Of a DNA stretch of 64,000 nt, positions 1-64,000 are shown piece after piece. Numbering within the stretch: position 1 is the stretch's first letter; the number at the start of each line of letters is the position of its first letter. The DNA lies in the NCBI GenBank assembly GCA_044368655.1, contig JBIPPB010000004.1, positions 566 to 64,565 on the forward strand. Reading direction: 5' to 3'. Below the pieces are notes generated by a model, which did not search any database, was not told where the DNA came from, and saw nothing but the letters and a program-made list of their open reading frames with translations. The DNA comes from Chitinophagales bacterium. Lineage in GTDB: Bacteria > Bacteroidota > Bacteroidia > Chitinophagales > JADJOU01. The position numbers and the translations under genes are program-made.

Positions 1-1392
1 TCAAGAAATGGAACGACGGTTTGGTTCAAACCCGACGCAACCATTTTCCAAAATTATCGATTCATCGCCGATTATTTAGATGAGTTACTCTCGAACTATG
101 CCTATTTAAATTCGGGATTAAAAATTGTTTTTAATAACCAAGAGTATTTTTCTCAAAATGGATTAAGAGATTTAATTGACCGCAAAGCGCCTCAAGAAGA
201 AAAACATTACCCAACGATTCATCTTAGAGAAGGCGACATCGAAATTGCATTTACCCATACCAATAAATATGGCGAGGAGTATTATACCTTCGTAAATGGT
301 CAAAATACCACGCAAGGAGGTACGCACTTGGCGGCATTCAAGGAAGCTATAGTAAGAACCGTTCGGGATTTTTATAAAAAAGATTTTGATGCGTCGGATA
401 TTCGTATGAGTATCGTTGGAAGTATTTGTGTAAGGATTCAAGAACCGCTTTTTGAGTCGCAAACCAAAACCAAATTAGGTACCGAAAAGTTGCATGGCGA
501 AAATATCACTATGAAAACCTTTGTGGGTGATTTTGTTCGTACGCATTTAGATAATTATCTTCATAAAAATCCTCAAGTAGCCGAAGTGCTTCTTAAAAAG
601 ATTCAAGCAAGTGAAAGGGAGCGTAAAGACATGGAAGGCGTAAGGAAAATTGCTAAAGACCGCGCCAAAAAAGCGAGTATTCATAATAAAAAATTACGTG
701 ATTGCCGTTATCATTTAAATGAATTAAAGTATGAGCATCGCGATAAAACTTCGATATTCATTACCGAGGGAGATAGCGCGAGTGGCTCGATAACCAAAGC
801 TCGAAATGCTGAATTGCAAGCGGTTTTTTCATTAAAAGGTAAGCCTTTAAATTGTTTTAAAAACAATAAAAAGAAGATTGTATATGAAAATGAGGAGTTT
901 AACTTATTACAGCATGCCTTGAATATTGAAGAAGGAATTGAAAATCTTAGATACAATCATATCATCATTGCCACCGATGCCGATACCGACGGCATGCACA
1001 TTCGCCTTTTATTGTTGACGTTTTTTCTTCAATTTTTCCCTGATGTGGTTCGTTTGGGGCATATTAAAATACTAGAAACACCTTTGTTTAGAGTTCGGAA
1101 TAAAAAAGAAACGATTTACTGTTATTCGGATGAAGAGCGCGTTGCGGCCATTAAAAAACTCGGTTCCAACCCTGAAATTACTCGTTTTAAAGGACTTGGA
1201 GAGATTTCTCCAGATGAATTTAAAGGATTTATTGGAAGCCAAATTAAGTTAATGCCTGTTTTATTAAGCGATGCGATAAAAATTCAAGAATTGTTGAATT
1301 ATTATATGGGGGACAACAATGAAGATCGAAAACAATTTATAATCGATAATCTGATTGTAGAACTCAATGAAGAGGAATTGCTTGAAGCGTAG
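1..1392 (+). CDS. parE: DNA topoisomerase IV subunit B (5'-truncated by window edge)
   Basis: Frame is open from base 1 ([12 protein letters not shown]...[11 protein letters not shown]). Toprim motifs [25 protein letters not shown] and RFKGLGE are present. A separate gyrB lies at 36759. Confidence 0.88.
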
Positions 1393-1438
1393 TCTATTAT
1401 TTTAAGTTTTTTTAAACCAATATTACCAAACATTAAAG

Positions 1439-1446
1439 TACTTTTG
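1439..1446 (+). promoter_or_regulatory. Bacteroidota sigma-A -7 element (TACTTTTG)
   Basis: Matches TAnnTTTG about 20 bp before the ATG at 1466. Confidence 0.5.
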
Positions 1447-1465
1447 CAATATAAAAAATAAGAAT

Positions 1466-2935
1466 ATGAAAAAAAATAGTTTGTTTTATGTGTTTCTTTT
1501 TTTAATAATCTCAACGTTTCAACTTTCTGCTCAAAAGAAAACGTCGGTAGCACCTAAAAATGATATTTTTAAAATCAATATTAAAACCAATGGACTAAAA
1601 ACCCATTGTTTATTAGCGTATCATCAAGGCGCCAATAAATATAAAATCGATTCGATTCCGTTTAACCAAAAAGGAGAAGCGACATTTGTGGATACAGGCA
1701 AAAAAGTGCGCGGAGGAATTTACTTATTAGTATTCCCAACGTTAGGGAATAATTATTTTGAATTTTTGGTTTCGAATACCGAAAAAAATATGGAAATGAT
1801 TATTGATACTTTAGCGATTCATAAAGTACAAATTAAAAATAGCGAGGAGAATACCTATTTTTATGATGAAATCAATTATGTAGCACCTTTATATAAAGAA
1901 ATTTCGGAATTGAATACAAAAAGAAATAATGAAAAAATCGATAAATCGGAAAAAGAAAAAATCGACAATCGTTTGCGCGAAATTGAAAAATCAATTCAAG
2001 ACCAAAGAGAAAAAGTAATTAAAGAAAAACCGAATTTATTATATTCTAAAATCATGAACATGATGAAAGAAATCGATGTACCTGAATCGCCAAAAGATGC
2101 CAAAGGAAATATCATCGATTCGACATTTCAATACAATTATTATAAAGAACATTATTGGGATAATACCGACTTAAACGACGATAGATTATTATATACGCCT
2201 ATTTTTGATGGAAAATATAAAACCTATTTCGAAAAAGTGATTTATAAACATCCAGACTCTATCAAAGTAGAAATTGACAAAGTTTTAGGCAAAATAAAAG
2301 ATCCGAATTCGATGATGATGCGTTTTATGTTGGGTAATTTGATTAACGAATATGCCAACTCTAAAATTATGGGTCAAGATGCACTTTATGTACATTTAGT
2401 AAAAAATTATTATACCAAAGGAAAAGCGCCTTGGGCAGATAGCGCTACCGTAAAGAAAATGCAATACGATGCTGAAGATTTAGAGCCTATTTTAATCGGA
2501 AAAATAGCACCCGATTTCTCCGTTTTTGATACGACTTTAAAAACTATTCATAAATTATACGATTTAAAATCAAAGTATAAAATACTTGTTTTCTGGAATC
2601 AAGATTGCGGACATTGTAAAAAAGAAGTTCCAAAATTAGATACGATTTATCCTGATTTACTAAAAAAAGGAGCCGATGTTTTTGCGGTTTGTACGGTTGT
2701 AGATAAAGATGCCCAGATTGACCAATGGAAGCAATTTATTAAAGATAAAAAATTGCGATTTAAGAACTACGGAGATCCCCGCCATCAGTTATATCCATTT
2801 TTTCAAGTATTGTATAAAATTAAAGCCACACCGGAATATTATATCTTAGATAAAGAGAATAAAATTATTGCTAAAAAATTAGCACCGGATCAAATGCTTG
2901 ATTTTATAGACAATTACGAGCGTTTAAAAAAATAA
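1466..2935 (+). CDS. Exported TlpA/redoxin-like thiol-disulfide oxidoreductase (DUF5106-like central domain)
   Basis: Signal peptide. C-terminal thioredoxin fold: GKIAPDF...FWNQDCGHC (CxxC)...ATPEYYILD. Confidence 0.8.
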   Translation: MKKNSLFYVFLFLIISTFQLSAQKKTSVAPKNDIFKINIKTNGLKTHCLLAYHQGANKYKIDSIPFNQKGEATFVDTGKKVRGGIYLLVFPTLGNNYFEFLVSNTEKNMEMIIDTLAIHKVQIKNSEENTYFYDEINYVAPLYKEISELNTKRNNEKIDKSEKEKIDNRLREIEKSIQDQREKVIKEKPNLLYSKIMNMMKEIDVPESPKDAKGNIIDSTFQYNYYKEHYWDNTDLNDDRLLYTPIFDGKYKTYFEKVIYKHPDSIKVEIDKVLGKIKDPNSMMMRFMLGNLINEYANSKIMGQDALYVHLVKNYYTKGKAPWADSATVKKMQYDAEDLEPILIGKIAPDFSVFDTTLKTIHKLYDLKSKYKILVFWNQDCGHCKKEVPKLDTIYPDLLKKGADVFAVCTVVDKDAQIDQWKQFIKDKKLRFKNYGDPRHQLYPFFQVLYKIKATPEYYILDKENKIIAKKLAPDQMLDFIDNYERLKK

Positions 2936-2938
2936 CTT

Positions 2939-3883
2939 TTGTTTTCCAAAAGGAGCTTTTTAATTACATTTTTGTTACTAAGCCACTCGTTACATAGTAA
3001 TGATTCGCTTTATACAAAAAATCATAATAAGTCGCTAGCAGTTACTGGAGCGGCTGCGGGTTTATACGTATCCTCGGGCGCGTTACTTTATACCGCTTGG
3101 TACAAAGATTATCCAAAAAGTGCCTTTCATTTTTTTGATGACATTCAACAATGGAACCAAAGCGATAAATACGGTCACGTTTTTTTTGCGTATTATCAAG
3201 CTAAAGTATGGAATAAAGCCTTTTTATGGTCGGGCAAGTCCAAAATATCAAGCGCCATTTTAGCCGCCTCGTTTTCCTTTATGGCTCAAAACAGTATTGA
3301 AGTTTTTGATGGTTTCTCAAAACAATGGGGCGCTTCCTATACCGATGTTATCGCTAATGGAATAGGTTCAGGAATCTTTTTAGCGCAAGAGTTGATTTTC
3401 AAAAAACAATTGTTTCAATTAAAATATTCGTATACGTTTCAATCGTATGCAAATCCTATTTTGCAAGAACGTTCCAATCAGATTTTTGGCAGAAATTATT
3501 TCCAACATATGGTTAAGGATTACAATGGCTCGGTGATGTGGATTTCGACGTCTCTAGGGGATTGGAAAAAAGAAAAATCTAAATTAGACTTTTTGGGCGT
3601 CGCGGTTGGATTTGGTAATGGAGGCCTTTTTGGCGCATCCATTAATGAATGGGAAAATTTTAGCGGTATTTATTATAACATGAGCCATATTTCGAGATAT
3701 CGTAAATTTTTAATAGCGCCAGATATCAATTTAGAGCGTATTCCAACAAATAAAAAATGGCTTAAAACACTGCTCTTTTTTGCAAACGGCATGAAGCTCC
3801 CGATGCCAACACTCGAAATCAATACCCTTGGTCATGTTGAATTGCATCCGTTTTATTTGTTTCAGTCCGAAATAAGGTTTTAA
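2939..3883 (+). CDS. DUF2279/YfiM-like membrane or exported protein
   Basis: WY...FHFFDD...DKYGH and IEVFDGFS..WGAS..D..AN..G motifs. TTG start. Confidence 0.7.
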   Translation: MFSKRSFLITFLLLSHSLHSNDSLYTKNHNKSLAVTGAAAGLYVSSGALLYTAWYKDYPKSAFHFFDDIQQWNQSDKYGHVFFAYYQAKVWNKAFLWSGKSKISSAILAASFSFMAQNSIEVFDGFSKQWGASYTDVIANGIGSGIFLAQELIFKKQLFQLKYSYTFQSYANPILQERSNQIFGRNYFQHMVKDYNGSVMWISTSLGDWKKEKSKLDFLGVAVGFGNGGLFGASINEWENFSGIYYNMSHISRYRKFLIAPDINLERIPTNKKWLKTLLFFANGMKLPMPTLEINTLGHVELHPFYLFQSEIRF

Positions 3884-4257
3884 ATATTTTGATGAATCGC
3901 AATTCGATTGCCTTCGGAGTCTATAAATTCAGCGACAAATCCCATAGATCCGACCGAAGTTTTAGGATAAAAAGTAGTTCCGTTTTGTTGTGTTACTTTC
4001 TCGAGCGTTTCGTCGATATCATTGGAATGAAAATAAATAATGACACCCTCTTTCGTCGGTTTATAGGTTTCGCCTTTCGCTAAAGCGCCCGAAATGCCTT
4101 TTAACTCCGAATCAAAAGAAAAAAATGACATCTCATTGCCATCAATAGACGCATCTTCAAAAGAAACATTAAAAACCGCTTTATAAAATGTTTTAGCTCG
4201 TTCTAAATCTATTGCAGGAATTTCAAAAAACACGACTGGATTTGTAGTTGGTTTCAT
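3880..4257 (-). CDS. VOC/glyoxalase family protein
   Basis: FFEIPAIDLERAKTFY...GFVAEFIDSEGNRIAIH. Confidence 0.85.
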   Translation of the reverse strand: MKPTTNPVVFFEIPAIDLERAKTFYKAVFNVSFEDASIDGNEMSFFSFDSELKGISGALAKGETYKPTKEGVIIYFHSNDIDETLEKVTQQNGTTFYPKTSVGSMGFVAEFIDSEGNRIAIHQNI

Positions 4258-4266
4258 ATATGAAAT

Positions 4267-5019
4267 TTAAAATTGAAAATCTTTATCCGTTAGAGATTTT
4301 TTCTCGATTTTGATACAGGTCAACGAATATTGATGCATCATGCCAGATACTTCTATTTTTAAAGGAAAACTGTTTGATTTAGAAAGAAAAGTTCCCCAAA
4401 AATCTTTATGATGATTAAGCCAAGCGGCTCCATTCGTTTTTTGAGAAACAGGGTTGAAATGAAAAATACGTTTTTCAAACAAATTTTTAAATGCAAAAAC
4501 TTGGCAGGATTGTCCTAAAACTTGACTTTTTTGAGTCATTTTTTCAAAATGATTGGGTTTATCTTCGTCGAGATGTGTGGGAAGGCAATAAAACGTATCT
4601 TTATCTTTTTTCAAGTGTTTAATACAAACTTTATTTCCATTCGGGTGGTAAACTTCAATTTGATCTTCAAACACCCATTTATATCGATTTCCTTTAATAT
4701 ATAAATAAGCTATTGATTTGCCTCCATTAGGAATGTCGCGATAAAAATCTTCATCGGATATCAAAAGTTTATTCGGATTTTTGAGTAGTTTTTGAAACGT
4801 AAGCACGCCTTCAAAAGTCTTTTCAATTTGTGGTGTTTTACTTGAATCTTTTTGAGACGCATGGGTATTTAGAGGTAAGCTGTCCGACTTTTTTATAATC
4901 ATCGAATCTTTTTCTATCTGAATTTCGGTGTCCTCAGTAATTGTAATCACTTGACAAAAAGAAGAAACATAAAAAAAGATAAAAATAAAACTACAAAAGC
5001 GTTTTTTCAAAAATAGCAT
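4267..5019 (-). CDS. Exported hypothetical protein, DUF4412-like
   Basis: Hydrophobic N-terminus. FEGVLTF, VLGQSC, FPLKIE and IEKKSLTDKDF resemble DUF4412. Start is uncertain (ATG 5019 or 5040); overlaps the end of the GNAT gene. Confidence 0.5.
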   Translation of the reverse strand: MLFLKKRFCSFIFIFFYVSSFCQVITITEDTEIQIEKDSMIIKKSDSLPLNTHASQKDSSKTPQIEKTFEGVLTFQKLLKNPNKLLISDEDFYRDIPNGGKSIAYLYIKGNRYKWVFEDQIEVYHPNGNKVCIKHLKKDKDTFYCLPTHLDEDKPNHFEKMTQKSQVLGQSCQVFAFKNLFEKRIFHFNPVSQKTNGAAWLNHHKDFWGTFLSKSNSFPLKIEVSGMMHQYSLTCIKIEKKSLTDKDFQF

Positions 5020-6118
5020 ACGTTTTATATTTTTCTCCATTAACTACTTTTACGCCTTTGTTCATTTCGGGGTTTGATTCCAAAATCCAACTTGCTTCGG
5101 CATGTTTTATCCCTTTATTGAGTCCATTTTTGATAATTTCATAATACATCACGGCATCCAACCCTTTTCCACGATATTCTGGCAAAATTCCGAGTAATAA
5201 AACTCGAATCCACGTCATTTTCTTTTTGTTAAATAACAATTTTAAAAAATTAAAAGGAAATAATTTACCTTTAAAAGATTTTGTAATCTGATTAATATCC
5301 CGAAGGGCAAGCGCAAATGCAACAACTTCTCCTTTTTCATTTTCAATAATAGGAGCAAATTCGGGGTCTATAATCAACTTAAGTTCATTAGCCATAAGCT
5401 GAAGTTCGGGGTCAGTCATCGGTACAAATCCCCAATTATTTTCCCACGCTTTATTGTAAATCGTTTTTACATTTTCAATTTCTACATTCAGGTTGGATTT
5501 ATCAATCAATCGCAAGCGGCAACGACTTCGTTGTAATGCAATATCCTTGACACGCAAAAACTTTTCATTTTTTAAGACATCTGATTCTTTAAATTGATAA
5601 GCAAACATGCGCATCGCCACTTTTAATCCAAAATTTTCAAACAAATCTTGATAATATGGCGGATTGTAAGACATCATAATTTTAGGCGCATCATCAAAAC
5701 CCTCAATTAATAAACCCGATTCATAGTTTGTAGAAGGATTTACAGGGCCTTGCAATAGATGATTATCTAATAAATAATGCCATGCTACAACCTTATTCAG
5801 AAGCATGTCGGCCACTTCTTGGTCATGAATACATTCAAAAAAGCCAAAAAAGCCCACCTTACTACCATGAAATTCATTGTATTTCATATTATTGATGGCT
5901 GCAATTCGGCCCGCATCTTTCCCGTCTTTGATTGCCATAAAGCATTGAATAGCGCCTAATTGGTAAAATGGATGTTTTTTTACATCCAATCGTTGCCCAA
6001 TTTCCATGCGCAAGGGCGCCACCCAAAAAGGATCATTTTGATAAATTTGATAGTCAAAGTTTATGAAGCGTTCCTTTTCTTTTTTGTTTTTGAGGTCTAT
6101 TTCGATGATTTCAATCAT
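4991..6118 (-). CDS. GNAT-fold N-acetyltransferase (YghO-like)
   Basis: AGRIAA...GFFGFFEC, YNPPYY, NWGFVP, LGILPEYRGKG acetyl-CoA loop, SWILESN. ATG at 6118 preferred as start. Confidence 0.8.
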   Translation of the reverse strand: MIEIIEIDLKNKKEKERFINFDYQIYQNDPFWVAPLRMEIGQRLDVKKHPFYQLGAIQCFMAIKDGKDAGRIAAINNMKYNEFHGSKVGFFGFFECIHDQEVADMLLNKVVAWHYLLDNHLLQGPVNPSTNYESGLLIEGFDDAPKIMMSYNPPYYQDLFENFGLKVAMRMFAYQFKESDVLKNEKFLRVKDIALQRSRCRLRLIDKSNLNVEIENVKTIYNKAWENNWGFVPMTDPELQLMANELKLIIDPEFAPIIENEKGEVVAFALALRDINQITKSFKGKLFPFNFLKLLFNKKKMTWIRVLLLGILPEYRGKGLDAVMYYEIIKNGLNKGIKHAEASWILESNPEMNKGVKVVNGEKYKTYAIFEKTLL

Positions 6119-6335
6119 AATTATCCAAAAATAAACCACTAAAATAAGTGATTTTTTTTAAAATCAATATAAATTTTCAAAGTTAACCAGCTCTTCAGGA
6201 GAAATTTTATAATAAAACCAAATTTATTAAAAAATATTGGAGATTAATTATAAAATAAATTGCAGCATAAAAACGTTTCACTAATTAAAAGTGACCGTTT
6301 GCAAAAAATTAGTTTACAAAAAAAATTAAAAGCTA

Positions 6336-6343
6336 TATATTTG
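6336..6343 (+). promoter_or_regulatory. Bacteroidota -7 promoter element (TATATTTG)
   Basis: TAnnTTTG in the divergent intergenic region upstream of the PorP/SprF gene. Confidence 0.55.
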
Positions 6344-6386
6344 TACGCATTTATTTGAATGAAAGAAGAACTCTAAAATTTTAGAA

Positions 6387-7487
6387 ATGATTAAATTTGT
6401 TAGGATTTTATTTATAAGCATTATACACATTGTGTTTTTTCAAAATGCGATGGCTCAAGACCCCCATTTTTCTGTTTTTTACGGAGTACCAATTGGTTTA
6501 AATCCAGCATTTACAGGTAATTTTAATGGAAACTTTAGAGTTGGAGCGCAATATCGCGACCAATGGTCTGCCATTGGAAGTAACGATGGCGGCGTGGCAG
6601 GATACAAAACGGGTTTAATGAGTTTTGAAGCCAGAACAAATCGTGGAATAGATGAAAATGACTTAGTAGGTTTTGGTGGACTTTTTATGTATGATGTGGC
6701 AGGAAGTAGCCGTTTACGAAATACAAAATATGCGATTTCAGGATCATATCGTAAGGCATTAGATGAATATGGGGATCATTTTATTGCTATTGGTGGTCAA
6801 TTAGGCATGATCCAAAAAACAATAGATTTGTCTGGTTTAAAATGGCCTTCACAGTGGGATGGAACTCAATATAATCCTTCAAGCAATTCGGGAGAAAATC
6901 TTGCGGGATTAGATAACAATATTTCTTTTTATGATATGAGTGCGGGTTTGATGTGGGGTTATAATGTTTATGACACAAGACATCGTATTTTTGCGGGTTT
7001 AGCATTAATGCATATTAATGAACCAAATCAAAGTTTTTATACCAATAATCAAACATTTGATGCTAAGTTGCCGATGAAAATTAATTTTAATATTGGTGCA
7101 GGAATTCAACTTTCCGAAAGAATCGATGTGATGCCTAAGTTTTTATATATGAAACAAGGACAAAATATGGAGTCTATTTTTGGTTCGGACGTTCGTTTTG
7201 TATTTGATCCAGATGATCCAATGGGGAATTCATTTTATGTTGGATTATTAGGAAGAATGGTAGGTGGCGACCCACAATTGCCAAATTCATCAGGAATTAA
7301 TTTTGAATCACTTATTGCTACGGCGCGTGTCGATTATAACAATTTAGAAATTGGAGCGGCATATGATTTTGGTGTTTCTCAGCTTAAAAATTACATCTCT
7401 TATCAAGGAGGTTTTGAAGTTTATTTCAATTATACATTTAAAATAGAATCGAATAGTCAAAGAAAAATGTTTTGTCCTAAATTCTAA
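6387..7487 (+). CDS. PorP/SprF family T9SS outer-membrane barrel protein
   Basis: AQDPHFS.FY..P..LNPAFTG...YRDQW N-terminus, HINEP, AYDF, and a CPKF C-terminus. Confidence 0.88.
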   Translation: MIKFVRILFISIIHIVFFQNAMAQDPHFSVFYGVPIGLNPAFTGNFNGNFRVGAQYRDQWSAIGSNDGGVAGYKTGLMSFEARTNRGIDENDLVGFGGLFMYDVAGSSRLRNTKYAISGSYRKALDEYGDHFIAIGGQLGMIQKTIDLSGLKWPSQWDGTQYNPSSNSGENLAGLDNNISFYDMSAGLMWGYNVYDTRHRIFAGLALMHINEPNQSFYTNNQTFDAKLPMKINFNIGAGIQLSERIDVMPKFLYMKQGQNMESIFGSDVRFVFDPDDPMGNSFYVGLLGRMVGGDPQLPNSSGINFESLIATARVDYNNLEIGAAYDFGVSQLKNYISYQGGFEVYFNYTFKIESNSQRKMFCPKF

Positions 7488-7492
7488 AGGTT

Positions 7493-8758
7493 TTGAAAAA
7501 ATCATTTTTTGCGATTTTATTGCTAACTTCCCTTTTTGGTAGTTTAAATGCCAGTCGGATTATAATTCCGATGGACGAGGTTCAAAAAAATCATTTAAAA
7601 GCATATGGAATTGCTTATTGGGTAATTTCAAAAGATCTCCCAGTAGATTGGATGCTTAATTACCGAGGAGGTAGTTTTAGTTTTATTCATGCGGATATTA
7701 TTGAAAAAGAATGTATTATTCGAGGGGTTTCCTATGAAATTGTTTCAGATCAAAATTATCAAGGCATTTTAGCCGAAATTTCAAGAAATGATGTGAATCA
7801 AGATGTTATCAAATTAGAAGTTGCTCCTAAAATTGCGGTGTATTCGCCTAAATCAAAATTGCCATGGGATGATGCAGTTACCTTAGTATTAACCTATGCT
7901 GAAATCCCTTATGATGTGGTTTATGATTCTGAAATCCTCACCGATCAGTTACCAAAATACAATTGGCTTCATTTGCACCACGAAGACTTTACGGGGCAAT
8001 ATGGAAAATTTTATGCCCAATATCGTGGTCATGAATGGTATCAAAAAGATCAAGCCGAACAAGAAGCCGTAGCCAAAAGTTTTAATTTTAATAAAGTATC
8101 AAAAATGAAATTGGCGGTAGCCAAAAGAATGCGAGATTTTGTTGTTGGAGGTGGTTTTCTATTTGCGATGTGCTCGGCAACCGATAGTTATGATATTGCA
8201 CTTTGTTCCGAAGGGACCGACATTTGTGAACATGTCTTTGATTATGACCCCATAGACCCAAATTATACTTCAAAATTAGATTTTTCAAAATCATTTGCAT
8301 TTAAAGATTATCAATTGCACACGAGTCCATTTGTATATGAATACAGCACGATTGATCGTTCGCCTGTTAATGGCAAAACGATAGATGAGTCTGAAGATTA
8401 TTTTTTATTATTTGATTTTTCGGCAAAATGGGACCATGTTCCAACCATGTTGACACAAAATCATAGTCGAATTATTAAAGGTTTCATGGGACAAACCACA
8501 GCTTACGATAAAAGTTTTATAAAAAAAGATGTACTTGTTTTAGGCGAAAATAAAGCGAATAACGAAGCACGCTATATTCATGGAACACAAGGTCTTGGAA
8601 TGTGGACCTTTTATGGAGGTCATGACCCCGAAGATTATCAGCATTTTGTGGGCGATCCAAAGACCGATTTAAATCTTCATCCCAATTCGCCGGGTTATCG
8701 TTTGATATTAAATAATGTGTTATTTCCTGCAGCCAAAAAGAAAAAACAAAAAACCTAA
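7493..8758 (+). CDS. Conserved exported Bacteroidota protein with probable class I glutamine amidotransferase-like fold (family often auto-labelled asparagine synthetase B)
   Basis: QKNHLKAYG, PWDDAV, WLHLHHEDFTGQYGKFY, FAMCSATD, GGHDPEDY motifs. Signal peptide. Confidence 0.65.
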   Translation: MKKSFFAILLLTSLFGSLNASRIIIPMDEVQKNHLKAYGIAYWVISKDLPVDWMLNYRGGSFSFIHADIIEKECIIRGVSYEIVSDQNYQGILAEISRNDVNQDVIKLEVAPKIAVYSPKSKLPWDDAVTLVLTYAEIPYDVVYDSEILTDQLPKYNWLHLHHEDFTGQYGKFYAQYRGHEWYQKDQAEQEAVAKSFNFNKVSKMKLAVAKRMRDFVVGGGFLFAMCSATDSYDIALCSEGTDICEHVFDYDPIDPNYTSKLDFSKSFAFKDYQLHTSPFVYEYSTIDRSPVNGKTIDESEDYFLLFDFSAKWDHVPTMLTQNHSRIIKGFMGQTTAYDKSFIKKDVLVLGENKANNEARYIHGTQGLGMWTFYGGHDPEDYQHFVGDPKTDLNLHPNSPGYRLILNNVLFPAAKKKKQKT

Positions 8759-8761
8759 TTC

Positions 8762-9211
8762 GTGCAGCCACTTCGTGAAGATTTTGAAAAATTAAAATCC
8801 GTTCCATCTAAAAAGTTGGATGATTTTTTTGAAAAAGAACATCAATCTGTTTTCGAAAAAACAAATTGCTTGGAGTGTGCCAATTGTTGTAAAAATTACA
8901 GTCCAATTATCGAACCGAATGAAATATCTGATTTAATGAAAAATATGGGTGTTTTACCGGATGTTTTTTGGAAAGAATATGTAGAAATGGATCAAGATGG
9001 CGATTTTGTTTTTAAATCGCAGCCTTGTCCCAATTTAGATTTAGATACAAATTATTGTAAAATATACGAAAACAGACCTCGTGCTTGTCGCGAATATCCG
9101 CATACCAATCACAAAAAAATGAATGCGCATCTCGATTTACTTCAACTTAATATAGAAATTTGCCCAGCCGCATCTCAAATAGTACAAAATATTATAGATA
9201 AAATTTCATAA
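8762..9211 (+). CDS. YkgJ family cysteine-cluster protein
   Basis: CLECANCC...PCP...C.IYE.RP.ACREYP. Confidence 0.85.
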   Translation: MQPLREDFEKLKSVPSKKLDDFFEKEHQSVFEKTNCLECANCCKNYSPIIEPNEISDLMKNMGVLPDVFWKEYVEMDQDGDFVFKSQPCPNLDLDTNYCKIYENRPRACREYPHTNHKKMNAHLDLLQLNIEICPAASQIVQNIIDKIS

Positions 9212-9256
9212 TTTTTATTTAAAAACTTTAATTTTGTAAGATTTAAAATCTTCAAA

Positions 9257-12200
9257 ATGAGGTATCTTACTTGTTTGTTTCTTTTTTTCTCATTAAAATT
9301 AGCCGCTCAATATTTCCAAAGTCCAGATAATCCATATTATTGGAAGAATAAAAAACCGTACCAAAATTATTGGCAACAAGATATTGAATACCATATTAAT
9401 GCGAGCCTCGATGAACGATTAGAAATTATTTCGGGAGTTGAAAAAATTGTTTATACCAATAATTCACCAGATACCTTGTTTGAACTTTTTTTTAATTTAT
9501 ACCAAAATGCATTTATAAAAAATTCTTATTTGTCCGATTTACAAGATGCCAATGGTGTAAAACCAAAATTCGGATATTGGGAAAACCAAAATAAAGGCAA
9601 CGAAATCCGATCTTTAAAAGTCGACGGATTGCATTGTCGTCAAGAAATAGATGGAAGCATTATGCGAGTCGCTTTAAATAATCCCATTCCGCCAAATACA
9701 CAAGTAGAAATCGAAATCGATTTTAAAACGTATTACAGTATGGGTGGCGATACAAGACGAAGAATGAAGCGTTATATACATCAAAATCGAAAACATTTTA
9801 ATGGTGCGCATTGGTATCCTCGATTGGCAGTTTATGATCGAAAATTCAAATGGTGTACGGATCAGCATTTGAATAGAGAATTTTATGGTGATTTTGGCGA
9901 TTATTATGTAAATCTTACATTCCCTGCGGATTATATCGTAGAAGCTACGGGGTTGCTTCAAAATCGTAAGGAAGTCCTTCCGGATACGTTAAGGAAAAAA
10001 TTGGATTTATCGAATTTTTGGAATTTACCTTGGGACACCACAGTTTCGTTTCATCAGAAAATCGACAGCGGAGCTACCAAAACGTGGCGTTATGTTGCTC
10101 ATAATGTGCATGATTTTGCATGGATTGGGGGTCCTCATTATCGAATTCATGATTCTACCGCTAATGGCTTTCAAGTGGTCGCTTTAGTTCTAGAACCTCA
10201 TGCGTCGGGTTGGAAAACGGCAATTGACTTTACTCGAAATGTTATGGAAGTTTATCAAAAAGATATTGGTAAATATGCATATCCAAAAATGGTCGTAGCC
10301 GATTGTCAAGATGGAATGGAATACCCAATGCTCACTATGGACGGAGGTTCCGAACCAGGATATCGAAAATTACTAGCTCATGAAGTGGGGCATAACTGGT
10401 TTTACGGTATGGTCAATAATAATGAAACCTACCGAGCTATGCTCGATGAAGGATTTACGCAATTCCTTACGGTTTGGGCTTTAGAAGCTATTGATGGCAA
10501 ATATATTAAACAAAATGTATCTAAAAATAAATTAGCAAATAAAGTGCACGAACACACGTGTTCGCGCGAAGCCAATATTTATAATGGATATATGTATGAT
10601 GCCATGCGTTTGCGCGATCCTTCCTTAAATACCCATTCGGATGGATTTAACGGCGCTTTAGGTCAGGGTGGAGGATATGGACATGTGTATACCAAAACAG
10701 CAACGATGTTGTATAACTTACAGTATGTACTTGGAGATGCTTTGTTTTTAAATGCCATGCAGCATTATTTTAATCAATGGAGTTTTTGCCATCCTTATAT
10801 CGAAGATTTTAGACAGAGTATTATCGATTATACTAAAGTTGATTTAAATTGGTTTTTTGACCAATGGATAGAAACTTCTAAACATATTGATTATAAACTC
10901 TCTAAGCCAAAACTTTTGGATTCCAATTTTAATTATGAATTAAAGCTTAAACGAAAAGGTGAAATGCAAATGCCTTTAGATTTAACATTTCAAGGAAAAT
11001 CAGGCAATCGATACCATTTTTATATTCCAAATACGTGGTGGCAAAAAGAAACAAAAGCAAAGCCGCTTCAACGTTGGATAGGATGGGATAATAACTTAAA
11101 AACGACTTATAAAACATCGATTCATATTGGAGAACCGATTATTTATGGAACTATTGACACCTCAAGAAGATTAGCAGATATCAATGCGCTAAACAACAGT
11201 ACAAAGTTACCAGTTAAAACAAGATTGGATCATTTAATGGGCTATACGATTGATCGACATACCTATAATGTAAACCTAAGACCTGATTTATGGTATAACA
11301 ATACTGATGGTATAAAATTTGGTATACATGCCGATGGAAACTATATGCGATTTTTTCATAATTTTGAAGCGGACGTTTGGTTTAATTCAAGAATTGGCCA
11401 ATCTTGGATTCGTGAACAAAGTTTTGGTTGCGGTATTTATGATCCCATTGCATTTCGATTTAGCTATAGTCATCCTCTTGATAAATGGATTAAAAATAGC
11501 ACCATTTTTATTCAAACAAAATGGATGGACGGCATCGTAGGAGCTAAATTGGCTTTAAACAAAATATTCTCGGATAAATTACAAACCTATATTTCGTTTA
11601 AAACATTTGGATTGACGAATGATTATAGTTTAAATTATCAATATTTGCCAGATTTGGCTCGATCTAATGGAATGAATACAAGTTTGAGTTTGGGTTTTAA
11701 TTTTAATAATGTTTTTTCAAACATTTACCAAAAAAGCCGTCTCGAAATCCGAACGAGTTTGCTTAATCAAAATAGTTATAGTTATATTTCTTCTGAAAAT
11801 ACGTTTAAAAAATGGCTCGGACGCACGTTGCTATCTTCAAGATTTTTTGGACGAATTGGGGTGCATGCTTCTGAAAATAGTCCAGCATTTAATTCATTAC
11901 TTAATGCAGGTGGTGCCAATACGGAAGAGCTTCTTGAGGATGAATTTATGCGCGCGGTGGGGATTTTTCCAAACGAATTATTTAACGCATCTTCAAACAA
12001 TGCCTACCATCTTCAAATGGCAGGAGGCACGAATTTGCGTGGTTATGCATTTCGAAGAAATATTGTAGATGGAACAAATAACTATCAATTACTTGGTTAC
12101 AATTCAGGGTATTCTGCAAATTTTGAGTTCTTTTTCCATCATTTAAGTCCTATTAAATTTAGAAAAATAGCTCCAATAATTTGTTTTGAAACGTATTTGT

Positions 12201-12439
12201 TTTCGGATATTGGTCAATTGGCTAATACGTTGCAAAATTTTAATTTAATTGCAACACCAATATTGGCTGATGCAGGAATTGGCGCTGCGATTCATGTAAA
12301 AAGATGGGGGCAATTTGCCAAAGCCAATCCTTTATATTTTAGATTTGATATGCCATTATACGTATCGCACCCAAATCAAAACGACCAAAATCAGCATTTT
12401 GCTTTTCGTTGGTTAATTGGAGTTGGAAGGAGTTTTTGA
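9257..12439 (+). CDS. M1 family zinc aminopeptidase with long C-terminal beta-rich domain
   Basis: GMEYP, HEVGH (HExxH) and downstream DEG. Signal peptide. C-terminus WLIGVGRSF. Confidence 0.85.
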   Translation: MRYLTCLFLFFSLKLAAQYFQSPDNPYYWKNKKPYQNYWQQDIEYHINASLDERLEIISGVEKIVYTNNSPDTLFELFFNLYQNAFIKNSYLSDLQDANGVKPKFGYWENQNKGNEIRSLKVDGLHCRQEIDGSIMRVALNNPIPPNTQVEIEIDFKTYYSMGGDTRRRMKRYIHQNRKHFNGAHWYPRLAVYDRKFKWCTDQHLNREFYGDFGDYYVNLTFPADYIVEATGLLQNRKEVLPDTLRKKLDLSNFWNLPWDTTVSFHQKIDSGATKTWRYVAHNVHDFAWIGGPHYRIHDSTANGFQVVALVLEPHASGWKTAIDFTRNVMEVYQKDIGKYAYPKMVVADCQDGMEYPMLTMDGGSEPGYRKLLAHEVGHNWFYGMVNNNETYRAMLDEGFTQFLTVWALEAIDGKYIKQNVSKNKLANKVHEHTCSREANIYNGYMYDAMRLRDPSLNTHSDGFNGALGQGGGYGHVYTKTATMLYNLQYVLGDALFLNAMQHYFNQWSFCHPYIEDFRQSIIDYTKVDLNWFFDQWIETSKHIDYKLSKPKLLDSNFNYELKLKRKGEMQMPLDLTFQGKSGNRYHFYIPNTWWQKETKAKPLQRWIGWDNNLKTTYKTSIHIGEPIIYGTIDTSRRLADINALNNSTKLPVKTRLDHLMGYTIDRHTYNVNLRPDLWYNNTDGIKFGIHADGNYMRFFHNFEADVWFNSRIGQSWIREQSFGCGIYDPIAFRFSYSHPLDKWIKNSTIFIQTKWMDGIVGAKLALNKIFSDKLQTYISFKTFGLTNDYSLNYQYLPDLARSNGMNTSLSLGFNFNNVFSNIYQKSRLEIRTSLLNQNSYSYISSENTFKKWLGRTLLSSRFFGRIGVHASENSPAFNSLLNAGGANTEELLEDEFMRAVGIFPNELFNASSNNAYHLQMAGGTNLRGYAFRRNIVDGTNNYQLLGYNSGYSANFEFFFHHLSPIKFRKIAPIICFETYLFSDIGQLANTLQNFNLIATPILADAGIGAAIHVKRWGQFAKANPLYFRFDMPLYVSHPNQNDQNQHFAFRWLIGVGRSF

Positions 12440-12477
12440 TAAAATTATTAAATCTTTGTGTTATATTTTAATGTTTT

Positions 12478-13608
12478 TTAGTAAGATAAAGGATGTTCTT
12501 CTAAATATAAATAAAACATTATTAACTGAAGAATTAAGAAAATAAAAATTAAAATATATTTGAATTTTTTTGAATACATTTTATTTGAAATTGGATAAAA
12601 TAATGGAAAAATAATACTTGAATATCGATGAATGGAAATTATACTGCCTGCAATTAATGGAAGCAAAAGTTGGGATAAAATAAAAAAGCTAAATGAAAAG
12701 CTATGGATTTTAATACATTGGTAAATAGCTATTAATATTAAAATTATAAATAGAAAAGATAAGAACTGTACTTCAAGGGTGTTATTGTAAAATAAGCTCT
12801 TATAAGGCATTTGTATAGACTTATTCCAGCCTTTTTGAGCAATACTAAAAGCAAACAAACTTCCAGTATGTTTAAATTGATATAAAGACCAACAAGAAAA
12901 ACTAATTAACGAAATGAATGGAATAAAAATTTCTTTATTTTGAAAATAGGTATCTAATCTATAGAGCCCGTTAATTTTAATTTTATTAATTTCAATTATG
13001 TAAAATATAAAAGGAATAATTAGTAAAATGCCATTTGGTCTAATTAATGGTATTAAAAGCATGCATATACTAAAAATAAATAAACGATTTTGTTTTATTG
13101 AATTATAAGAAATAAGAACAATAGCTAAAAATAAACTTTCGGTATAAAATATGGAAAAGTAGAAATTGAAAGGAAAAGTTGCAAAAAAAATTGTACTGTA
13201 AAGAGCCTTATTTGTATTATTAAATTTATCTAACAAAAATAAATAAAGATGTTTTAATACAAAATAGTTGAAAATTAAACTTAAAATAAAAGCAGATAAA
13301 TAAAAATTAATATTTAATATTTTCATTAAAATTGAAATCAAAAAAGGATATAATGGAAAAAATGCCCATTCACTTTGCCTATAATTGTTAGCATCTATTT
13401 TTATTGAATCTTCAAAATTTAAAGTCGATTCATAGCCATTTTCTACTATTCCTTTATACCATCCACAGTCATTTTTACAAAATAAACTTGTAAAATCTTC
13501 TAAACGAGATACATTTATATTTTGAGAATGTACATAAAGCGTCCCAAATGAAATGTATATGAGTTTTAATCCTAATATAATTACTATGATTTTTAATTTA
13601 TAATGCAT
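12478..13608 (-). CDS. GT-C membrane glycosyltransferase (PIG-V/mannosyltransferase-like)
   Basis: DCGWY..IV.NGY, AFFPLYP, YTESLF and RPNG motifs. Many TM segments. Confidence 0.75.
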   Translation of the reverse strand: MHYKLKIIVIILGLKLIYISFGTLYVHSQNINVSRLEDFTSLFCKNDCGWYKGIVENGYESTLNFEDSIKIDANNYRQSEWAFFPLYPFLISILMKILNINFYLSAFILSLIFNYFVLKHLYLFLLDKFNNTNKALYSTIFFATFPFNFYFSIFYTESLFLAIVLISYNSIKQNRLFIFSICMLLIPLIRPNGILLIIPFIFYIIEINKIKINGLYRLDTYFQNKEIFIPFISLISFSCWSLYQFKHTGSLFAFSIAQKGWNKSIQMPYKSLFYNNTLEVQFLSFLFIILILIAIYQCIKIHSFSFSFFILSQLLLPLIAGSIISIHRYSSIIFPLFYPISNKMYSKKFKYILIFIFLILQLIMFYLYLEEHPLSY

Positions 13609-13638
13609 AGTTTAAAATATAATAAACTTCTATTTCGT

Positions 13639-14055
13639 TTAATGTTTTTGTTTGATTCCTAATTGATACCCAAGATACGCCATTGGAATATAGGCTAGAA
13701 ATAAGTCTAGTATGTTAAACCAAAGTGGTGAGGGTACCGAAAATACCATTGAAATACCACCAATAAGAAATACAACACCAACGGTTAAACTTAATCGCAA
13801 TTTTTTAGTTAAAAATCCAACAATTAAAGCGCCAATTAATGTTCCAATGGCATGGGCTAAAAAAGGAGCTAAAAAATGTATGGGTTCAAAAAATGGCATT
13901 GCTTTTTCAAGACCTTCGGGTGAATTTAAATCAAACCCAGAAGGAGGAGGAATGATTTTCATCATGAATTCAAGTATGCTCATATTAACAATTCTACCAA
14001 CGATAAGACCAAAAATTAAGGAAAAGATATTTTTTAAAATTTCTTTATAATTCAT
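13639..14055 (-). CDS. Small integral membrane protein of unknown function
   Basis: Four hydrophobic segments. PFLAHAIGT and P.WF..LDL..AYIPM motifs. Confidence 0.7.
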   Translation of the reverse strand: MNYKEILKNIFSLIFGLIVGRIVNMSILEFMMKIIPPPSGFDLNSPEGLEKAMPFFEPIHFLAPFLAHAIGTLIGALIVGFLTKKLRLSLTVGVVFLIGGISMVFSVPSPLWFNILDLFLAYIPMAYLGYQLGIKQKH

Positions 14056-14067
14056 ATGATTTCTTTT

Positions 14068-14094
14068 AAAAAAATAGCCTCTAAAAAGAGGCTA
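14068..14094 (-). terminator. Intrinsic terminator after the PLP enzyme gene
   Basis: TAGCCTCT-AAAA-AGAGGCTA stem-loop with a U-tract on the minus strand. Confidence 0.7.
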
Positions 14095-14105
14095 CTATAA
14101 TTTAA

Positions 14106-15350
14106 TTATGCAAGTGCTTGTTCGATATCTGAGATTAAATCTTTAGGATTTTCTACGCCTACCGAAAAACGAATCAATTTTTCAGTAACATTGATTTGAG
14201 CTTTGATCGCATCCGGAACCCCAGCGTGCGTCATACTGTATGGATGTTGAATTAAACTTTCGGTACTTCCAAGACTTACGGCCAACTTAATTAATTGAAG
14301 TTTATCTAAAAAGTCAAAGCATTCTTTTTCACCACCTTTTAAATCAAATGAAATCATAGCTCCTGGCTCCGAACATTGATTTTTGTATATACGCTCTTGT
14401 TCCGCATTTTCAAATTGATCAAAATAATATACTTTCTCTATTTTAGGATGTTGACGAAGATATTTTGCCAATACTTTTGCATTCTCACATTGACGCTCCA
14501 TTCGAAGATTAAGGGTTTCTAAACTTCGTGTCATCAACCAAGCTGTATGAGGTCCACTCATGCCACCTAGATTAGAACGCATTTTTTTAACTCTTGCGAT
14601 TTCTTTTTTACTTCCGATACAAACTCCCGCAACAATATCACTATGCCCACCAATATATTTAGTAGCGCTATAAACAACCATATCACAACCCATTTCTAAA
14701 GGATGTTGCCAAATTGGACCCATATACGTATTATCAGCTACGACATATACTTTCTTTTCAGGTGTTGATAGTTTTTTTGCAATACGCACGCACATTTCGA
14801 TGTCAATCAAAACATTGTTTGGATTAGCAGGCGTTTCTACAAAAATTACTGAAATTTTATCTTTAGCATCTGAAGCCTCTATCAATTTCATAATATCTTC
14901 TTCATTGTCATCAGGCATAAAACCTAATGCACCGATGTTATATCGACTTAAAATATTTTTGAAAAAACTATCCGAACCTCCATATAAAGGATTCGAATGT
15001 AAAACAACTTCTCCGGGTCTTAAATATTCCAACATCGTTGTTGAAATTGCAGCCATACCACTTTCAAAAACACATGCATCTTCACCACCTTTTTCATAAA
15101 TGGCTAAACGTGTTTCAACTATTTCTAAATTTGGATTGTTAAAACGACTATAAACAAGTCCATTTGATTGGCCTTCAGGTAATTGTCTTTTTCCAGTAAG
15201 TACTTCAAAAAAATCTTTACCTTCTTGTGCAGATCTAAAAACAAAGGTGCTGGTTTGAAAAATTGGCGTTTTAACACTACCTTCACTCCATTCTGGATTA
15301 TATCCAAAAGTCATCATTAAACTTTCGGGTTGCATTTTTGATTTGTCCAT
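14106..15350 (-). CDS. Cys/Met metabolism PLP enzyme (cystathionine gamma-synthase/methionine gamma-lyase family)
   Basis: YSRFNNP, SGMAAI, ETPANP, DNT, SATKYIGGHSD (PLP lysine), AVSLG..ESL. Confidence 0.9.
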   Translation of the reverse strand: MDKSKMQPESLMMTFGYNPEWSEGSVKTPIFQTSTFVFRSAQEGKDFFEVLTGKRQLPEGQSNGLVYSRFNNPNLEIVETRLAIYEKGGEDACVFESGMAAISTTMLEYLRPGEVVLHSNPLYGGSDSFFKNILSRYNIGALGFMPDDNEEDIMKLIEASDAKDKISVIFVETPANPNNVLIDIEMCVRIAKKLSTPEKKVYVVADNTYMGPIWQHPLEMGCDMVVYSATKYIGGHSDIVAGVCIGSKKEIARVKKMRSNLGGMSGPHTAWLMTRSLETLNLRMERQCENAKVLAKYLRQHPKIEKVYYFDQFENAEQERIYKNQCSEPGAMISFDLKGGEKECFDFLDKLQLIKLAVSLGSTESLIQHPYSMTHAGVPDAIKAQINVTEKLIRFSVGVENPKDLISDIEQALA

Positions 15351-15364
15351 TTTATTTAATTTGA

Positions 15365-16075
15365 TTATTGAAATTTACGATTAATGATATCAAGAAAAGT
15401 TTGATATATATCATCTAACTCACTGATATTATATTTTTGGGCGTATTGGTTCATTAAATCTACAGATTCATTTAATGATTTTTTTTGATTTATCTTCATT
15501 AAACACTCTGAAAGTTCGATGGAGTTTCCTTTGAAGAATTTCTCAACTAAACCAATTCGAGCATTTAGATCAATAAAATCATATATTTCCTTTCCTACTT
15601 TTTCTGCCTTTTGTCCAAAAATTGGTTTTTCAATTTTTGGAGTCTCCTTTTCAATTGCTTTTTCTTCTACTTTTTTATTTTCAACAACATTTACGGGTTC
15701 GATTTCTACTTTTGCATTTTCTGTTTTTTCAAAATCAAAATTAAAAGATTCTATCGAAAATATTTCATTTTCTGGAGTATTCAAGCTCTCTTTAGTCTCT
15801 TCTATATCGTTGTTTGATTTCGTTTCAATTGTGTCGTCTAAAGTTATTTCTAGTGGAATTTCTTTAGATTTTATAGTTTCAATTACTTCTTTGTGCGTAT
15901 CCGTAATTAATGTATAATTGTTAGGAGATAAATCTTTAACTAAAGCATATAAATTTTTGATATCTTCGAGCATGATATCTTTTTTTAATTCATCAAATTC
16001 ACTCGCTTTAATATCAATATATGTGCTATAAATTCTTTTTATAATTTGATCAATTTTTGGTGTGGGTGTGTTCAT
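15365..16075 (-). CDS. Hypothetical protein with acidic linker and conserved-looking C-terminal helical domain
   Basis: 236-aa ORF. IDLN.RI....FF.G C-terminal motif. Confidence 0.6.
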   Translation of the reverse strand: MNTPTPKIDQIIKRIYSTYIDIKASEFDELKKDIMLEDIKNLYALVKDLSPNNYTLITDTHKEVIETIKSKEIPLEITLDDTIETKSNNDIEETKESLNTPENEIFSIESFNFDFEKTENAKVEIEPVNVVENKKVEEKAIEKETPKIEKPIFGQKAEKVGKEIYDFIDLNARIGLVEKFFKGNSIELSECLMKINQKKSLNESVDLMNQYAQKYNISELDDIYQTFLDIINRKFQ

Positions 16076-16118
16076 TTTTCGTATTATTTAAAAAAAAAAA
16101 GATATTATTGCCGAATAA

Positions 16119-16691
16119 TTGTATAAAAATATAAACTTTTTGCAAAGAAACGAATTTTTTTTTGGAAAGATCGAAGTAATTTGTGGTTCTATGTTTTCTG
16201 GTAAAACAGAAGAACTCATTCGTAGGCTTAATCGAGCTATTATTGCTCGGAAAGAAGTGGTTATATTTAAGCCCGAATTAGATCAAAGATATAGTTCGGA
16301 TCATTTGGTTTCTCATAATCAATCTAAAATTCCAGCCATTGCAGTCGGCAATACCAAATTAATTTTAGAAATGTCAAAAAAACATGAAGTCATTGGAATT
16401 GATGAAGCACAATTTTTTGATGAAGGATTATTAAATGTTTGTGAAATTCTTGCTAAAGAAGGAAAAAGAGTAGTTATTGCGGGTTTAGATATGGATTATC
16501 TGGGTAAACCTTTTGGAATTATGCCACAATTGATGGCTATTTCTGATGAAGTTCTTAAACTACATGCGGTTTGTATGCAATGTGGCGAACAAGCCGTTTT
16601 TAGTAAAAGACTCCATCACGCTAGCGATACCGTATTGTTAGGTGCAAAAGAAAATTATGAACCTCGTTGTAGGTTTTGTTATTTTAACTAG
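16119..16691 (+). CDS. tdk: Thymidine kinase
   Basis: GSMFSGKTEEL, IDEAQFF, AGLDMD..G.PF, Zn-binding CxxC pairs. Start is TTG at 16119 or 16140. Confidence 0.95.
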   Translation: MYKNINFLQRNEFFFGKIEVICGSMFSGKTEELIRRLNRAIIARKEVVIFKPELDQRYSSDHLVSHNQSKIPAIAVGNTKLILEMSKKHEVIGIDEAQFFDEGLLNVCEILAKEGKRVVIAGLDMDYLGKPFGIMPQLMAISDEVLKLHAVCMQCGEQAVFSKRLHHASDTVLLGAKENYEPRCRFCYFN

Positions 16692-16701
16692 TCTTTAAAA
16701 A

Positions 16702-17804
16702 TTACCATTTTTTTAAAGATTTAAAATATGCAAAGAAAGGTAAGATGCATAATAAAAGCTGCAACGGAAAGTCAAATATAAAGGTATAATAAAAGAGTTT
16801 TCTTTTTAAATTCAGTCCTTTTTCTAAATGAAAGATCCAATACATTTTTGTTATAAGATAAATACTCAAAAAGAAAAATATAATCAAATGAAATGAGAAG
16901 TAGCTCATCCAAGCCCAGACGATTACCCAAAATAAAACACTTAAAAATGGCATCATTCCCAATAATATTATTTGCATAGATAGATAGGTCTTTCCTCCTG
17001 CAATGTGTCTGTTTTTTTGTTTTAAGTATTGTAATAATGATTTTGTAGCATAGCTAAAAACCTTAACGTCGGTCATGATTTCTATTTTTGTTTTATCTGA
17101 AATAGATTGTACTATCGTATCATCATCCGCAAAGCCAAATGCTCCAAAACTATTTAAATAGTCGTCATTCCATAATTTTTTTCGGAAAGCCATGTTTCTT
17201 CCGATGCCCATATACGCATTACCTTTAAGCGTTTGAGAAAGATATTGCAATATGGTATTGAGAGCGTCAAAACGAACAAATTGGCTTAAAATATTAGTAT
17301 GGCTAATATATGGAGAAACGCCCAAAACGCAATCGATATAATGGTTTGAAAAAGGAGTAATTAATTCATAAAGCCATAAATCGGACTCTGGATAACAATC
17401 CGCGTCAATTGTAGCAATGAGATCATACTTTGCTTTTTGAATACCAAAATGTAATGCTTGTTTTTTAAGAGAATAGGGGAGTTGCATTTCCGAAATATCC
17501 CAAAACTGAATATTTTTTTCTTGGAGATTTAATAAATATTCAAGCGTGTCATTTTTTAATTGATTTCCAATGATTACAATTTCAAAATTGATATTTTTTT
17601 GTTGAATAATTCGAGGAAGATAATTTTTTAGATGTGGAGCTTCGCCTTTTATGCAAAGGATAACACTTACGGCATCATTGATATTTGAATACTGCTTTTT
17701 TTTTTACTTAAAAATCTAAATAAATCATTATAATAGTAAAAATGCCAATAAAGCAAAAAACAAAGAATCCCTAAAAGAAAACTTCCGAAAAGCAATTCGA
17801 TCAT
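16702..17804 (-). pseudogene. GT2 glycosyltransferase frameshifted at a poly-A10 tract (phase-variable gene, pseudogene or homopolymer error)
   Basis: ATG 17804 gives a TM leader MIELLFGSFLLGILCFLLYW...SKKK that stops soon after. The GT2 start AVSVILCIKGEAPHLKNYLP...FEIVII, then DADC and GRNMAFRK, continue in the -1 frame after T10 at 17696-17705. Confidence 0.8.
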
Positions 17805-17814
17805 GTTATTCGTT

Positions 17815-18399
17815 TTAGTAAAATGTAAAGGTATTAATTAAATGCAATAAATCCTTGTCGATAAATTGAATAACCGGTCTCATTGAATCAATATTTGGCT
17901 GGTTTTCGTAATACATGGCACCTCGGATAAAATGATTTTTTTGGTCTGTTAAAACAAATTGTTTATCCGAAGCAGCATTGCCTCCTACAGAATAAATTAA
18001 ACCTTTTATTTTAGGGTTGTCTATAATACTGTCTTTGATATAACTTGCTTTTATGGTATGTTTTGAAGTTAAACGGTAGTTGTCTTCCATCAAACGAAGC
18101 AGCGTATCCGTGTTTTCAAAATATTTATAGCTAATATGAAGCGTTCCATTAAATTGAGGAAAAACAATATTGACCCAACAACTGTCGCCTTTTAATCTTT
18201 GATTTCTAAAAAAATCTTTAGATTGAATTTGAGCATAAGTTGGAATTTCAAATTCAAAATCACACTCTGAAATATATTTTGTATAACTTTTTTTTGGAAA
18301 ATAAACTCTAGGGTAGGATTTTTCTTTAGGCAACTGTTGCGTACATGAAACGAAGATAACTATCAATAAAAATTGCAGTAGCCATAAATTTCGTTTCAT
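17815..18399 (-). CDS. gldD: Gliding motility lipoprotein GldD
   Basis: Lipobox FVSC. YPR..FP, H..KA..I, GNAAS..QF.LTD...HFIRG.MY, DS..P motifs. Confidence 0.88.
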   Translation of the reverse strand: MKRNLWLLQFLLIVIFVSCTQQLPKEKSYPRVYFPKKSYTKYISECDFEFEIPTYAQIQSKDFFRNQRLKGDSCWVNIVFPQFNGTLHISYKYFENTDTLLRLMEDNYRLTSKHTIKASYIKDSIIDNPKIKGLIYSVGGNAASDKQFVLTDQKNHFIRGAMYYENQPNIDSMRPVIQFIDKDLLHLINTFTFY

Positions 18400-18426
18400 A
18401 AAGATATTTTCAATCAAAATAAATGA

Positions 18427-18987
18427 TTACTTTTTCTTTCCTTTAGGAATTAAGGTCATAAACATTCTTCTTCCTTCTAGTTTTGGCATTGCTTCTACAC
18501 TTGCAACATCTTCGAGTCGCTTAGCAAAGTTTAACAACAATAAATTACCTCGATCTTTAAAAACAATATCACGACCTCTAAACATCACATAACATTTTAC
18601 TTTATCCCCATCATTTAAAAATTTCTCAGCATGTTTTGCTTTAAAATCCAAATCATGTTCGTCGGTATTTGAAGAAAATCGAATTTCTTTGATAACGGTT
18701 TTTACAGCTTTAGCTTTTATTTCTTTGTCTCTTTTTTTCTTTTCGTAAAGAAACTTTTTGTAATCCATTATTTTACAAACAGGAGGATCCACATTTGGAG
18801 AAATTTCAACCAAGTCTAATTCTTGTTGGTAGGCCATCTCTAATGCTTTATCTGTATAGTAAATGCCCGGTTCGATATTTTCACCGACAAGTCTTATTTG
18901 GCTATTTGTGATTTTTTCGTTAATTCGATGTTCGTCTTCTTTCTTAACGAATCTGTTATTTCTTTGAAAAGGTTTTTTCTGCAAAAT
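18427..18987 (-). CDS. infC: Translation initiation factor IF-3
   Basis: RINE.I, LDLVEISP...PPVCKIMDYKKF.YE, KEIRF, FRGR. In-frame ATT at 18987-18985 directly precedes the TTG. Confidence 0.95.
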   Translation of the reverse strand: MLQKKPFQRNNRFVKKEDEHRINEKITNSQIRLVGENIEPGIYYTDKALEMAYQQELDLVEISPNVDPPVCKIMDYKKFLYEKKKRDKEIKAKAVKTVIKEIRFSSNTDEHDLDFKAKHAEKFLNDGDKVKCYVMFRGRDIVFKDRGNLLLLNFAKRLEDVASVEAMPKLEGRRMFMTLIPKGKKK

Positions 18988-19046
18988 GTTAAAAATTTAA
19001 TTTTGAGTGTAAAAATAATTAGATTCTTCTAATTTCAAAGTTTTTT

Positions 19047-19706
19047 TTATTGATCAAACCTTTGGTTAACTTTTTGCCAATCAATTATATTTAAAATATT
19101 GGATAAATATTCGCCTCGTTTACTATTATATTTTAGATAGTATGCGTGCTCCCATACATCAATTCCAAGAAGCGGTTTGCCATTACATTTTTGATTTGCC
19201 ATTAATGGATTATCTTGATTACTTGTTGAACAAACTTCAATTTGATTATTATGGTTTTTTACAACCCAAACCCATCCCGAACCAAAAATTTTAGTTCCAG
19301 ATTCAATGATATTTTTTTTAAGAGAATCGATGTTTCCAAATTGACGGATGATTTGATGGCTTAAATTGGTTGTGGTATCAAAAATGGCTTCTTTTTTTAG
19401 CGTTTTCCAAAAAAAACTGTGGTTCCAATGTCCACCTCCATGATTTCGGATTGCCAATGGCAAACTATCCATTTTAAAAAATAAATTTTCTAGAGTTTCG
19501 TTTTTAAATTTTGCATTTTCGAGTGCTTTATTTAAATTCGTTACATAGCCTTTGTGATGATTATTGTAATGTATTCTCATGGTTTGACTATCGATGATTG
19601 GCTCAAAAGCATCATAATTGTAATCTAATTTTGGTAGCTCATAAGGAAATTGAGCATTTGAAATGGTGCTTATAAAAAGCATAAATAATAAAGTAATATT
19701 TTTCAT
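19047..19706 (-). CDS. Fe/Mn superoxide dismutase with signal peptide (Mn-type signature)
   Basis: M.IH...HH.GYV, NHGGGHWNH, FGSGW, NQDNP, DVWEHAYY. Confidence 0.92.
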   Translation of the reverse strand: MKNITLLFMLFISTISNAQFPYELPKLDYNYDAFEPIIDSQTMRIHYNNHHKGYVTNLNKALENAKFKNETLENLFFKMDSLPLAIRNHGGGHWNHSFFWKTLKKEAIFDTTTNLSHQIIRQFGNIDSLKKNIIESGTKIFGSGWVWVVKNHNNQIEVCSTSNQDNPLMANQKCNGKPLLGIDVWEHAYYLKYNSKRGEYLSNILNIIDWQKVNQRFDQ

Positions 19707-19717
19707 TTTAAAAAAAT

Positions 19718-20431
19718 TTAAGCGTTAATGATTTTGCGAATAACGAAGCTAGCCATCGTCATTCCAAACATTGCGGGCATGTAAGAAATCGTCCCATAAA
19801 AGGATTTCTTAAACATGGTATCAGGGCTTAAAGCCATAGTTGTTTTTGAAACAGGTTCATCAGAATAAACCACTTTTACGCCATAACTAAACTTATCTTT
19901 CCGAAGTCTTTTTCGTATGTCTCTCGAAAAATAACAGTCTCTAGTGTCATTGATATCAGCTATTTTAATTCGACTTGGATCCATTTTTCCACCTGCACCC
20001 ATACTCGAAATAAATGGAATTTTATTCTTTTTGCAATGAATGATTAATGTAATTTTTGGCGTTATGGAATCAATGCAATCTAAAACAAAGTCAACGTCTT
20101 TAGGAACAACTTGTTCTACCTCTTCGGGCATTATAAATTGCTGCAAAACTTGAATTTCGGCATTTGGGTTGATATCTAAGAGGCGTTTGCGCATGATTTC
20201 TACTTTAGCTTCATCAATTGTTGAATGAAGCGCAGGAAGCTGCCTGTTGATATTTGATTTTTGTACAACATCACCATCTATAAGGGTTATTTTACCAACT
20301 CCTGCTCTGCAAATTGCTTCGGCTGCGTAACTTCCTACGCCACCAACACCAACTATTAAAACATGAGACTTCGCTAGATTTTGAATGCCATCGTCTTTTA
20401 TTAGTAATAAACTGCGTTCTAAAAAACTCAT
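19718..20431 (-). CDS. tcdA: tRNA threonylcarbamoyladenosine dehydratase (ThiF family)
   Basis: GVGGVGS..AE...R.G, SNINRQ, DCIDS..PK, SSMGAGGK.DP. Confidence 0.88.
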   Translation of the reverse strand: MSFLERSLLLIKDDGIQNLAKSHVLIVGVGGVGSYAAEAICRAGVGKITLIDGDVVQKSNINRQLPALHSTIDEAKVEIMRKRLLDINPNAEIQVLQQFIMPEEVEQVVPKDVDFVLDCIDSITPKITLIIHCKKNKIPFISSMGAGGKMDPSRIKIADINDTRDCYFSRDIRKRLRKDKFSYGVKVVYSDEPVSKTTMALSPDTMFKKSFYGTISYMPAMFGMTMASFVIRKIINA

Positions 20432-20470
20432 TAAAAATTAAGGATTTAGCTAAATGAATTGCTCTTATTT

Positions 20471-20521
20471 TGCAAAAATACAAAAAAAAACGTTTCAAAT
20501 TTGAAAAAGATTTTATATTTG
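20471..20521. promoter_or_regulatory. Divergent promoters for tcdA (-) and tRNA-His (+)
   Basis: TATTTTTGCA on the minus strand at 20471-20480. TATATTTG on the plus strand at 20514-20521. Confidence 0.55.
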
Positions 20522-20562
20522 CAAACTTTTTGTAAAACAGCATTACGCTTATTTACTGAAAT

Positions 20563-20637
20563 GGAGGTTGTAGCTCAGTCGGTTAGAGCATCGGTTTGTG
20601 GTTCCGAGGGTCGTGGGTTCGAATCCCATCATCCTCC
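20563..20637 (+). tRNA. tRNA-His (GTG)
   Basis: Cloverleaf: G-1, GAGGTTG/CATCCTC acceptor, GCTC/GAGC D arm, TT-GTG-GT loop, GTGGG-TTCGAAT-CCCAT T arm, C discriminator. CCA is not encoded. Confidence 0.95.
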
Positions 20638-20641
20638 CTTT

Positions 20642-20676
20642 AAAAAAGCCCTTAATTAAATTTAAGGGCTTTTTTT
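20642..20676 (+). terminator. Intrinsic (possibly bidirectional) terminator after tRNA-His
   Basis: AAAAAAGCCCTTAA-loop-TTAAGGGCTTTTTT. Confidence 0.85.
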
Positions 20677-20736
20677 ATTTACGCACATTTTTTAAACTCT
20701 TAGCACAATATTTTCTTAAAATTAATAAAATTATTG

Positions 20737-20744
20737 TATATTTG
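20737..20744 (+). promoter_or_regulatory. -7 promoter element for the giant T9SS cargo operon
   Basis: TATATTTG 16 bp upstream of ATG 20761. Confidence 0.55.
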
Positions 20745-20760
20745 CTCCAATTTTAGATCT

Positions 20761-23700
20761 ATGGGAAAATTCTATACTTTATTAATTTTATTGGTTTTAT
20801 TGACAATTAAGATAAATTCACAATCGATTTCTACCAATACTATTTACAGTCCGACAGACCCCTTTTTAGGAGGAATTTCATTTAATATTGAAAATACATT
20901 AGCTCAAACGATTCGCGTTACGTCAATTTCAAGTATTCATACCGTAAACGCGCCTTCTCAAAACGCGATTTGTAGAGTTTGGTATCGAACAACACCTATA
21001 GCTGCTTATCCCGGTGCTATAAGTGCTCTCAATGGATGGACGTTAGCAAAAACACAGACAAAGTTTGGATTGTCAACGTCAATATCACCTTTTGTAACAG
21101 GATTGAATATTGATATTCCTGCGGGTGCTAGATTTGCTTTTTTTATAGAATCAGATAAAACTTCCGCATCTCAATTTGTTGTTCAGCCTCGAAGAGATAC
21201 ATTTTCAAATGCTGGGGTAAGGCTAATTTCTGGAACTAACGTAGGATACTCAGGCCCAATAGCTGCGCCACTTTCTACGCCAAGAGGGTTTATTGGTACG
21301 GTAAATTTTCAGCCTATTACTCCTTGTAACGCAATGCCTAATGCAGGAACAATTAATTTTAATTCAGGTTTTTGTAATGGTCAGAATAAAGTTTTTGAAA
21401 TCGAAAATTATACATTTGGAGAAAATTTGAATTTTCAATGGCAAAGTAGTTCAGATGGTGTTAATTTTACTGATATTGTTGGTCAAACGGGTTTTTCATT
21501 AAATCGTACGATGACTACTAATTCTTATTTTAGAATGAAAGTTACGTGTACAAACACAAGTCAAACCGCCTTTTCAACTGCTGTTTATGATACGTTATTC
21601 CCTCCAGCTTATTGTACTTGTAATAATTATCCTCAGTTTACTTCAGAAGAGGAAGAAGAGATTTTAGAAGTATCAATCAACGGAAGTTCAAGAACTTCAG
21701 ATTGTTCAAATATACCTGCAGGTGCGGGTCTTCAAAGCATATTAGGAAAGGTTACAGATTGGAAACCTTTAGGTGTTTTTGTTGATTTAAAGCAAGGTTC
21801 TGCAAATCTTTTAAAGTTGAATTTAGGATCTTGCGGCACACAACAAAACGCACGCTCGGCCGAAGTTTTTATAGACCTAAATGGTAATCGAATTTTTGAT
21901 GAACCTTCTGTTTATAGTATAAATTTAACAAATCAAGATCCTGTTGGCGAAGTTTTAGGGGTCATAAATATCCCTTCAAACGCCGGAGGTGGTCAATTGA
22001 GTGCATTAAATACAAAATTGCGCGTTTTGATGCGTATAATCTATAAAACAGGTACGGCCGCTATAGCTTCTTGTCCTGCATCTTCTCTAATATATGCCTC
22101 TGGAGAAATTGAAGATCATATTGTAAATCTAGAATTTTCGCCTAATTGTACTGGAACACCAATTTCGGGATCGGTAGAAGGAACACGAGGATTTTGTCCA
22201 GGCGAGTTGTCTACGTTCTCAAATATTAATAGTTCTGTAGCTCCAAATATTACAAGAGCTTGGGATACCGCTGCTTCTCCAACTGGACCTTGGGGATTGG
22301 TAGTTGGTCAAACGGGGCAGACTATAAATTTGAACTTGCAAAGAACAACTTTTGTAAGATGTAAAGTGATTTGTGCGGCTTCTGGTCTGGAAGCGACTAC
22401 TCCAGTTTTTATAGATACCGTTAAAAATGCCATTTTTTGTGAATGTAAATACAATTTTGTTACAAATACTACAACAAACATAAATAATTATTTTCTACAA
22501 GATTTTGTTTTAAGAGGGCATTATAATACAAATTTAGTTGATTTAGGGACAGGTATGTCTTTAAGCCCTATGCGATATTCAGATTTTAGGAACAAATTTT
22601 CCAACCCCGTTCGAATCCATCCTAATGAGCCATTTAATATGGAACTTTTTGCGGTCTCAGATGTGCCAGCAAATAGTCATGCTTCGGTATACTTAGATAC
22701 TAATATGAATGGCTTAGATGCGGCAGATCGTATTTATGCTACCAATGCTACCGTTAAAATATCTAATAATCCTGCAAATCCTACCATTACTCCTAATATA
22801 ACCCTAAATTCTTCTAAATTGGGTTTAGCTTTATTAAGAGTGGTATATAGAAATGTTGCATCTAATGTAATTACTCCTTGTCAAGCTACACCTGCTAGTT
22901 TACAAGCAGAAACTCATGATTATCTAGTAAATATTTATAGGCCTGATTTAGATTTGAAATTAATTAGTATAGATAATCTGACATCAGGTTGTAGCAAAAC
23001 ATTAACGCCTATTCAGTTTTCAATCAATAATAAAGCAAGGATTCCAATTTCTCCAATTTTAACTTATTCAATAAATGGAGGTTCGCCAGTAAGAGATACC
23101 TTTGGTATACTAAATGTTAATGAAACCAAGCAATTTACTTTTTCAAAATTAGCAGATTTTACCAATTTAACTGGTGTTATTACGGTTAAAGTATGGATAA
23201 ACAATATTGGGGATGAAAATACTAAAGATAATGAGATAGAAGTTAATATTTCAAATTTTTTAACACCACCTATTCCTACGACTAAAAATGATACGGTTTG
23301 TAGTAATGAAAATATATCTATTTTAAGTGCACAATCACCAATTGGCTATGAATCTATTTGGTATAAAGATATCTTAGGTACCATATTTGATACAATAAGT
23401 AGCTCTAAAGTAATAAGAAATCCTGCAACGTCTCAGTCATTTTATACTAAATCTGCTTATTTCTCAACGGCTTCTACCGGGCTTCCAACCCCAGTTTTAA
23501 GCACGCAAAGTTTGGTTCAGAATATGGGTCAGGTAATACGAATTCAAAAGGCGCTTGTTAAAATTAACTCTGTAGATGTTCACTCGACGTCATCCTTAGT
23601 TGATACGTTGATTGTTGCTTTAAATACAAGTACGGGAGTATTAATTCGAAGAGATTCATTTTTTACTTCAGGTCCTGGAGTTTATACGCTTCCGCTTAAC

Positions 23701-25923
23701 TATGTTTTGACGGGTACACCTGGCGTAACGCAATACAGACTTCAATTGTTTAAACATCGAGGCGCTTTAATTGATACGCCATTTACAGCAGCCCAGTATA
23801 CTGCTTTAAATGAGGATGTTTTAAAAATAATGGGACCATTTCCAATAACACCTACAACGAGATATCCTTTTTTCTATAATTATAATTTATCATATCCTTT
23901 TTGTGAAAGTCCTTTGACAGAAGTTAAAAGTGTTTTTGTCAATACCGGAACTGCTCCTGTGGTATCTATAGATAGTATAATTAATGTTTGTTCTTATCCT
24001 CAATTAGTTATTGATGCAGGAAATAGTTCTTTTAGGCATGAATGGAGTAGTGGTGAAAAAACGCAAAAAATAGAACCTAAAAGCTCTGGTACATATACGG
24101 TAACGGTTACCGATAATGCGTCTGGATGCAATACTTCTGCTTACAGTAAAGTTACAATAAGACAATCTCCTGTTTTTAGTTTAGGAAAAGATACGTCTAC
24201 TTGTTCTTTAAGCCCTATTTTCTTAAAATCTGGGTTTTCAAACGCTGGGTATAATCATAAATGGACGTATCTTTCGGGCACTTTGCCTGGTTTTATTAAT
24301 GAAGGTGATCGTTTGCGCGAATCATTTAATGCTAAAGCTACGGGTTTTTATGAACTAGAAGTTAAAAATACCAGAACGGATTGTGTTTTCAAAGATACAA
24401 CTCATGTAAAGATTTACAACAATCCAATTTTTACTTTAGGTAAAGATGAGAATATTTGCAAAGGTGATTCTATTTTAAAACAGTTTACAACAGCTCCAGG
24501 AAAAACCTTTAATTGGCACGATAATTCTAAATTACCAATTAAATTATTTAAAGCATCAGCTTTGGCACATCTTACTATTAGGGATTCTATATTAATAGAT
24601 ACCGTTAAGCATTATAAAGATACGTTATTAAAAATTAACGATCCATTAATTAATAGCTTTACGAATAATAAAAAAGATACATTCATAAGAAATCAAGATA
24701 CATTTGTTAATATTCGTGTCGATTCTTTTGGTTTGGTTTGTCCATTTAGCGATACTTTTATTGTGAATGTCGTTGATTTTCCAAAACCAAATATAGGTGA
24801 TAATTTAACTGTATGCGACTCTTTAAATGTAAGAATAGAAGTCCCTATTACTCCAAATAAATTGTATGCATGGAGTAATGGAAGCACATCGAATTCAACA
24901 ATTATTAGTCGATCTGGTCAATATATGCTGACTGTTACGGAACAAGGAACTATTTGTTCGGAAAAAGATACGGTTAACATCACATTTATTAAATCCCCTA
25001 AATTAGAATTAGGTCCAAATAGGGTTACATGTAATGCCGTAGATACTATTTTTGCTACTGCTGGATTTGATTCGTATACTTGGTCGGGTGGAAGTGCGAT
25101 TGCAAATCCATCGCAACGAAGAGTAACTGCAAATGGAAAAGTTTCTTTAGCCGCTTCACATACTTGTGGTATTCAAACGGATGAAGTAAATATTACGTTT
25201 AAAGAAAGACCTATTGCATTTTCTTTACCTAATGATACATTTATATGTGAACCACTTACATTATCTATTACGCCTCAGCCTGCATCTGTTGATGTTAAAT
25301 GGAGTACCGGTGAAGTTGTAAATAGTATTACAGTAGATGAAACAAATATATATTCAGTTACGGCTAGTAACGAATGCGCAACAATTACGGATGTTATATT
25401 TGTTGAAAAAATAGAACCGCCAATTGCTGCATTTACTTCAGAAGTTTATGACTTATACGGACTATTTAGAAATCAGTCGATTAATGCTATTTCTTATGAT
25501 TGGGATTTTGGAGATGGTAATACGGGTACATTAAAAACAGGAGCAAATAATTATGTAGCTCCTGGGGAATACCTAGTTACTTTAAAAGTAAGAAATAAAT
25601 GTAATGAAGAAAGTACGTTAACAAAAACGATTCGAATTTTTAATATTGGAATCAAAGATAAATCGATGTTAAATCTTAGTTTGTTTCCTAATCCAAGTGC
25701 AGATCAAATCTCGATAACTTCAAATCAAATACCAAAAGGTTCTTATTTTATAAAAATATATAATTTTATTGGTCAAAACTTAATTGAAAAAGAAGTATTT
25801 GTGAATTCGGATTTGAATGAAGTAATAAATATTTCAAATTTAAGCAATGGTAATTATATTTTAAAATTTGAAAATTACAATGGTCAATTTATAGAAAATT
25901 ATCCATTTGAAGTCATTAAGTAA
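20761..25923 (+). CDS. Large T9SS cargo protein: two GEVED-like domains, Ig-like repeats, PKD, type A sorting domain
   Basis: Signal peptide from ATG 20761. FIDLNGN..F...GEIEDH and YLDTN...ETHDY. LGxDxxxC repeats, WDFGDG, LFPNP...GNYILK. Confidence 0.85.
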   Translation: MGKFYTLLILLVLLTIKINSQSISTNTIYSPTDPFLGGISFNIENTLAQTIRVTSISSIHTVNAPSQNAICRVWYRTTPIAAYPGAISALNGWTLAKTQTKFGLSTSISPFVTGLNIDIPAGARFAFFIESDKTSASQFVVQPRRDTFSNAGVRLISGTNVGYSGPIAAPLSTPRGFIGTVNFQPITPCNAMPNAGTINFNSGFCNGQNKVFEIENYTFGENLNFQWQSSSDGVNFTDIVGQTGFSLNRTMTTNSYFRMKVTCTNTSQTAFSTAVYDTLFPPAYCTCNNYPQFTSEEEEEILEVSINGSSRTSDCSNIPAGAGLQSILGKVTDWKPLGVFVDLKQGSANLLKLNLGSCGTQQNARSAEVFIDLNGNRIFDEPSVYSINLTNQDPVGEVLGVINIPSNAGGGQLSALNTKLRVLMRIIYKTGTAAIASCPASSLIYASGEIEDHIVNLEFSPNCTGTPISGSVEGTRGFCPGELSTFSNINSSVAPNITRAWDTAASPTGPWGLVVGQTGQTINLNLQRTTFVRCKVICAASGLEATTPVFIDTVKNAIFCECKYNFVTNTTTNINNYFLQDFVLRGHYNTNLVDLGTGMSLSPMRYSDFRNKFSNPVRIHPNEPFNMELFAVSDVPANSHASVYLDTNMNGLDAADRIYATNATVKISNNPANPTITPNITLNSSKLGLALLRVVYRNVASNVITPCQATPASLQAETHDYLVNIYRPDLDLKLISIDNLTSGCSKTLTPIQFSINNKARIPISPILTYSINGGSPVRDTFGILNVNETKQFTFSKLADFTNLTGVITVKVWINNIGDENTKDNEIEVNISNFLTPPIPTTKNDTVCSNENISILSAQSPIGYESIWYKDILGTIFDTISSSKVIRNPATSQSFYTKSAYFSTASTGLPTPVLSTQSLVQNMGQVIRIQKALVKINSVDVHSTSSLVDTLIVALNTSTGVLIRRDSFFTSGPGVYTLPLNYVLTGTPGVTQYRLQLFKHRGALIDTPFTAAQYTALNEDVLKIMGPFPITPTTRYPFFYNYNLSYPFCESPLTEVKSVFVNTGTAPVVSIDSIINVCSYPQLVIDAGNSSFRHEWSSGEKTQKIEPKSSGTYTVTVTDNASGCNTSAYSKVTIRQSPVFSLGKDTSTCSLSPIFLKSGFSNAGYNHKWTYLSGTLPGFINEGDRLRESFNAKATGFYELEVKNTRTDCVFKDTTHVKIYNNPIFTLGKDENICKGDSILKQFTTAPGKTFNWHDNSKLPIKLFKASALAHLTIRDSILIDTVKHYKDTLLKINDPLINSFTNNKKDTFIRNQDTFVNIRVDSFGLVCPFSDTFIVNVVDFPKPNIGDNLTVCDSLNVRIEVPITPNKLYAWSNGSTSNSTIISRSGQYMLTVTEQGTICSEKDTVNITFIKSPKLELGPNRVTCNAVDTIFATAGFDSYTWSGGSAIANPSQRRVTANGKVSLAASHTCGIQTDEVNITFKERPIAFSLPNDTFICEPLTLSITPQPASVDVKWSTGEVVNSITVDETNIYSVTASNECATITDVIFVEKIEPPIAAFTSEVYDLYGLFRNQSINAISYDWDFGDGNTGTLKTGANNYVAPGEYLVTLKVRNKCNEESTLTKTIRIFNIGIKDKSMLNLSLFPNPSADQISITSNQIPKGSYFIKIYNFIGQNLIEKEVFVNSDLNEVINISNLSNGNYILKFENYNGQFIENYPFEVIK

Positions 25924-25944
25924 ATAAATAAAAATAGATATATT

Positions 25945-28900
25945 ATGAAGAGTTTATTTAAAAAGTTCGTATTATTAAATTTCATTCTCACAATAGTGAG
26001 TTTTGAAGTTTCCGCTCAATGTCCAGGTATGACAGGAGGAGTAACCAGTATAAAGTCTAAAGATTGTCAACAAAATAAGATCGTTTATCGAGCAACCGGA
26101 ATGACAACTGGCCCCGATGTAGAATATTTATGGCAACGCCTTAATTTAAATGTTGTTGGGGCAACATGGGTAAATGCGGGTTCCAATTCGGACACTTTAG
26201 AAGCTCCTGCAAACCAGCATGGATTTGCGTATCGTCTTAGAGTGCGATGTAAATTGGCGCCTCCAATACCAGATGAATTTTCAACTACAATTATTAATAG
26301 AATTTCTACAAGAAAATTGAGTGTCGAAGCTCTAGCTTGCGATAGTTGTTATGATGTGATTACTCCAAAAGTAGGTGGCGGATTTGATACTATTGTTAAA
26401 TGTGGTATGTTAAAATTAAAACTAAAAAAAGATTCCACATTTAATGATGATTTGTTTGCTACAAATTTCACATGGAATGTATCAAATAATAATGGATTTA
26501 CATATGCTCCAATAACACCTTATTTTATAAATAGTAAAGATTCTATTTTTGTTCCTTTTGAGAGTGCTATGAATATTTATGCAGGTTATGTATCTATTTG
26601 TCCTCAACCAAATGCTATTTTAGATACTTCAAATAAATTTTGGAGTAATAGAGTAATTGTAGGCTTAGAAGAGATTAAAATTTCGCTAGACGAAACGACA
26701 AAAAGATGTAATACGGATAGCGCAACACTTATTTTAACAAATGTAGATACGTCCCTTTTGAGTAAGTTAAATATAAGCTGGGAAGTGAGTGCCAATAAAA
26801 ATGGACCTTTTAGAAGGCTTTTGCATATAGGCGATTCACTAAAAATAAAAGTTAACAAAGATTCATTTTATCGAGCTAAAATCGCATTTTGTGGAAATAC
26901 AGATACCACAATTGTTGGACCATTTGAGTTAATAACTCAGATTAAAACAACAAATCATTATGTAGAATGTCCTACTGAGGTCGTAGTCATAGATTATTCA
27001 GATCGTTTAAAAATCAATGATGCCAATATAAAAGTTAAATGGGAGCGTAAAAAAGGATTTTCGGGTAATTTCTTACCATATGACGATCCTCAGCAAAATC
27101 AATTGCTTAAAACACAAATGCTATTTAATGATACGACTATTTATCGAATAGTAACCATGTTATGTGATAACAATCCTACTTCATTTGATACTATTTTAGA
27201 TACGGTTATTCTTCAAACGGGTTCAAATAATACAACAATAACGCCATTTACTTGTCCAAGTGATAGTATCACATTGACAGCTGGAGGAAATGTGCCCTTT
27301 TTTACTAATTTAAATAATATTCAATCGCTATGGCAAATAAAAACGGAAAATGATTTAGCATTTCGAATTATTGCGCCAAAAACAGAAGCTCAAATTTTAA
27401 AATATAAAATGCCAACGGGATGGACTTCTTATCGAAAAGCTACGATTATTTGCCCAGTAGAATCTTGTGAAGGTGGGACTTCCTTTGCAGGGACTGTAGC
27501 TAAAAGTTATATCCCTAATAAAATCATTGGTCAAATTACAAGTTGTGCGGCTGATTTAGTTTTAAAAGCGATAGATGACACCGTTCGTTTTGAAGATTTA
27601 AATGGTAAAATAAATGTTCCAGGACCTTTTACTTATATTTGGCAAACAAGCTCTCAGTATCAAGGTCCTTATACAGACATTGCGGGGCAAATCGGAAAGG
27701 AAATGATTGTGCCTCCAGCAGGTATTTCTAGTTTTTATAGACGAATTGTAAGGCTATGTCCTGCAAGTATAAATACTTATATTTCTAATGTAAGTAATAT
27801 AACGATCCCAAATCCAACATCAAGAAGTGGAAAAGCTCAAGTTCTTGATGAAGTTTGTTTAGATAAAACGGTAGGAATTGGAATCGTAAATGCGACACCT
27901 AGAGTTGGGAATCCAACATATATGTGGCAAGTGTCCGATGATAATATAAAATTTAATACTTATTTTGCAGCTCAAGCTAACAGTGCTTCAACTTTAGCAA
28001 AGACTTTAGTTCAATTTAAATATTATAGAAGAATAACCTTGTGGTGTGATGATAATGGTACTTTAATTGCAGTTGATTCTTCGGAATCCGTTCCTTTAAG
28101 TTATGTGCAATCACTACCATGGTGTGATGGATTCTCAAATCAAGTGAATTTCGGAGAGAATAGATTATTCTCTTGTTTTTCGCATCATAAAGCTTCATGT
28201 AATACACTTGGAGCAAAATTACCAATTTATTCTAATGCTAGAACGGGTCGACAAGGCGCCGGATATACACATCAAAATCCAGTTAATCCTCCAGGACCTT
28301 CTGATAAAGTATCAGATGGAAAGTTTGTTACTCCCGCATTTCGATTAGAAAAAGGAAAAACGTATCGCTTTAGTTTTTGGCATCGAGAAACTGGTGCTCA
28401 ACTTGGCTGGGATTCTCTATATTGTGTTGCCGGATCTATTAATTCGGCTTGTGATTTAACTGAAAAAATTGGTCACGTAAATGTTAATTTTAGATTTGAT
28501 CAATGGAATCGACATCATTCGGATTTTACACCATGTAGTACGGACGTTTATTATTTTGGTATCGTTTATAGAGAAACACAAGCTACAAGAGCTAATATCT
28601 CTTTTGATGATATTTGTGTAAAAGAAGTAAAACGTTGTGATGATAATACGCCTACAAATGGTTCTGCTTTTGCTCCAAGTAAGATTATTGATCGACCTGA
28701 ACAAAAAATGGATTACGAAAAATATGAAGTAACCCATCAATATTGTATTGGAGATACTATTATGATTACCTACGAGCCTAGTGTTTTTGGAGCTCAAACT
28801 GCGACAGGAACCAATCAGTTTGATTACAGTGGCATGGTATATCAGTTTTATAGAAAACGAATGGATCCAGATTTTAATATTACAGATAGTACATTCTCAA

Positions 28901-31900
28901 AAATGATTGATAATTCGTTGTATGGAGAGCCTAATCCTTTAGCTGCTAATCAATATCGTATTCATATAAATAAAAGAGATTGGCTAACCACGAATATTGT
29001 AGCCACAGATACGAATACATATTATAAAATTGTTGGGACTTGTCTTTTTGATGGAAAAGAGTATCATTCGGATTCGTTATTAGTAAATGGAACACACAGT
29101 TTGCCTTATTGTGAGGATTGGAGTGGCGTTACCGTAAATAATGATCAAAAACCGCATTTCACAACCAATGAAATAGAAGTTCAGGCTGGTCGTTTTTCAC
29201 CTTGTCCAACTTGTTGGGGAAGTTATGGTTTAAATGGTTCTAGGCCATTCTTTTCGGGTAATTTTTCTCCATGGATAACAGGCGGAAATTATGTGCCTGG
29301 TGGAGGTCCTTTACCATTGTTAGGGCCTTATCCTGAAATCATTGATGCACAAATGACGGATTTTAAAGGTGGTTTGGTAAGTGGAGTTATCAATAGAGAC
29401 GCAACAATAAGTGTTCCTGATACAAACTTTAAAGTATTAATTTTCCCTGCTATTCGTTTTCATAAAAATAAACATTATCTTGTGTCTTTTCAATGGGCTG
29501 ATAATACAGCAAAGAATTTTGATGCATCTACAACATCTGTTTCAAATCCTCAAATGATTCGAAGGAATTCAAGAGATTTTAGTAACACCGATTCGGTATT
29601 CTTAATGGCAGTAAAAGGAGCAACTGCAATTGAAAATCCAGCTAATTTTACTAGAGCTCGCCGAGTTACAGATGTTGTAAGGAATATTTCATCGGTTGTA
29701 AATCAAATTGGAAAGGCAAGGTATCAATACCTTTCATGGATTTACTCACCTCCAGATACTGGAACATACTCCTTAGCGATAGCAATGAAGGTTGGAAGAC
29801 AAATTGATGGTGAATTTCATCGTATTATTCTAGATGATTTTTGTATTGATACGATTCCTGAATCACTAAAAGAACCTAATGAATTTATTGCGGATCCTTG
29901 TGCAGATAGCCCAGTATTTAAATCACCTTTATACTTAAATGTAATTCCAGAAGGAGTTCCATATCCATTTACGAATGCACCTCCAAGTGATAAATGGTGT
30001 AATGGAGAAGATATTGCATTTGCGTTAGGTTTAGATCATAAATTATTAAAAGATATTCCAATTTGGAAAAAAGGATGGAGGATGCAGTGGGAGTATACGG
30101 ATAATCCAAATATGCTCAATTGGTATCCAACGTCTTTAGGTGATACATTTAATTTTATAAAAATTAGATTAACAACCAAATATCGAAATTATCGTCTTAG
30201 GATGTATAATGATTGCGGAAAAGGAACTATAGTTGGTCCTTTAAACGTATTTCCATCTGGGGGTAATTTGCCTTTACAAGAAATGTTTGATATACGTCAA
30301 TCTTCAGGTTTTACGGTTCCTTGTTGGACCTCTTTTTCTACAAATATTAATCGATTAAATATACGTGAAAATGATCCTAATGATTTCCTTAGAAGACCAT
30401 TGACAAAAAAGAAATTAGTTGAGTTTGACTGGAAACCATCTACTCCAGGTAATGCGCGTCCTAATGAATTTACTTTAAAAACCCCAGCAATTAATCTTAA
30501 GAAAGATTCTACGTATCGAATCTCTTTTTGGTATCAAGATAATGGATATAGTAATACAATCGATTCCTTAAGATTAGGGTGGACTTATAATGTGAATTCA
30601 TTTGATATCAATGGTCCTAATAGACTTGTAAACATATTAACCGGAAATAATATTGTTAGAGATTATCAGAATGGTTTTTATAAATATTACACTGCAGAAC
30701 ACAAAGTTATGTTTAGTGTTAGTCCTCCAAGAACAGATAGTAATTTCTTTTATTTAATTAAAATGCATGATAATGAAGGAAATGGAAATACTTATTTTTA
30801 TACTACTAGTATAGAAAATGTTGAGGTAAAACCTAAATACGACAATGATTTGGTTGTGATTTCAATAGACTCTCCTATTATTGGATGTGGCGCTGAAGCA
30901 AATGGATTAGTTAAAGCTCAAGTTATGAATTTAGGTTCTTCAACACAATCAAACTTTACAGTTAGAGCTCGTGTGAACAAAGGTCTTGCTTCAAGTGCTG
31001 TTTATAATGGTTCACTATCTTCTAATCAAGTTGGAACTATTTATATTCCAAATGTTGATTTTGATATTACGACTGGAAGTAAATATTTGTCGGTTTTTAC
31101 TGATTTAGCTTCTGATCAAGATCGATGGGATGATACGTTAACAAGAGAAGTTTTTGATAATAAAAAACCAATTAAACCAACTGATAGCGGAGGCTTTTTC
31201 TGTATAAATCAAGATTTAAACTATAAAGTAAATGGTAATGGTTTAAATGTATTTTGGTATCATAAAGAGTTTGATGAATATCCTTTCCAAGTTTCAGATT
31301 CGATTCAAATTCCAAATTTCAGAAAAGATACTTCTTATTTTGCATCTACAAGTTGTTCTTATGGTAGTTTTATGAAACCATTTAATTTTGCATCGTTTAA
31401 TACTACTTTCGGAAATGAAAATAGAGGTATTTTATTTGATGTCAATACGCATAGAACGGTTCGATTAAGAACTGTGGATGTTTATGCTGAGTCTCAAGGA
31501 AATGGCGTCATTCGTTTGGTGCAATATGGTCAAACTTTATATCAAACAAATGCATCATTTACAAAATCAGGACTTAATAGAGTGTCTTTAGAATGGGATA
31601 TTGAACCGGGTACGGATTATCAGTTAATATATTTAGGCGGAGCAGGTAGCACTCGATTGATTAGAAGTTCTGTTGATGATGGTTATCTTGGTTATAAGGT
31701 TGATCTATCTGGAGCATGCTCGAATGATGGATCTGTATATAGTAAATCCGGAGTAAACGGTAATACCTATAATTATTTCTTTAACTGGCAGTTTTGGGTT
31801 GAAAGTTGTGAGTCAGAAAGATTAAAAGTTAATTTAAAATTAAAGCCTTCTCCAGTTGTGAATTTAAAAGATACATTCAGGATATGCTCAAAACCAAATT

Positions 31901-33735
31901 ACTTTTTGGAAGCTCCGTTGCCACCAACGGGTGACGCATTTACATATCTATGGAATAAAGATAATTCAATTGACCGAAAAGTACTTGTAAATCAAACGTT
32001 TAATTATATAGTTTCAGTTACAAATAGTGTTAATTGTACTACTGTAGATAGTACTAGAATTATTGTAGATCCTTCTCCAGATTTAAGGTTGCCGGATACG
32101 GTTCCATTCTGTAAAAATGTGGACACCTTAACGATTAATTCAGGTCTTTTGAAATCTCAAAATTCAATTGTATGGAGCGATGGTACTAGTGATTCATTTA
32201 TGAAAATTAGAATACCAGGTACTTATTTTGTTTATGCTTATAATTTGGTCAATTTCTGCCCATCTTATGATACTTTTGTTGTTAGATCAGTGGACCCACC
32301 CGTATTTACACTTGGTCAAGATCGAGTATTCTGTGGAGAAGAATTTAAGTTGCAGCCAAATATATCAGAAGCTGGAAAAACATTTACATTTGGAGGTCAA
32401 AAACCAATTTCGAATATTGGAACCATAAATACAAAAGGTAATCATCAATATTTTCTTCAAGTTAGAGATAATGCCACAAATTGTTATTTTTCAGACACAA
32501 TTATGGCTAATTTAGTTTCTAATCCAATTGTTAATTTAGGAAAAGATACCTTCTTATGTGGTCCTTCAACATTCTTAGTTTTAGGAGATAAATCATATCA
32601 AAATATTCCTGGATTTACGTATTCTTGGAATACGACTTCAACCCAAAGAAATGTAATAGTTTCTTTACCTGGTACTTATATTTTAAATGTAACTAATGCA
32701 TTTTATGGTTGTACAGGTGCTGATACGATTAATGTAACTCGAAGAAATTCTACAATTTTTAGTTTTGGAAATGATGTGGTTTTATGTGCAAATAGTTACA
32801 CGATTAATGCACCTTCTAATGTAATTGGTTCTGGGTTTAAATATACTTGGTCTAATGGTCAAACAACCCCTTCAATTACGGTTAGCCAATCGGGTAGATA
32901 TGCATTGACCGTTGATAATGGCTGTGGCGATGTGTTTTCAGATTTCATAAATGTTCAATTGGATAAAAGTGATACAGGCGCAATCCGAAAATTATTTATT
33001 TTACCAGATACGGTTTATGGATGTGGCAAGGCAGAATTAACAGCTATTTCGGATACAGTAGGCGCTAAAATCATATGGAGTACTAAAGACTCAATTAATA
33101 CTATTTTGGTAGATAAATCGCAGTCTGTATCTGTATCGGTATTTAATACTTGTGGGGCATTTACTAAATCTACAAGAGTTATTATGAGCACTCCACCAGT
33201 TGCTAATTTTACAATAACTAAGCCAATACCAGACGATGACTTTTTCTTATTATTTAATAACACAAGTTCTACAGACGGTAAGGTAATGTGGTATTTTGGT
33301 GACGGTGACTCTAGCTCCGATTATTTAACGGCACATCGTTATCTTGTTGAAGGTGAATATTTAGTAACTTTAGTTGTTAAAAATGCTTGCGGTCAAGCTT
33401 CTATCTCAAAATCAACTGGTTTGTTGAAGAAATTTAGAGACACCCCTCCAAGTTCTATTAACAATATTGCAAATTCAAAAACAATTGGCTTATATCCTAA
33501 TCCGGCGGATGCTACTACAAAATTATATGCATCCGGAATAACGAATGGAAAATATTTCATTACAATTACAAATGTACTTGGTCAAGCAATATTAAATCAA
33601 GAGGTAGTTGTGAGAAATAACAAGTTAGATGCAAATATTGAAACTAAGAATTTTGCAAATGGAGAGTATTTTGTTAATGTAATGGATGAGAAAGACATTA
33701 GTGCAATTAAAAAATTGCTAATCATTCATAAGTAA
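25945..33735 (+). CDS. Very large T9SS cargo protein: Cys-rich Ig-like repeats, three cleaved-adhesin-like beta-sandwiches, PKD, type A sorting domain
   Basis: Signal peptide. Repeated W(Q/E).S...YR...C units. Three TPA..L....Y..SF.....DD/EN domains. WYFGDG, LYPNPA...GEYFV...KKLLI. Confidence 0.85.
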   Translation: MKSLFKKFVLLNFILTIVSFEVSAQCPGMTGGVTSIKSKDCQQNKIVYRATGMTTGPDVEYLWQRLNLNVVGATWVNAGSNSDTLEAPANQHGFAYRLRVRCKLAPPIPDEFSTTIINRISTRKLSVEALACDSCYDVITPKVGGGFDTIVKCGMLKLKLKKDSTFNDDLFATNFTWNVSNNNGFTYAPITPYFINSKDSIFVPFESAMNIYAGYVSICPQPNAILDTSNKFWSNRVIVGLEEIKISLDETTKRCNTDSATLILTNVDTSLLSKLNISWEVSANKNGPFRRLLHIGDSLKIKVNKDSFYRAKIAFCGNTDTTIVGPFELITQIKTTNHYVECPTEVVVIDYSDRLKINDANIKVKWERKKGFSGNFLPYDDPQQNQLLKTQMLFNDTTIYRIVTMLCDNNPTSFDTILDTVILQTGSNNTTITPFTCPSDSITLTAGGNVPFFTNLNNIQSLWQIKTENDLAFRIIAPKTEAQILKYKMPTGWTSYRKATIICPVESCEGGTSFAGTVAKSYIPNKIIGQITSCAADLVLKAIDDTVRFEDLNGKINVPGPFTYIWQTSSQYQGPYTDIAGQIGKEMIVPPAGISSFYRRIVRLCPASINTYISNVSNITIPNPTSRSGKAQVLDEVCLDKTVGIGIVNATPRVGNPTYMWQVSDDNIKFNTYFAAQANSASTLAKTLVQFKYYRRITLWCDDNGTLIAVDSSESVPLSYVQSLPWCDGFSNQVNFGENRLFSCFSHHKASCNTLGAKLPIYSNARTGRQGAGYTHQNPVNPPGPSDKVSDGKFVTPAFRLEKGKTYRFSFWHRETGAQLGWDSLYCVAGSINSACDLTEKIGHVNVNFRFDQWNRHHSDFTPCSTDVYYFGIVYRETQATRANISFDDICVKEVKRCDDNTPTNGSAFAPSKIIDRPEQKMDYEKYEVTHQYCIGDTIMITYEPSVFGAQTATGTNQFDYSGMVYQFYRKRMDPDFNITDSTFSKMIDNSLYGEPNPLAANQYRIHINKRDWLTTNIVATDTNTYYKIVGTCLFDGKEYHSDSLLVNGTHSLPYCEDWSGVTVNNDQKPHFTTNEIEVQAGRFSPCPTCWGSYGLNGSRPFFSGNFSPWITGGNYVPGGGPLPLLGPYPEIIDAQMTDFKGGLVSGVINRDATISVPDTNFKVLIFPAIRFHKNKHYLVSFQWADNTAKNFDASTTSVSNPQMIRRNSRDFSNTDSVFLMAVKGATAIENPANFTRARRVTDVVRNISSVVNQIGKARYQYLSWIYSPPDTGTYSLAIAMKVGRQIDGEFHRIILDDFCIDTIPESLKEPNEFIADPCADSPVFKSPLYLNVIPEGVPYPFTNAPPSDKWCNGEDIAFALGLDHKLLKDIPIWKKGWRMQWEYTDNPNMLNWYPTSLGDTFNFIKIRLTTKYRNYRLRMYNDCGKGTIVGPLNVFPSGGNLPLQEMFDIRQSSGFTVPCWTSFSTNINRLNIRENDPNDFLRRPLTKKKLVEFDWKPSTPGNARPNEFTLKTPAINLKKDSTYRISFWYQDNGYSNTIDSLRLGWTYNVNSFDINGPNRLVNILTGNNIVRDYQNGFYKYYTAEHKVMFSVSPPRTDSNFFYLIKMHDNEGNGNTYFYTTSIENVEVKPKYDNDLVVISIDSPIIGCGAEANGLVKAQVMNLGSSTQSNFTVRARVNKGLASSAVYNGSLSSNQVGTIYIPNVDFDITTGSKYLSVFTDLASDQDRWDDTLTREVFDNKKPIKPTDSGGFFCINQDLNYKVNGNGLNVFWYHKEFDEYPFQVSDSIQIPNFRKDTSYFASTSCSYGSFMKPFNFASFNTTFGNENRGILFDVNTHRTVRLRTVDVYAESQGNGVIRLVQYGQTLYQTNASFTKSGLNRVSLEWDIEPGTDYQLIYLGGAGSTRLIRSSVDDGYLGYKVDLSGACSNDGSVYSKSGVNGNTYNYFFNWQFWVESCESERLKVNLKLKPSPVVNLKDTFRICSKPNYFLEAPLPPTGDAFTYLWNKDNSIDRKVLVNQTFNYIVSVTNSVNCTTVDSTRIIVDPSPDLRLPDTVPFCKNVDTLTINSGLLKSQNSIVWSDGTSDSFMKIRIPGTYFVYAYNLVNFCPSYDTFVVRSVDPPVFTLGQDRVFCGEEFKLQPNISEAGKTFTFGGQKPISNIGTINTKGNHQYFLQVRDNATNCYFSDTIMANLVSNPIVNLGKDTFLCGPSTFLVLGDKSYQNIPGFTYSWNTTSTQRNVIVSLPGTYILNVTNAFYGCTGADTINVTRRNSTIFSFGNDVVLCANSYTINAPSNVIGSGFKYTWSNGQTTPSITVSQSGRYALTVDNGCGDVFSDFINVQLDKSDTGAIRKLFILPDTVYGCGKAELTAISDTVGAKIIWSTKDSINTILVDKSQSVSVSVFNTCGAFTKSTRVIMSTPPVANFTITKPIPDDDFFLLFNNTSSTDGKVMWYFGDGDSSSDYLTAHRYLVEGEYLVTLVVKNACGQASISKSTGLLKKFRDTPPSSINNIANSKTIGLYPNPADATTKLYASGITNGKYFITITNVLGQAILNQEVVVRNNKLDANIETKNFANGEYFVNVMDEKDISAIKKLLIIHK

Positions 33736-33752
33736 CCGTTTTTTTAACTTTT

Positions 33753-33790
33753 AAATGGGTGTAATTTATTAATTACACCCATTTTTATTT
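33753..33790 (+). terminator. Intrinsic terminator after the T9SS cargo pair
   Basis: 14-bp perfect stem AAATGGGTGTAATT-TATT-AATTACACCCATTT followed by a T-rich tail. Confidence 0.8.
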
Positions 33791-33799
33791 AATAATTAT

Positions 33800-34510
33800 A
33801 TGATTTCTATTCTTTTTGAAGATGAACATGTTGTAGCAGTAAATAAACCATCAGGTGTTTTATCTATTAAAGACCGTTTGGGTATAGAAAAAAATTTATA
33901 TGATACGCTAAAAATAAATTATCCTGAGCTGTATTTGATTCATCGTATCGATCGAGAAACTTCGGGGCTTCTTTTATTTGCCAAAAGCAAAGAGTCTCAA
34001 AAAAGATTTTCTTTTTTATTCGAAAATCATCATATTGTAAAAATTTATCATGCCATCGTGCAAGGTCGACCTAGTTTGGATGAAGGAATGATTGAAAATT
34101 ATATTCAAGAAAATCCACAAAAGCCTGGCTCTTATCGTGTAGGAAATCAAAAAGGAAAGCTTGCCATTAGTTTTTTTAAATGCTTAGAGGTCTATAAAAG
34201 ACATAGTCTAGTTGGTTTTGATATTCGAACAGGACGAACCCATCAAATTCGTGTTCATGCCTCTCATATTGGCGTGCCTCTTGCTTATGACCCATTATAT
34301 AATTTGAATTCAGGGATTTTTGTGTCTTCATTAAAACCAAAATTTAAATCTAAGATAGATCAAGAAGAACGTTCAATAATCCAAAGACTTTCTTTACATG
34401 CTTTTTCAATTCATTTAGTTCACCCATTTACTGAAAAAGAGCTTTATGTCGAGGCGCCGCATCCTATAGATTTTTCTAAAACTATAGATATATTAAGAAA
34501 ATATTCATAA
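33800..34510 (+). CDS. RluA family pseudouridine synthase
   Basis: VNKPSG, HRIDRETSG (catalytic Asp), TGRTHQIRVH, LHA. Confidence 0.92.
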   Translation: MISILFEDEHVVAVNKPSGVLSIKDRLGIEKNLYDTLKINYPELYLIHRIDRETSGLLLFAKSKESQKRFSFLFENHHIVKIYHAIVQGRPSLDEGMIENYIQENPQKPGSYRVGNQKGKLAISFFKCLEVYKRHSLVGFDIRTGRTHQIRVHASHIGVPLAYDPLYNLNSGIFVSSLKPKFKSKIDQEERSIIQRLSLHAFSIHLVHPFTEKELYVEAPHPIDFSKTIDILRKYS

Positions 34511-34528
34511 TTAAATATAAACCTAATT

Positions 34529-35746
34529 TTGATTAAACGTCTAAAAGTTCCATTTTTTTTTGCTATTAAGTATATTTTCCTAAAAAAAAATAATAGGGCA
34601 ATAAACATTTTAAGTTTAGTCACCATGTTATCAATGGCTGTTGGTTCTATGGCTATGATAATCGTAATGTCTGTCTTTAATGGCTTTGAAACATTAGCAA
34701 TAAATTTGTATGAAAGTTTCGAACCCCAGTTGTCTATTACCCCATCCAAAGGAAAAGTTGTTCATATTGATAATTTTTTAATAGATAAAATTAAAGCTAC
34801 TGAAGGTGTCGAAAATGTGTCTTTAATTTTGGAGTCAAAAGCGTATTTTAAGTATAGAGATAAAGAGACCATTGCAATATTAAAAGGTGTAGAACCTTCG
34901 TATTTTAAAACAAATAAAATTTCGGAATTTTTAATAGTTGGCGATACATTATTAGAAGACGCGAATAATTCTTATGCAATGTTAGGCCTTAATATTGCCG
35001 AAAAACTTCAAATAAAAGTGGATGATCCATTTGAATCTTTAGCTGTTTACGTGCCCAAATCAAGTCAACAAGTTGGAATTGCGGGTGACATGCCTTTCGA
35101 ACATTCCTATATTTCTCCAAGAAGCGTATTTAGTGTATATCAAGAATATGATGAAAAATATGTCATTGTTCCGATTTCATTTGTTCAATATCTTACTGGA
35201 AATTCAGACTTCTCAATTTCTTCAATAGAAATTTCAATAAATCAAAGTGAAGCACTTGTGAAAGATAGGCTTTCTAAAATTCTGAAAAATAAATGGAAAA
35301 TTAGTAATCGATTAGAGAAAAATGAAACACTTTACAAGTTGACAAAAGTTGAAAAAATGATAACGTATTTGGTTATGGGATTTATTTTATTCATTTTATC
35401 ACTAAATTTTATCGGTTCTTTAACCATGCATTTTTTAGAAAAACAGAAAGATTTAAAAGTACTCTTATATCTTGGTATCAATAGACTTCAAATACAACGT
35501 ATTTATTTACTCATTGGTTTTTTGCAGTCTTTTGTTGGGGGTGTTTTAGGTTTATTATTTGGTGTTTTGGTTTTAGTTGTCCAATATTTTTTTGAAATAA
35601 TTAAAATGCCTGGTAGTGGCACGTTTGTGATTTCGGCATATCCTGTAGAAATTCGAATTTTGGATATTTTTTTCATTTTATTTTTAGTAGTATTAATTTC
35701 GTTTTTAATGGCATTATGGCCGGCTTATCGAGCAAAAAATGTTTAA
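34529..35746 (+). CDS. LolC/E-like ABC transporter permease (FtsX/MacB family)
   Basis: MSVFNGF after TM1, large periplasmic domain, three C-terminal TMs, AYPV, WPAYRA. Confidence 0.82.
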   Translation: MIKRLKVPFFFAIKYIFLKKNNRAINILSLVTMLSMAVGSMAMIIVMSVFNGFETLAINLYESFEPQLSITPSKGKVVHIDNFLIDKIKATEGVENVSLILESKAYFKYRDKETIAILKGVEPSYFKTNKISEFLIVGDTLLEDANNSYAMLGLNIAEKLQIKVDDPFESLAVYVPKSSQQVGIAGDMPFEHSYISPRSVFSVYQEYDEKYVIVPISFVQYLTGNSDFSISSIEISINQSEALVKDRLSKILKNKWKISNRLEKNETLYKLTKVEKMITYLVMGFILFILSLNFIGSLTMHFLEKQKDLKVLLYLGINRLQIQRIYLLIGFLQSFVGGVLGLLFGVLVLVVQYFFEIIKMPGSGTFVISAYPVEIRILDIFFILFLVVLISFLMALWPAYRAKNV

Positions 35747-35751
35747 TTTAA

Positions 35752-36636
35752 ATGAATAGAAAAGTTGCTTTAATTGTAAAGAGTAAAAGTAATGTCGATT
35801 TTATTATTGAATATTTTTCTCAAAATAGTATTGATGTAAATTATTTCCGTATTTCTAAAGATACAAATCCTCAAGAACTGATTTTAGATTTGGAAAGTAA
35901 GCGCATTCTTGAAATAGTACTTATGGGAGGTGATGGAACGTTACATTTTTGGATCAATCAATTCATGAAGTATGCGACGGATTTTAGTAGTTATAAATTT
36001 GGGATTTTACCTTTTGGTACAGGAAATGACTGGGTAAAAATGCATTATGGAAAACAAGCTAGTATAAATCAAATTCTTGAAATAATAGTAAAGGGAGATT
36101 TTCGTTATCAAGATATTGGGTTTGTTTCGTCTAGAAATAATACAGACCCTTTTTATTTTATAAATGTATGTGGAATTGGTTTTAATGGTTATGTTATTGA
36201 GAATTTAAAGTATTTTAAATTTTTAGGATCCATCTCGTATTTTATTTCTGTTTTATATAGTTTTTGGACTTTTAAGTCCAAAAATTTAAAGTTAAATTGT
36301 AATAAATTGCAATGGGATGATAAAATATTTATGGTTTCAATAGCAATAAATCAATATGCCGGAGGCGGCATGAAAATTGCACCAAATGCGATATGTAATG
36401 ATGGATTATTTGACGTAATGGTTATTTCGAAAATTTCTATAACGGACTTGTTTAAAAATATTTTTAAATTAAATAGTGGAAATTTTGTTAAGAATATCAG
36501 TATGCATCATTTTAGAACTTCAAATTTATTTATTGAAAACCAAAATAACTTAATTTTTGAGGCAGACGGAGAAGCATATGAGAATAGATTTTATTCTATT
36601 TCAACACATTCTCAAAAGCTTTGTTTCTATAATTAA
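35752..36636 (+). CDS. Diacylglycerol/lipid kinase family protein (YegS-like)
   Basis: GGDGT, LPFGTGND, F.N..GIGF, YAGGG...AP.A..NDG, DGE. Confidence 0.88.
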   Translation: MNRKVALIVKSKSNVDFIIEYFSQNSIDVNYFRISKDTNPQELILDLESKRILEIVLMGGDGTLHFWINQFMKYATDFSSYKFGILPFGTGNDWVKMHYGKQASINQILEIIVKGDFRYQDIGFVSSRNNTDPFYFINVCGIGFNGYVIENLKYFKFLGSISYFISVLYSFWTFKSKNLKLNCNKLQWDDKIFMVSIAINQYAGGGMKIAPNAICNDGLFDVMVISKISITDLFKNIFKLNSGNFVKNISMHHFRTSNLFIENQNNLIFEADGEAYENRFYSISTHSQKLCFYN

Positions 36637-36698
36637 ATCAAGCTATAAGGAATTGGTTTCTATTAACTTTTTTTTCAATAAAATCAACTTATTTTTTG

Positions 36699-36706
36699 TA
36701 TCTTTG
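36699..36706 (+). promoter_or_regulatory. -7 promoter element upstream of gyrB
   Basis: TATCTTTG matches TAnnTTTG. Confidence 0.55.
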
Positions 36707-36749
36707 TATCTTTTATAAAGCAAAAATATAAGTTTTAATTTTCAATTAA

Positions 36750-38726
<1,977 letters not shown>

Positions 38727-38757
38727 AATAATTATAAAATTCTAAAATTCATTTGAT

Positions 38758-39132
38758 TTGTCTAATAAAAAAACACAAGAATTAACACTTAAAAAAGTAC
38801 AAGCTATAATTACCTCTCTTGATGACCGAAAAGCTCAAGAAGTTGTTTCGATAGATTTAAGAAATAATGAAGACGCACCTGTAGATTTTATAATTGTTTG
38901 TCATGGTGATAGTACCACCCAAGTAGACGCCTTTGCATCTAATTTGTCAAAAGACTTTCAAGAAATATTTGGAGAAAAACCTTTTCGAATAGAAGGGAAA
39001 TCCAATGCACTATGGGTTATCGTTGATTACATCGATATTGTGGTTCATATTTTTCATAAAGAATTAAGAGACTTTTATTCTATTGAGGATTTATGGTCGG
39101 ATAGTCAACAAAAATTACATAATACGATTTAA
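38758..39132 (+). CDS. rsfS: Ribosome silencing factor
   Basis: KA..V..IDL, W...DY.DIVVH.F....R.FY.IE.LW. Confidence 0.92.
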   Translation: MSNKKTQELTLKKVQAIITSLDDRKAQEVVSIDLRNNEDAPVDFIIVCHGDSTTQVDAFASNLSKDFQEIFGEKPFRIEGKSNALWVIVDYIDIVVHIFHKELRDFYSIEDLWSDSQQKLHNTI

Positions 39133-39144
39133 AAAAAAGATATA

Positions 39145-41202
39145 ATGAGTAACGAACAAAGTAATCCTGAAAAAGATATAAACAATCCAATCGATCCTCC
39201 AAAAAAAATAAATAAAATACCTGCTACCGCAAATAATAATGGTCCAAGTTATTTTTGGATTTATTTAGCATTAATTCTTGTAATTGGTTTTACCTTCTAC
39301 TCTAATTATTTTGAGCAAGCCAATGTAACTGAAATTAGTAGAATTAAATTCGATAATTTATATCGAAGCGGCGATGTTGAAAAAATTATAACTTCCAACA
39401 GCGAACGCGCATTTGTATATATTAAAAAAGAATCTTTAAAGAAAGAAGAGTTTCAAAAGATTAAGAAAAATCAAACAACAATTAATCAAGGTGAGCAGCC
39501 CGTATATTTTTTCAGAATATATTCAAATGCGGGTCTAGATAAACATATTAAAGAAGTTCGAGATCGATATCAATTAGAGGACTTAACCATGGTTCCTAAA
39601 ACCGAAACCAACGGTTTTATGAGTATTTTATCGATGATTTTACCTGCTTTGGTATTTGTAGGTTTATGGTACCTAATAATGCGTCGAATGGGCGGCGGCG
39701 GAGGAGGCTTTCCTGGTGGTGGAATTTTTAGTATTGGTAAATCAAAAGCGGCATTATTTGATGAAAATAGTTTAGATCAAATAACGTTTGAACAAGTTGC
39801 TGGCTTGGATGAAGAAAAAGTCGAAGTTATGGAAATCGTGAATTTCTTAAAAGATCCAGGCAAATATACTAAATTAGGCGGTAAAATACCTAAAGGTGCT
39901 TTATTAGTTGGCCCTCCAGGTACTGGTAAAACCTTATTAGCCAAGGCGATGGCTGGTGAAGCTAAAGTTCCGTTTTTCAGTATTTCCGGTTCCGATTTTG
40001 TGGAAATGTTTGTTGGAGTAGGAGCGAGTAGAGTTCGTGATTTGTTTAGACAAGCTCGTGAAAAAGCACCTTGTATAGTTTTTATTGATGAAATTGATGC
40101 GGTAGGTCGCTCTAGAAATAAAGGAATGATGGGCGGAGGAAATGATGAAAGAGAAAGTACTTTAAATCAGTTGTTGGTAGAAATGGATGGTTTTGGTTCG
40201 GATAAAGCCATAATTATGCTAGCTGCTACGAATAGACCCGAAATACTTGATGATGCACTTTTAAGACCAGGTCGTTTTGATCGTCAAATTCATATTGATC
40301 GTCCTGATTTAAAAGGAAGAGAACAAATATTTAATGTGCATTTAAAGCCCATTAAAACGGGTACTGATGTGGATCCTCAAAAACTTTCAGAGCTAACTCC
40401 AGGAATGGTTGGTGCTGATATTGCAAATATTTGTAATGAAGCTGCTTTGGTTGCTGCTCGAAAAAACAAAGAAGAGGTTAATATGCAAGACTTTAATGAC
40501 GCTATAGATCGCGTTACCACAGGTCTTGAAAAGAAAAATATGATTATTTCTCCTGAAGAGAAAAAGTCAATTGCCTATCATGAAGCGGGGCATGCACTTA
40601 CAAGTTGGTATCTAGAACATGCACATCCATTTATTCGTGTTACGATTATTCCTAGAAGTGAATCTTTGGGTCATGCATTGTATTTGCCAAAAGAAAAATA
40701 TTTAACGATTAAAGAAGAGTTAGCTGATAGAATATGCGTTTCGCTTGGTGGAAGAGCGGCAGAAAAAATTATTTTTAATCAGATTTCAACGGGTGCTCTT
40801 AGTGATTTAGATCATGTAACTCAAATTGCCTATTCTATGGTTACTGTATACGGAATGAGCGAAAAAGTAGGCAATGTTTCATTTTATCGAATGGCACAAC
40901 AATCTTATGAGAAGCCGTATTCTGCTGAAACAAGCCGTTTAATTGATGAGGAAGTTCGTGCTATAATCGATGAGCAATATCAAAGAGCGATTGACTTATT
41001 AAATAGTAAAAAGTCGGAATTGGATTTATTAGCAAAAGAATTATTAGAAAAAGAAGTTCTTCATAAAGATGATTTAATAAAATTATTTGGTAAAAGACCT
41101 TGGGATGAGGAGCGTGAAAAAGAAGTAGCTCATCATGAAGCTCCATCAGATGATACACTCTTGCCTAATGAAGTTACTTCGGAAGAAGATGCACTAAAAT
41201 AA
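39145..41202 (+). CDS. ftsH: ATP-dependent zinc metalloprotease FtsH
   Basis: Two TMs, [27 protein letters not shown]. Confidence 0.96.
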
Positions 41203-41209
41203 TTTTTAA

Positions 41210-42031
41210 ATGTATATAAAAAGTATCTTTATTGTTATTGCGTTCACAATTTTATCTTGTGGTAAAGATCCAGGAATTCCGGCCTTTATTTATTTGAAAA
41301 ATGCAAATATCTCAGGTCCTGCAAATTTCGGAGACATGGTACCTGATATTTATGGGTGTAAATTAGAAGTTGCCTCACAAAATAGAGGTTATTGGCAGTT
41401 TCCTTCTTTAGTTCCAGTTTTATTTCAAGATTCACAAGCCGTATCAATTTATCCATTAGTTAGGGTTAATAATTTGTCTACAAATTATGAAAGTTACCCG
41501 ATGTTAGAACCCTATTTCACTAATTTTTTTCTAGTACCAAAAAAAGTAGACACTATTTCGGTTCCTTTTAAATATAGTGAATCAGTTAAACTACTTATGA
41601 CGGATGGTTTTGAAGGAGGAAATCCTTTCGGAAATAGTAAAATCGTTTCAGCACTCGGACGAAATAATACGAATGCTTTACAAATAGATGTCGTTAGTTC
41701 AATGCAAGAATCATTAATTATGGCAATTAATAGTAATGAAGTGATTTGTAAACCAGGAAGTGAAATTTGGCTTGAATTTGACTATAAAATGACTAAAGGT
41801 GCTTTAATTCCTGCATTGTCTTACTCTGATGCTAATGGGAAACAAATTGATTTATATGCTCAGAACTTTTTAAAACCAAACGCTAATTTTACAAGAGTAT
41901 ATTGGAAGTTTTCTGAATTAGTTGGTGTCGCTAATGTAACAAATCTTAGATTAAATTTCATTTTACTTGCTGAGCAAGGACAAAAAGAAGCCACAACATT
42001 AATCGATAATATTCGATTATTGCAATTGTAA
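41210..42031 (+). CDS. Lipoprotein of unknown function with C-terminal CBM-like beta-sandwich
   Basis: Lipobox ILSC. WLEFDYK...IDNIRL ending. Confidence 0.6.
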   Translation: MYIKSIFIVIAFTILSCGKDPGIPAFIYLKNANISGPANFGDMVPDIYGCKLEVASQNRGYWQFPSLVPVLFQDSQAVSIYPLVRVNNLSTNYESYPMLEPYFTNFFLVPKKVDTISVPFKYSESVKLLMTDGFEGGNPFGNSKIVSALGRNNTNALQIDVVSSMQESLIMAINSNEVICKPGSEIWLEFDYKMTKGALIPALSYSDANGKQIDLYAQNFLKPNANFTRVYWKFSELVGVANVTNLRLNFILLAEQGQKEATTLIDNIRLLQL

Positions 42032-42038
42032 AGGCTTG

Positions 42039-42294
42039 TTAATCCAATCTAAATTCGACTTCATCTACCTTTGTTTTTTCTTCACATTTGCAATTGTATG
42101 CTTTTTAAAGTTCTTACAGTCGTTTTATAGAATTTTTGATAAAGACCTTCTTTAATTGTTTCATTTTATCGTTTTACTTGATAAACTTCAGACACATTTT
42201 TGCCACAATTTCGTATGATTACTTTATTAGGTTCTTGACTGTTTAATACTAAAGTAAATAGAATTAGAACACTACTTGTGATTAATTTTTTCAT
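42039..42294 (-). pseudogene. Degraded remnant of a secreted-protein gene
   Basis: MKKLITSSVLILFTLVLNSQE signal peptide. In-frame TAA at 42168-42166, after which the frame continues NETIKEGLYQKFYK and then breaks down. Confidence 0.5.
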
Positions 42295-42336
42295 AATATA
42301 AAATTTTAAACAAACATAACGTAAATATTATTTAGT

Positions 42337-42909
42337 TTATTTCATATAAAATCTATCTTCTTCCCACTTTAAAGGGTTATTGATGATATATTCCGAAATA
42401 TTATAATACGCTAGATCATTTCTAATAATATGTTCGTAATAATTTCGTTGCCAAAATTTTCCCATTACTTCATCTCTAGACTTATAAATTTCTAGGCAGC
42501 CATTCGCTACCAATGATTTATATGCACCCAAGATATCTGGAATTGAAGGATTTTTCCGTTGGGGGTCTGGTTGGGGCAACCCTTGCGGTTGCCCTTCATA
42601 TAATAGGTCAGGGGCGAGCCCTGACCCTACGGGTAACAACGATATAATTCCGTGTATATGATTGGGCATAATTTGAAAAACGTCCAATTCAAAATTTGAA
42701 AATCGATCTGCCAATTTAATCCATTCATTATATGCTATTAATCCAAATTCATTTAAAATCATTTCACCATTTATGACTTGTCCAAATCGATTAATTCTGT
42801 CTTGACAACAAATCGTTATAAAATATAGACCTGCCTTGGAGTAATCATATCCTTTTAATCGAATAGACCTCCTATTATGAATTTTTGGGTTGTATCGTTT
42901 CATTTTCAA
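42337..42909 (-). mobile_element. REP-associated tyrosine transposase (RAYT/TnpA-REP, IS200-like Y1 HUH)
   Basis: RRSIRLKGYDY...YFITIC, MPNHIHGI (HUH), GAYKS, WQRNYYEHIIR, YIINNP (catalytic Tyr). REP palindromes nearby. Confidence 0.9.
42570..42630. repeat. Intragenic inverted REP doublet
   Basis: Plus strand GTTG-GGGCAACC-CTTGC-GGTTGCCC (42570-42594). Minus strand GTAG-GGTCAGGG-CTCGC-CCCTGACC (42630-42606). Confidence 0.88.
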
Positions 42910-42971
42910 CGTTATATTATAAAATCAGAATCCAAAAATAAAAAAATATTTAAAAATATAAATATTTCTTC

Positions 42972-43138
42972 GTCGGGGTAATCTTAACGGTTATCCACCT
43001 ATTTTCTCTTTTCCCCCGTTGGGGCAACCCTTGCGGCTTCGTTGGGGCAACCCTTGCGGTTGCCCTTCTATCCCTCGCGTTGCCCCAATTAATATCTACG
43101 ATATTAATTGGGGGGTCAAGGGCAAGCCTTGACCCTAC
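42972..43138. repeat. REP/BIME-like palindrome cluster
   Basis: Degenerate copy 42972-42996, truncated copy 43018-43036, full copy 43041-43065, 14-bp hairpin 43083-43113, and a minus-strand GTAG REP 43114-43138. Confidence 0.88.
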
Positions 43139-43140
43139 GA

Positions 43141-46100
43141 TTAACGTTGAATCTGAACCTTTATCCCTTGCGTATGTGCCGAAAATTCGGGTGCATACAT
43201 ATTTTGGATGGTGGTGATGCCGTTGGAAAATGTTCCTGCATTATTGGCTTTGACATCATATTCAAAAACATATACACCAGGCTGCATATAACTGATGAAA
43301 AAATTGGTTGAGGCATCGCGCGTACTTTCGTAATAACCCAAACCGTCTTTCCATTTATAGCTCGAAAAGACATTTACCGGTTCAAATCCACTAGCTCGCA
43401 TATCTTTGAGATGAATATAACTCAAATCTCTATCGGACTGCAATACACAACGCACCGAAACAAGATCTCCGACTTTTATCGGTGTAGATTCTGTGATGGG
43501 TTGTAGCTGAACGCCTTTATCTGTATAGGTTTTTAGGTAAAGTTCTTTTTTTATTTTAAGATTGGTTTGTGCAGGCGTAATTTTGTCTAACTGTTCAAAA
43601 TATTGCCAAAACAACCCTCCATATAGAACCCCAGGACTTTTTTTCTCCACGTCTATCGTAGCAAGTGAGGGTTGAATATCCGCACCCTTCCAGCTTTTCT
43701 TGAAATACCCCGACACGTTGATTTCGCTAGGATCGTTGGCATTTTTAGGCGGGAAAACGGTCTCGCTTCCAGCTTTTACCGTGATGCCTTCTTCGGCATT
43801 GAGCCAATTTTTCCCTAATGAAAACAATGCATATACCGCTTCTGTCGTAGCTTTGGTAGTCGACCAGCGATTGTTTTGTTTGTTTTTGATGAGCCAAACT
43901 TTCATCAATTCCACACTTTTTTCATCTTTTGCTATTTCATCATACGCTTCTATCAACATCGTTTGTGTTTCGATAGGCGCTTGATACCAATACCATCCCG
44001 AAATGTTATCCTTCCAGTATTTCCCCATTTCATCACTCTCAACGCTTCGTTCATTTATAGCGTGTACAATTTTAGAAGCATCTTTTGTTCTTCCAAAACG
44101 GTTTAGCGTAAGCGCTAGCATCGCTCGGTAGCTCAAACCCGATTTAGATTCTTCTGCTAACAAATCATTGAAAACTTCATTTTGAATAGATCGATAAGAT
44201 GCAGGCATTGGTATGTTTTCTTTCCAAAAACTTCGCACATAAAAATAATGTAGCATAGAATAATAAAGCGATGAACGATCTTTTTTCTTGGTACGATTCC
44301 ATTCTGCTAACATCGTTTGATCACTGTAAACAATAGCTTTGTCTACCAAGTCTTGAATATCTTCTCCTAAAAGATTGGATGAATTAGCACCTAACATTTT
44401 CTGTAATTTACCAAATCCTCCAATGATATGATTGGTAATATAAACATCCTCTCGGCCTCCCTCAAACCAAGCAAAAGCACCGTTAGATTGCTGGCGTTTC
44501 AAGAGTTTTTCCTTTGCTTGTTGTAGTTCTTGACTCATTGTATTGAGGTCAAAAAAGAGTGCGATACGTTGCATTTGCTCCGTTTCTGATTGAGCTTGGC
44601 GCAACCAAGGAGTTTCTTCCAGTAACAAGGCCTTAAGTTCTTGATTTTTTTCAAGATTTGATATTTGAAGTCCTTTCTCGTTCCATTGATCAAACACTTT
44701 TTTAATCTTTGGCGATTGATTGAGCACCGCAGTTGAAATGGCATTTCCATACAAACGACTAAAAAGTTGCTCGCTACACTCATAAGGATATTCTCTCAAG
44801 TAGGGCAATGCGCCAATGACCGTCCAGAGTGGATTGGTCGTTAGTTCCAGAGTTAGATTAAAATTTTGGAGCGTTGCAGAGTTGTTGTTTTTCAATTTTT
44901 CAAGCACAAACGTCTTCGATTGATTTTCCCTTACGGAAATAGGTAACGTCTCGGTTACCAACATACGATTGGTGAGAATAGGCAATGTGTTCTCTTCGCC
45001 ATCGCTGAAATCTCCTGATTTTGCTATAACTCTGTACACTACTGCCTGATGCGTATAAGGTATTTGCACTTGCCAGTCGATATTCGTGTTCTCGCCTGCT
45101 TTTACCTCAAAGGTTTTGCGCGCATTCGTATTGCTAAAGGCTGCATCGATGGGTTTCATCGTAAACGCATCAAACCATTGTAGCTCCACTTCGCCCGTAA
45201 GGTTTTTGTCACTGAGGTTCGATATTTTGGAGCTAAATGTCAGTTGGTCGCCTTCACGAAGAAAACGAGGCGCATTAGGCACCACCATAAGGTCTTTTTG
45301 TGTCTGCACTTCAGACTTGAACAAGCCGTATTCAAGCTCTTGAGTATGAGCCAATAGCTGAAATTTCCATTTGGTCAAAGCTTCGGGTGTGGTAAATTGT
45401 ATTTTCACATTTCCCTCTTCATCGGTTATCAAGGTAGGAAAGAAAAATGCGGTTTCATTGAGATTGGTACGGATTTTGACTTGCGAAAGGTCTTGTTTTT
45501 TCTTAAACACATCTTCTTTGATTGCTTCAACAACTTTTGGAGGCACAAATTGAATGGTAGCTTTAGATTCAACTACTTTCATATCTTCAATGCTATTCAT
45601 TGGTGCCGCCGCCATCTCCATGCTTTTATACATCATACGTTCTCTTCTATAATTTTTTCCAAAATGAAATCCAAATAAATTGACTTGATTGTATTTTTCA
45701 GAAATAAATGATGGAAAGTAGTTATGAGGGTAGCCAGAGACAGAATTTAAATAATCAATTTTTATATTAATAAATTGAGAGTTGTAAAAACTTAAATTAT
45801 TATAATTGTAATAATCAAATGGATAAAAATTAATTTCGTTTATTACAAATTTATCCAAACTAGCGTCATACATGGTTGCTAACACTTCGGCAAACACCTT
45901 TTCTTTATCTTTTCCCGAAATGGTCATTTCCCAAGTTTCTTTAGCGCCCGGCAACAATTTATTTCTAAAAGTTTTGGTGCTTATTTTTAAATCATACTTT
46001 TTTTTCGGAAGAACATTTATTCTTATTTGATTGCTTATCATTTTGTTTTCACTCACAAAATAATAGTTCAAATTGGTTCCTAAATCATATCCCTCTTTAA

Positions 46101-49100
46101 TAGGGAATTCATAAACAGTTGTGCCATTCTGAAGCGGAATTGCTCTTTTATCTATCGATTTATTATCCGAAGAAAGTCCAATATAAATCATTCCATTTTC
46201 TATTCCCGAATGAAACGTGATTTTAGCCATGTCACCTATTTGATAATTGTATTTATCTTCATTTATAGTCAACAATTCATGATTCAAAACTCTTTTGGTC
46301 ACTTCGTCTTTGATGTCATATTTAGACGATGTCGTAATCGTGTCTTTTTCATAAATGGAAGAAGCTTCCGCAATATATTTCCCTGCCGTTAGATTTTTAA
46401 ATTGTAGAAGAACAGAGTCCGATATTTTTGAATCAAAAGGGGTTTCAAACACCAATTTGCGTTCCCAGTTAGTTTCATCTTGTTTGTTTTTGTCATACAT
46501 TTCAAATGGAAAGTTTTGTACAAAAGTAGATTCATCCATGGATTGATAATCTGCGTCTTCTGACAAGGCGTTAGGTTTTATTGTGCGATTCGGTTCTATG
46601 AGTTGATAAATCTTCAATATTCCTTTGACGGAAATGTGTTGTCCATTTAGATTTTCGGAGTGTATATTTAGTTTTTTCCAATTTCGGGTTGAATACGTAT
46701 TTTCTCCTACTATACTCAACTTTAGCGGTACGTCCCCAGCAATTACAGCGCTTTCGGTTGATTGTGTTTCTCCGTTTATATCCGTAACGTCAATATAAAG
46801 TGTGTATGAATAGCTTCGAGGCAACTCCTTTCTTGGCTCGCTTGTTTTGGTTTCAAACGAAATGGCAAAATTTCCTTTTCCGTCGGATTTGGTTTCTCCT
46901 TTTTCTATTTCTTCCGTTTTTGGTGCTCGATTATAATATCCATAACTTCTTTTCCAAAATCCCCAAGGTCTTTCGTAGAAAAATTGTTCCTCTCGCACGA
47001 TTCGATATTTTACTTTGGCATCTGTGATTCTAGCACCCGAAAAAGCCTGTGCCTGTCCTGAAACGGATATTTTTTGGTCTAATTTATAATTCTCTTTGAA
47101 TTCGTTCATTCTCACTTCAAATTTTGGACGTTTATATTCTTCTACTTTGAAGTCCATATCATTTACTTGAACGTAATCGGTATCATTATCTTCGTCTATT
47201 TCCATTACCAATATCTTAAGACTATAGTTTCCCGTCACCCCATCTTTTGGCAAAACAAAACTACCATTAACCGATCCAAAATCATTGGTAGTTAAACCCA
47301 AAGTAGCAATTTCTTTATAATTTGAATTTTTCAAAACCACTTGAACCGCCGTATTTTTCAAAATTTTAGCCGTATTTTTAAGTTTACTATACACAATGGC
47401 TTTAAAATATACCGTCTGCGTTGGACGATAAATGGCTCTATCTAAAAAAACGTCTGCATTCATTTTAGTTTCTGGTTCTTGTCTATAAAAATTGCTAAAA
47501 CGCTTGTTTCCAAGATCAATCCATTCATTGAACTGCTGGTCATAAATCCAGTATTGATTATCGTGATATTGATTGAGATTAAGACCTAATTTTTCATAAG
47601 GAATGTTTAAAAAACCCAAGTTATCTGTCTTTTGTGATGTTATTTTTGTTCTAAATTTATAAAAGTCAATCGTATGATAGGCTAGTGGCGCACCACTTTT
47701 TCTATCGACAAAGTGCAATTTTAATAATTTGCTGTTCTCTTCATTTTCAGAACTTTCATTTTCTAAAACCAGTATTTTGCTAACTTTAAACAGTGAGTAA
47801 TTGACAAAGTTTTTATTATCATCTCCTTCAAAGGCTTCATTGTTGGAAATAGCAATCGCATAATTTCCTGCACTAAGTCCATCTAATTTATAAATTGCCC
47901 TATGCTCTTCATAATCTTGAAATTCTTTTAATTCATACAATTTTGTGCGTTCAATTTTTCCATTTGTTTGTAATTTCTTATTGTTTTCTTTAATGTAAAT
48001 TTGATTTATCGTGTTTGTCGTTTCGGTCAAATTGTAGATTCGCACAAATACTTTTTCTATATTTCTATGGGTAATCAAAATTGGAATGGGCTGGTTAGGC
48101 AGCTCGGTTTGCTCCATTTTTAGGGTTGCCCATGGCCAAAGAATCGATTTTTCCACTTCTTTAACGTTTTTAATCCATGGTGAATTTGGATGTTTTTGTA
48201 GGGTTTCTTTGCAGATTTTCAGTGCTTTTTCTTTGTAGTTCGTTTCGTTTTTGTTAGGTAAGGTAGCGAAAATTTTGGCTATTTCAGCATAAATGACCGC
48301 ATTGAAATTTTCTTGAGGATATTCCATCGCTAACTGCGTCATTTCGCCAATATTGGATTCATTTTTTTCGATACTCGACAAACGCCAATTCAAATACGCC
48401 GCGATATTTCCATTTTCACGATGCATTTGTGCCAATTCGTATTTTTTATCAAGACACCATTGTTCGTTGTTTTTCTCCTCTTTGTCTTGAATATTAAAAT
48501 TGTTTTGCGTGTAAAATGAACTCATATTCCACAACAACATATCGTAGAGCGTTGGTTTGAGTTCGTTGATTTCTTTGGGGCTGATAATTTCTTTCCAATC
48601 GGCAAAAGAAGCTTCAAACAATTTATTTTTATCTTGAATTGAGTTTTTATACAGGCTGTCTATTTGCTCATAAAAATCGCGTTTTGTCCATTCTCTAAAA
48701 TCGGTTACTTTTCCCGCAACCTTGGTCCTTTCTTGTATTTCCCATTGTTTACTATTATAATATTGATAAAACATCTGCCCCAGAATATTTTGTAGTAAGG
48801 CTTTTTTTACACCATGGCTTTGAATTATTTCTTGAGTAAAATTTTTAACAATTACCACATCGGGTTCTTCTTTTTCTTCAAGGGTTTCGTAGAAAATTTT
48901 AGATTGAAAAAACAAGGCTTTTATCGTATGTGCATCTTTTTTATCCTTTCTTGATTGCTTTAAAAGTTCGTTGATTAAACTTAAATTGGATTTAAAATCG
49001 CCTTTTTGCTCTTTTTGGTCAATTTCTTTCCATTTTGCATCATAGTTGTAAGGCTGTGAAAATGCATTGAGAAATGAAAAGCAAAATGCGAGTGAAAAAG

Positions 49101-49113
49101 ATAGTATATTCAT
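43141..49113 (-). CDS. Bacterial alpha-2-macroglobulin family protein
   Basis: DRAIYRP.QTV.FK (MG2), VEEYKRP.F, ETAFFFP, P..LT.W, thioester motif YPYECSEQ, C-terminal MYAPEF. Confidence 0.92.
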   Translation of the reverse strand: MNILSFSLAFCFSFLNAFSQPYNYDAKWKEIDQKEQKGDFKSNLSLINELLKQSRKDKKDAHTIKALFFQSKIFYETLEEKEEPDVVIVKNFTQEIIQSHGVKKALLQNILGQMFYQYYNSKQWEIQERTKVAGKVTDFREWTKRDFYEQIDSLYKNSIQDKNKLFEASFADWKEIISPKEINELKPTLYDMLLWNMSSFYTQNNFNIQDKEEKNNEQWCLDKKYELAQMHRENGNIAAYLNWRLSSIEKNESNIGEMTQLAMEYPQENFNAVIYAEIAKIFATLPNKNETNYKEKALKICKETLQKHPNSPWIKNVKEVEKSILWPWATLKMEQTELPNQPIPILITHRNIEKVFVRIYNLTETTNTINQIYIKENNKKLQTNGKIERTKLYELKEFQDYEEHRAIYKLDGLSAGNYAIAISNNEAFEGDDNKNFVNYSLFKVSKILVLENESSENEENSKLLKLHFVDRKSGAPLAYHTIDFYKFRTKITSQKTDNLGFLNIPYEKLGLNLNQYHDNQYWIYDQQFNEWIDLGNKRFSNFYRQEPETKMNADVFLDRAIYRPTQTVYFKAIVYSKLKNTAKILKNTAVQVVLKNSNYKEIATLGLTTNDFGSVNGSFVLPKDGVTGNYSLKILVMEIDEDNDTDYVQVNDMDFKVEEYKRPKFEVRMNEFKENYKLDQKISVSGQAQAFSGARITDAKVKYRIVREEQFFYERPWGFWKRSYGYYNRAPKTEEIEKGETKSDGKGNFAISFETKTSEPRKELPRSYSYTLYIDVTDINGETQSTESAVIAGDVPLKLSIVGENTYSTRNWKKLNIHSENLNGQHISVKGILKIYQLIEPNRTIKPNALSEDADYQSMDESTFVQNFPFEMYDKNKQDETNWERKLVFETPFDSKISDSVLLQFKNLTAGKYIAEASSIYEKDTITTSSKYDIKDEVTKRVLNHELLTINEDKYNYQIGDMAKITFHSGIENGMIYIGLSSDNKSIDKRAIPLQNGTTVYEFPIKEGYDLGTNLNYYFVSENKMISNQIRINVLPKKKYDLKISTKTFRNKLLPGAKETWEMTISGKDKEKVFAEVLATMYDASLDKFVINEINFYPFDYYNYNNLSFYNSQFINIKIDYLNSVSGYPHNYFPSFISEKYNQVNLFGFHFGKNYRRERMMYKSMEMAAAPMNSIEDMKVVESKATIQFVPPKVVEAIKEDVFKKKQDLSQVKIRTNLNETAFFFPTLITDEEGNVKIQFTTPEALTKWKFQLLAHTQELEYGLFKSEVQTQKDLMVVPNAPRFLREGDQLTFSSKISNLSDKNLTGEVELQWFDAFTMKPIDAAFSNTNARKTFEVKAGENTNIDWQVQIPYTHQAVVYRVIAKSGDFSDGEENTLPILTNRMLVTETLPISVRENQSKTFVLEKLKNNNSATLQNFNLTLELTTNPLWTVIGALPYLREYPYECSEQLFSRLYGNAISTAVLNQSPKIKKVFDQWNEKGLQISNLEKNQELKALLLEETPWLRQAQSETEQMQRIALFFDLNTMSQELQQAKEKLLKRQQSNGAFAWFEGGREDVYITNHIIGGFGKLQKMLGANSSNLLGEDIQDLVDKAIVYSDQTMLAEWNRTKKKDRSSLYYSMLHYFYVRSFWKENIPMPASYRSIQNEVFNDLLAEESKSGLSYRAMLALTLNRFGRTKDASKIVHAINERSVESDEMGKYWKDNISGWYWYQAPIETQTMLIEAYDEIAKDEKSVELMKVWLIKNKQNNRWSTTKATTEAVYALFSLGKNWLNAEEGITVKAGSETVFPPKNANDPSEINVSGYFKKSWKGADIQPSLATIDVEKKSPGVLYGGLFWQYFEQLDKITPAQTNLKIKKELYLKTYTDKGVQLQPITESTPIKVGDLVSVRCVLQSDRDLSYIHLKDMRASGFEPVNVFSSYKWKDGLGYYESTRDASTNFFISYMQPGVYVFEYDVKANNAGTFSNGITTIQNMYAPEFSAHTQGIKVQIQR

Positions 49114-49318
49114 TATATTGTTTTTAGATTAACTTTTAATTTTACTTTGATGCATAAAATTAAGAAACGTTTATTCAATTGTTATTATTTTAACCCATAT
49201 TAACCAATTTAAAATGATTGAAGTCATCCGCGTATATATTTTATTAATTTCTATTTTTAGTCAATAAAAGGCTTCTTTTTTATAATTCTGATTAATTTTT
49301 TATATCAAAGCAGTTTAA

Positions 49319-49478
49319 TGTTGAAAAAAAACGCCACTTTTTTACACCATACTTATCAACATATGTGAATGAAATATGGGATTTTTGATGTGGATAAAAT
49401 AAAAATCATGAAGTCAATTATAGATTAAATTTACGGCTGTAATACTAGTGAAATTAATCACCTTGAAAATTATCCACA
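49319..49478. promoter_or_regulatory. DnaA-box cluster (candidate oriC or DnaA-regulated region)
   Basis: Perfect TGTGGATAA at 49389-49397 and TTATCCACA at 49470-49478. One-mismatch boxes at 49319, 49353 and 49364. Confidence 0.55.
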
Positions 49479-49529
49479 CAAAATAAACATTTTAAATTTC
49501 GTTTTGTTGAAATTTTTATTGAAAAAAAG

Positions 49530-49575
49530 GTGGGAAAATGTGTGAACTTTATATCAAAAAGTGTAATTTTGTGGA
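49530..49575 (+). promoter_or_regulatory. dcw promoter with MraZ-type operator repeats
   Basis: GTGGG 49530, GTGTG 49540, GTGTA 49561, GTGGA 49571 at about 10-bp phasing, overlapping the TAATTTTG -7 box at 49564-49571. Confidence 0.6.
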
Positions 49576-49590
49576 AATTTTAAATCACGA

Positions 49591-50049
49591 ATGGCTTTTT
49601 TAGGTGAAAGTTTTATTAAAATAGACGATAAGGGCAGGTTGCGAATACCTACGGCTCTTAAAGAAAGTCTATCTGAACAAGCTCACAACAAATTTGTTGT
49701 GAACCGTGGTTTTGAAAACTGTTTAACGCTTTATCCTTATGATGTATGGGGAACTGTAAAAGCTAAAATAGATACCCTAAATACGTTTAATAAAGAGCAA
49801 AGAGAATTTGTAAGAATATTTTATAGTGGTGCTACAGAGTTGGTTTTAGATACGGGTGATCGTATCAATATCTCTAAGCAGTTGCTCGAATATGCTGGAA
49901 TAACTAAAGAAGTGGTTTTAACTCCGGTTAAAAATTACTATGAAATATGGGATAGTAAAACCTATAATGAGCGCATGGCTAAACTTAACAGTGCAAGTTT
50001 TGAAGAGTTGGCTGAAAAAGTAATGGGAAATTTTAATCTTGATATATAA
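49591..50049 (+). CDS. mraZ: Transcriptional regulator MraZ
   Basis: IDDKGRL.IP and LD..DRI repeats, EIWD. First gene of the dcw cluster. Confidence 0.93.
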   Translation: MAFLGESFIKIDDKGRLRIPTALKESLSEQAHNKFVVNRGFENCLTLYPYDVWGTVKAKIDTLNTFNKEQREFVRIFYSGATELVLDTGDRINISKQLLEYAGITKEVVLTPVKNYYEIWDSKTYNERMAKLNSASFEELAEKVMGNFNLDI

Positions 50050-50057
50050 TTGATATA

Positions 50058-50966
50058 ATGGAAAGTACCTATCATAAAAGCGTTTTATTGGATGAATCCA
50101 TTGAAGCTCTAAAGCTGCAACATGAAGGTATCTATGTTGACCTTACTTTTGGCGGTGGAGGTCATTCTAAAGCAATATTAAATCAATTAGGAGAACATGG
50201 AAAATTGTATTCTTTTGATCAAGATGAATATGCCATTAAAAATAAAATTGAAGACTCCAGATGTATTTTGATTCGCGAAAATTTTGAAAACGCAGCAGAC
50301 TATTTATTAGCAATTGGAGTAGAACAAGTTGATGGTGTTTTGGCTGACTTAGGTGTAAGTAGTTTTCAATTTGACCATGACGCCAGTGGGTTTTCATTTA
50401 GAGATGGCATCGATTTAGATATGCGAATGGATAAAAGAAGTGTATTGACCGCTAAAGATATTTTGAACACCTATTCTCATGATCAGTTACAAAAAATATT
50501 TCAAGAATATGGCGAAGTTCGCAATTCAAAAACTTTAGCTAATAGAATCGTAGAATTTCGAATGATTTCTAAATTTGAAAAATCAAATGATTTAAACCAA
50601 ATATTGGATTCCATCAAATTTGGACATTTTACTAGTTATGCAGCGCCTGTATATCAAGCGTTACGAATGGAAGTAAATAAAGAAACGGATGTTTTAAAAA
50701 ACATGTTGCAGTCAATTGTTCCAATTATCAAATCTGGAGGTCGATTGGCAATCATTACATTTCATTCTTTAGAGGATCGAATTGTGAAAAACTTTATGAA
50801 GTATGGGGATTTTGAGAATACTCCAGAAACGGATGATTTATTTGGTAAAAAGAAAAAATTGAATTGGAAATTGTTTCATAAAAAACCGATTGAACCTCAG
50901 AAAGAAGAAGTAAAGCGGAATTCAAGAAGTAGGAGTGCAAAATTAAGAGTAATAGAAATAAACTAA
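50058..50966 (+). CDS. rsmH: 16S rRNA m4C1402 methyltransferase
   Basis: H.SVLL.E, D.TFGGGGHS, DLGVSS.Q, ITFHSLEDR, RSRSAKLR. Confidence 0.96.
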   Translation: MESTYHKSVLLDESIEALKLQHEGIYVDLTFGGGGHSKAILNQLGEHGKLYSFDQDEYAIKNKIEDSRCILIRENFENAADYLLAIGVEQVDGVLADLGVSSFQFDHDASGFSFRDGIDLDMRMDKRSVLTAKDILNTYSHDQLQKIFQEYGEVRNSKTLANRIVEFRMISKFEKSNDLNQILDSIKFGHFTSYAAPVYQALRMEVNKETDVLKNMLQSIVPIIKSGGRLAIITFHSLEDRIVKNFMKYGDFENTPETDDLFGKKKKLNWKLFHKKPIEPQKEEVKRNSRSRSAKLRVIEIN

Positions 50967-50969
50967 GAT

Positions 50970-51302
50970 ATGGAGTCGAATCCTTTTTCTTTACGAATAC
51001 TAATTGAAAGTCTACTTATGTGGACTAGAGAAAATCTGTTGTATTTGATTTTTCTATTTGTTTTAAGTATGGTTTACATTTTAAATAATCATTGGGCGGT
51101 TAAACAAGTTCGATTAATTAATAAAAAATCCAAAGAATTAAAAGAGATTCGATGGGAATATTTGAGTAAAAAAAGTGACTTGATGTATAAAAGTAAACTT
51201 ACTGAAGTGCTTCCTATGGCGGAACAAATGGGCTTAAAACAATTAGAAAATCCACCTTTTATAATAAAATTAAAAAAAGAAGATTATCAGAACCAAAAGT
51301 GA
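50970..51302 (+). CDS. ftsL: FtsL-like cell division protein
   Basis: Single TM plus coiled coil (YILNNH...ELKEIR). Located between rsmH and ftsI. Confidence 0.8.
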   Translation: MESNPFSLRILIESLLMWTRENLLYLIFLFVLSMVYILNNHWAVKQVRLINKKSKELKEIRWEYLSKKSDLMYKSKLTEVLPMAEQMGLKQLENPPFIIKLKKEDYQNQK

Positions 51303-51306
51303 AATT

Positions 51307-53373
51307 TTGGATAGGTCATTTATAATTTTTATATTGCTTATCCTTTGCTCAATTTTTATCGTTTATCGAATCCTTTTGATTCAATACGGGCAAAATGGGT
51401 ATTGGAAAAAAATGTCGGATGACTTAAGTTTGATTACTCGAAAAGTAATTGCGGAGCGTGGTAATATATATACGTATGATGGAAGATTACTATCTACAAC
51501 ATTGCCAACATTCGATTTGTACTTTGATACAAAAGCCGATGGTTTAAATAAAGTTTGGGATGAAAAAATAGACTCTTTGTGCTGGATGTTATCTTTAAGT
51601 TCAAAGGAAAATAAATCCATGGAGGCCTGGAAATCGTACTTTATGGAAGCGCGAAGCAAAAATAATAGATATCTAAAAATTGCTAAAAAACTCACTTTTG
51701 AGGAATATAAATTAATCACGTCATTCCCAATTTTTAGAGAAGGTAAATCAAGAGGTTTGATTGTGGATCAAAACAATACTCGAAAACGACCTTTTGGACT
51801 TTTAGCCCAACGAACTATAGGATATGTGGGGCAGCAAGGCAATGCTCAAATTGGTATTGAAGGCAGATTTAACAATGAACTTTCTGGAGAAAATAAAGAA
51901 ATTTTAATGCAACGCATTTCGGATAATTTTTATATGCCAATCAATGAAAATAGTGAATTTGGTTCAAAGCCAGGATTAGATATTTATACCACAATTGATG
52001 TTAATTTACAAGATGTGGCTGAAGCCGCTTTACTTCAAACGCTAAAAAATTCAAAAGCGCATCACGGTTGTGTTATCTTATCTCATGTAAAAACAGGAGC
52101 TATCAGAGCCATTGCAAACTTATCTTTAAAAAATGGAGAATATGTTGAAGATTATAATTATGCAATTGGAGAAGCTAATGAACCGGGCTCTGTAATCAAA
52201 TTGGCTTCTGTAATGGCTTTAATTGATGAAGGATTTTGTGATGAAAATACGAAAATAAATATCGGAGATGGGGAAACAACTTATTTTGATAAAAAAATGG
52301 TTGACAACCATAAAGGAGGACCCGAAGTTATTACGCTTGCCAAAGCATTTGAAAATTCAAGTAATGTTGGGATTTCTAAACCTATTTTCAAACATTTTCA
52401 AAATGACAAAGAAAAATACTATGAAAAATTAGAACAATTTCATTTAACCAAACCCTTTGGTATAGAAATTAAGGGTGAAGCCGATCCTTTAATCAAAAAG
52501 CCAAAAGAATGGTCTGGGATTTCTCTTCCATGGATGTCAATTGGTTATGAAATGAAGTTGACGCCTCTTCAAATTTTATGTTTTTATGCGGCAGTTGCTA
52601 ATAATGGTAAAATGATGAAACCATATTTAGTAAGCCAAATAAAAGAAAATCAAAAAGTTATTGAAAACTTTGATCCAATAGTTTTAAGCAAACAAATTGC
52701 TAAACCAGAAACAATAAAAGCGGCTCAAAACATGCTTCAAATGGTTGTAGATTCAGGAACCGCCAAAAGAATTAAAAGTAATTATCAAATTGCGGGAAAA
52801 ACAGGTACCAACTTGATAACGTATAAAAAGAATTGGACAACTCAAAAGAAATATCAAGCTTCTTTTGTTGGATATTTTCCAGCGAAAAAACCGGAATACG
52901 CTTGTATTGTTGTTGTTAATGATCCTTCAGTAGGAAGTTATTATGGAAGTGATGTGGCCGCTCCAGTTTTCAAAAAGATTGCAGACCGAATTTATACTAC
53001 AGATATTGCAATTCATCCTTCTTTAGACAGTATTTCAAAAATTAGAAATTTCAGTTTACCTTCTTTTAAAGGAATTAAAAAAGATATTTTAGAAGTCACT
53101 AAAAATTTAGAATGGAAATCACATTTTGGAGATATCAAGACAGAATGGATTACAGCTGTCGTTGCAAATAATCAAGTGGTTTTAAAGCCCTCTTATTTTA
53201 ATCAAAAATTAATGCCAAACTTAAAGTCAATGTCTGCCAAAGATGCTGTTTTTTTAGTAGAAAGCATGGGATTAAGAGCAGAATTACAAGGGCGTGGTAA
53301 AATTTTAAGCCAATCTATAGCGCCAGGAGAAAAAGTTTATAAAGGATTTATTGTAAAATTAATATTAGGATAA
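51307..53373 (+). CDS. ftsI: Penicillin-binding protein 3 with PASTA domain
   Basis: RGNIY, EPGSVIK (SxxK), SSN, KTG, C-terminal PASTA. The true start may be slightly upstream (ATT 51283). Confidence 0.92.
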   Translation: MDRSFIIFILLILCSIFIVYRILLIQYGQNGYWKKMSDDLSLITRKVIAERGNIYTYDGRLLSTTLPTFDLYFDTKADGLNKVWDEKIDSLCWMLSLSSKENKSMEAWKSYFMEARSKNNRYLKIAKKLTFEEYKLITSFPIFREGKSRGLIVDQNNTRKRPFGLLAQRTIGYVGQQGNAQIGIEGRFNNELSGENKEILMQRISDNFYMPINENSEFGSKPGLDIYTTIDVNLQDVAEAALLQTLKNSKAHHGCVILSHVKTGAIRAIANLSLKNGEYVEDYNYAIGEANEPGSVIKLASVMALIDEGFCDENTKINIGDGETTYFDKKMVDNHKGGPEVITLAKAFENSSNVGISKPIFKHFQNDKEKYYEKLEQFHLTKPFGIEIKGEADPLIKKPKEWSGISLPWMSIGYEMKLTPLQILCFYAAVANNGKMMKPYLVSQIKENQKVIENFDPIVLSKQIAKPETIKAAQNMLQMVVDSGTAKRIKSNYQIAGKTGTNLITYKKNWTTQKKYQASFVGYFPAKKPEYACIVVVNDPSVGSYYGSDVAAPVFKKIADRIYTTDIAIHPSLDSISKIRNFSLPSFKGIKKDILEVTKNLEWKSHFGDIKTEWITAVVANNQVVLKPSYFNQKLMPNLKSMSAKDAVFLVESMGLRAELQGRGKILSQSIAPGEKVYKGFIVKLILG

Positions 53374-54843
53374 ATGATAAAACGATTCGATGAACTTATT
53401 AAAAATATTGATTTTGTTGAAATAATTCAACAACAAGCCGATATTGAAATTCATCAAGTTTCTCTTGATAGTAGATTTGTAGAATCCAATTCGTTATTCG
53501 TTGCTATTAAAGGAACGCATACAGATGGGCATGAATATATTTCAAAAGCTATTGAAAAAGGAGCTGTAGTTATTATTTGTAATAAATTGCCTTCTGAAAT
53601 AAACAAAAACGTAATATATGTAAGAGTTGAAGACCCTTCGTTTGTACTTGGAATTATTGCATCCGAATTTTATGGAAACCCCTCGCATAAAATGAAAGTT
53701 GTAGGAGTTACTGGAACTAATGGTAAAACGACAACAGCTTCTTTGTTATATCAGTTATTTACAAAATTAGGCTATTCATGTGGATTGATTTCTACAATAG
53801 ATATAAAAATAGGCTCAGAATCGATACCCTCATCACATACAACACCCGATGCTGTTTCTATCCAACGTGTTATGCATCAAATGGTTGAGAAAGAATGCGC
53901 ATACTGTTTTATGGAAGTAAGCAGTCATGCGGTAGATCAGAATCGAATTGCTGGAATTGCTTATGATGGTGCTATTTTTACAAATATAACGCATGATCAT
54001 TTAGATTATCATCTTACATTTTCAAATTACCTAAAGGCTAAAAAACAGTTTTTTGATCATTTGCCAAAAGATGCTATTGCATTAACCAATATGGATGATA
54101 AAAATGGTTTAGTCATGTTGCAAAATTGCCAAGCAATGCATAGGACTTACAGTTTACAAGCTATGTCAAATTATAGATGTACTATCATTGACAAATTTCA
54201 AGAAGGAATGAGTTTGAAATTGGATGGTGTTGAGGTTTATACAAAATTATCTGGAACTTTTAACGCGTATAATCTGCTTTCGGTTTATGCCATGGCACTT
54301 GAGTTAGGTATGCAAAAAGAAGATGTGTATTTAGCTATATCTACCTTAAATCCAATTCATGGAAGGTTTGATACTTCAATCTCTGAAGTTAAGAAAATAG
54401 TAGGTATTGTAGATTATGCACACACACCTGACGCATTAGAGAAAGTGCTTATTGAGGCTCAAAAATTGAAAAAGTCATCAAAAATTATAACAATTATTGG
54501 ATGTGGTGGAAATCGTGATAAGGAAAAAAGGCCATTAATGGCAAAAATTGCTTGTCAGAATTCAGATAAAGTCATTTTAACTTCGGATAATCCAAGATTC
54601 GAAAGCCCAATTGATATTTTAAATGATATGAAAGAAGGCTTAGAAAAAGATTTAAAAGTTAAAAGTTTGACTATTGTAGATCGTCTTGAGGCCATCAGAA
54701 CGGCTTGCGTTTTGGCAGAATCTCAAGATATTGTTGTATTGGCAGGAAAGGGACATGAATCTTATCAAGAAATAGAAGGTATAAAACATCCATTTGATGA
54801 TAAAAAAATATTATTAGAAACTTGGAACGAAATGAATTTATAA
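53374..54843 (+). CDS. murE: UDP-MurNAc-tripeptide synthetase (meso-DAP type)
   Basis: GVTGTNGKTT, MEVSSH, DYAHTPD, DNPR. Confidence 0.96.
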   Translation: MIKRFDELIKNIDFVEIIQQQADIEIHQVSLDSRFVESNSLFVAIKGTHTDGHEYISKAIEKGAVVIICNKLPSEINKNVIYVRVEDPSFVLGIIASEFYGNPSHKMKVVGVTGTNGKTTTASLLYQLFTKLGYSCGLISTIDIKIGSESIPSSHTTPDAVSIQRVMHQMVEKECAYCFMEVSSHAVDQNRIAGIAYDGAIFTNITHDHLDYHLTFSNYLKAKKQFFDHLPKDAIALTNMDDKNGLVMLQNCQAMHRTYSLQAMSNYRCTIIDKFQEGMSLKLDGVEVYTKLSGTFNAYNLLSVYAMALELGMQKEDVYLAISTLNPIHGRFDTSISEVKKIVGIVDYAHTPDALEKVLIEAQKLKKSSKIITIIGCGGNRDKEKRPLMAKIACQNSDKVILTSDNPRFESPIDILNDMKEGLEKDLKVKSLTIVDRLEAIRTACVLAESQDIVVLAGKGHESYQEIEGIKHPFDDKKILLETWNEMNL

Positions 54844-54858
54844 TCTTAAAAAATTAAT

Positions 54859-56154
54859 ATGCTATATCATCTTTTTCATTTTTTAGATCAAAAATTAAAT
54901 CTGCCAGGCGCAAATTTATTCAACTATCTGTCATTTAGAGCGGGCATGGCGGTTATTTTTAGTTTGTTAATTATGGTCGTTTTTGGTAAAAAACTAATTT
55001 CGTTTTTACAAAAGAAACAAATAGGTGAAACGATTCGAGATTTAGGATTAGAAGGTCAAATGCAAAAAACGGGAACGCCAACTATGGGCGGTTTAATCAT
55101 CATTGCATCAATTGTAATTCCAACATTATTATTTGCAAATTTAACCAATGTATATATTTGGATGTTAATTGTTGTTTCAATATTGCTTGGATTTATTGGA
55201 TTTTTAGATGATTATATTAAAGTTTTCAAAAAAAATAAAGAAGGACTAAAAGGTCGTTTCAAAATAGTAGGTCAGGTTATTGTCAGTATTTTTGTTGCAA
55301 TCATGATGTATTTTCATCCAGATATTAAAGTAAGAGATTTAGATCACGTTTATGTTTTTACTTTAAATGATGGCGTAATAAATGATCCATACAATCCTGT
55401 TTTTAAAGAAAAAACCACAGAAATCATCAAAGGAAAAGGATATGAAAAAGATGGTTTGTTTTATACGCACGATACAAAAGATTTAATCACCAATGTTCCA
55501 TTTTTAAAAGGAAACAATCTGAACTATGATAAATTCTTCGAAAAATTAGGATTACATCCATCGTTGTATTTTATCCCTTTTTTCCTGATATTAATTTTTA
55601 TAATCACTGCCGTTTCTAATGGAGCAAATATTACAGATGGAATTGATGGTTTGGCTGCGGGAAGTTCTGCGTTGATTGGAATTAGTTTAGCTGTATTGAC
55701 TTATATTACAGGAAACAGTATTTTTTCAGATTACCTCAATGTTTTATATATTCCTAACCTTGGAGAATTGGTAGTTTTTGTAAGTGCGTTTATTGCAGCG
55801 TGTGTCGGATTTTTGTGGTGGAATAGCTATCCTGCACAAATTTTTATGGGAGATACGGGCAGCTTAGCTTTAGGAGGAATTATTGCTACAATTGCAATAA
55901 TTATTAGAAAAGAATTGATGATTCCATTATTGTGTGGCATCTTTTTGGCGGAGAATTTATCCGTGATGATTCAAGTAGCTTATTTTAAATATACTAAAAA
56001 GAAGTTTGGAGAAGGTAGACGTATTTTTTTAATGTCGCCATTGCATCATCATTTTCAAAAGAAAGGGATTCCAGAATCAAAAATTGTAATGCGATTTTGG
56101 ATTGTAGGTGTTTTTTTATCGGTAATGAGTATTGTATTATTAAAACTTAGATAA
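54859..56154 (+). CDS. mraY: Phospho-MurNAc-pentapeptide transferase
   Basis: [31 protein letters not shown]. Confidence 0.96.
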
Positions 56155-56169
56155 TCTCAAATTGTATTT

Positions 56170-57516
56170 ATGAAAGAAAAAGTAGTAATTTTAGGAGGTG
56201 GCGAAAGCGGTGTTGGAGCAGCGATTCTTGCAAAAGATCTTGGATTTGAGGTGTTCCTTTCCGAACAGAAAGCGTTGAAGGAAGTTTATAAAAATCAGTT
56301 AGTAGAAGAAGGCATTTTATTTGAAGAAGGTTTTCATACGAATGAACTCATTTTGGGCGCAAATAAGATTATAAAGAGTCCAGGTATTCCGGATAGTGCT
56401 CCAATTGTTCAAGAAATTAAACATCGAAACATTGAGTTAATTTCTGAAATTGAATTTGCATATAGATATCAAAAGGGAAAAATTGTAGGGATTACAGGTA
56501 GTAATGGTAAAACAACGACTACAAATTTAATTTATCATATTTTTAATCAAGCAGGACTCAATGTAGGCATGGCAGGCAATGTAGGAAATAGTTTTGCGTA
56601 TATGGTTGCTCGAGCACCAAAAGACATTTATGTATTAGAAATTAGCAGTTTTCAACTTGATGATGTTAAAGATTTCAAATGTGATGTTGCCATATTGTTG
56701 AACATTACTCCAGATCATTTAGACCGCTATCAATATGAAATGAAAAACTATGTTTTTTCTAAATTTAAAATTACTCAAAATCAAACTGAAAAAGATGTAT
56801 TTATTTATTGTAAAGATGATCAAGAAACTATAAACTTTATGAAAGCAAATTCAGAGAAAATTATTGCAGATAAAATACCTTTTTCAATAATGGAAAAAGT
56901 AGATCGTGGTGGGTACTTAGATGATGAAGATCGTCTTATTTTAAACTATAAAGAGCCTTATTATGAAATGGAAACAAAACAACTAACTATTAAAGGCAAA
57001 CATAATCAATATAATTCTTTGGCTGCAGGAATTGCGGCACAGCATTTTAATATAAAAAGTGAAAAGTTAAAAGCTTGTTTTCAATCGTTTAAAGCGATTC
57101 CGCATCGAATGGAGTCCTTTTTGACACTTGGAGGTATTGAATATATCAATGATAGTAAAGCTACGAATGTAAATAGTACGTGGTATGCTTTAGAAAGTTT
57201 AAATAAAAAAGCCGTTTGGATAATAGGTGGGGTTGATAAAGGTAATGATTATTCTGTTTTAAAAGAATTGGCAAAGCATAAAGTAAAAGCTATTGTTTGT
57301 TTAGGAGAAGATACCATAAAAATTCACCAAGCATTTACAGGTGTTGTTGATGTCATGACATCTGCTCAAACAATGAAAGAGGCTGTAAAAGTTGCAAGTA
57401 AATTGGCTCAAAAAGGAGATTGTGTGATTTTGTCTCCATGCTGTGCAAGTTTTGACTTATTTGCCAATTATGAAGAAAGAGGAAATGTATTTAAACAATG
57501 TGTTAGAGAATTATAA
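56170..57516 (+). CDS. murD: UDP-MurNAc-L-Ala--D-Glu ligase
   Basis: KSPG, GSNGKTTT, E.SSFQL, DHLDRY, NDSKATN, SP.CASFD. Confidence 0.96.
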   Translation: MKEKVVILGGGESGVGAAILAKDLGFEVFLSEQKALKEVYKNQLVEEGILFEEGFHTNELILGANKIIKSPGIPDSAPIVQEIKHRNIELISEIEFAYRYQKGKIVGITGSNGKTTTTNLIYHIFNQAGLNVGMAGNVGNSFAYMVARAPKDIYVLEISSFQLDDVKDFKCDVAILLNITPDHLDRYQYEMKNYVFSKFKITQNQTEKDVFIYCKDDQETINFMKANSEKIIADKIPFSIMEKVDRGGYLDDEDRLILNYKEPYYEMETKQLTIKGKHNQYNSLAAGIAAQHFNIKSEKLKACFQSFKAIPHRMESFLTLGGIEYINDSKATNVNSTWYALESLNKKAVWIIGGVDKGNDYSVLKELAKHKVKAIVCLGEDTIKIHQAFTGVVDVMTSAQTMKEAVKVASKLAQKGDCVILSPCCASFDLFANYEERGNVFKQCVREL

Positions 57517-57519
57517 AAA

Positions 57520-58725
57520 ATGAATACAAGTAGATTGTTTGATTTTTTTAAAGGCGACAAATATCTTTGGATAGTAGTTATTCTATTGTCGATATTTGGT
57601 ATTATTGCTATTTTTAGCAGTACCGAAATCCTTTCATATAAAAAGGAAACATCTCTTTTCTTTTACTTTTTCAAACATTTTGTAATCGTAATACTGTCTT
57701 TGGCAATTGCATATTTTGTACAATTGATTCCTTATCAATATTATGCAGGTATATGGAAGTTGTTATTACCATTAAGTGTTGTTGCTTTGATTTATGCAAT
57801 GTTTTTTGGTGGTAAAATCAATGAAGCTGGCCGATGGATTGAAATTCCTGTCATTAATTTAACGTTTCAAGCATCTGATTTGGCTAAAGTGGCTTTGGTC
57901 TTGTTTTTGTCTCGTTTTATGAGTAAAAATCAAGAACATATTAAAGAATTCAAACGAGGCTTTCTTCCAATGTTAGCAGTTGTTGGAGTGATTTGTTTTT
58001 TAATCTTTTTAGAAAATGTATCGACTTCAATAATGTTGTTTATGATGGCGGTTGTAATGATGTTTGTTGGACGTGTTAATAATTTTCATTTATTTGGATT
58101 ACTAGCGGCTATGGCACTATGTGTATTTTTAGCAGTTACAATTATGTTAAAAGTTCCAGACGAGTATTTAAAAATAGGAAGGTTAAGAACAGCTAAAACA
58201 AGAATTGAACATTTCGGTGCTGGTGATAAAGAAATGCTTTATCAAGTAAAACACGCCAATATAGCAATTGCTAATGGGGGCATTTTGCCTAATGGTCCAG
58301 GTAATAGCCGACAAAAGTATTTTCTACCGAATGCGTTTTCGGATTATGTATATGCTATCATTATTGAAGAATGGGGACTTTTTGGAGGAGTCATTATTTT
58401 GGTGCTCTATCTTGTATTTTTATATCGAATAATTCTAATTGTTCTAAATAGTCCTCGAACTTTTGGTGCGTTGGTTGCTTTGGGTTTAGGTTTGTCGATA
58501 GTAATTCAAGCTTTTTTCCATATTATGGTTAACGTTGGTATTTTGCCTTCTACTGGAGTTACTTTGCCTTTTGTAAGTATGGGAGGAAGTAGTATTTTCT
58601 TTTTTGGTTTTGCTTTAGGTATTATAATAAGTGTGAGTAAAAGCGTTGAAAATGATGACTTAGGAAAAGCGCCTAAAAACGAAAGTTATATTGAGGAATT
58701 AGAACAACAAATTAGTGTATTATGA
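57520..58725 (+). CDS. ftsW: SEDS peptidoglycan polymerase FtsW
   Basis: A.RWI, FQ.S..AK, SD....I.EE.G, P.TGVTLPFVS.GGSS. Confidence 0.92.
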   Translation: MNTSRLFDFFKGDKYLWIVVILLSIFGIIAIFSSTEILSYKKETSLFFYFFKHFVIVILSLAIAYFVQLIPYQYYAGIWKLLLPLSVVALIYAMFFGGKINEAGRWIEIPVINLTFQASDLAKVALVLFLSRFMSKNQEHIKEFKRGFLPMLAVVGVICFLIFLENVSTSIMLFMMAVVMMFVGRVNNFHLFGLLAAMALCVFLAVTIMLKVPDEYLKIGRLRTAKTRIEHFGAGDKEMLYQVKHANIAIANGGILPNGPGNSRQKYFLPNAFSDYVYAIIIEEWGLFGGVIILVLYLVFLYRIILIVLNSPRTFGALVALGLGLSIVIQAFFHIMVNVGILPSTGVTLPFVSMGGSSIFFFGFALGIIISVSKSVENDDLGKAPKNESYIEELEQQISVL

Positions 58726-59855
58726 CAGACATAAGAGTAATAAGAGTTTTATTTAGTTGTGGAGGTACAGGAGGTCATATTTATCCTGCAGTTTCAATTG
58801 CTAGGGCAATTCAAAGTAAATTGCCAAACGTAGAAATTTTGTTTGTTGGGGCAAATGGAAAAATGGAAATGCAAAAAGTACCTAAAGAGGGATTCGAAAT
58901 TAAAGGATTAACCATTGCGGGTTTTCAAAGAGGTTTTAATTGGAATAGTATCTCTAAAAATTTACTATTGCCTTTCAAACTAATATTTAGCTTTTTTCAA
59001 ACGTTTTGGATTTTATATAAGTTCAGACCCGATGTGGCAATAGGAACAGGTGGTTATGCATCAGGCCCAACTTTAAAAATGGCTCAATGGATGGATATTC
59101 CAACATTTATTCAAGAACAAAATGCACTTCCTGGTTATACGAATCGGATTTTAGGTCAAAAAGCCAAAGCGATATTTGTATCTTTTGATCAAATGGAAGC
59201 CTATTTTTCAAATAAAAATATCTTTAATTTTGGAAATGCAATTCGGGAAGATTTTTCTAGTGATTTAAAATCCAAATCAGAAGCTTTACAATATTTTAAT
59301 TTTGATCAAAATAAAAAAACGGTTTTCATTACTGGCGGAAGTTTAGGCGCTAGACCAATTAATCAGGCATTATCAAATCAGCTAAATCTATTGATAGAAA
59401 ATAATATCCAAGTTATTTGGCAGTGTGGCGCTAACTATTTGGAGCAATACAAAGTTTATGAGTCGCCTTTGGTTAAAGTTTTTGGTTTTATCGAAAACAT
59501 TCATATGGCTTATGCTGCAGCAGATATTATAGTTACACGAGCTGGTGGTGCCATTTTTGAAATGTTTGTGATTGGAAAACCAATTATTGTTTTACCTTCT
59601 CCTTATGTAGCCGAAGATCATCAAACAGTAAACGCTAAAGCGCTCGAAAATCAAAAAGCTGCTATCATGATTAAAGATCAAGAAGCTAATGAAAAATTAG
59701 TTTCTACGATAATTTCTTTACTTCATAACGCTGAATTACAACTAGAAATGCAACAAAAACTTAAAAGCTTAGCAAAACCAAATGCAGCCAGTCAAATTGC
59801 GGAGTATGTAATTTCTTTTTTAAATAATAAAAATACGGATAATGGAAGATATTAA
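58722..59855 (+). CDS. murG: Lipid II GlcNAc transferase
   Basis: GGTGGHIYP, GGYAS.P, EQN..PG, GGSLGA, HQ..NA. Confidence 0.96.
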   Translation: MTDIRVIRVLFSCGGTGGHIYPAVSIARAIQSKLPNVEILFVGANGKMEMQKVPKEGFEIKGLTIAGFQRGFNWNSISKNLLLPFKLIFSFFQTFWILYKFRPDVAIGTGGYASGPTLKMAQWMDIPTFIQEQNALPGYTNRILGQKAKAIFVSFDQMEAYFSNKNIFNFGNAIREDFSSDLKSKSEALQYFNFDQNKKTVFITGGSLGARPINQALSNQLNLLIENNIQVIWQCGANYLEQYKVYESPLVKVFGFIENIHMAYAAADIIVTRAGGAIFEMFVIGKPIIVLPSPYVAEDHQTVNAKALENQKAAIMIKDQEANEKLVSTIISLLHNAELQLEMQQKLKSLAKPNAASQIAEYVISFLNNKNTDNGRY

Positions 59856-61173
59856 AAGAATTTATTTTTTAGGAATAGGAGGCATTGGCATGAGTGCTAT
59901 TGCTCGATATTTCTTACAAATAAACAAAGAAGTTTTTGGATATGACAAAACGCCAAGCGAGATTACGGATGATTTAATCAAAGATGGCGCTAAAATTCAA
60001 TTTGAAGATGATGCCACATTTTTTCCTGAAAATATTGATTTAGTAATTTATACACCAGCGATACCAAAAACAAGTGCCTTGTTTAATCATATTTTATCGC
60101 AAGATATCGAAATGATAAAAAGAAGTTCGGCGCTGGGTATGATTACCAAAGATAAATTTACAATAGCCGTTGCTGGAAGCCACGGAAAAACGACCGTAAG
60201 TTCAATGGTAGCACATGTTTTAAAAACTTGTGGTGTCGATTGTAGCGCCTTTTTAGGTGGTATTTCTTCTAATTTCAATAGTAATTACGTTTTTGGGAAT
60301 GATGATGTGGTAGTTGTTGAAGCGGATGAATTTGATCGATCATTTATGCAATTACATCCAAATATTATTGTTGTAACAAGTATTGATACCGACCATTTAG
60401 ATATTTATGGAAATAAAGAAAATATAATAAAAGCCTTTCAAGCTTTTGTAGATAAATTGGACGAAAATGGTATTTTAATTATCAATGAAAAAGCCGTAGA
60501 GGATTTAAATATCAAATCTGAAAAAGTGGTTTATGGCTTTAATAATGAAGAATATAATGCAACAGACGTAGCATTAGGCGAAGATTTTAGTTCCTTTCAA
60601 ATCAATGAGGATGTTCAAAAATATAAACTCCAATTTAATGGAAGACATAATATAGAAAATGCATTAGCTGCCGTTATTGTGGGGTCCATGATGGATATTG
60701 AAGAAACCGAAATAGCAAAAGCACTTAACGGATTTAAAGGAATTAAAAGACGTTTTGAAGTTTTATTCAAGTCAAACAATTATGTATTTATCGATGACTA
60801 TGCGCATCATCCCAATGAAGTTCGTTCGACATTAATGAGTATAAGAGAAATTTATCCTAATAAAAAATTGACTTGTGTCTTTCAGCCGCATTTATTTTCA
60901 AGAACTAAAGATTTGTACCTTGAATTTGCGCAAGCTTTGGATATCGCCGATGAAGTTTTACTTCTTGATATTTATCCTGCAAGAGAATTGCCGATTGAAG
61001 GAATCACCTCAAAATGTATTTTAGATGAAATGACAACAAAAGTAAAAATAGTTTCTAAATCAGAAGTTTTGGAATATGTGAAAAAAGAAAAAATTGAAGT
61101 GTTTACAACGTTGGGTGCTGGGGATATTAATTTAATTAACCAAGAAATTATTGATATTTTAAAGAATAAATAA
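59842..61173 (+). CDS. murC: UDP-MurNAc--L-Ala ligase
   Basis: GIGGIGMS, GSHGKTT, EADEFD, DDYAHHP, FQPH..SRT. Confidence 0.96.
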   Translation: MEDIKRIYFLGIGGIGMSAIARYFLQINKEVFGYDKTPSEITDDLIKDGAKIQFEDDATFFPENIDLVIYTPAIPKTSALFNHILSQDIEMIKRSSALGMITKDKFTIAVAGSHGKTTVSSMVAHVLKTCGVDCSAFLGGISSNFNSNYVFGNDDVVVVEADEFDRSFMQLHPNIIVVTSIDTDHLDIYGNKENIIKAFQAFVDKLDENGILIINEKAVEDLNIKSEKVVYGFNNEEYNATDVALGEDFSSFQINEDVQKYKLQFNGRHNIENALAAVIVGSMMDIEETEIAKALNGFKGIKRRFEVLFKSNNYVFIDDYAHHPNEVRSTLMSIREIYPNKKLTCVFQPHLFSRTKDLYLEFAQALDIADEVLLLDIYPARELPIEGITSKCILDEMTTKVKIVSKSEVLEYVKKEKIEVFTTLGAGDINLINQEIIDILKNK

Positions 61174-61176
61174 AGA

Positions 61177-61956
61177 ATGCAAGAGGTTAGAAAAATAAGT
61201 TATAAAAAAGTATTTAAACTCGTCCTTTGGGGCTTGATTATAATACTATTTTTTATAGTTTCTTTTTTTGCTATTCAAAAAAGAAATATACTTAGAGTCA
61301 ATGGATTAGAATTTTCTATTAGAGACAAAAAGGGCAATTTCTTTGTGAACGATAAAGATATTGAAAATGAAATCAAAAAGATACAACCGATGTATTTAGG
61401 GACACGACTTAAAGATGTCAATTTGCAACAGATGGAAGCGATGGTGAATGAAAATGAATATATTGAAAAAGCAGATATTATCGCAAAGCCCAACGGTGTT
61501 CTTAAGGTTTTTGTCTCTCAAAAAAATCCAATTGCAAGGGTTATCAATTCAGGACAGAGTTTCTATATTTCAGATCAATGGCAAAAAGTACCTTTATCTT
61601 CCAAGTTTACAAAAAGAGTTCCATTAATTTTAGGAAATACAAAAGGTATTTTATATCCAACAACTAAAGAAGATTCTTTTAGAAAAAAACAAGTTTATAC
61701 ACTTTTAAACTATGTTACGGAAAATGATTTTTGGAATAAAGCTATAGATCAAATTTACATCGCTCCAGACAATAAAATAGAATTGATATTAATTTTTTCA
61801 GAGGCAATTATTCAATTGGGTTATATCAATGAAGATTATGAAAAACGTCTTGAAAAAGTGAAGAACTTCTTTAAAACAGCTGTTAAAAATGTAGATATTA
61901 CACCATATAAAATTTTAAATTTTCAATACGAACAACAAGTTATAGGAATTAAATAA
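61177..61956 (+). CDS. ftsQ: Cell division protein FtsQ
   Basis: Single N-terminal TM, POTRA-like region, Q..PIARV. Located between murC and ftsA. Confidence 0.82.
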   Translation: MQEVRKISYKKVFKLVLWGLIIILFFIVSFFAIQKRNILRVNGLEFSIRDKKGNFFVNDKDIENEIKKIQPMYLGTRLKDVNLQQMEAMVNENEYIEKADIIAKPNGVLKVFVSQKNPIARVINSGQSFYISDQWQKVPLSSKFTKRVPLILGNTKGILYPTTKEDSFRKKQVYTLLNYVTENDFWNKAIDQIYIAPDNKIELILIFSEAIIQLGYINEDYEKRLEKVKNFFKTAVKNVDITPYKILNFQYEQQVIGIK

Positions 61957-61973
61957 TAAAATAAATAATTAAT

Positions 61974-63353
61974 ATGAATCCATCATCGCAGATCAAAAAA
62001 ACAGACATCCTTGTAGGACTTGATATCGGTACTACTAAAATTTGTGTCATTGTTGCTAAAAAAGTTGGTAACAAAAAAATTGAAATACTTGCAAAAGGTC
62101 AAGTAGTTTCTAGAGGTGTTGAAAAAGGAGAAGTTAAAAATATACTTTTAGCGAGCGAAGATATTCGCGAGGCGGTACGATTGGCTGAGCAAAAAAGTGG
62201 TTTTAAGATTAAAAAAGTATTTGTTGGGATTGCAGGTGCGCACATCAAATCGAGTGTGATGCGCTTAGGTATCACAAGAGCGGTTAATGAAGTAGATACC
62301 TTGATTAACAAAAATGATATTTCTAAACTTGAAATTCAAGCAAAAAATTTACAGGTAAACCCAGGTGAGGTAATTATTAGCTGCCAGCCTCAAGAATTTT
62401 TTGTGGATGGAATATCTCCAAAAAATAATAATCCAATAGGAATGCGAGGCAATCGTTTGGAAGCCAATTGGCATATTATTATTGGAAATACAAATCCATC
62501 TAAAAATATTGAAATGGCTGTTGAAATGGCGGGTCTTGAAATCTTGACTATGGATTTAGAGCCATTAGCAAGTGCCGAATCTGTATTGACAGAGGAAGCT
62601 ATTAATGAAGGTGTTTGTTTGATTGATATCGGAGGAGGCACAACCGATATGGCAATATTTTATGGCGGTGTTATTCGTCATACTGCGATCTTTCCATTTG
62701 CAGGAGAATATATCACCGCGTTTATTAGAGATAAGCTGAAATTAACCGAGCGAACGTCTACGTTGTTAAAAGAAAACAAAAGCTATACAAGTGCGCTTTA
62801 CAAACATATCCCAGAAAATAAAATTCTATCTATAAAAAATATTGCGGGATTGCCACCCGTTGAAATTGAGCAAAGAAAATATTGTCATTTAATCAATTCT
62901 TGTTTAGAACAAATTTTTAGTTTAGTTAAAAATGAAATACAATCTACATATTTCAAAAATCAATTAAACGCAGGAATTTTCATCACAGGTGGTGGCGCTA
63001 ACATTCCTGATTTGCAAAAATTTGTAGAACAATATATTGGAATCCCAACTCAAATAGGAAGACCAATTCATTATGTTTCGAATAATCAAGATGTAACGCT
63101 TCATGATACCAGATATGCTACGGCTGTTGGTTTGGTATTGTTAGCCGCAAAATCAGCTAATGAATCTATGATCGAAGTAGAAATAGAAGCGCCAATAAAA
63201 ATTGAAGCTGAAACGCCTATAAAAACAATCAATGTCATAGAAGAAACTCCTCAACCTAAAAAATCAAAATTAAATTGGGCTTTTAACTTAAAAGAGAAAT
63301 TTAATAGTATGATACTAGATGAGCAAAATTATAAAGAATTTGAACAAGATTAA
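61974..63353 (+). CDS. ftsA: Cell division protein FtsA
   Basis: GLDIGTTK, GIAG.H, P.GM.G.RLE, DIGGGTTD, TGGGA, ATAVGL. Confidence 0.93.
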   Translation: MNPSSQIKKTDILVGLDIGTTKICVIVAKKVGNKKIEILAKGQVVSRGVEKGEVKNILLASEDIREAVRLAEQKSGFKIKKVFVGIAGAHIKSSVMRLGITRAVNEVDTLINKNDISKLEIQAKNLQVNPGEVIISCQPQEFFVDGISPKNNNPIGMRGNRLEANWHIIIGNTNPSKNIEMAVEMAGLEILTMDLEPLASAESVLTEEAINEGVCLIDIGGGTTDMAIFYGGVIRHTAIFPFAGEYITAFIRDKLKLTERTSTLLKENKSYTSALYKHIPENKILSIKNIAGLPPVEIEQRKYCHLINSCLEQIFSLVKNEIQSTYFKNQLNAGIFITGGGANIPDLQKFVEQYIGIPTQIGRPIHYVSNNQDVTLHDTRYATAVGLVLLAAKSANESMIEVEIEAPIKIEAETPIKTINVIEETPQPKKSKLNWAFNLKEKFNSMILDEQNYKEFEQD

Positions 63354-63408
63354 TTAGTATATCAAATAAAAAAATAAAAAAATAAATTAACCAAATAAAT
63401 TAAAAATT

Positions 63409-64000
63409 ATGAATTTAGATTTCAATTTACCAAAAGAAAAATCTTCTATTATTAAAATATTAGGAGTAGGTGGAGGTGGAACCAATGCCGTAAACTTTAT
63501 GCAAAGTAAAGGAATATTAGGTGTTAATTTCATCGTTTGCAATACCGATGAACAACATTTAAATAATTCACCTGTTAAGAATAAAATTCTTCTTGGTCCC
63601 GAATTGACTAAAGGAAGAGGAACCGGAGCCGATCCTGAAGTTGGTAAAAAAGCAACAGAAGAATCGATAACTTTAATAAAAGAAGAACTTCAAAATAATA
63701 CGGAAATGTTATTTATTGCAGCCGCAATGGGTAAAGGAACGGGTACAGGTGGTTCTCCAGTGGTAGCTAAATTAGCAAGAGAAATGGGAATTCTTACTAT
63801 AGCTATTGTTACGACGCCTTTTTCAAATCTTGGTAGATCTCAAGTTGAAAAATCAATTGATGGTATCGAAAAACTTAAAGAACAGGTAGATGCAATTATT
63901 ATTGTTTCTAATGATAAAATTAGAGAAATCTATGGCTCGCTTAAAGCAAGTGAAGCTTTTGATATGGCAAATGATGTATTGAAAAATGCGGCAAAAGGTA
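63409..64000 (+). CDS. ftsZ: Cell division protein FtsZ (3'-truncated by window edge; not in the ORF track)
   Basis: MNLDFNLPKEKSSIIKILGVGGGGTNAV...NTD...G.G.GADPEVG...GTGTG...NDK...AF..ANDVL. Confidence 0.93.
   Translation, partial: MNLDFNLPKEKSSIIKILGVGGGGTNAVNFMQSKGILGVNFIVCNTDEQHLNNSPVKNKILLGPELTKGRGTGADPEVGKKATEESITLIKEELQNNTEMLFIAAAMGKGTGTGGSPVVAKLAREMGILTIAIVTTPFSNLGRSQVEKSIDGIEKLKEQVDAIIIVSNDKIREIYGSLKASEAFDMANDVLKNAAKG

Follow-up and report, generated by a model that had tools for sequence, protein, structure and literature searches.

A GTTG-footed REP type paired with a GTAG-footed partner inside and upstream of a subclass 2.4 RAYT gene in a Chitinophagales bacterium

RAYT enzymes (TnpA_REP) bind single-stranded REP hairpins, and the third and fourth bases of the GTAG foot, A3 and G4, were proposed to select cleavage between C and T in the available parts of two studies (Messing 2012, PMC3479197; Corneloup 2021, PMC8266576). 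In the stretch of Chitinophagales DNA analysed here (64,000 nucleotides, referred to as the window), one RAYT gene is accompanied by four REP hairpins of two types, one with a GTAG foot and the other with a GTTG foot. This arrangement raises a question. Does GTTG serve the enzyme as a guide of another specificity, or is it a one-base variant that is carried along with a working GTAG partner?

The initial annotation had described two 25-nt elements of one design, with a 4-nt foot, an 8-bp stem and a 5-nt loop, and all four copies were recovered where it had placed them. Type A consists of a GTTG foot, the stem GGGCAACC and a CTTGC loop on the plus strand, and type B of a GTAG foot, a GGTCA(G/A)GG stem and a CT(C/T)GC loop on the minus strand. 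Both inverted A...B pairs, at 42570-42630 and 43041-43138, are likewise present, with spacers of 11 nt in the intragenic pair and 48 nt in the upstream pair. The idea that both pairs flank the gene had to be given up, since the pair at 42570-42630 lies in frame inside the RAYT open reading frame, where it makes up codons 94-114 between the HUH and WQ motifs. The two type A copies agree over 28 nt without a difference. The stem base is built of three G-C pairs in type A (GGG/CCC) and of two only in type B (GGT/ACC); GGTC stems like that of type B are also seen at the loci of two relatives (L006 and L145). Each of the four REPs folds into an 8-bp stem with a 5-nt loop, and the two intragenic ones, folded alone, both give a z-score of about -4. 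The region 42337-43138 holds four perfect 8-bp hairpins with a GTNG foot, compared with a mean of 0.004 and a maximum of 1 in 2000 mononucleotide shuffles, and nine such hairpins were counted in the entire 2.5-Mb assembly. Contigs from four of 20 sequencing runs, which as contigs lose rare variants and were compared over the gene part of the locus, show neither joints nor indels. From run X2, which is possibly not independent of the source sample, a contig spanning 42478-42673 shows 0 differences, which makes an assembly slip unlikely as the source of the intragenic GTTG. The features of the locus are collected in Table 1.

Table 1. Features at and around the RAYT gene, in window coordinates.
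Feature	Position	Strand	Basis or remark
RAYT / TnpA_REP gene, assigned to subclass 2.4	42337..42909	-	ORF, profile matches, 4ER8 match
HUH motif NHIH (His84, His86)	42652..42663	-	N83, H84 and H86 invariant in 47 aligned proteins
Tyr174 of YIINNP, predicted catalytic tyrosine	42388..42390	-	invariant; aligns with the YINP tyrosine of E. coli RayT
Type B REP, intragenic, GTAG foot	42606..42630	- (coding strand)	in frame, from codon 94, encodes VGSGLAPD
Type A REP, intragenic, GTTG foot	42570..42594	+ (antisense to gene)	in frame, from codon 106, encodes GQPQGLPQ
Type A REP, upstream, GTTG foot	43041..43065	+	sequence
Type B REP, upstream, GTAG foot	43114..43138	-	begins 3 nt past the alpha-2-macroglobulin stop codon
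Degenerate 12-nt partial A foot, beginning GTTG, intragenic	42558..42569	+	sequence, alignment
Degenerate A-like hairpin, GTCG foot, two G-T wobbles	42972..42996	+	weak fold, z 0.16
23-nt tandem partial A copy (GTTG foot, 5' arm, loop)	43018..43040	+	sequence
AT-rich 14-bp hairpin in upstream A-B spacer	43083..43113		sequence, fold
Bacterial alpha-2-macroglobulin gene, conserved upstream anchor of the locus	43141..49113	-	Pfam bMG10, A2M, MG2

The predicted protein has 190 residues from a TTG start, or 188 from the ATG at 42903. It carries the motifs NHIH (residues 83-86), WQ (153-154) and YIINNP (174-179), and His84, His86, Trp153, Gln154 and Tyr174 are invariant across 47 aligned proteins (the RAYT of the window and 46 of the 120 matches listed). 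In the same alignment the REP-encoded segment is hypervariable. The protein matches Pfam Y1_Tnp and scores 59 bits with the RAYT model NF047646, below the cut-off of 80 because the match is split by the REP insert; the IS200 model gives 14 bits against a cut-off of 55. BLASTP is in agreement: it finds E. coli RayT at an E-value of 1e-7 and gives nothing significant with the IS200-model protein of this genome. Thus, as had been supposed, the protein is a RAYT rather than an ordinary IS200 TnpA. The enzyme core is under purifying selection as judged from the coding sequences, with a dN/dS of 0.07-0.21 at a dS of 0.16-0.76 in comparison with two relatives' loci, L021 and L022, whose repeats are the same as those of the G002 and G001 genomes below and were not counted as independent of them. 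The insert differs in length among members of the clade through the duplication of pieces that stem from A and B, and would sit in a surface loop of the protein according to the model of Quentin.

Two other Y1 genes occur in the source genome (G000). One of them (contig C36, 11913-12266; L275) is RAYT-like with 45 bits, and its annotated ORF begins near the HUH motif; the other (contig C154, 7042-7371; L278) is above the IS200 cut-off, and its YIENQAEHH fits subclass 1.2 as outlined by Quentin. Neither gene has a perfect hairpin of at least 8 bp in its vicinity. In genome G019 (C12:40641-42821; L005 and L018), the halves of the RAYT match lie about 1.7 kb apart, which points to a split gene or a large insertion at the REP site.

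By its motifs and its in-frame REPs, which together are the published hallmark, the gene is assigned to TnpA_REP subclass 2.4, or RAYT Group 4. Table 1 of Quentin et al. (2018, PMC6006769) gives NH[IFV]H, WQ and YIxNNP for this subclass, and NHIH, WQ and YIINNP are all present here. In the parts of that paper at hand, in-frame REPs between HuH and Y are a unique trait of subclass 2.4, and more than one REP subfamily lies beside nearly half of the 2.4 genes. The REP insert of the window is in frame, variable in length and located between HuH and Y, and the two GTAG-footed B copies provide the GT[AG]G REP less than 1 kb from the gene. The layout, with one REP pair in frame and another upstream, is already published for the subclass. 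Further likenesses to the subclass, as it is described there, are a length near 194 aa, the occurrence in Bacteroidota, 25-nt REPs both flanking and in frame and several REP types per gene; genome-wide repeat counts are low, as was found for Group 4. Type A equals the REP of the 2.4 gene ChutA01 / ABG58622.1 in Table S1 (row 143, with a GTAG foot) save for foot position 3. Different from subclass 2.4 at large, GTTG is found here on every full A copy and is fixed in a small clade, whereas it makes up minor rows of Table S1; the third stem pair of type B is T-A, and type B lacks the three-G-C stem base of the canonical long REP, which type A has; and the REPs are confined to the gene itself and the region upstream of it. 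A rapidly built tree of 93 rows groups the RAYT at 100% support with L021, L022 and L222, among relatives with NHxH, WQ and YIxxNP motifs. This tree does not place subclasses, since it holds no published 2.4 reference protein and the branches leading to its three reference outgroups are extremely long, at about 10 changes per column.

Compared with E. coli TnpA_REP (RayT, 4ER8; subclass 2.2), the locus has in common the HUH-Y1 core, the WQ motif, inverted pairs of two REP types and the GTAG foot (type B). The two proteins share 21% identity; unlike the E. coli system, the locus has perfect 8-bp stems without a bulge, no long C-terminal tail of the protein, REPs within the gene and no genome-wide BIME population. 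Two enzymes of Group 3 (subclass 2.5) are also similar in part, TnpA_Sm in its short perfect hairpin, whose foot immediately precedes the stem on the 5' side, and TnpA_Mb in the concentration of REPs near the gene. In the work on these two as available, the GTTG foot is an engineered mutant, whereas here it is natural (Corneloup 2021, PMC8266576).

Is the locus part of a BIME/REPIN-like system in a Bacteroidota genome, as had been proposed by the initial annotation, which named occurrence at this locus only as evidence to the contrary? The Bacteroidota setting is right, the nearest syntenic relatives being labelled Chitinophagales, Bacteroidota, and the REPs do stand in inverted A/B pairs; what failed is the dispersed family. 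With up to 5 mismatches allowed to A and up to 6 to B, no match was found outside contig C131 of the source genome. The 16- and 21-mers that this genome repeats most often are unrelated to the REPs, and tblastn gives one strong match, that is, a single RAYT of this kind. In the congeners G001 and G002, five A and five B matches were found, all at the RAYT gene, and the three other congeners of the five searched gave no A or B match. The count of both REP types thus ended at the locus itself in G000, G001 and G002, the assemblies of which are 93% (in 173 contigs), 79% and 100% complete and may leave repeats unassembled. With no copy away from the gene in these three genomes, the locus is a local REPtron rather than a genome-wide BIME/REPIN system, and a genome-wide REP family is rejected for the searched assemblies. 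This is in accord with earlier work. For Group 4, flanking 16-mers were given a mean of 14 copies, compared with 57 for Group 2 and 140 for Group 3, in the consulted portion of Bertels et al. (2017, PMC5581495), and REPINs go with Groups 2 and 3 only in that of a later preprint (10.1101/2021.07.10.451892).

A-like stems are dispersed in six genomes of the genus g194 (G431, G448, G478, G635, G461 and G404), with 9-23 exact copies per genome and nearly all with a GTAG foot. With exact copy numbers reaching 23 in parts of the phylum, REPs of the subclass can spread elsewhere, though not here.

Upstream of the RAYT, the same alpha-2-macroglobulin gene recurs in L021 and L022, with a flank identity of 84-95%. 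The RAYT together with its REPs is likely a vertically inherited REPtron, and the gene shows the single copy, the fixed site and the purifying selection by which a domesticated Y1 is recognised. The pairing of two REP types, which the initial annotation had singled out, is real and at the same time ordinary for the subclass: an A-like and a B-like hairpin occur together, by eye, at 18 loci among 78 relatives outside the clade (for example L025, L026, L041, L047, L049, L068 and L072), nearly all with GTAG feet.

Besides the full REPs, the locus contains pieces of them. The 12-nt piece at 42558-42569 presumably came by duplication, and the 23-nt partial A unit is present once in the window, twice in L021 and in no intact copy in L022. 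The degenerate hairpin at 42972-42996 is the sole terminator-like match of a terminator scan, and one of its wobbles is perfectly paired in L021. The AT-rich hairpin at 43083-43113, directly behind the upstream B, keeps its pairing via paired substitutions in L021 and L022, as seen by eye. Variation is seen on the 3' side of the locus. Behind the RAYT gene, relatives have a small ORF (L021:3624-3983 and L022:5152-5487), about 1.4 kb of extra DNA lies 3' of the gene in L022, and a stretch within 42000-42330 of the window matches the small ORF of the relatives and holds no listed ORF. Elsewhere in the window, the product of ORF 36759-38726 looks like a DNA gyrase / topoisomerase B subunit, and the ORFs that come next presumably resemble RsfS and FtsH.

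How unusual, then, is the GTTG foot? Every full A copy of G000, G001 and G002 has it, L222 has it too, and by sequence the foot is both conserved and fixed throughout the clade. Of 24 proteins, 23 have GLPQ rather than GLPL, and the remaining one falls outside the clade; GLPQ tells only that the codon is not Leu. At 92 protein-picked RAYT loci of relatives, GTTG accounts for 6 of 176 near-GTAG leaders, with GTAC (13) and ATAG (9) ahead of it and the other position-3 variants being GTGG (1) and GTCG (2); a raw count of 27/254 was set aside, as the clade itself and GTAG hairpins read in mirror orientation had been counted in. GTTG is found on 2 of the 18 different A stems of viral contigs, on 0 of 91 copies among the matches listed (80 GTAG; 27 more unlisted) in about 300 other genomes of the phylum, and on 1 of 36 copies in 201 genomes of another phylum. 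The exact GTTG-A is present in 5 of 401 genomes of the order, with at most 2 exact copies in any. By these searches, which used exact patterns of the A stem with B-like stems added in the set of about 300, no dispersed GTTG family was found in the 401, about 300 and 201 genomes. A metagenome scan, which selected on GTTG and therefore yields no rate, gave at least 121 stretches with GTTG REPs, some of them with GTTG...CAAC double feet or GTTG doublets. A RAYT lies near 42 of 124 GTTG-picked loci. On a tree of 90 RAYTs the GTTG label requires 14 changes, at least 3 of which are forced by well-supported branches. GTTG recurs widely, and its being a lineage-specific invention is rejected. Position 3 of the A foot also goes to C, in the 42972 hairpin and in L131 and L156. 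The foot might be templated by the CAAC that lies inside the A stem, but GTTG feet are also found on stems without CAAC (L032, L035 and L058). Among 32 GTTG-bearing RAYT loci, a GTAG hairpin is present as well at 22, while the other 10 have none in the examined DNA, which is short for many of them, and several of these have double-foot GTTG...CAAC REPs. The segment WQRNYYEHIIR, which contacts the guide, is the commonest form in the GTTG and non-GTTG groups alike; no co-adaptation of the protein to GTTG was seen in the WQ..R motif.

The GTTG leader, described initially as non-canonical, is real, and is to be seen as a derived and recurrent one-base variant that already stands in minor rows of Table S1 of Quentin et al. 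(PMC6006769). In that table, as available, three 2.4 rows have GTTG feet, one of them on a typical hairpin, and further feet are GTCG, GCAG, GTAC, GTAT and ATAG. The automatic REP search described in that paper demanded a GTAG or GTGG foot. GTTG has 0 occurrences in its main text and is absent from the main text of Di Nocera 2013 (PMC3733652), and a full-text literature search for GTTG REPs, with subscription papers mostly outside its reach, had Corneloup 2021 as its sole match. Judged from the sequences, GTTG is a minor foot variant that has appeared repeatedly and, within one small clade, is fixed on one of the two partners.

Several side observations concern GTTG in other lineages. In an unrelated GC-rich lineage (L115, L137, L152, L164, L170 and L174), a 72-nt GTTG-A / GTAG-B tandem array lies within the RAYT region, and its neighbours in the tree (L112, L132, L153, L195, L201, L217 and L228) have double-foot GTTG...CAAC REPs and no GTAG hairpin in the examined DNA. 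This lineage and its neighbours are the best place to seek a true GTTG system. GTTG doublets or clusters are also found in L150, L158, L141, L157, L183 and L139, with no RAYT match in the examined DNA, and GTTG-footed REPs in doublets or clusters in L200 and L213, which were seen only as sequence contexts.

In comparison with L022, at a dS of 0.64, the upstream B differs at 0 of 25 bases and the upstream A at 4 of 25, two of which are a compensatory pair, while about 43% would be expected neutrally (P 0.004 for the upstream A). So few differences mean that the A hairpin is maintained by selection or copy correction and is not simply decaying; for foot position 3 by itself, no change would be seen with a probability of 57%. 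Of the intragenic copies, A differs from L022 at 1 base and B at 3. None of the three congeners has lost the unpaired GTAG foot of the upstream B. In runs X3 and X5, the contigs have the alternative form of B at the intragenic position, with two compensating changes in the stem. This points to exchange among the B copies.

We consider it probable that the gene is a single-copy 2.4 RAYT, likely inherited vertically, whose GTAG-B hairpins are likely cleaved, and that GTTG-A is likely bound or carried along and poorly cut. By analogy with other RAYTs, the HUH-Y1 enzyme would bind the single-stranded hairpin, A3G4 of the GTAG foot would pick the site between C and T, and cut-and-rejoin or slippage would duplicate A/B units locally. 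The change from A to T at foot position 3 may have arisen once, in the ancestor of the clade, and local copying would have carried GTTG to both the intragenic and the upstream A copies. Type B would be the working substrate, and type A would be copied locally along with it. The in-frame pair would be tolerated because it falls in the variable loop between HUH and Tyr. In the published work on TnpA_Sm, as available, a GTTG substrate was bound and not cleaved (Corneloup 2021, PMC8266576). What counts against this explanation is the retention of GTTG-A in three congeners, the 10 of 32 loci without a GTAG hairpin, the excess of GTTG over GTGG and GTCG among position-3 variants, the tolerance of TnpA_Mb to foot changes, the possible lack of repeats in the assembly and the two-G-C stem base of type B.

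A competing view is that GTTG is a reprogrammed or bind-only guide that evolved repeatedly on the antisense partner of the REP pair belonging to 2.4 RAYTs themselves, which we regard as doubtful. In one form of it, GTTG would be a working alternative guide, with B substrates cut between C and T and A substrates between C and A, so that the two make a REP doublet of two specificities. Under the rule proposed for the guide, foot positions 3 and 4 set the cut dinucleotide, and TnpA_Mb tolerated changed feet and was redirected in its cutting, according to the available text of Corneloup 2021 (PMC8266576); the inverted GTTG foot reads CAAC and so contains a C-A step of its own; and GTTG is fixed in the clade and found in the metagenome stretches with double feet or doublets. 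This is nevertheless quite unlikely in view of the lack of a dispersed GTTG family in the genomes searched, the unchanged WQ..R motif of the protein and the loss of TnpA_Sm cleavage with GTTG in the same study. Unlikely, too, is the selection of GTTG for self-protection or autoregulation, in which CTAC on the coding strand would become CAAC beside an active B and leave a site for binding only. Here the conserved A hairpins would fit, and so would the strand on which GTTG lies: GTTG-A is antisense to the nearby RAYT at 25 of 27 loci, compared with 37 of 54 copies of GTAG-A (p 0.024), and at loci not picked by leader, position-3 variants number 8 of 90 antisense and 1 of 92 sense (p 0.018). However, the first bias loses significance with one vote per lineage, lineages being set by eye (17:2, p 0.13); position 3 was picked as the test after inspection of the data, and all leader variants pooled are about equal on both strands. 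Moreover, many more CT dinucleotides lie nearby, and GTAG stands on both strands in most relatives. GTAC, the commonest non-GTAG foot at the protein-picked loci, leans to the coding strand apart from double-foot cases, and position-3 variants lean antisense.

The hairpins might also no longer serve the enzyme, being RNA structures (at the 3' end of the alpha-2-macroglobulin transcript or in the control of RAYT expression) or products of palindrome correction, to which the feet would be irrelevant. The upstream B, located 3 nt past the alpha-2-macroglobulin stop codon and followed by a second conserved hairpin, the compensatory stem changes and the lack of REP dispersal are in line with this, but the retention of the unpaired GTAG foot of upstream B in three congeners and the purifying selection on the enzyme core are hard to account for, and the terminator scan found no T-run of terminator type behind the upstream B. 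We hold this to be very unlikely. An insertion sequence of the IS200/IS605 type with the hairpins as its ends is largely refuted and extremely improbable. The TnpA of such elements does belong to the same HUH-Y1 superfamily (Pfam Y1_Tnp) and recognises hairpins with a 4-nt guide; in contrast, the protein of the window fails the IS200 model, its gene is single copy and stays at the same site in congeners at a dS of about 0.7, the motif is the RAYT-type YIxNNP, no hairpin was found 3' of the gene, and there is no terminal hairpin pair.

With GTTG-A taken as bound or carried beside a working GTAG-B, the locus is an ordinary case of a published oddity, a RAYT gene with its own in-frame REPs. If GTTG were instead a reprogrammed or bind-only guide, the pair would be asymmetric, with a hairpin cut between C and T next to one that is either cut between C and A or acts as a decoy shielding or regulating the gene of the enzyme itself, and searches for GT[AG]G only would overlook GTTG REPs. 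Catalogues of REPs based on GT[AG]G would be incomplete if GTTG is functional or selected. Natural GTAG and GTTG hairpins beside one intact 2.4 enzyme offer a test case for the REP foot as a cleavage guide, and the locus also bears on why RAYTs persist when their REPs do not spread.
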